Assembly: GCA_043816185.1 (NCBI GenBank)
Contig: JBDRIG010000041.1
Coordinates: forward strand, 1-11,027
From: Elusimicrobiota bacterium
GTDB lineage: Bacteria; Elusimicrobiota; UBA8919
Direction of reading: 5' to 3'
Length of the DNA: 11,027 bases
Shown: positions 1-11,027 of the stretch, in pieces
How the letters are laid out: the number at the start of each line of letters is the position of its first letter
Numbering within the stretch: position 1 is the stretch's first letter
Program-made: the position numbers and the translations under genes
The notes under the pieces: generated by a model
What the model was told of the DNA's origin: nothing
The model's input: the letters and a program-made list of their open reading frames with translations, nothing else
Databases searched by the model: none

Positions 1-18
1 CTTTATTATTGGTGTCAT
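1..18 (-). CDS. Possible 5' end of a downstream gene (MTPIIK...), truncated by the window edge
   Basis: ATG at 18-16 is open to the window edge; GGAG at 44-41 upstream; same orientation as the operon. Only 6 codons are visible. Confidence 0.35.
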
Positions 19-160
19 TTACAAATTTATATTCGTTTATCTCCACCCGTTTAGCGGGAAGGAAGCGTGTCAAAAGATGCTGATTTTTGACAAAGGGGAT
101 GCTATTTTCTACTTGACATGCTTTTCCATAGATGATGACAAGTTGTGTCATTGTGGCAAA

Positions 161-847
161 TTATATTTGTTTCACTTTGTCAATATCGGTATATCTCCCA
201 ATAAGAACAAGTATATCTCCGTCTTGTAAAATCTCTGAAGCAGGTGGAGCAATAAACAATTCCTCTTTGAAATCAGTTTCACCGTTATCTTTAATATATG
301 GTATTTTTCTTTTAATACCTATAATATGTAGATTATATTTTGCTCTTACGTCAACATCCTTAATCGTCTTATCTATAAATAATTGAGGAACAATAACCTC
401 TGCCATATTATATTCTGGCGAAAGTTCTATTTTTTCTATTATGTTCGGAGATAATAACATTTCTGCAAGTTTTATCCCCATATCTCTTTCAGGAAAAACA
501 ATTTTATCAACACCTATTTTCTGAAGAACCTTCGCATGTATATCATCTAAACCTTTAACAACAATGTTTTTAACACCAACTTCTTTTAATATCAAACTAG
601 TAAGAATACTCGCTTCCCTGTTATCGCCGATAGCAATAATAGCAGTATTAAAATCACTAAGACCAAGTTCTCTTATCGATTTTTCATCTGTTGAATCTGC
701 TACTACTGCCTGAGTAATGAATGAAGAAATTTCCTGTATTTTTCGTTCATTCGTGTCTATAGCAAGAACCTGAATGCCTCTTTTTGACAATTCTTTCGCA
801 ACAGCAATTCCAAATGTTCCAAGTCCAATAACCGCAATTTGTTCCAT
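161..847 (-). CDS. ktrA: Ktr/Trk potassium uptake system RCK (NAD-binding) regulatory subunit, KtrA/TrkA family
   Basis: MEQIAVIGLGTFG Rossmann motif, AIIAIGD, KIGVDKIVFPERDMG, C-terminal RCK_C domain. ATG at 847 matches the family N-terminus; the longer ORF (TTG 901) runs into repeat DNA. Confidence 0.92.
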   Translation of the reverse strand: MEQIAVIGLGTFGIAVAKELSKRGIQVLAIDTNERKIQEISSFITQAVVADSTDEKSIRELGLSDFNTAIIAIGDNREASILTSLILKEVGVKNIVVKGLDDIHAKVLQKIGVDKIVFPERDMGIKLAEMLLSPNIIEKIELSPEYNMAEVIVPQLFIDKTIKDVDVRAKYNLHIIGIKRKIPYIKDNGETDFKEELFIAPPASEILQDGDILVLIGRYTDIDKVKQI

Positions 848-868
848 AATAACAGCAGCAGATAGTAA

Positions 869-1046
869 CACTACTTCGTTAGGTGGCTCATTTACCGACA
901 ACCTATTTTATGTTCATGGTCATTGCGAAGTGAGGTCGCCACAGGCGACCGTGGCAATCCCAGCGTTAAAGACGAGATTGCTTCGCTATCGCTCGCAATG
1001 ACAACAAGGTCGCTCGCAATGACGGACTGAACTTAACGAAATAGTA
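869..1046. mobile_element. MITE-like element with imperfect terminal inverted repeats and a possible 4-bp target duplication
   Basis: ACTACTTCGTTAGGT (870-884) matches the reverse complement of 1031-1045 (ACTATTTCGTTAAGT) at 13/15; GTAA flanks both sides (865-868, 1047-1050); no transposase. Confidence 0.55.
919..1023. repeat. GTCATTGCGA...TCGCAATGAC palindromic (REP/RPE-like) element, copy 1
   Basis: Perfect IR 919-928/993-1002; inner hairpin GGTCGCC-ACA-GGCGACC (934-950); GCAATC/GATTGC stem (954-959/976-981); right end TCGCTCGCAATGAC duplicated (989-1002, 1010-1023). Confidence 0.85.
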
Positions 1047-1138
1047 GTAAGTAATTAGTAATAGCGATTGACTCAAATTAATAAATTTTCGAACCAACAT
1101 TCGCCACTACAAACCATCTATTCGCTATCTTTTCTCTG

Positions 1139-1145
1139 CCTCCTT
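1139..1145 (-). promoter_or_regulatory. Strong Shine-Dalgarno AAGGAGG overlapping the ktrB stop, with no canonical start codon at normal spacing
   Basis: Minus strand reads TAAGGAGGCAGAGAAAAGATAGCG; the ktrA ATG is 291 nt downstream. Confidence 0.6.
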
Positions 1146-2475
1146 ATCCGACTACAACTTTATCTTCAATGTAACGAAATTTTTCTACACCACTTTCATC
1201 TATAACAACAGTTGCAATTGTTAAAGGTCCAAGCCTTCCAACAAACATCGTCAATATTATAAGCAACTTACCAAAAGGCGTAAAAAAAGATGAAAATGAA
1301 AGTAATGTCCCAGTAGCACTAGATAAACCACAGGTTGCAAATGCTGAAACAACTTCAAAAAGTGTTTTCATGAAGTCCTTACCTTCAATAACTAAAATCA
1401 AAAATGTCATTACCAATACAAAAACAAAAGCAAAAAAAGTGAGTATAAATGATTTTTGAACAATTTCAGCAGAAATCCTTCGCTTAAAAATGGAAACATC
1501 TTTTCTGCCTTTTAGTGTTGTTTTTATACTCATAAGAACTGTAGCAAACGTCGTTGTTTTTATTCCACCTCCGGTTCCCGATGGAGAAGCACCTATAAAC
1601 ATCAGCCCTATAATTAAAAATAAAATTGGAGCAGTAAGTGCTGAAATATCAATAGTATTAAAACCTGCTGTGCGAGGAGAAACGGATTGAAAATAGGCGG
1701 ACAATAATTTATCTTTAAACGAAAGAAGCCCAATTGTATTCGGATTATTATTTTCCAACAGAAATATCAGGACAGTGCCTATAACAATAAAAATTATCGT
1801 CGTCCAAAACACAACTTTTGTGTGTAAAAGAAATCGCTTCGTTTTTTTGTAAGAATGAACGTCGCTGATAACAATATAACCAATGCCTCCCAAAATTATA
1901 AGCGTTGTTATTCCAAGATTTATTACTACGGAACCGACATAATTTGTGAGATTCGGTCCGAAGGTTGAAAAACCGGCGTTGCAAAAAGCGGAAACCGAAT
2001 GAAAAATTGAATGCCCAAAGCCACTGACAATTCCGAATTCTGGAATCCACTTTATTGAAAGAATTACCGCCCCTATAAATTCAATAAGTAACGTAATTTT
2101 TGCAACATAAACTATAAACTTTTTAATTTCATTAAATGAAAATATCTGTATGCCTTCAGCAAACGTAAGTCGATCCTTCAAAGACACTTGTTTACCTATC
2201 ATAACCACAAATAATGTGGCAAGTGTCATATAGCCCAAACCACCAATTTGAATAAGAAGTAGTATGATTATTTTGCCAAATAATGACCATTGCGTCGCTG
2301 TATTTACGACAATAAGTCCTGTAACACAAACAGCAGATGTCGCTGTAAAAAATGCATCAACAAAACTTACACATTGTGATTGAGCAGAACAAACAGGTAA
2401 TGACAAAATAATGCTTCCAATTAAAATTACACCTGCAAAACCGAATATAAGAATCTGCTGTGAGGATAATTTCAT
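1144..2475 (-). CDS. ktrB: Ktr/Trk potassium uptake membrane subunit, KtrB/TrkH family
   Basis: 443 aa hydrophobic protein with four pore-loop motifs: TATSAVCVTGL, SAFCNAGF, RTAGF, SAFATCGLS; also GASPSGTGGGIK and MFVGRLGPLT. Confidence 0.93.
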   Translation of the reverse strand: MKLSSQQILIFGFAGVILIGSIILSLPVCSAQSQCVSFVDAFFTATSAVCVTGLIVVNTATQWSLFGKIIILLLIQIGGLGYMTLATLFVVMIGKQVSLKDRLTFAEGIQIFSFNEIKKFIVYVAKITLLIEFIGAVILSIKWIPEFGIVSGFGHSIFHSVSAFCNAGFSTFGPNLTNYVGSVVINLGITTLIILGGIGYIVISDVHSYKKTKRFLLHTKVVFWTTIIFIVIGTVLIFLLENNNPNTIGLLSFKDKLLSAYFQSVSPRTAGFNTIDISALTAPILFLIIGLMFIGASPSGTGGGIKTTTFATVLMSIKTTLKGRKDVSIFKRRISAEIVQKSFILTFFAFVFVLVMTFLILVIEGKDFMKTLFEVVSAFATCGLSSATGTLLSFSSFFTPFGKLLIILTMFVGRLGPLTIATVVIDESGVEKFRYIEDKVVVG

Positions 2476-2477
2476 AA

Positions 2478-2948
2478 TTAATTTGCAGCCTGTGTTTCTG
2501 AAGAGGTTACTGTCGATGATTGCACTGGCAGGTCTGCTTCGTGTTTATCCGCTGTGGCAGAAACATGGCAGGTAGACTCGTCTGGTGATTGTCTGGTAGG
2601 CATTTTTGATTTTGCAATTTCCGCTAACTGCGCGAAATCTTTTGGATGTGAAATGGCAATATCGGCAAGCATTTTTCTATTAAGCGTTATACCAGCTTTT
2701 TTAATTCCTGAAATAAATCTACTATACGACAAACCATTAAGACGAGCAGCCGCATTAAGCGTTAAAATCCACTGGCTTTTTTTATCACGCTTTCTTTGAA
2801 TTCTGCCGACATATGAATGAACCAGTGCCTTGTCCACTCTTTCCGATGCATGTATGTAAACATTTTTGTTGGACAAACGAAATCCCTTTGACTTCTTAAA
2901 AAGTCGTTTTTTCCTTCTTCTTGTTACAACTCCACCTTTAATACGCAT
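2478..2948 (-). CDS. rplT: 50S ribosomal protein L20 with ~40-aa C-terminal extension
   Basis: MRIKGGVVTRRRKKR, SKGF, RKRD..WI..LNAAAR..GLSYSRFI.G.KKAGI.LNRKMLADIA; follows rpmI. Confidence 0.96.
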   Translation of the reverse strand: MRIKGGVVTRRRKKRLFKKSKGFRLSNKNVYIHASERVDKALVHSYVGRIQRKRDKKSQWILTLNAAARLNGLSYSRFISGIKKAGITLNRKMLADIAISHPKDFAQLAEIAKSKMPTRQSPDESTCHVSATADKHEADLPVQSSTVTSSETQAAN

Positions 2949-2959
2949 GTTATTAAAAT

Positions 2960-3014
2960 CAATTATAAACTGAGAATTTAACGCAAAAAATTCTTAATTC
3001 TCAATTTGTAATTG
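2960..3014. repeat. 19-bp imperfect inverted repeat with 7-nt periodicity, between the SD and start of rplT
   Basis: CAATTATAAACTGAGAATT (2960-2978) and AATTCTCAATTTGTAATTG (2996-3014); SD AGGAGG at 3020-3015 abuts it. Confidence 0.85.
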
Positions 3015-3020
3015 CCTCCT

Positions 3021-3218
3021 TTACAGATACGGTAAAATAGTTTTTATCATCTTTGTGTCAACTTTATTTAACGTTGCTGCTTTTTTCAAATGTCGCATTC
3101 TGTTTGGTGACTTCCCTGTAAGAATATGTCGTGCACCTTGTTTTTTTCTCTTAATTTTACCCGTTGCCGTTAGAAAAAATCTCTTTTTGGCGCCACTGTG
3201 TGATTTCAATTTTGGCAT
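3021..3218 (-). CDS. rpmI: 50S ribosomal protein L35
   Basis: MPKLKSHSGAKKRF..TATGKIKR...ARHILTGK...LPY; SD GAAAGGAG upstream. Confidence 0.97.
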   Translation of the reverse strand: MPKLKSHSGAKKRFFLTATGKIKRKKQGARHILTGKSPNRMRHLKKAATLNKVDTKMIKTILPYL

Positions 3219-3245
3219 AGTATCTCCTTTCTAATACAAAATGAG

Positions 3246-3264
3246 AAAAAAATTCCGAAGAATC
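3246..3264 (-). terminator. Possible weak intrinsic terminator/attenuator upstream of rpmI
   Basis: Minus strand GATTC-TTCG-GAATT (cUUCGg tetraloop) running into a T tract; the stem is short. Confidence 0.35.
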
Positions 3265-3472
3265 AAAAATTTCTGAATGGCCTTCCCGATTTATCAGAAC
3301 AACTTATTTTTTTTCAGCCGCCAAAATTCGACAGGATTTAACGACGAAATCTGGCGACGAAACATAGCAAGAAACAAATTGCTAAAAACTCACTTAATGG
3401 AGCGAGTTCTGACAACTATTTCCCCGCTCGTAAAATCTCATCTTCAGCGGAAAAAAATTTGTTTCCAAACAA
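3251..3472 (-). other. Multi-hairpin intergenic region, candidate cis-regulatory RNA
   Basis: Six consecutive stems (3420-3454, 3387-3408, 3365-3384, 3317-3358, 3271-3299, 3251-3264); several mismatches become G-U pairs on the minus (mRNA) strand. Confidence 0.5.
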
Positions 3473-3976
3473 CTATTTTTTCGGTGAAAGAATTGCACTT
3501 ATTGAGTTTCCAACCAAGCGTGGAGACGAATCGGGCTGCCCGTATTCACTTACAGCCACAAGAAGACGATTGATTATATCTCCACCCACCGATATATGCT
3601 CCCTCTCTCTCCCGAAAAACTGCATCAGTACTTTTACCTTGTTTTTTTCTTCGAGAAACCGTTTGACATGTTTGATCTTTACTTCTAAATCATGCTCACC
3701 GATTTTTGGTCTTATCTTTATTTCTTTCAAAACACCAGTTTTATGAACTGTTTTGTTTTTTTTACTTTGAAGATACTTGTATTTTTTGTAATCAATAATT
3801 TTACACACTGGCGGGTTTGCCATTGGTGCTATTTCAACAAGATCAACACCAAATTCCCTTGCTAAAGATATTGCTTCCATTATAGATTTTTCTCCAAGTT
3901 GCGTTCCGTCCTCACCTACCAAACGAACCCTTGGTGCTCTTATTTGATTATTAATTTTTAAAAAACTTTTTGAAAT
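3473..3976 (-). CDS. infC: Translation initiation factor IF-3, non-canonical ATT start (167 aa)
   Basis: SD GGAGGTGA (3990-3983), 6 nt, then ATT at 3976 in frame with the ORF track; adds SKSFLKINNQIRAPRVRL; motifs DLVEIAPMANPPVCKIIDY and KEIKIRPKIGEHD. Confidence 0.95.
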   Translation of the reverse strand: MSKSFLKINNQIRAPRVRLVGEDGTQLGEKSIMEAISLAREFGVDLVEIAPMANPPVCKIIDYKKYKYLQSKKNKTVHKTGVLKEIKIRPKIGEHDLEVKIKHVKRFLEEKNKVKVLMQFFGREREHISVGGDIINRLLVAVSEYGQPDSSPRLVGNSISAILSPKK

Positions 3977-4121
3977 TTTATATCACCTCCATAACTCAAG
4001 CAACTTTGCTGCAAAAATTGCAAACGAAAAACAATTGATAGAAAATTATTTATTACTCATTCTTCTATGTTTTGCTTTTCTACTTTATTACAACCTGCGA
4101 TACTTCTTCTTCACTTCTCTC

Positions 4122-4802
4122 TCACGACAAATTTGTCTCTAAGTTTATTTTCAATTTTATTAGCGCATCCTTTGCCGCACTCTGTTGTGCTTCTTTTTTT
4201 GATTTACCAAGTCCTGCACCAATTTGCTTTTTTTTAACACTTACCACAACCTTAAATATTTTGTTATGGGCAGGCCCTGTTTCTTCTTTGACGATGTAGG
4301 TAGGTGTCATCTTATGTTTTGACTGTATTATTTTTTGTAATTCCGATTTGAAATCCAATAAAACAATTTCTTGTTTGTCTAATAATTCCCAAACAAACTT
4401 TTCTGTTATTTTATATCCACTATCTAAAAATATCGCACCTATAATTGCTTCTACCGTATTTGCAAGTATTGACTCTTTGCACCTACCACCAGTTGACTCT
4501 TCAGATATGGACATTTTTATAAATTTTCCGAGTTCAAGTTTTTTTGCAATTTCTTGTAAAGCTACACCGCTTACTACAGATGATTTTATTTTAGAAAGAT
4601 TACCCTCGTCATAACTTGGATATTTGGAGTAAAAATAAATGGCCGCCATTGTGGATAAAACAGCATCGCCTAAAAACTCCATCCGCTCATTAAATTCCTT
4701 TAAATCATTTTCTATTGCAAACGATTTGTGCGTTATTGCAATATCTAAAAATTTTGGATCTTTGAATTTTACTTTTATTTTTTTTTGTAATTCATCAAGC
4801 AT
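4122..4802 (-). CDS. rnc: Ribonuclease III
   Basis: AITHKSF, NERMEFLGDAVL signature, EAIIGAIFLDSG, C-terminal dsRBD (DFKSELQ, GPAH, GKSKKEAQQSAA); start overlaps the fabF stop by 8 nt. Confidence 0.96.
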   Translation of the reverse strand: MLDELQKKIKVKFKDPKFLDIAITHKSFAIENDLKEFNERMEFLGDAVLSTMAAIYFYSKYPSYDEGNLSKIKSSVVSGVALQEIAKKLELGKFIKMSISEESTGGRCKESILANTVEAIIGAIFLDSGYKITEKFVWELLDKQEIVLLDFKSELQKIIQSKHKMTPTYIVKEETGPAHNKIFKVVVSVKKKQIGAGLGKSKKEAQQSAAKDALIKLKINLETNLS

Positions 4803-6033
4803 ATTTTTTTACCACCAATGTCGCATTGTGTCCACCAAAACCGAGCGAATTAGAAATTGCAGCATTTATTTGTTTTTGCCGTGGTTTGTTAGGCACATAA
4901 TCAAGATCGCATTCAGGATCAGGAAACTCATAATTTATCGTTGGATGAATAAAACCTCTTTCTATGCACAAAGCTGTCGCAATAAGTTCTACTGCCCCAG
5001 CAGCACCCAAAAGGTGACCAGTCATTGATTTTGTCGATGATATTGCAAGTTTTTTTGCATGTTCGCCAAAAATATTTTTTATTGCTATGGTTTCAACTTT
5101 ATCGTTCAAGTTTGTTGAGGTTCCGTGCGCATTTACATAATCGATGTCTTCTGGTTTAAGTCCCGCATCTTTTATTGCTAATTCTATACATTTTGATGAC
5201 GCAATGGCGTTTGGTTCAGGTGCTGTAATATGATATGCATCGTCGGTAGCACCATAGCCAGCAAGTTCACAATATATTTTCGCACCGCGCGCAAGTGCAT
5301 GTTCTTCTGTCTCAAGAATCATTATTCCCGCACCTTCACCCATAACAAAACCATCTCTTTGGGCATCAAAAGGACGCGATGCTTTTTCAGGAGAGTCATT
5401 TCTCGTCGAAAGTGCTTTAATCGAACAAAAACCACCAAAACCCAATTGCGTTATTGCCGCTTCACTTCCACCTGCAATTGCGACATCCATATCACCACAT
5501 CTCATTAAACGTAGTGCGTTACCTACTGAATGCGTAGACGATGCACATGCAGAAGTAATGGAATAATTTGGCCCACGAACACCAAGCATTATCGCAATTT
5601 CTCCAGGTGCCATATTTGTAATAAGCATTGGTATAAAAAATGGTGAAATTCTGTCAGCACCCTTTTCAAAAAGAATTTTTGATTGCTCTTCTATCGTCTT
5701 AATTCCACCTATGCCGCTTCCAACAATTACTCCACATCTCTCAGGATTTTCTTTCGCAAAATCAATCTTTGAATCCTCCGCCGCTAATTTCGCTGCTGCA
5801 ACTGCAAACTGAACAAATCTGTCCATTCTTCTAATCTTTTTTTTATCAATATAGTTTTCTGGGTTGAAATCCTTTACTTCACAACCAAATTTGGCTGAAA
5901 AATTAGTGGTGTCAAATTTTGTAATCGGCCCTGCTGACGATTTTCCGTCCATCAATGCCTTCCAATATTCATCTTTGCCAATACCGATAGGTGATACCAC
6001 CCCTACTCCAGTAATTACGACCTTTTTATACAT
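4795..6033 (-). CDS. fabF: 3-oxoacyl-ACP synthase II
   Basis: KKVVITGVG, SACAS, NAHGTST, KSMTGHLLGAAG, NSLGFGGHN. ATG 6033 fits the family N-terminus; alternative ATG at 6054. Confidence 0.95.
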   Translation of the reverse strand: MYKKVVITGVGVVSPIGIGKDEYWKALMDGKSSAGPITKFDTTNFSAKFGCEVKDFNPENYIDKKKIRRMDRFVQFAVAAAKLAAEDSKIDFAKENPERCGVIVGSGIGGIKTIEEQSKILFEKGADRISPFFIPMLITNMAPGEIAIMLGVRGPNYSITSACASSTHSVGNALRLMRCGDMDVAIAGGSEAAITQLGFGGFCSIKALSTRNDSPEKASRPFDAQRDGFVMGEGAGIMILETEEHALARGAKIYCELAGYGATDDAYHITAPEPNAIASSKCIELAIKDAGLKPEDIDYVNAHGTSTNLNDKVETIAIKNIFGEHAKKLAISSTKSMTGHLLGAAGAVELIATALCIERGFIHPTINYEFPDPECDLDYVPNKPRQKQINAAISNSLGFGGHNATLVVKKYA

Positions 6034-6056
6034 AATTGTTTCCAGAAAAAACATGG

Positions 6057-6133
6057 ATCAAAAAAACAAAAATAAGCGATAAGTGACTTGAATTAAATAA
6101 AGACAAAAAAACCTAATTCTTAATTCTTGATTT
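6057..6133. repeat. Heptamer-periodic imperfect hairpin between acpP and fabF
   Basis: Minus strand AAATCAA GAATTAA GAATTAG; ATCAAGAA pairs with TTTTTGAT and TAAGAAT with ATTTTTG using G-U pairs. Confidence 0.55.
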
Positions 6134-6138
6134 CTTCT

Positions 6139-6381
6139 CTATCCTGCTTTTGCATGTGCGTTAATATAATCAATTGCTTGACCAACAGTTGCAATTTTCG
6201 ATGCTTCTTCATCTGGAATTTCAAGTCCAAATGCTTCTTCAAATGCCATAACAAGTTCAACTGTATCTAAAGAATCGGCACCTAAATCATTTACAAATGA
6301 TGCTGCCGGTACAACCTTTGCTGCATCCACACTCAACTGCTCGGTCACAATTTGTTTTACCTTCTCTGATACATCTGCCAT
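6139..6381 (-). CDS. acpP: Acyl carrier protein
   Basis: [21 protein letters not shown] phosphopantetheine site; SD AAGGGGG upstream. Confidence 0.97.
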
Positions 6382-6390
6382 AATACCCCC

Positions 6391-6445
6391 TTAAAATCAA
6401 TTACAAATTAGGAATTAAGAATCGGATTTTTACATTAAATTCTCG
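6391..6445. repeat. Second copy of the rpmI-rplT heptamer element, between fabG and acpP
   Basis: Plus strand CAATTAC AAATTAG GAATTAA GAAT...TTAAATTCTC aligns with the minus strand of 3014-2972 (CAATTAC AAATTGA GAATTAA GAAT...TTAAATTCTC). Confidence 0.8.
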
Positions 6446-6455
6446 ATCGCCTTTC

Positions 6456-7208
6456 TCACATGTACATTCCACCGTTGACGGAAACTATCTCTCCAGTAAT
6501 ATACGATGATTCATCGGTACATAAAAACACAACTACATTTGCAACATCCTGAGGATCTCCTAATCGTGCTAACGGAATTAAATTTGTAAGTTTTTCTTTA
6601 GCATCCTGTGGAAGTTTTTCGGTCATGGCCGTTTTTATAAATCCTGGTGCAACAGCATTTACATTTATGTTTCTCGATGCTAATTCTCTGGCCAAAGTTT
6701 TCGTCAGTGCAATCACCCCACCTTTCGATGCAGAATAATTCACCTGTCCTGCATTTCCCATCAAACCTACAACTGATGCAATGTTGACAATTTTTCCAGA
6801 ACGCTGTTTCATCATTACTTTTGCCACTGCTTTTGAACAATTAAAAACACCCTTCAAGTTGATTGCAATAACCTTATCCCAGTCGTCATCGGACATTCTT
6901 ATTAAAAGATTGTCCCGTGTAATCCCAGCGTTGTTGATCATTATATCAATTTTTCCAAATTTTTCAATAGTTTTCTTAATCATCTCTTCCGTTTCTTGTG
7001 AGGAAGAAACATCAACTTTTAATGCAATCGTTTCAACATTTTTATCTTTTAATATCTCCTCCGCAGTTTTTTTTGCAGATTCCTCCATAATATCAACAAC
7101 CACTATTTTTGCACCCTCATCAGCAAGTTTTTCGGCAATTGCCCTGCCAATTCCCTGTGCCCCACCTGTAACTATTGCCACACTATCTCTTAATTTTTGT
7201 TTACACAT
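6456..7208 (-). CDS. fabG: 3-oxoacyl-ACP reductase
   Basis: SDR motifs TGGAQGIG, NNAGITRD, YSASK, NAVAPGFI; fab cluster context. Confidence 0.96.
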   Translation of the reverse strand: MCKQKLRDSVAIVTGGAQGIGRAIAEKLADEGAKIVVVDIMEESAKKTAEEILKDKNVETIALKVDVSSSQETEEMIKKTIEKFGKIDIMINNAGITRDNLLIRMSDDDWDKVIAINLKGVFNCSKAVAKVMMKQRSGKIVNIASVVGLMGNAGQVNYSASKGGVIALTKTLARELASRNINVNAVAPGFIKTAMTEKLPQDAKEKLTNLIPLARLGDPQDVANVVVFLCTDESSYITGEIVSVNGGMYM

Positions 7209-8166
7209 TTTTTAATATCTCCAATGTTTGATTTAGCGTTGCTTCATTTTCTATATTGAATGTTTTTGTAGTTGATGAAATTTTCTTAATCATTCCAGAT
7301 ATGATATTTTTTGGTCCGATTTCTACAAATGTTTCACAATTATTTGATATTATTTTGTTTATTGAATCAACCCACAGAACAGGCGATGTAATCTGTTTTA
7401 CAAGTTTCTCTGATATTGTGAAAGCATTGGTTGTAATTTCGGCATCGCAGTTTGTGATTATTGGAAATTTCGGATCTTTGAACACTCCTGCGTAGTTTTT
7501 TATTTTCTCTCTCATTTTTTCCCGTGCTTCTTCCATTAAAGATGAATGAAATGCACCTGAAACAACAAGCGGAATTGCCTTTATTTTTTTTGATTTTGCA
7601 ATTTCTTTCGCTTTGTCTATCGCGGTAATTTCACCTGAAATCACGATTTGTCCTGGCGTATTAAAATTCACTGCTTGACAAATTCCAACGCTACTTGCTT
7701 CGGCACAAATTTCCTCAACAATGCTTTTTAATGTGGCGTCGGCACCCAAAATTGCCAACATTACGCCTCTTGTTTTTTTGGATGCCTCATCCATAAATTG
7801 TGCTCGCGAATTTATTAATTTTAATCCATCTTCAAATGAAAGAACCTCAGATGCAACAATCGCCGAATATTCGCCAAGTGAATGACCAGCAGTGAAAGAT
7901 AGTTGATAAGACGATAGGTTGACAAAATGATGAGCGAAAACCCTAAAACAAACAATAGAAGTTACAAAAACAGCTGGTTGAGTATACTTTGTTTGTGTTA
8001 ATAATTCCAACGGTCCTTCAAAAATAATTTTTTTAATATCATAGTTAAGTATTTCGTTTGCAGTATCAAAAGTTTCTTTTGCAATAGAATATTTATCATA
8101 AAATTCTTTTCCCATTCCAATATACTGCGATGCTTGCCCAGGAAAAACAATCGCGATTTTATTCAT
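7201..8166 (-). CDS. fabD: Malonyl-CoA:ACP transacylase
   Basis: FPGQASQYIGMG, TQPA, GHSLGEY, SGAFHS, EIGP. Confidence 0.96.
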   Translation of the reverse strand: MNKIAIVFPGQASQYIGMGKEFYDKYSIAKETFDTANEILNYDIKKIIFEGPLELLTQTKYTQPAVFVTSIVCFRVFAHHFVNLSSYQLSFTAGHSLGEYSAIVASEVLSFEDGLKLINSRAQFMDEASKKTRGVMLAILGADATLKSIVEEICAEASSVGICQAVNFNTPGQIVISGEITAIDKAKEIAKSKKIKAIPLVVSGAFHSSLMEEAREKMREKIKNYAGVFKDPKFPIITNCDAEITTNAFTISEKLVKQITSPVLWVDSINKIISNNCETFVEIGPKNIISGMIKKISSTTKTFNIENEATLNQTLEILKNV

Positions 8167-8181
8167 ATATTTTATTCATAT
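8156..8181. repeat. 13-bp tandem duplication spanning the fabD start codon
   Basis: ATTTTATTCATAT at 8156-8168 and 8169-8181. Confidence 0.9.
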
Positions 8182-8203
8182 AATTACTTCTCTAATTTAC
8201 CGT

Positions 8204-9181
8204 TTATAATTTTATAGCGGTTGCACCCCATGTTAATCCACCGCCGAAAGCAACAAGAACCACAATATCACCTTTTTTTACATTTCCTTTGGAAATCGCC
8301 TCTTCCAACGCAATAGGTGTTGATGCCGCAGATGTATTTCCGTATTTCTGTATGTTCACAAAAACTTTATCTATCGGTATATCCAATTGTTTTGCCACTG
8401 CTTCTATTATTCTAATATTTGCCTGATGAGGAATTAAAAGTTTTACATCATCGCAACTAATTTTTGCAAGTTCAATAGCTTTTTTTGTTGCATCAGCCAT
8501 CGTCCTAACCGCAATCTTGAAGGTTTTATTACCTTCCATTTTCATATAATGAAGCCGCTCTTCAATCGTCTTTTGCGTTGCAGGATTTCTTGAACCACCA
8601 CCGGGCATCATAAGTAAATCGTTATAATTGCCGTTGGCACCCAAATAAGTAGAAAGTATATCACTGGTTGAATTTGTTTTTTTTAATATTACTGCTCCTG
8701 CTCCGTCACCAAGCAGCACACAAACATTTCTATCTGTCCAATCAATTATGCTCGACAGTTTTTCTGCACCTATTACCATAACTGTTTTATACATATTAGA
8801 ATCGATAAAAGATTTTGCAATTGTAATTCCATAAACGAAACCCGAGCAAGCAGCAGAAATATCAAACGCTATCGCCTTGTTAACACCTATTCCTTTTTGA
8901 ACAAAACACGCTGTTGACGGAAAAAACATATCTGGTGTGATTGTAGCGACGATTATTGCATCTAAATCCTGTGCCGAAATTTTTGCTTTTTTTAGTGCTT
9001 TTTTAGCGGCATCTATAGCTAAATCGGATGTGGCATCGGCGTCTCTTGCAATTCGTCTTTCTTTAATTCCCGTCCTTGTTGCTATCCATTCATTCGATGT
9101 TTCAACTATTTTTTCTAACTCACTATTAGTTAAAATTTTTTCAGGAAGACACGAGCCAATACCTATAATTTCAATTCCCAT
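8204..9181 (-). CDS. fabH: 3-oxoacyl-ACP synthase III
   Basis: WIATRTGIKERR, AACSGF, GDGAGA, PHQANIRI, YGNTSAAS, FGGGLTWG. Confidence 0.96.
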   Translation of the reverse strand: MGIEIIGIGSCLPEKILTNSELEKIVETSNEWIATRTGIKERRIARDADATSDLAIDAAKKALKKAKISAQDLDAIIVATITPDMFFPSTACFVQKGIGVNKAIAFDISAACSGFVYGITIAKSFIDSNMYKTVMVIGAEKLSSIIDWTDRNVCVLLGDGAGAVILKKTNSTSDILSTYLGANGNYNDLLMMPGGGSRNPATQKTIEERLHYMKMEGNKTFKIAVRTMADATKKAIELAKISCDDVKLLIPHQANIRIIEAVAKQLDIPIDKVFVNIQKYGNTSAASTPIALEEAISKGNVKKGDIVVLVAFGGGLTWGATAIKL

Positions 9182-9191
9182 TTTTGTTTCC

Positions 9192-10223
9192 TCAATTTAC
9201 TTGTTTGTCGATAGAACAGGTCAAATGATTAATTTTAGCAATTTCTTTTTTTATATCTTCAACTATGTTATTTTTTGCCGATTCAATACACAATTTTATT
9301 CCATTTTTTATTGCCTTTGCGTTTGAAGAACCATGTCCAATAATACACGCACCGTTGATACCCAGAAGCGGCGCACCACCATATTCGTCGTAATCAATTT
9401 TCTTTTTAATGTGCTTAAATACACTTTTTAATATAAATGCTGCTGTCATAACGCGAATGGGACTTTTTTTCATTTCATTTTTAATAAGTTGAACGAAAAA
9501 TTCACTAATACCCTCGCTTAACTTTAAGACAACATTACCAACAAAACCATCACAAACAACTACATCCGCATTCCCTTTTGGTATATCTCGACCCTCTACA
9601 TTTCCAAAAAAATTTAGTCCAGATTCTTTAATAAGTTTATATGTTGCTATTGTTAATTCATTGCCTTTTGATTGCTCTTCGCCTATAGATAAAAGCCCTA
9701 TTTTTGGTTTTTCTACTTTGAAAAGATTTTTGTAGTACACTGAACCCATTACAGCAAATTGTAAAAGATTTTTTGGTTTTGAATCAACATTTGCACCAAT
9801 ATCAATTAAAACACATGGATTTGTTAGCGTCGGAAATATCGTAGCAATTGCTGGTCTTGAAACACCTTCTATTCGTTTTAGTATCATAAGGGCAGCTGCG
9901 TTTATTGCCCCTGAATTTCCCGCTGAAAAAAATCCATCTGCGAGACCGTCAGCAATAAGTTTTATGCTTTTTACAATTGATGAATTTGGTTTTAATCTTA
10001 CCGCATCAACAGGCGAATCACTCATCACTATAACTTCTGGTGCATGAATTATTTTTATTGGTAGATTTTGAATGTTTTTGTATTTTTTCAATTCATTTTT
10101 TATTTGGTATTCATCGCCAACCAATAATATTTCTTCATTGAATTTTCTTGCTATATCTATAGCACCCTCAACAACTGTGAACGGTGCGTTGTCACCACCC
10201 ATTACATCAACAGCTATTTTCAT
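9192..10223 (-). CDS. plsX: Phosphate acyltransferase PlsX
   Basis: MKIAVDVMGGDNAP, SAGNSGA, DIGANVD, GNVEGRD, VCDGFVGN, YGGAPLLG, GHGSS. Confidence 0.97.
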   Translation of the reverse strand: MKIAVDVMGGDNAPFTVVEGAIDIARKFNEEILLVGDEYQIKNELKKYKNIQNLPIKIIHAPEVIVMSDSPVDAVRLKPNSSIVKSIKLIADGLADGFFSAGNSGAINAAALMILKRIEGVSRPAIATIFPTLTNPCVLIDIGANVDSKPKNLLQFAVMGSVYYKNLFKVEKPKIGLLSIGEEQSKGNELTIATYKLIKESGLNFFGNVEGRDIPKGNADVVVCDGFVGNVVLKLSEGISEFFVQLIKNEMKKSPIRVMTAAFILKSVFKHIKKKIDYDEYGGAPLLGINGACIIGHGSSNAKAIKNGIKLCIESAKNNIVEDIKKEIAKINHLTCSIDKQVN

Positions 10224-10293
10224 TTAGATCTTACTCCACTAATTCTTATTTCAATGCTTACCTGCTTTACGCAGGAAAGGTTGGATTTATAAA

Positions 10294-10503
10294 TTATTTG
10301 CTTTTTTGCTCTTCTTTTGATTTCTTCTGTTTGATTTTTACAACCGATACGGTATTGTAAAATCCACACTTCGGACACACATGGTGAGGAAGTTTTGGCG
10401 ATTTACATTGTGAACACAATTCTAAATTTTTTGCCTCAATCTTCCAATTTGCCCTTCTTTTGTTCTGTCGAGACGTCGAATGCCTTCTTTTTGGGTTTGC
10501 CAT
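10294..10503 (-). CDS. rpmF: 50S ribosomal protein L32, zinc-ribbon type
   Basis: MANPKRRHSTSR, CSQC...PHHVCPKCGFY; SD GAAAGGAG; precedes plsX. Confidence 0.96.
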   Translation of the reverse strand: MANPKRRHSTSRQNKRRANWKIEAKNLELCSQCKSPKLPHHVCPKCGFYNTVSVVKIKQKKSKEEQKSK

Positions 10504-10530
10504 AAATTATTTCTCCTTTCAAAATTAAAT

Positions 10531-10611
10531 CTACCAATATTTTGTTCTACGGAACAATTGGCTACCGCTCAACGGCATCTGTTGCTACCAATATGTCATT
10601 CCTAACGAAAT
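10531..10611. repeat. Two direct REP-like units (CTACCAATAT plus short hairpin)
   Basis: CTACCAATAT at 10531-10540 and 10585-10594, followed by TTGTTC-TACG-GAACAA (10542-10557) and ATTCC-TAAC-GAAAT (10598-10611). Confidence 0.7.
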
Positions 10612-10661
10612 TTTTGATTTGTCTGTAATTTTTATTGCCTAGTTCTTAATCCCACTTTTTC

Positions 10662-10689
10662 ATTCTACTTTTTTTGAAATGATTGTCAA
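10662..10689 (-). promoter_or_regulatory. Sigma70-type promoter for the rpmF-plsX-fab operon
   Basis: Minus strand TTGACA (10689-10684), 16 nt, TAGAAT (10667-10662), about 160 nt upstream of rpmF. Confidence 0.7.
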
Positions 10690-10792
10690 CCGTTTGTATA
10701 GGTTTTGTCGCTTAAGAATTAAAAGTGCACACTTTTTAAATGATTTAAAAATTAAATCTGCACACCACAAAGTAAGTTGTTATCATACAAAC

Positions 10793-10896
10793 TGTCGTTG
10801 CGAGAGTCAATTTATCGACTCGTGGCAATCTCTGTGTTGAAGACAAATCGAGATTGCTTCGTTGTCCCGATTGCATCGGGACTTCCCGCAATGGTA
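10793..10896. repeat. GTCATTGCGA-type palindromic element, copy 2
   Basis: TGTCGTTGCGAG...CCCGCAATGGTA ends; shares CGTGGCAATC and CGAGATTGCTTCG with copy 1; inner hairpins GAGTC/GACTC (10804-10821) and GTCCCGAT-TGC-ATCGGGAC (10864-10882). Confidence 0.85.
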
Positions 10897-10900
10897 TAAT
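10871..10900 (+). promoter_or_regulatory. Candidate plus-strand promoter formed at the repeat end
   Basis: TTGCAT (10871-10876), 18 nt, TATAAT (10895-10900) with extended -10 TGn (10892-10894). Confidence 0.4.
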
Positions 10901-10966
10901 GGAAAAGCAAGCTTCCTTCCGGGGAGGTCATAAAGTAACGCATAAAAGCGCAGACCTTTTGTGATC

Positions 10967-11027
10967 TTTTCAAACGATCAAAAGTGGTGTATAATATATA
11001 CACCGGACTTTAACCCCGGTAAGGAGG
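10967..11027 (+). promoter_or_regulatory. Divergent promoter, operator-like palindrome and SD for a gene beyond the window
   Basis: TTTTCA (10967-10972), 17 nt, TATAAT (10990-10995); perfect IR GGTGTATA-ATA-TATACACC (10986-11004); AAGGAGG at 11021-11027. Confidence 0.6.

Follow-up and report, generated by a model that had tools for sequence, protein, structure and literature searches.

The window analysed here, a stretch of 11,027 nucleotides, belongs to the genome of an uncultured groundwater Elusimicrobiota bacterium, and all the genes concerned lie on its minus strand. The junction between rpmI and rplT is made of the following features.

3021..3023, minus strand: TAA stop codon of rpmI (L35), from sequence reading
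3015..3020, minus strand: AGGAGG, a Shine-Dalgarno (SD)-like motif directly 3′ of the rpmI stop, from sequence reading
2960..3014, minus strand: fold-out hairpin insert of 55 nt, with 6+12 bp and a 17-nt loop in the predicted fold
2949..2959, minus strand: U/A-rich spacer of 11 nt, ATTTTAATAAC, running from the helix to the start and unpaired in the predicted fold
2478..2948, minus strand: rplT (L20, 156 aa, with a C-terminal tail), ATG at 2946-2948 without an SD of its own, from sequence reading

The motif is separated from the rplT ATG by 66 nt in the linear sequence, and by 0+11 nt in the predicted fold. The fold of the junction has a z score of −2.4 against dinucleotide shuffles, and the SD-to-ATG stretch one of −3.9 against mononucleotide shuffles. 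The 5′ arm of the hairpin is purine-rich, and contains a weak tandem array of the 7-mer AATTAAG (2.6 copies by TRF).

A second junction with a distant SD is found between ktrB and ktrA.

1139..1146, minus strand: stop codon TAA (1144-1146) of ktrB (TrkH-type), overlapping AGGAGG (1139-1144), from sequence reading
1046..1138, minus strand: older, lineage-typical hairpin (its 5′ arm and inner hairpin, with the beginning of the 3′ arm), from the alignment with a same-genus relative (G001)
866..1045, minus strand: nested dispersed repeat of 180 bp, MITE-like, with inverted ends CTACTATTTCGTTAAGT / ACCTAACGAAGTAGTG, from genome matches
848..865, minus strand: residual base of the 3′ arm, CTATCTGCTG, and spacer, CTGTTATT, upstream of the ktrA start in the predicted fold
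161..847, minus strand: ktrA (TrkA_N/TrkA_C), ATG at 845-847, from the conserved N-terminus

Here the ktrB stop and AGGAGG share one A, the first of the motif. The ktrA ATG was assigned to 845-847 because the N-terminus MEQIAVIGLG is conserved, which places it 291 nt from the SD. None of GGAG, GAGG and AGGA occurs in the 14 nt preceding the rplT and ktrA starts. The arrangement reported in the initial annotation, i.e. AGGAGG at the upstream stop, then a hairpin, then an AUG without its own SD, was thus borne out at both junctions. Its distances were also correct for the two linear paths (66 and 291 nt) and for folded rplT (11 nt), but not for folded ktrA, for which 5-8 nt had been given: in the minimum free energy (MFE) structure, 9 nt separate the SD from the helix and 3 nt the helix from the ATG.

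The ktrB-ktrA stretch folds at −100 kcal/mol (z = −4.2), and its 291-nt insert, first described as one hairpin, turned out to be a composite of a lineage hairpin and the nested 180-bp repeat. Segment 1046..1138 is single-copy within the genome. The repeat sits inside the 3′ arm of the older hairpin, the 5′ half of which aligns to the same-genus relative. It is GC-richer, carries GTCATTGCGAGCGA motifs, and has 64 matches at E≤10 in the 1.44 Mb genome, with 20-48 copies per position, dozens of them partial. Many copies, inverted ends that pair in the fold and no coding capacity make it MITE-like. No Rfam match was found for the repeat, and a search at E≤1 with all of the window yielded nothing but a chance match inside ktrB. 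A relationship with the Ssn-related motif (SRM) was considered and rejected, the published SRM search sequence (PMC11893778) giving 2 matches versus 2-4 in five shuffles. A PF01541 search for a GIY-YIG ssn gene found no match in the organism's own genome, which is 94% complete.

Related inserts lie at two other junctions of the window.

6382..6455, minus strand: fabG-acpP junction, related hairpin element ending in the same 3′ sequence (..TAATTGATTTTAA), from sequence comparison
6055..6138, minus strand: acpP-fabF junction, 84-nt insert with words AAGAATTAAGAATTAGG in common with the rplT hairpin, from sequence comparison

At fabG-acpP the element is followed by an ordinary SD (GGGGG) and ATG, so that the element is present and the ribosome-binding site (RBS) unsplit. 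At acpP-fabF, no SD-like motif adjoins the ATG. The coupled genes rplT and ktrB are 2 nt apart and have no SD between them. The infC gene carries GGAGGTGAT, an example of SD use in this genome.

Orthologous junctions were collected from 12 GTDB species and one metagenome contig of the same order, giving a set of 24 (13 rpmI-rplT and 11 ktrB-ktrA); a metagenome scan contributed no more than 3 close relatives, of which one (L239) was new. As a geometric rule, we asked for one enclosing helix starting at most 2 nt past the SD-like motif, with 6-12 nt left before the ATG. Twenty of the 24 junctions obeyed it, when 1.25 of 24 are expected from shuffles. The spacing before the ATG had a mode of 8 nt among these 20 junctions, 13 of which showed exactly 0 and 8 nt. 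The ktrA junction of the window is degraded and fails the rule, the family-typical 0/8 geometry being 7.8 kcal/mol costlier there than the MFE structure. Linear SD-to-ATG distances in the relatives range from 24 to 163 nt. An SD-like motif follows the rpmI stop in all 13 rplT junctions of the order, with a variable 4 to 12 nt from stop to SD end, and across 22 junctions none of GGAG, GAGG and AGGA was found in the last 14 nt before the start.

The hairpin sequences at orthologous junctions are mostly unrelated, and their length differs between genera too. What is constant is limited to the junction letters, GGAGG-CA ... TG-AT.TTA..; in the window, the family 3′ motif YTGAT.TTA.. corresponds to the 11-nt rplT spacer plus the last two paired bases. 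Stems are 18-46 bp long across the junction inserts. The 5′ arm is the more purine-rich one in 21 of 22 inserts, and the fold is specific to the sense RNA because of its G-U pairs. Tandem arrays, mostly of period 7-9, were detected by TRF in 19 of the 24 inserts (weakly in the rplT insert of the window), with head-to-tail units of 5-11 nt as in long simple-sequence repeats (LSSR) and STRR. Column-wise covariation is weak where the inserts can be aligned, with double changes in 0 of 43 and 3 of 27 pairs. The SD is only moderately accessible by ensemble prediction, with a mean unpaired probability of 0.39 versus 0.50 (spacer) and 0.30 (insert), and in MFE structures computed with flanks, GGAGG can pair weakly with the U-rich spacer.

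Outside the order, 15 of 17 relatives from the phylum have rpmI-rplT gaps of 12-42 nt with the SD adjoining the ATG, i.e. the empty sites that the initial annotation had proposed to look for by alignment with relatives lacking the insert. With a distant SD, a predicted stem-loop, no second SD and turnover of the intervening sequence, the junctions appear to match a split translation initiation region.

The same inserts fill many ribosomal-protein junctions in this genome and in its relatives, and are missing at some sites. About 25 such junctions follow each other within the ribosomal-protein operon. In G007, a member of the same family, ribosomal-protein junctions are empty (10-13 nt) where other genera have hairpins of 60-130 nt, and long words are common to non-orthologous junctions, within as well as between genomes. 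We scored 33 long junctions in the L14-L6 stretch of nine genomes for SD-like words at either end: 13 had one on the stop side only, 7 on the ATG side only, 5 at both ends and 8 at neither. Of the 13 stop-proximal-only junctions, 8 show the geometry of 0 nt and 7-9 nt. A stop-proximal SD is present in 13 of 21 junctions when the ATG-proximal one is missing and in 5 of 12 otherwise, which is not clearly commoner. Since SD positions are mixed among the 33 junctions, the inserts are not confined to places where the site is split, and initiation works in the absence of an SD too.

Among known elements, cyanobacterial STRR are comparable tandem repeats, and REP/BIME/REPIN and MITE-type repeats, such as the Neisseria Correia elements, are small, non-coding, self-folding, dispersed sequences that are intergenic and co-transcribed. 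Unlike the latter group, the present inserts have no conserved core, their arms are word arrays, and they occupy a precise position inside the RBS. The genome has 3 Y1_Tnp matches, one of which, the gene at C39, has palindromes on its flanks that are GC-rich and of another kind than the AT-rich word hairpins. We rejected an rRNA-IVS-like cassette (S23p), as a search for its PF05635 (23S_rRNA_IVP) gene gave no match at E≤0.01 in the genome (94% complete).

Several features indicate that SD sequences are in use in this genome. The 16S 3′ end of 5 genomes of the family is GGATCACCTCCTTT, a canonical anti-SD, and GGAGG is 22-fold enriched preceding starts in the organism's own genome. A 4-mer SD precedes 280 of 1264 first start candidates, and about a fifth to a third of genes have an SD. 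Given this low proportion and the 8 of 33 long junctions without an SD-like word, SD-independent starts must be common.

With an ORF-based gene list that leaves out genes below 70 aa, and with them rpmI-rplT and several ribosomal-protein junctions, folds with z≤−3 were found in 6 of 16 junctions of 40-200 nt that have an SD at the stop but not at the ATG, versus 24 of 260 (Fisher 0.0037), and SD-like 4-mers lay just past the stop in 43 of 518 junctions of 40-400 nt versus 2 of 70 convergent ones, a mild excess only. The scan for SD-hairpin-AUG junctions against controls suggested in the initial annotation was mostly negative or underpowered. Anchored on SDs or on random positions, it retained 99 versus 99 of 995, meaning that the MFE criterion is unspecific, and a stricter version gave 18 versus 13 genes, with no enrichment. 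Whole-IGR MFE domains did not recover even the known cases, because weak G-U pairs stretch the helices into the SD. In stem scoring of the genome, real and shuffled distributions were near equal below a score of 60, so that AT-rich hairpins of this size are not separable genome-wide. Finally, a regular expression for the 3′ motif directly before the ATG matched 30 times versus 18 in a reversed control, and is too degenerate.

The idea that a family of inserts lands in RBSs and is neutralised by RNA folding therefore stands in part. It agrees with the tight junctions in 15 of 17 outside relatives, the empty sites of G007 and the shared words, and the 0-2 nt / ~8 nt geometry kept in 20 of 24 junctions fits the prediction of neutralisation. 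It is weakened by the genome-wide scans, by the 8 of 33 junctions without an SD-like word and by the degraded ktrA junction.

The anatomy of the junctions is conserved despite unrelated sequences, empty sites exist, and the inserts are dispersed between junctions. With moderate confidence, we interpret them as foldback inserts that are either tolerated or put to use as split ribosome-binding sites like those of T4 genes 25 and 38. Both junctions would have been tight ancestrally, with a stop codon, an SD, ~8 nt and the ATG. A foldback insert whose arms are arrays of short tandem words would have invaded each of them, exactly between the SD and the spacer, and the mRNA would fold into a single long outstanding hairpin, such that 0-2 nt separate the SD from the base of the helix, and ~8 nt the helix from the start codon. 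Through this folding, SD and AUG would be normally spaced for a 30S subunit as well as for a ribosome fresh from termination on the preceding gene. The inserts would form a fast-turnover dispersed family colonising operon junctions across this Elusimicrobiota family, selection retaining only the copies whose fold preserves the geometry, and a second, unrelated 180-bp repeat would have landed inside the ktrA hairpin of the window. Use of the distal SD, formation of the hairpin in vivo and a selfish, not regulatory, nature of the inserts are inferences. The SD-like motif might also belong to the 5′ end of the element instead of being a host signal that was retained.

A more ambitious version, which we see as possible but on the unlikely side, is that the inserts are self-spreading, portable split ribosome-binding sites, i.e. 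foldback elements that copy themselves specifically into SD-AUG gaps and serve as adjustable translational-coupling valves instead of being neutral junk. The 5′ arm would then be an array of SD-like words and the 3′ arm one of anti-SD-like words, with one free SD at the 5′ foot and an 8-nt spacer at the 3′ foot, either brought or kept. The targets would be operon junctions, including those of most ribosomal-protein genes, and SD exposure would be set by register slippage or by weak pairing of the SD with the U-tract.

The SD could also be a relic: the hairpins would be selfish or made by slippage, the upstream GGAGG a leftover or a part of the element, and rplT and ktrA would start without an SD or by termination-reinitiation. 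In the latter case, the hairpin would merely hold the stop codon near the AUG, loosely like a ribosome shunt. Many genes here do lack an SD, as do both ends of 8 of the 33 long ribosomal-protein junctions, and rplT-ktrB coupling operates over a 2-nt gap with none. Moreover, as the stop lies 4-12 nt from the helix base in 13 of 13 rplT junctions, folding also shortens the path from stop to AUG, and translational coupling is described as declining with distance (PMC12548453). We nevertheless regard a relic as rather unlikely, since neutral survival of a G-rich 5-mer is unexpected at 34% GC with complete turnover of the hairpin, yet it is found in 13 of 13 rplT junctions, and since the 0/8-nt spacing is measured from the SD and not from the stop, whose distance to the SD end varies from 4 to 12 nt.

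Stems of 18-46 pairs are long enough for RNase III, and the inserts might be processing sites, comparable to rRNA intervening sequences or to Correia-type elements, where the polycistronic mRNA is cut into units or its decay set, translation geometry being secondary. In the initial annotation, the one argument for such processing was that rnc lies in the same gene run; it does, but nearly all bacteria carry rnc, so its presence is uninformative. Cutting would part the SD from the AUG, leaving the conserved 0/8 geometry and the retention of the SD unexplained, and the 94%-complete assembly has no PF05635 gene; we therefore judge processing improbable as the role of the inserts.

L20 is a known autoregulator of the rpmI-rplT operon in other bacteria, and a regulatory switch can be imagined in which the U-rich spacer pairs with GGAGG, as in a fourU-type thermometer, or in which the helix binds L20 or another protein, the insert tuning translation. 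The weak SD-spacer pairing in the MFE with flanks and the SD accessibility of 0.39 go in this direction, and arms made of tandem words permit alternative registers. However, the same kind of insert is found at unrelated junctions (ktrA, many ribosomal-protein genes, acpP), no ligand or protein motif is conserved beyond the junction letters, and the hypervariable sequences argue against a specific protein site, which makes a switch quite improbable. Weak intrinsic terminators or attenuators setting the ratio of upstream to downstream transcripts are very improbable in spite of the U-rich tail past the stem (ATTTTATT, ATGTTATT), as a terminator scan reported none at rpmI-rplT or ktrB-ktrA, the stems are long and AT-rich with the ATG within 8 nt, and ~25 junctions in series would starve the distal essential genes of the ribosomal-protein operon.

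To our knowledge, proof of a hairpin between SD and AUG is as yet confined to a few genes of phage T4, and we know of no tested precedent for stems of 18-46 bp in that position. In T4, a stem-loop takes the SD-AUG distance from 22 to 5 nt in gene 38 and from 27 to 11 nt in gene 25, as established by mutation and probing (PMC3014915); these split or 'accommodated' initiation regions were described by Nivinskas et al. 1999 and by Malys & Nivinskas 2009, both as summarised in PMC3014915. Going by that summary, the resemblance is that an SD too far from the AUG is brought back by an intervening stem-loop, here by prediction from 46-163 nt to ~8 nt, and, with the gene 26-25 region, that the position is intercistronic and the structure present in close and absent in distant relatives. 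The differences are that we deal with a cellular lineage and many junctions, including those of ribosomal-protein genes, known from sequence alone, and that the short T4 hairpins are replaced by 18-46 bp stems that are hypervariable, built of tandem 7-9-mers and spread between junctions.

The split ribosome-binding site of E. coli thrS (Sacerdot et al., described in PMC3936740) is similar in that the ribosome accommodates, without unfolding it, a hairpin placed between two ribosome-binding parts, as we predict here. By the same description (PMC3936740), the thrS SD adjoins the AUG, a single-stranded standby region makes up the distal part, and a regulator binds at the hairpin. A single gene is concerned there, with no repeat family. 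For the arrays themselves, the closest description is that of heptanucleotide LSSR and of TAACTGA repeats preceding start codons (Mrazek et al. 2007, in PMC4679880), which share with the inserts ~7-nt tandem units, an intergenic location near starts, a patchy phylogeny and the rarity of canonical SDs beside them. Those repeats are described as direct ones (PMC4679880), whereas here two complementary arrays pair into a hairpin whose placement with respect to SD and AUG is fixed and whose polarity is strictly purine-first. In the literature searched, which lay mostly outside the subscription journals, no description was found of repeat-built hairpins splitting RBSs in bacterial operons.

Split ribosome-binding sites, exemplified by genes 38 and 25 of T4, have been treated as a phage curiosity. 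Throughout an order of uncultured bacteria, the same geometry is now seen at essential genes of the cell, those of L20, of many other ribosomal proteins and of a K+ transporter subunit, and it holds despite complete turnover of the intervening sequence, with stems that far exceed the length of any tested. Use of the distal SD would mean that large helices between SD and AUG are tolerated by the 30S subunit, and that such starts are misjudged by gene callers and RBS models. Tight operon junctions would then be the niche of a particular mobile or slippage-driven element, and the long-unexplained heptamer repeats of bacteria would gain a testable function or tolerance mechanism.

All genes of the window lie on the minus strand (rpmF, plsX, fabH, fabD, fabG, acpP, fabF, rnc, infC, rpmI, rplT, a TrkH-type ktrB and a TrkA-type ktrA). 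The window corresponds to contig C41 in an assembly of 1.44 Mb (34% GC, 94% complete), whose nearest relatives are uncultured Elusimicrobiota from groundwater-type metagenomes. The features at the rpmI-rplT and ktrB-ktrA junctions are:

3021-3023, minus strand: rpmI stop codon TAA
3015-3020, minus strand: AGGAGG directly after the rpmI stop
3014-2960, minus strand: rpmI-rplT hairpin from RNA folding, 6+12 pairs, 17-nt loop
2946-2948, minus strand: rplT ATG
1139-1144, minus strand: AGGAGG overlapping the ktrB stop
866-1045: dispersed, GC-richer repeat with inverted ends, from repeat matches in the same genome
845-847, minus strand: ktrA ATG

At rpmI-rplT, sequence and fold confirmed the layout described in the initial annotation, i.e. 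AGGAGG at the stop, then a hairpin, then an ATG without its own Shine-Dalgarno-like motif (SD). The hairpin is separated from the rplT ATG by 11 unpaired bases, and no SD-like 4-mer was found in the 14 nt before the rplT start, nor in the 14 nt before that of ktrA. For ktrB-ktrA, the AGGAGG at the stop, its 291 nt linear distance to the ATG, the strong fold of this stretch (-100 kcal/mol, z -4.2) and the lack of an ATG-adjacent SD also held, but the claimed folded distance of 5-8 nt did not: in the MFE structure, one base helix encloses the whole insert, its ends lying 9 nt from the SD and 3 nt from the ATG. The family-typical 0/8 arrangement (0 nt between SD and helix base, 8 nt between helix end and ATG) is 7.8 kcal/mol costlier. 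Neither is the insert a single hairpin. The 98 nt following the SD are unique in the genome and align with the ktrB-ktrA spacer of a same-genus relative (G001), while the repeat at 866-1045 has 64 genome matches, each position being covered by 20-48 copies. The insert is thus composite, a second element having landed inside an older hairpin, in its 3′ arm. This repeat had no Rfam match. Its identity as an Ssn nuclease repeat was rejected: the published SRM pattern gave 2 matches where shuffles gave 2-4, and a search of the genome turned up no GIY-YIG gene. UvrC normally contains a GIY-YIG domain (PF01541), and its absence at E<=0.001 from this 94%-complete assembly may reflect an assembly gap or a loss.

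The order rpmI-rplT-ktrB-ktrA is conserved even among phylum-level relatives. L20, encoded by rplT, is 156 aa long, with a tail of ~40 residues (2478-2600, minus strand) past the Pfam domain (residues 2-108 matched); this tail is variable, as rplT open frames range from 118 to 171 aa in relatives. The rplT/ktrB gap is 2 nt (TAATTATG, 2475-2478), without SD. The infC gene has an apparent non-ATG start in the region 3923-3990 (minus strand), ATT or ATA, a few bases past a full extended SD, and its listed TTG ORF start falls within the conserved N-terminal domain. Upstream of rpmI, which has an ordinary SD of its own, the infC-rpmI spacer (3219-3472, minus strand) is a strongly structured 254-nt leader, whose MFE of -75 kcal/mol (z -4.18) was equalled by 0 of 200 shuffles. 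No Rfam match was found for it; a lineage-specific autoregulatory leader of the L20 type is one possibility.

Orthologous junctions were compared in 12 species of the same order for rpmI-rplT (11 of the family, this genome included), plus one further metagenome contig, and in 11 genomes for ktrB-ktrA. The SD-like motif ends 4-12 nt past the stop in every rplT junction sampled. From this motif to the ATG, the stretch is predicted to fold into one enclosing helix. In 20 of the 24 junctions, no more than 2 nt separate the motif from the helix, and 6-12 nt lie between helix and ATG (in 13 of the 20, exactly 0 and 8 nt), against a chance expectation of 1.25 in 24 (200 shuffles per junction); the count includes kin, which are not independent, yet the hairpins, 24 to 163 nt long, are mostly unrelated in sequence. 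The four misses are the window's own ktrA and three relatives' sequences, L038 (SD end placed too far downstream by the rule), L066, and L068 (no SD-like motif whatever). The sole recurring letters are a 5′ foot GGAGG-CA and a 3′ foot TG-AT.TTA... Classical covariation is weak in alignable sequences (double changes in 0 of 43 and 3 of 27 pairs), so that the argument rests on the same geometry arising from unrelated sequences. Outside the order, the SD adjoins the ATG in junctions of 12-42 nt in 15 of 17 phylum members, which is the empty site that the initial annotation expected in relatives lacking the insert. Another family of the phylum (L045, genome G017) has a 233-nt rpmI-rplT junction in which AAGGAGGAG precedes a GC-rich inverted repeat of great length (ACCCCGCACCTTTCAGACAT ... 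ATGTCTGAAAGGTGCGGGG), with GAGAAGAAA and the ATG next. Here, too, a hairpin separates an SD from the start of rplT, independently and with unrelated sequence.

SDs are in use in this genome: upstream of starts, GGAGG shows a 22-fold enrichment, infC is preceded by GGAGGTGAT, and the canonical 16S end GGATCACCTCCTTT is found in 5 family genomes (this assembly has no 16S gene). Even so, a 4-mer SD is present at only 280 of 1264 first start candidates, versus 49 of 924 internal controls. From sequence and predicted folds, the best-supported reading of these junctions is a split translation initiation region, where folding out of the insert would restore the ancestral SD-AUG spacing. Mutational and probing experiments covered in excerpts of PMC3014915 showed the same restoration in phage T4, where the distance falls from 22 to 5 nt at gene 38 and from 27 to 11 nt at gene 25 (26-25 junction); the "split ribosome binding site" of E. 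coli thrS, in excerpts of PMC3936740, is a looser parallel. Three points count against the split site: SD-less starts are common in this genome, the element itself may supply the SD-like foot, and the SD is only about 40% unpaired in the predicted ensemble, because weak pairing with the U-rich spacer is possible. Less probably, the SD is a relic and the starts are SD-independent or of a reinitiation type; folding would likewise shorten the path from stop to AUG, and coupling is distance-sensitive according to excerpts of PMC12548453. RNase III processing, also raised in the initial annotation, is improbable: the rnc gene is the one point in its favour, and PF05635 was not found in this 94%-complete assembly. 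Slightly less probable still is a fourU-like or protein-operated switch, and attenuating terminators are very unlikely, the terminator scan having reported none at either window junction.

Genome-wide statistics are weak. The proposed scan for SD-hairpin-AUG junctions did not bear out an enrichment, as SD-anchored scans of this genome gave no excess over random anchors, and in whole-spacer folds and a stem-scoring scan AT-rich hairpins of this kind were inseparable from shuffles. One targeted test was positive: in a set of 394 same-strand spacers (40-200 nt), z<=-3 was reached by 6 of 16 whose SD-like word lies at the stop alone, versus 24 of 260 lacking one at either end (Fisher 0.0037). By inspection, about a dozen more junctions of this genome have the full layout, including rplE, rplO, rpsM, rpsD and sites on contigs C9, C61, C70, C81, C82 and C94.

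Tandem arrays, mostly of period 7-9, lie in the arms of 19 of 24 inserts, and in 21 of 22 the 5′ arm has a higher purine content than the 3′ arm. The 5′ arms contain 82 extended-SD words and one anti-SD word, the 3′ arms 10 and 57 respectively, some folds including the real SD; owing to G-U pairs, the fold is specific to the sense RNA. Excerpts of PMC4679880 also describe heptamer arrays near start codons, as direct repeats; no paper on repeat-built hairpins splitting ribosome-binding sites in bacterial operons was found in the literature searched. Elsewhere in the genome (C39:19172-19665, also C28:10259-10691 and C49:25036-25144), a weak 166-aa hit to a Y1 transposase lies between GC-rich palindromes (GGCATGGCTTTAGCCATGC, GCAAACCTAAAGGTTTGC, GTAGGGC..GCCCTAC), which looks like a REP/RAYT pair, a third repeat family of this small genome.

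Inserts are not restricted to split sites. They fill most junctions of the S10-spc-alpha ribosomal-protein operons in this genome and eight relatives. Across nine genomes, the L14-L6 stretch has 33 long junctions, with an SD-like word at the stop only (13), at the ATG only (7), at both ends (5) or at neither (8), and 8 of the 13 with the stop-proximal word only have the 0 nt / 7-9 nt geometry. In the window, the fabG-acpP junction has a related element with an ordinary SD after it, and acpP-fabF has another such element. In L245 (relative G008), the rplN-rplX and rpsH-rplF hairpins have 67% of 8-mers in common, and in both the same GC-rich insert (GGTCGCATTGCTATGCGAC...) is nested in the loop region, so that here again one insert lies inside another. 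Presence or absence is visible at genus level: rplN-rplX, rplX-rplE and rplE-rpsN measure 10-13 nt in relative G007 (e.g. taa TAAGGTTAATT atg), versus 60-130-nt hairpins in other genera. Hairpins of non-orthologous junctions have at least 30% of 8-mers in common in 6 of 153 pairs within one genome and 8 of 1505 pairs between genomes, for example 0.65 between G005 ktrA and G006 rpsH. Such sharing shows that the inserts have been copied or converted between junctions, and not merely inherited in place.

Follow-up and report, generated by a model that had tools for sequence, protein, structure and literature searches.

The ktrB-ktrA spacer

The window, by which we mean the whole 11,027-nt stretch of DNA that was analysed and which is contig C41 in full, belongs to a 1.44-Mb Elusimicrobiota genome (G000; 112 contigs, 94% complete) whose nearest named relatives are groundwater Elusimicrobiota MAGs. 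It encodes KtrB, a TrkH-family K+ transporter subunit, and downstream on the same strand KtrA, together with the rpmI-rplT pair and an RNase III gene (Table 1). KtrB is 61-85% identical to its relatives, and the KtrA N-terminus, MEQIAVIG, is kept in relatives, with the Rossmann domain beginning at residue 4. An alternative start for ktrA at TTG 901 was rejected, as it lies inside a mobile element, in a stretch that is absent from relatives, whose upstream frame has stops.

Table 1. Positions of the genes, spacers and repeat elements in the window.
Feature	Position	Strand	Details
ktrA (TrkA_N + TrkA_C)	161..847	-	Pfam PF02254, E 1.1e-26, domain from residue 4; ATG 845-847
Linker CUGUUAUU	848..855	-	8 nt, A/U-rich, from closing G to ktrA AUG
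ktrB-ktrA spacer	848-1143	-	296 nt; three nested self-complementary layers
Outer hairpin, distal 3' arm	856..865	-	CUAUCU + CUG; predicted to close 283-nt insert against 1125-1138
MITE	866..1049	.	180 nt (868-1047) plus TA on each side (866-867, 1048-1049); in 3' arm of outer hairpin
MITE terminal inverted repeat, ktrA-proximal	868..884	.
Inner module	919..1023	.	arms GTCATTGCGA 919-928 vs 993-1002, duplicated copy 1014-1023; encloses small hairpins 934-950 and 954-981
MITE terminal inverted repeat, ktrB-proximal	1031..1047	.	3 mismatches to consensus
Outer hairpin	1050..1138	-	5' arm, apical stem-loop (helix 1101-1110/1058-1067, loop 1068-1100), proximal 3' arm up to MITE
GGAGG	1139..1143	-	sole Shine-Dalgarno-type motif available to ktrA; directly 3' of ktrB stop
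ktrB (TrkH-family K+ transporter subunit)	1144..2475	-	Pfam PF02386 TrkH, E 8.7e-57; stop TAA 1144-1146
rplT	2478-2948	-
rpmI-rplT spacer	2949..3020	-	stop, AGGAGG (3015-3020), C3014...G2960 hairpin, 11-nt linker, rplT ATG
rpmI	3021-3218	-
RNase III gene (rnc)	4122-4802

The one Shine-Dalgarno (SD) motif that could serve ktrA is separated from its AUG by a linear distance of 291 nt, and the 8-nt linker directly before the AUG holds no SD-like 4-mer. An Rfam scan of positions 700-1300 returned four matches, all far below the gathering score (E 1.6 or higher). The original prediction had described the spacer as a three-layer nested insertion that still folds back on itself, so that the whole of it could loop out beside the ktrA AUG, and had named TTG 901 and a promoter within the spacer as competing ways to start ktrA. 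We found that TTG 901 is not conserved and that the conserved MEQIAVIG opens at ATG 847, and a scan for sigma-70-type signals detected no promoter-like or terminator-like site on the gene strand of the spacer. Since long intergenic hairpins can act as terminators, the spacer could be read as a terminator or attenuator after ktrB, or as the carrier of a ktrA promoter inside the insert. However, the scan, which covers sigma-70-type signals only, placed no terminator-like site in 700-1300 versus 0.4 expected and a single gene-strand promoter-like site, which sits inside ktrB (1284-1256), and no U-run follows the stems; we therefore consider a role as a transcription signal highly improbable.

Three nested repeat classes

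The nesting of three layers in the spacer is real, as the original prediction had proposed from the letters of the sequence, and each layer proved to be a separate repeat class with its own distribution. The middle layer is a TA-duplicating bacterial MITE. Its inverted ends measure 17 nt, or 19 nt with the TA, and the arms 870-884 and 1031-1045 are 87% complementary. The consensus of the MITE ends was built from 26 left-end and 29 right-end hits, and the 17-nt end sequence has 86 matches in G000 at up to 3 mismatches of 17, versus 2 in shuffled contigs. The ends could be paired into ten copies, 78-341 nt in length, nine of which, including the one in the window, have TA on both sides. When the spacer was used as a query against G000, all secondary hits among the 46 matches fell within approximately 860-1045; BLAST coverage is 24-50 copies inside mRNA positions 99-278 and one copy outside. 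The element is predicted to fold strongly by itself (-68.7 kcal/mol, z -5.0). The element bounded by terminal inverted repeats that had been recognized here is thus a real dispersed repeat, but its limits of 869-1046 require revision to 868-1047 plus a TA on each side, and the duplicated target is TA rather than the GTAA first suggested; the rejoined pre-insertion sequence is the same. The TA duplication, which is the single character pointing in that direction, suggests an IS630 or Tc1-mariner-like placement. A search of G000 (94% complete) with the DDE_3 transposase profile PF13358, the one DDE family searched, gave 0 hits.

Inside the MITE lies the inner module, whose GTCATTGCGA arms are 100% complementary; the palindrome had been predicted, and exact inverted repeats were found at all three of its positions (Table 1). 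The 11-mer GTCATTGCGAG occurs 146 times in G000 at no more than 1 mismatch, and a literature search on the words of the module returned unrelated primer matches only. Basic MITE copies of 78-100 nt are without the module, while longer copies hold either it or other nested palindromic modules. Comparison of 12 genomes of the order showed that the MITE inverted ends are absent from the genomes other than G000. The matches outside G000 all fall within MITE positions 53-159, which is the inner module, and none touch the inverted ends; counting G000, the module was matched in 10 of the 12 genomes. As matches elsewhere are confined to the inner module, the MITE shell is genome-specific and the inner module order-wide.

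The outer hairpin is single-copy in G000. With the MITE and one TA removed, the spacer aligns lengthwise with that of L036, the ktrB-ktrA locus of a same-genus relative (125 of 160 positions identical, flanking codons included), and L036 has no MITE at the homologous position and therefore represents the empty site. By this alignment, the outer hairpin is older than the divergence of the two species. The arms of the L036 hairpin are built from 8-nt words, and such word-array arms, consisting of 7-9-nt tandem words, are clear in relatives; in the window they are decayed yet can still be aligned to the L036 word-array hairpin. The rpmI-rplT hairpin of another genome (G009) belongs to the same hairpin family as L036 and the outer hairpin of the window. 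The ktrB-ktrA hairpins of relatives are themselves dispersed repeats, one type having 37, 72, 76, 12 and 18 matches in five genomes and another 47, 24 and 13 in three. Across the whole of this Elusimicrobiota order, word-array hairpins of this class occupy the spacers between cistrons.

The same kind of arm is found around genes. PF05635 (23S_rRNA_IVP) has 5, 3, 13 and 7 hits in four of the relatives (G001, G005, G006 and G010), and each of the nine examined lies between complementary word arrays, rich in purines on one side and in pyrimidines on the other. The outer layer of the window is accordingly read as a decayed, gene-less member of that class, and PF05635 has no hit in G000, where the loop consists solely of the 33-nt apical loop and the MITE. 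The pairing that had been predicted for the outer layer was recovered, and the layer is better described as a decayed member of a lineage-wide hairpin class than as a one-off insertion.

As word-array arms wrap PF05635 genes in relatives, and the account in PMC4990558 has the Coxiella IVS excised by RNase III, the stems could be substrates for processing. RNase III would then cut them out, separating the ktrB and ktrA messages and setting their relative stability, with ktrA translated either from a short leader devoid of an SD or from pieces that the lower stem keeps together. The stems are long and nearly perfect, and an RNase III gene lies in the window itself (4122-4802). After cutting, however, the only SD would remain on the upstream piece, processing leaves unexplained why the SD abuts the stem and why the linker is fixed at about 8 nt in the comparison below, and the genome has no PF05635 gene. 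We regard processing as quite unlikely to account for the arrangement.

Predicted fold and layout across the order

The mRNA strand of 835-1155 is predicted to fold with an MFE of -100.2 kcal/mol (z = -4.16), a stability reached by 0 of 100 shuffles, and the two ends of the spacer are predicted to pair. The pairings originally drawn between the arms are all present in the ensemble. In the apical helix 1101-1110/1058-1067, pair probabilities range from 0.69 to 1.0 and are at least 0.99 for nine of ten pairs, and the closing arms 1125-1130/860-865 pair with P 0.47-0.57. At the base, which had been given as GCAG with CTGC, CAG 1138-1136 can pair with any of three CUGs, at 856-858 (P 0.47), 853-855 (P 0.23) or 859-861 (P 0.15), for a summed P of 0.85. 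The first paired base after GGAGG is therefore C1138, and its partner G856 lies 8 nt before the ktrA AUG (P ~0.5). Among the SD bases, G1140 and G1139 are seldom free in the predicted ensemble (unpaired P 0.22 and 0.04), several linker bases are likewise predicted to pair, and the remainder of the motif, which is its larger part, is predicted to be open (0.70-0.85). The suggestion that the insert loops out beside the ktrA AUG is thus supported by the predicted fold, and it gains stronger support from the comparison across the order.

A ktrB-ktrA locus was found in 11 of 12 genomes of the order, G007 giving no ktrA match, and in 10 of these 11 loci (all but L039) a strong SD is separated from the AUG by a hairpin. 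In every hairpin-bearing locus an SD of GAGG or stronger sits directly at the 5' foot of the stem and the base that follows it is C. In the nine loci scored, the most probable partner of this C is a G located 6-9 nt upstream of the AUG (P 0.38-1.0), the distance being exactly 8 nt in five; L033, which has a double SD, has an 8-nt linker by eye, and a metagenome variant (L063) has one of 7 nt. None of the linkers at the hairpin-bearing loci holds an SD-like 4-mer. The spacers vary from 53 to 296 nt, and the SD-AUG distance, 291 nt in the window, is 24-131 nt in relatives. At least six unrelated hairpin sequence types occupy these loci, three of them within one genus. Eight of the 10 have fold z-scores of at most -3.3, the weak ones being L036 (-1.2) and L040 (-1.8). 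In the latter, which comes from a sister family, the layout is at its smallest, a 5-bp stem standing between GGAGG and a 6-nt linker to the ATG. The ktrA site of L042-L044, which are more distantly related, is of the ordinary compact kind. One old insertion whose arms have since turned over may account for the layout shared at a locus, and, with descent from such an insertion, the loci would not be independent.

In L038, L041 and L034, as at S4 in G000, the MFE structure pairs the SD with a pyrimidine tract (U-rich linker) before the AUG. Together with the pairing of G1140, G1139 and linker bases in the window, this would suit a switch in which the helix hides SD and linker until it is opened by the ribosome finishing ktrB, by temperature or by a factor. 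A ribosome terminating on ktrB would cover the foot of the stem, given that the SD overlaps or adjoins the stop codon of that gene. However, the predicted fold leaves most of the SD bases in the window unpaired, and L040 retains the mini-hairpin layout although its SD lies 45 nt from the stop. Sequestration of this kind appears very unlikely; it too depends on the hairpin to draw the AUG near, which makes it a version of the split-site model rather than a rival to it.

The window contains a second example of the layout between rpmI and rplT, where the spacer is predicted to fold at -16.3 kcal/mol (z -2.6) with C3014-G2960 paired at P 1.0. The order stop, SD, C, hairpin with differing arm words, G, GATKTTATY-type linker and ATG was found at rpmI-rplT in all 12 genomes, and no SD-like 4-mer occurs in the linkers. 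In six of the 12 genomes the G that pairs with the C stands 8 nt ahead of the AUG with P of at least 0.8, in two it stands 8-9 nt ahead with lower P, and in the window the distance is 11 nt; the remaining three are predicted otherwise, though their linkers are 7-10 nt by eye. Further genes of G000 with the same layout are those for L15, L36, L11 and C9:3111 (8 nt), L5 (7 nt) and L27 (6-7 nt), in addition to L20, while S13, S4 and S5 deviate from the C-G and 8-nt rule.

Genome-wide, enrichment of the layout is modest. A grid of SD, hairpin and ATG positions without an anchor was flat, with no peak. When anchored at stop codons, the grid gave 7 starts at offset 0 and linker 8, versus ~2.6 in the other cells of that row, in a cell chosen post hoc. 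SD motifs placed just after stops and far from any start numbered 34, against a background of ~24. A loose scan for SD, hairpin and ATG showed no contrast with control motifs; of 57 candidates listed by a loose scan ~15 looked real by eye, and a further loose scan found an adjacent SD in only 12 of 384 candidates. These loose scans were dominated by spurious long folds and internal ATGs.

The weak enrichment would be compatible with repeats that are inert and merely tolerated, with ktrA started without an SD or through its A/U-rich linker, with GGAGG a relic or the terminal word of an element, and with the hairpin having no role in initiation. G000 does use canonical SDs, as GGAG or GAGG peaks ~10 nt before the first ATG and is carried by 266 of 869 long ORFs; 530 of the 869 have no SD-like 4-mer before the first ATG, which is not always the true start; the 16S 3' end of a relative (L101) is canonical. 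Across 37 junctions of the ribosomal-protein cluster, with starts set at the first ATG and some of them approximate, 7 have a compact SD, 6 or 7 have none but the SD at the 5' foot of a hairpin, and many have neither; many ribosomal-protein spacers contain hairpins lacking a clear SD on both sides, having only GGTG 5 nt before the ATG. In G010, a single hairpin family has 21 copies, of which, by eye, ~7 abut an ATG without an SD after the hairpin and 5 are followed by an SD of their own. About half of these copies start with (A)AGGCAGG whatever the locus, so part of the "SD" could belong to the element. Against inert repeats stand the strong SD at the hairpin foot in 10 of 10 ktrA and 12 of 12 rplT loci, across 67-86% protein identity and unrelated hairpins, a linker length held at 6-9 nt, and the presence of the layout at essential, highly expressed ribosomal-protein genes. 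We judge it unlikely that the repeats are simply inert.

A candidate split ribosome binding site and known systems

The spacer is built of three nested self-complementary layers, its ends are predicted to close, and the layout is conserved across unrelated hairpins at two loci. From this we infer that initiation at ktrA relies on the SD on the far side of the stem, and that the structure jutting out is tolerated by the ribosome. ktrA would then be reached through a split ribosome binding site in which a hairpin bridges the gap and restores the SD-AUG distance, a reading to which we assign a probability of about 0.55. The layers sit where a compact ktrA ribosome binding site would ordinarily be expected. 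The oldest of them is the gene-less, apparently decayed word-array hairpin, and the TA-duplicating MITE, which carries the nested GTCATTGCGA module, landed later in the 3' arm of that hairpin. As all layers are self-complementary, the transcript should close into one branched hairpin, with the C after GGAGG paired to the G that lies 8 nt upstream of the AUG. Closure would bring SD and AUG back to a working distance across 291 nt, and ktrA could then be started by a 30S subunit binding de novo or by a ribosome that re-initiates after finishing ktrB. The inserts would persist because they are nearly neutral at the RNA level.

Several observations count against a split site, among them the modest genome-wide excess and the SD-like word with which copies of an element can begin. 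The closing helix in the window is only moderately probable (~0.5), the prediction places two of the five SD bases in pairs, and the MFE structures of some relatives pair the SD itself. The RNase III encoded in the window could also cut the stems and so part the SD from the AUG.

More tentatively, and with somewhat less than even confidence, we propose that mobile hairpins install themselves between SD and AUG, or bring both halves with them, and that the stem rebuilds a fixed layout which keeps them harmless. If this is true, ribosomes in these bacteria routinely initiate across structured inserts of 50-300 nt, or of ~500 nt where a gene lies inside, including at essential ribosomal-protein genes and even with a second transposon nested in the stem. 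Should the split-site reading hold, selfish DNA would occupy the highly constrained SD-AUG stretch by undoing its own insertion through RNA folding, and the loci would provide a natural series of inserts, from 24 to ~300 nt and from several families, with which to gauge the size of structure that a 30S subunit can accommodate between SD and start codon. Annotation is affected as well: start finders will be drawn to false upstream starts within the repeats, such as TTG 901, and will score the genes as SD-less, and intercistronic gaps of 50-300 nt will be misread as operon breaks. For ktrBA, the arrangement bears on the production of channel and gating subunit in fixed proportion.

MITEs, IVS-like hairpins and split ribosome binding sites are each already known. 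In the open literature searched, we found nothing relevant on MITEs between SD and start codon, and on split ribosome binding sites only the T4 and thrS cases; relative to that literature, what is new here is a putative chromosomal, repeat-borne split site with a fixed layout at many genes and a transposon nested within it.

The Correia or NEMIS elements of Neisseria are TA-duplicating MITEs with short terminal inverted repeats, present as many intergenic, co-transcribed copies that form a long hairpin. The middle layer resembles them in its short terminal inverted repeats, TA duplication, size of ~80-340 nt and many intergenic, co-transcribed hairpin copies. It differs in having no sequence relation to them and in the modular build of its copies, which hold further nested palindromes, and no transposase matching it was found in G000 with PF13358. 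The class to which the outer layer belongs is closer to the 23S rRNA IVS with an S23p/PF05635 ORF, as that is presented in PMC4990558, in that a long stem closes the insert and the host RNA still works. In relatives, as in the IVS, the same kind of arms enclose PF05635 genes; unlike the IVS described there, the outer layer lies in an mRNA spacer, has no ORF in the window copy and consists of decayed word arrays.

Like REP and REPIN sequences with their RAYT, the elements studied here are short, abundant, intergenic hairpin repeats, and their genomes also encode Y1 transposases (3 hits in G000, 4-6 per genome in four relatives). Of seven Y1 genes examined, six are flanked by their own GGGGAC...GTCCCC-type repeats rather than by word-array arms, and the seventh (L146) has word arrays beside a GGGGAC...GTCCCC-type core; no link between these seven genes, as mobilisers of the hairpins, and the elements of the window was seen. 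Rickettsia palindromic elements are selfish palindromes tolerated in functionally sensitive places, where they are read through as protein. Here, too, a selfish palindrome is tolerated at a sensitive place of a small genome, but the insert sits in the untranslated SD-AUG gap.

The closest parallel to the proposed split site is found in phage T4. For genes 38 and 25, PMC3014915, summarising Nivinskas et al. 1999 and Malys and Nivinskas 2009, reports that a hairpin brings the SD nearer to the AUG, at 5 instead of 22 nt in gene 38 and at 11 instead of 27 nt in gene 25, and that initiation falls when mutations destabilise it. The split site of the E. coli thrS leader is described as accommodating a long hairpin (PMC3936740). 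As in that summary of the T4 genes, the SD of ktrA is too far from the AUG, a stem-loop is predicted to restore the distance, there is no nearer SD, and the members of a clade share the arrangement, which more distant relatives lack. Unlike the T4 inserts, which as summarised there are of 22-27 nt, unique and immobile, those found here span 50-300 nt and belong to dispersed repeat families; they differ between close relatives, sit at many genes and can hold a nested MITE.

The proposed split-site layout at other spacers

The layout of the ktrB-ktrA spacer, in which a hairpin separates the Shine-Dalgarno (SD) sequence from the start codon, recurs in the rpmI-rplT spacer (Table), where it is kept in 12/12 genomes of the order while the sequence is not conserved. 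In the ribosomal-protein cluster of G000, the genome from which the window comes, nearly all spacers (43–136 nt each) contain a hairpin, and nearly all carry a recurrent motif, GGTGTTAAT, GATTTTATT or GATATTAAT, at the 3' end before the ATG. One repeat is common to the S10 and L22 leaders, and a copy of the end of the window's MITE, the TA-flanked element within the ktrB-ktrA hairpin, is present in the rpoA leader.

In relatives G001 and G005, word-array hairpins, whose arms consist of short tandem words, enclose PF05635 four-helix-bundle genes at three loci (L118, L122 and L123), as is seen upstream of glmS. On visual inspection, an SD-like word rich in purines precedes the 5' arm and 6–10 nt separate the 3' arm from the next ATG, and the proposed split-site layout may therefore span ~500 nt at these loci.

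Features in the window and in related genomes
Feature	Position	Strand	Description
rpmI-rplT spacer	2949-3020	-	stop, AGGAGG, C...G hairpin, 11-nt linker, ATG; layout as in ktrB-ktrA spacer
RNase III ORF	4122-4802	-	226 aa; PF14622, E 2.5e-35
ktrB ATG	2473-2475		
rplT-ktrB junction	2476-2480		
Ribosomal-protein cluster	G000:C104:7300-39800	+	
tRNA locus L098	G010:C12:24175-24684		tRNA gene between two GGTTAAAGG-type hairpin copies

Neighboring genes in the window

The rplT stop lies just 2 nt from the ktrB ATG, and no SD-like motif was found upstream of this start codon; the K+ transporter operon is therefore joined to the rpmI-rplT ribosomal-protein operon. The Pfam match of L20 (156 aa) stops at residue 108 and is followed by a C-terminal tail of variable length across relatives. 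The window also encodes the sole RNase III (PF14622) match in G000, an enzyme that could cleave the long stems of these hairpins.

Mobile elements in G000 and its relatives

Of the 66 unpaired MITE ends in G000, 18 are no more than 250 nt from the end of a contig (e.g. C5, C16, C50, C68, C91, C105 and C109), so this assembly is broken by the MITE family. In relatives G010 and G005, loci L140–L146 contain Y1-transposase genes (223–248 aa) with their own flanking inverted repeats of the GGGGAC...GTCCCC type; at one of these loci, L146, 8-nt word arrays lie on either side of such a core. These transposases are RAYT-like.
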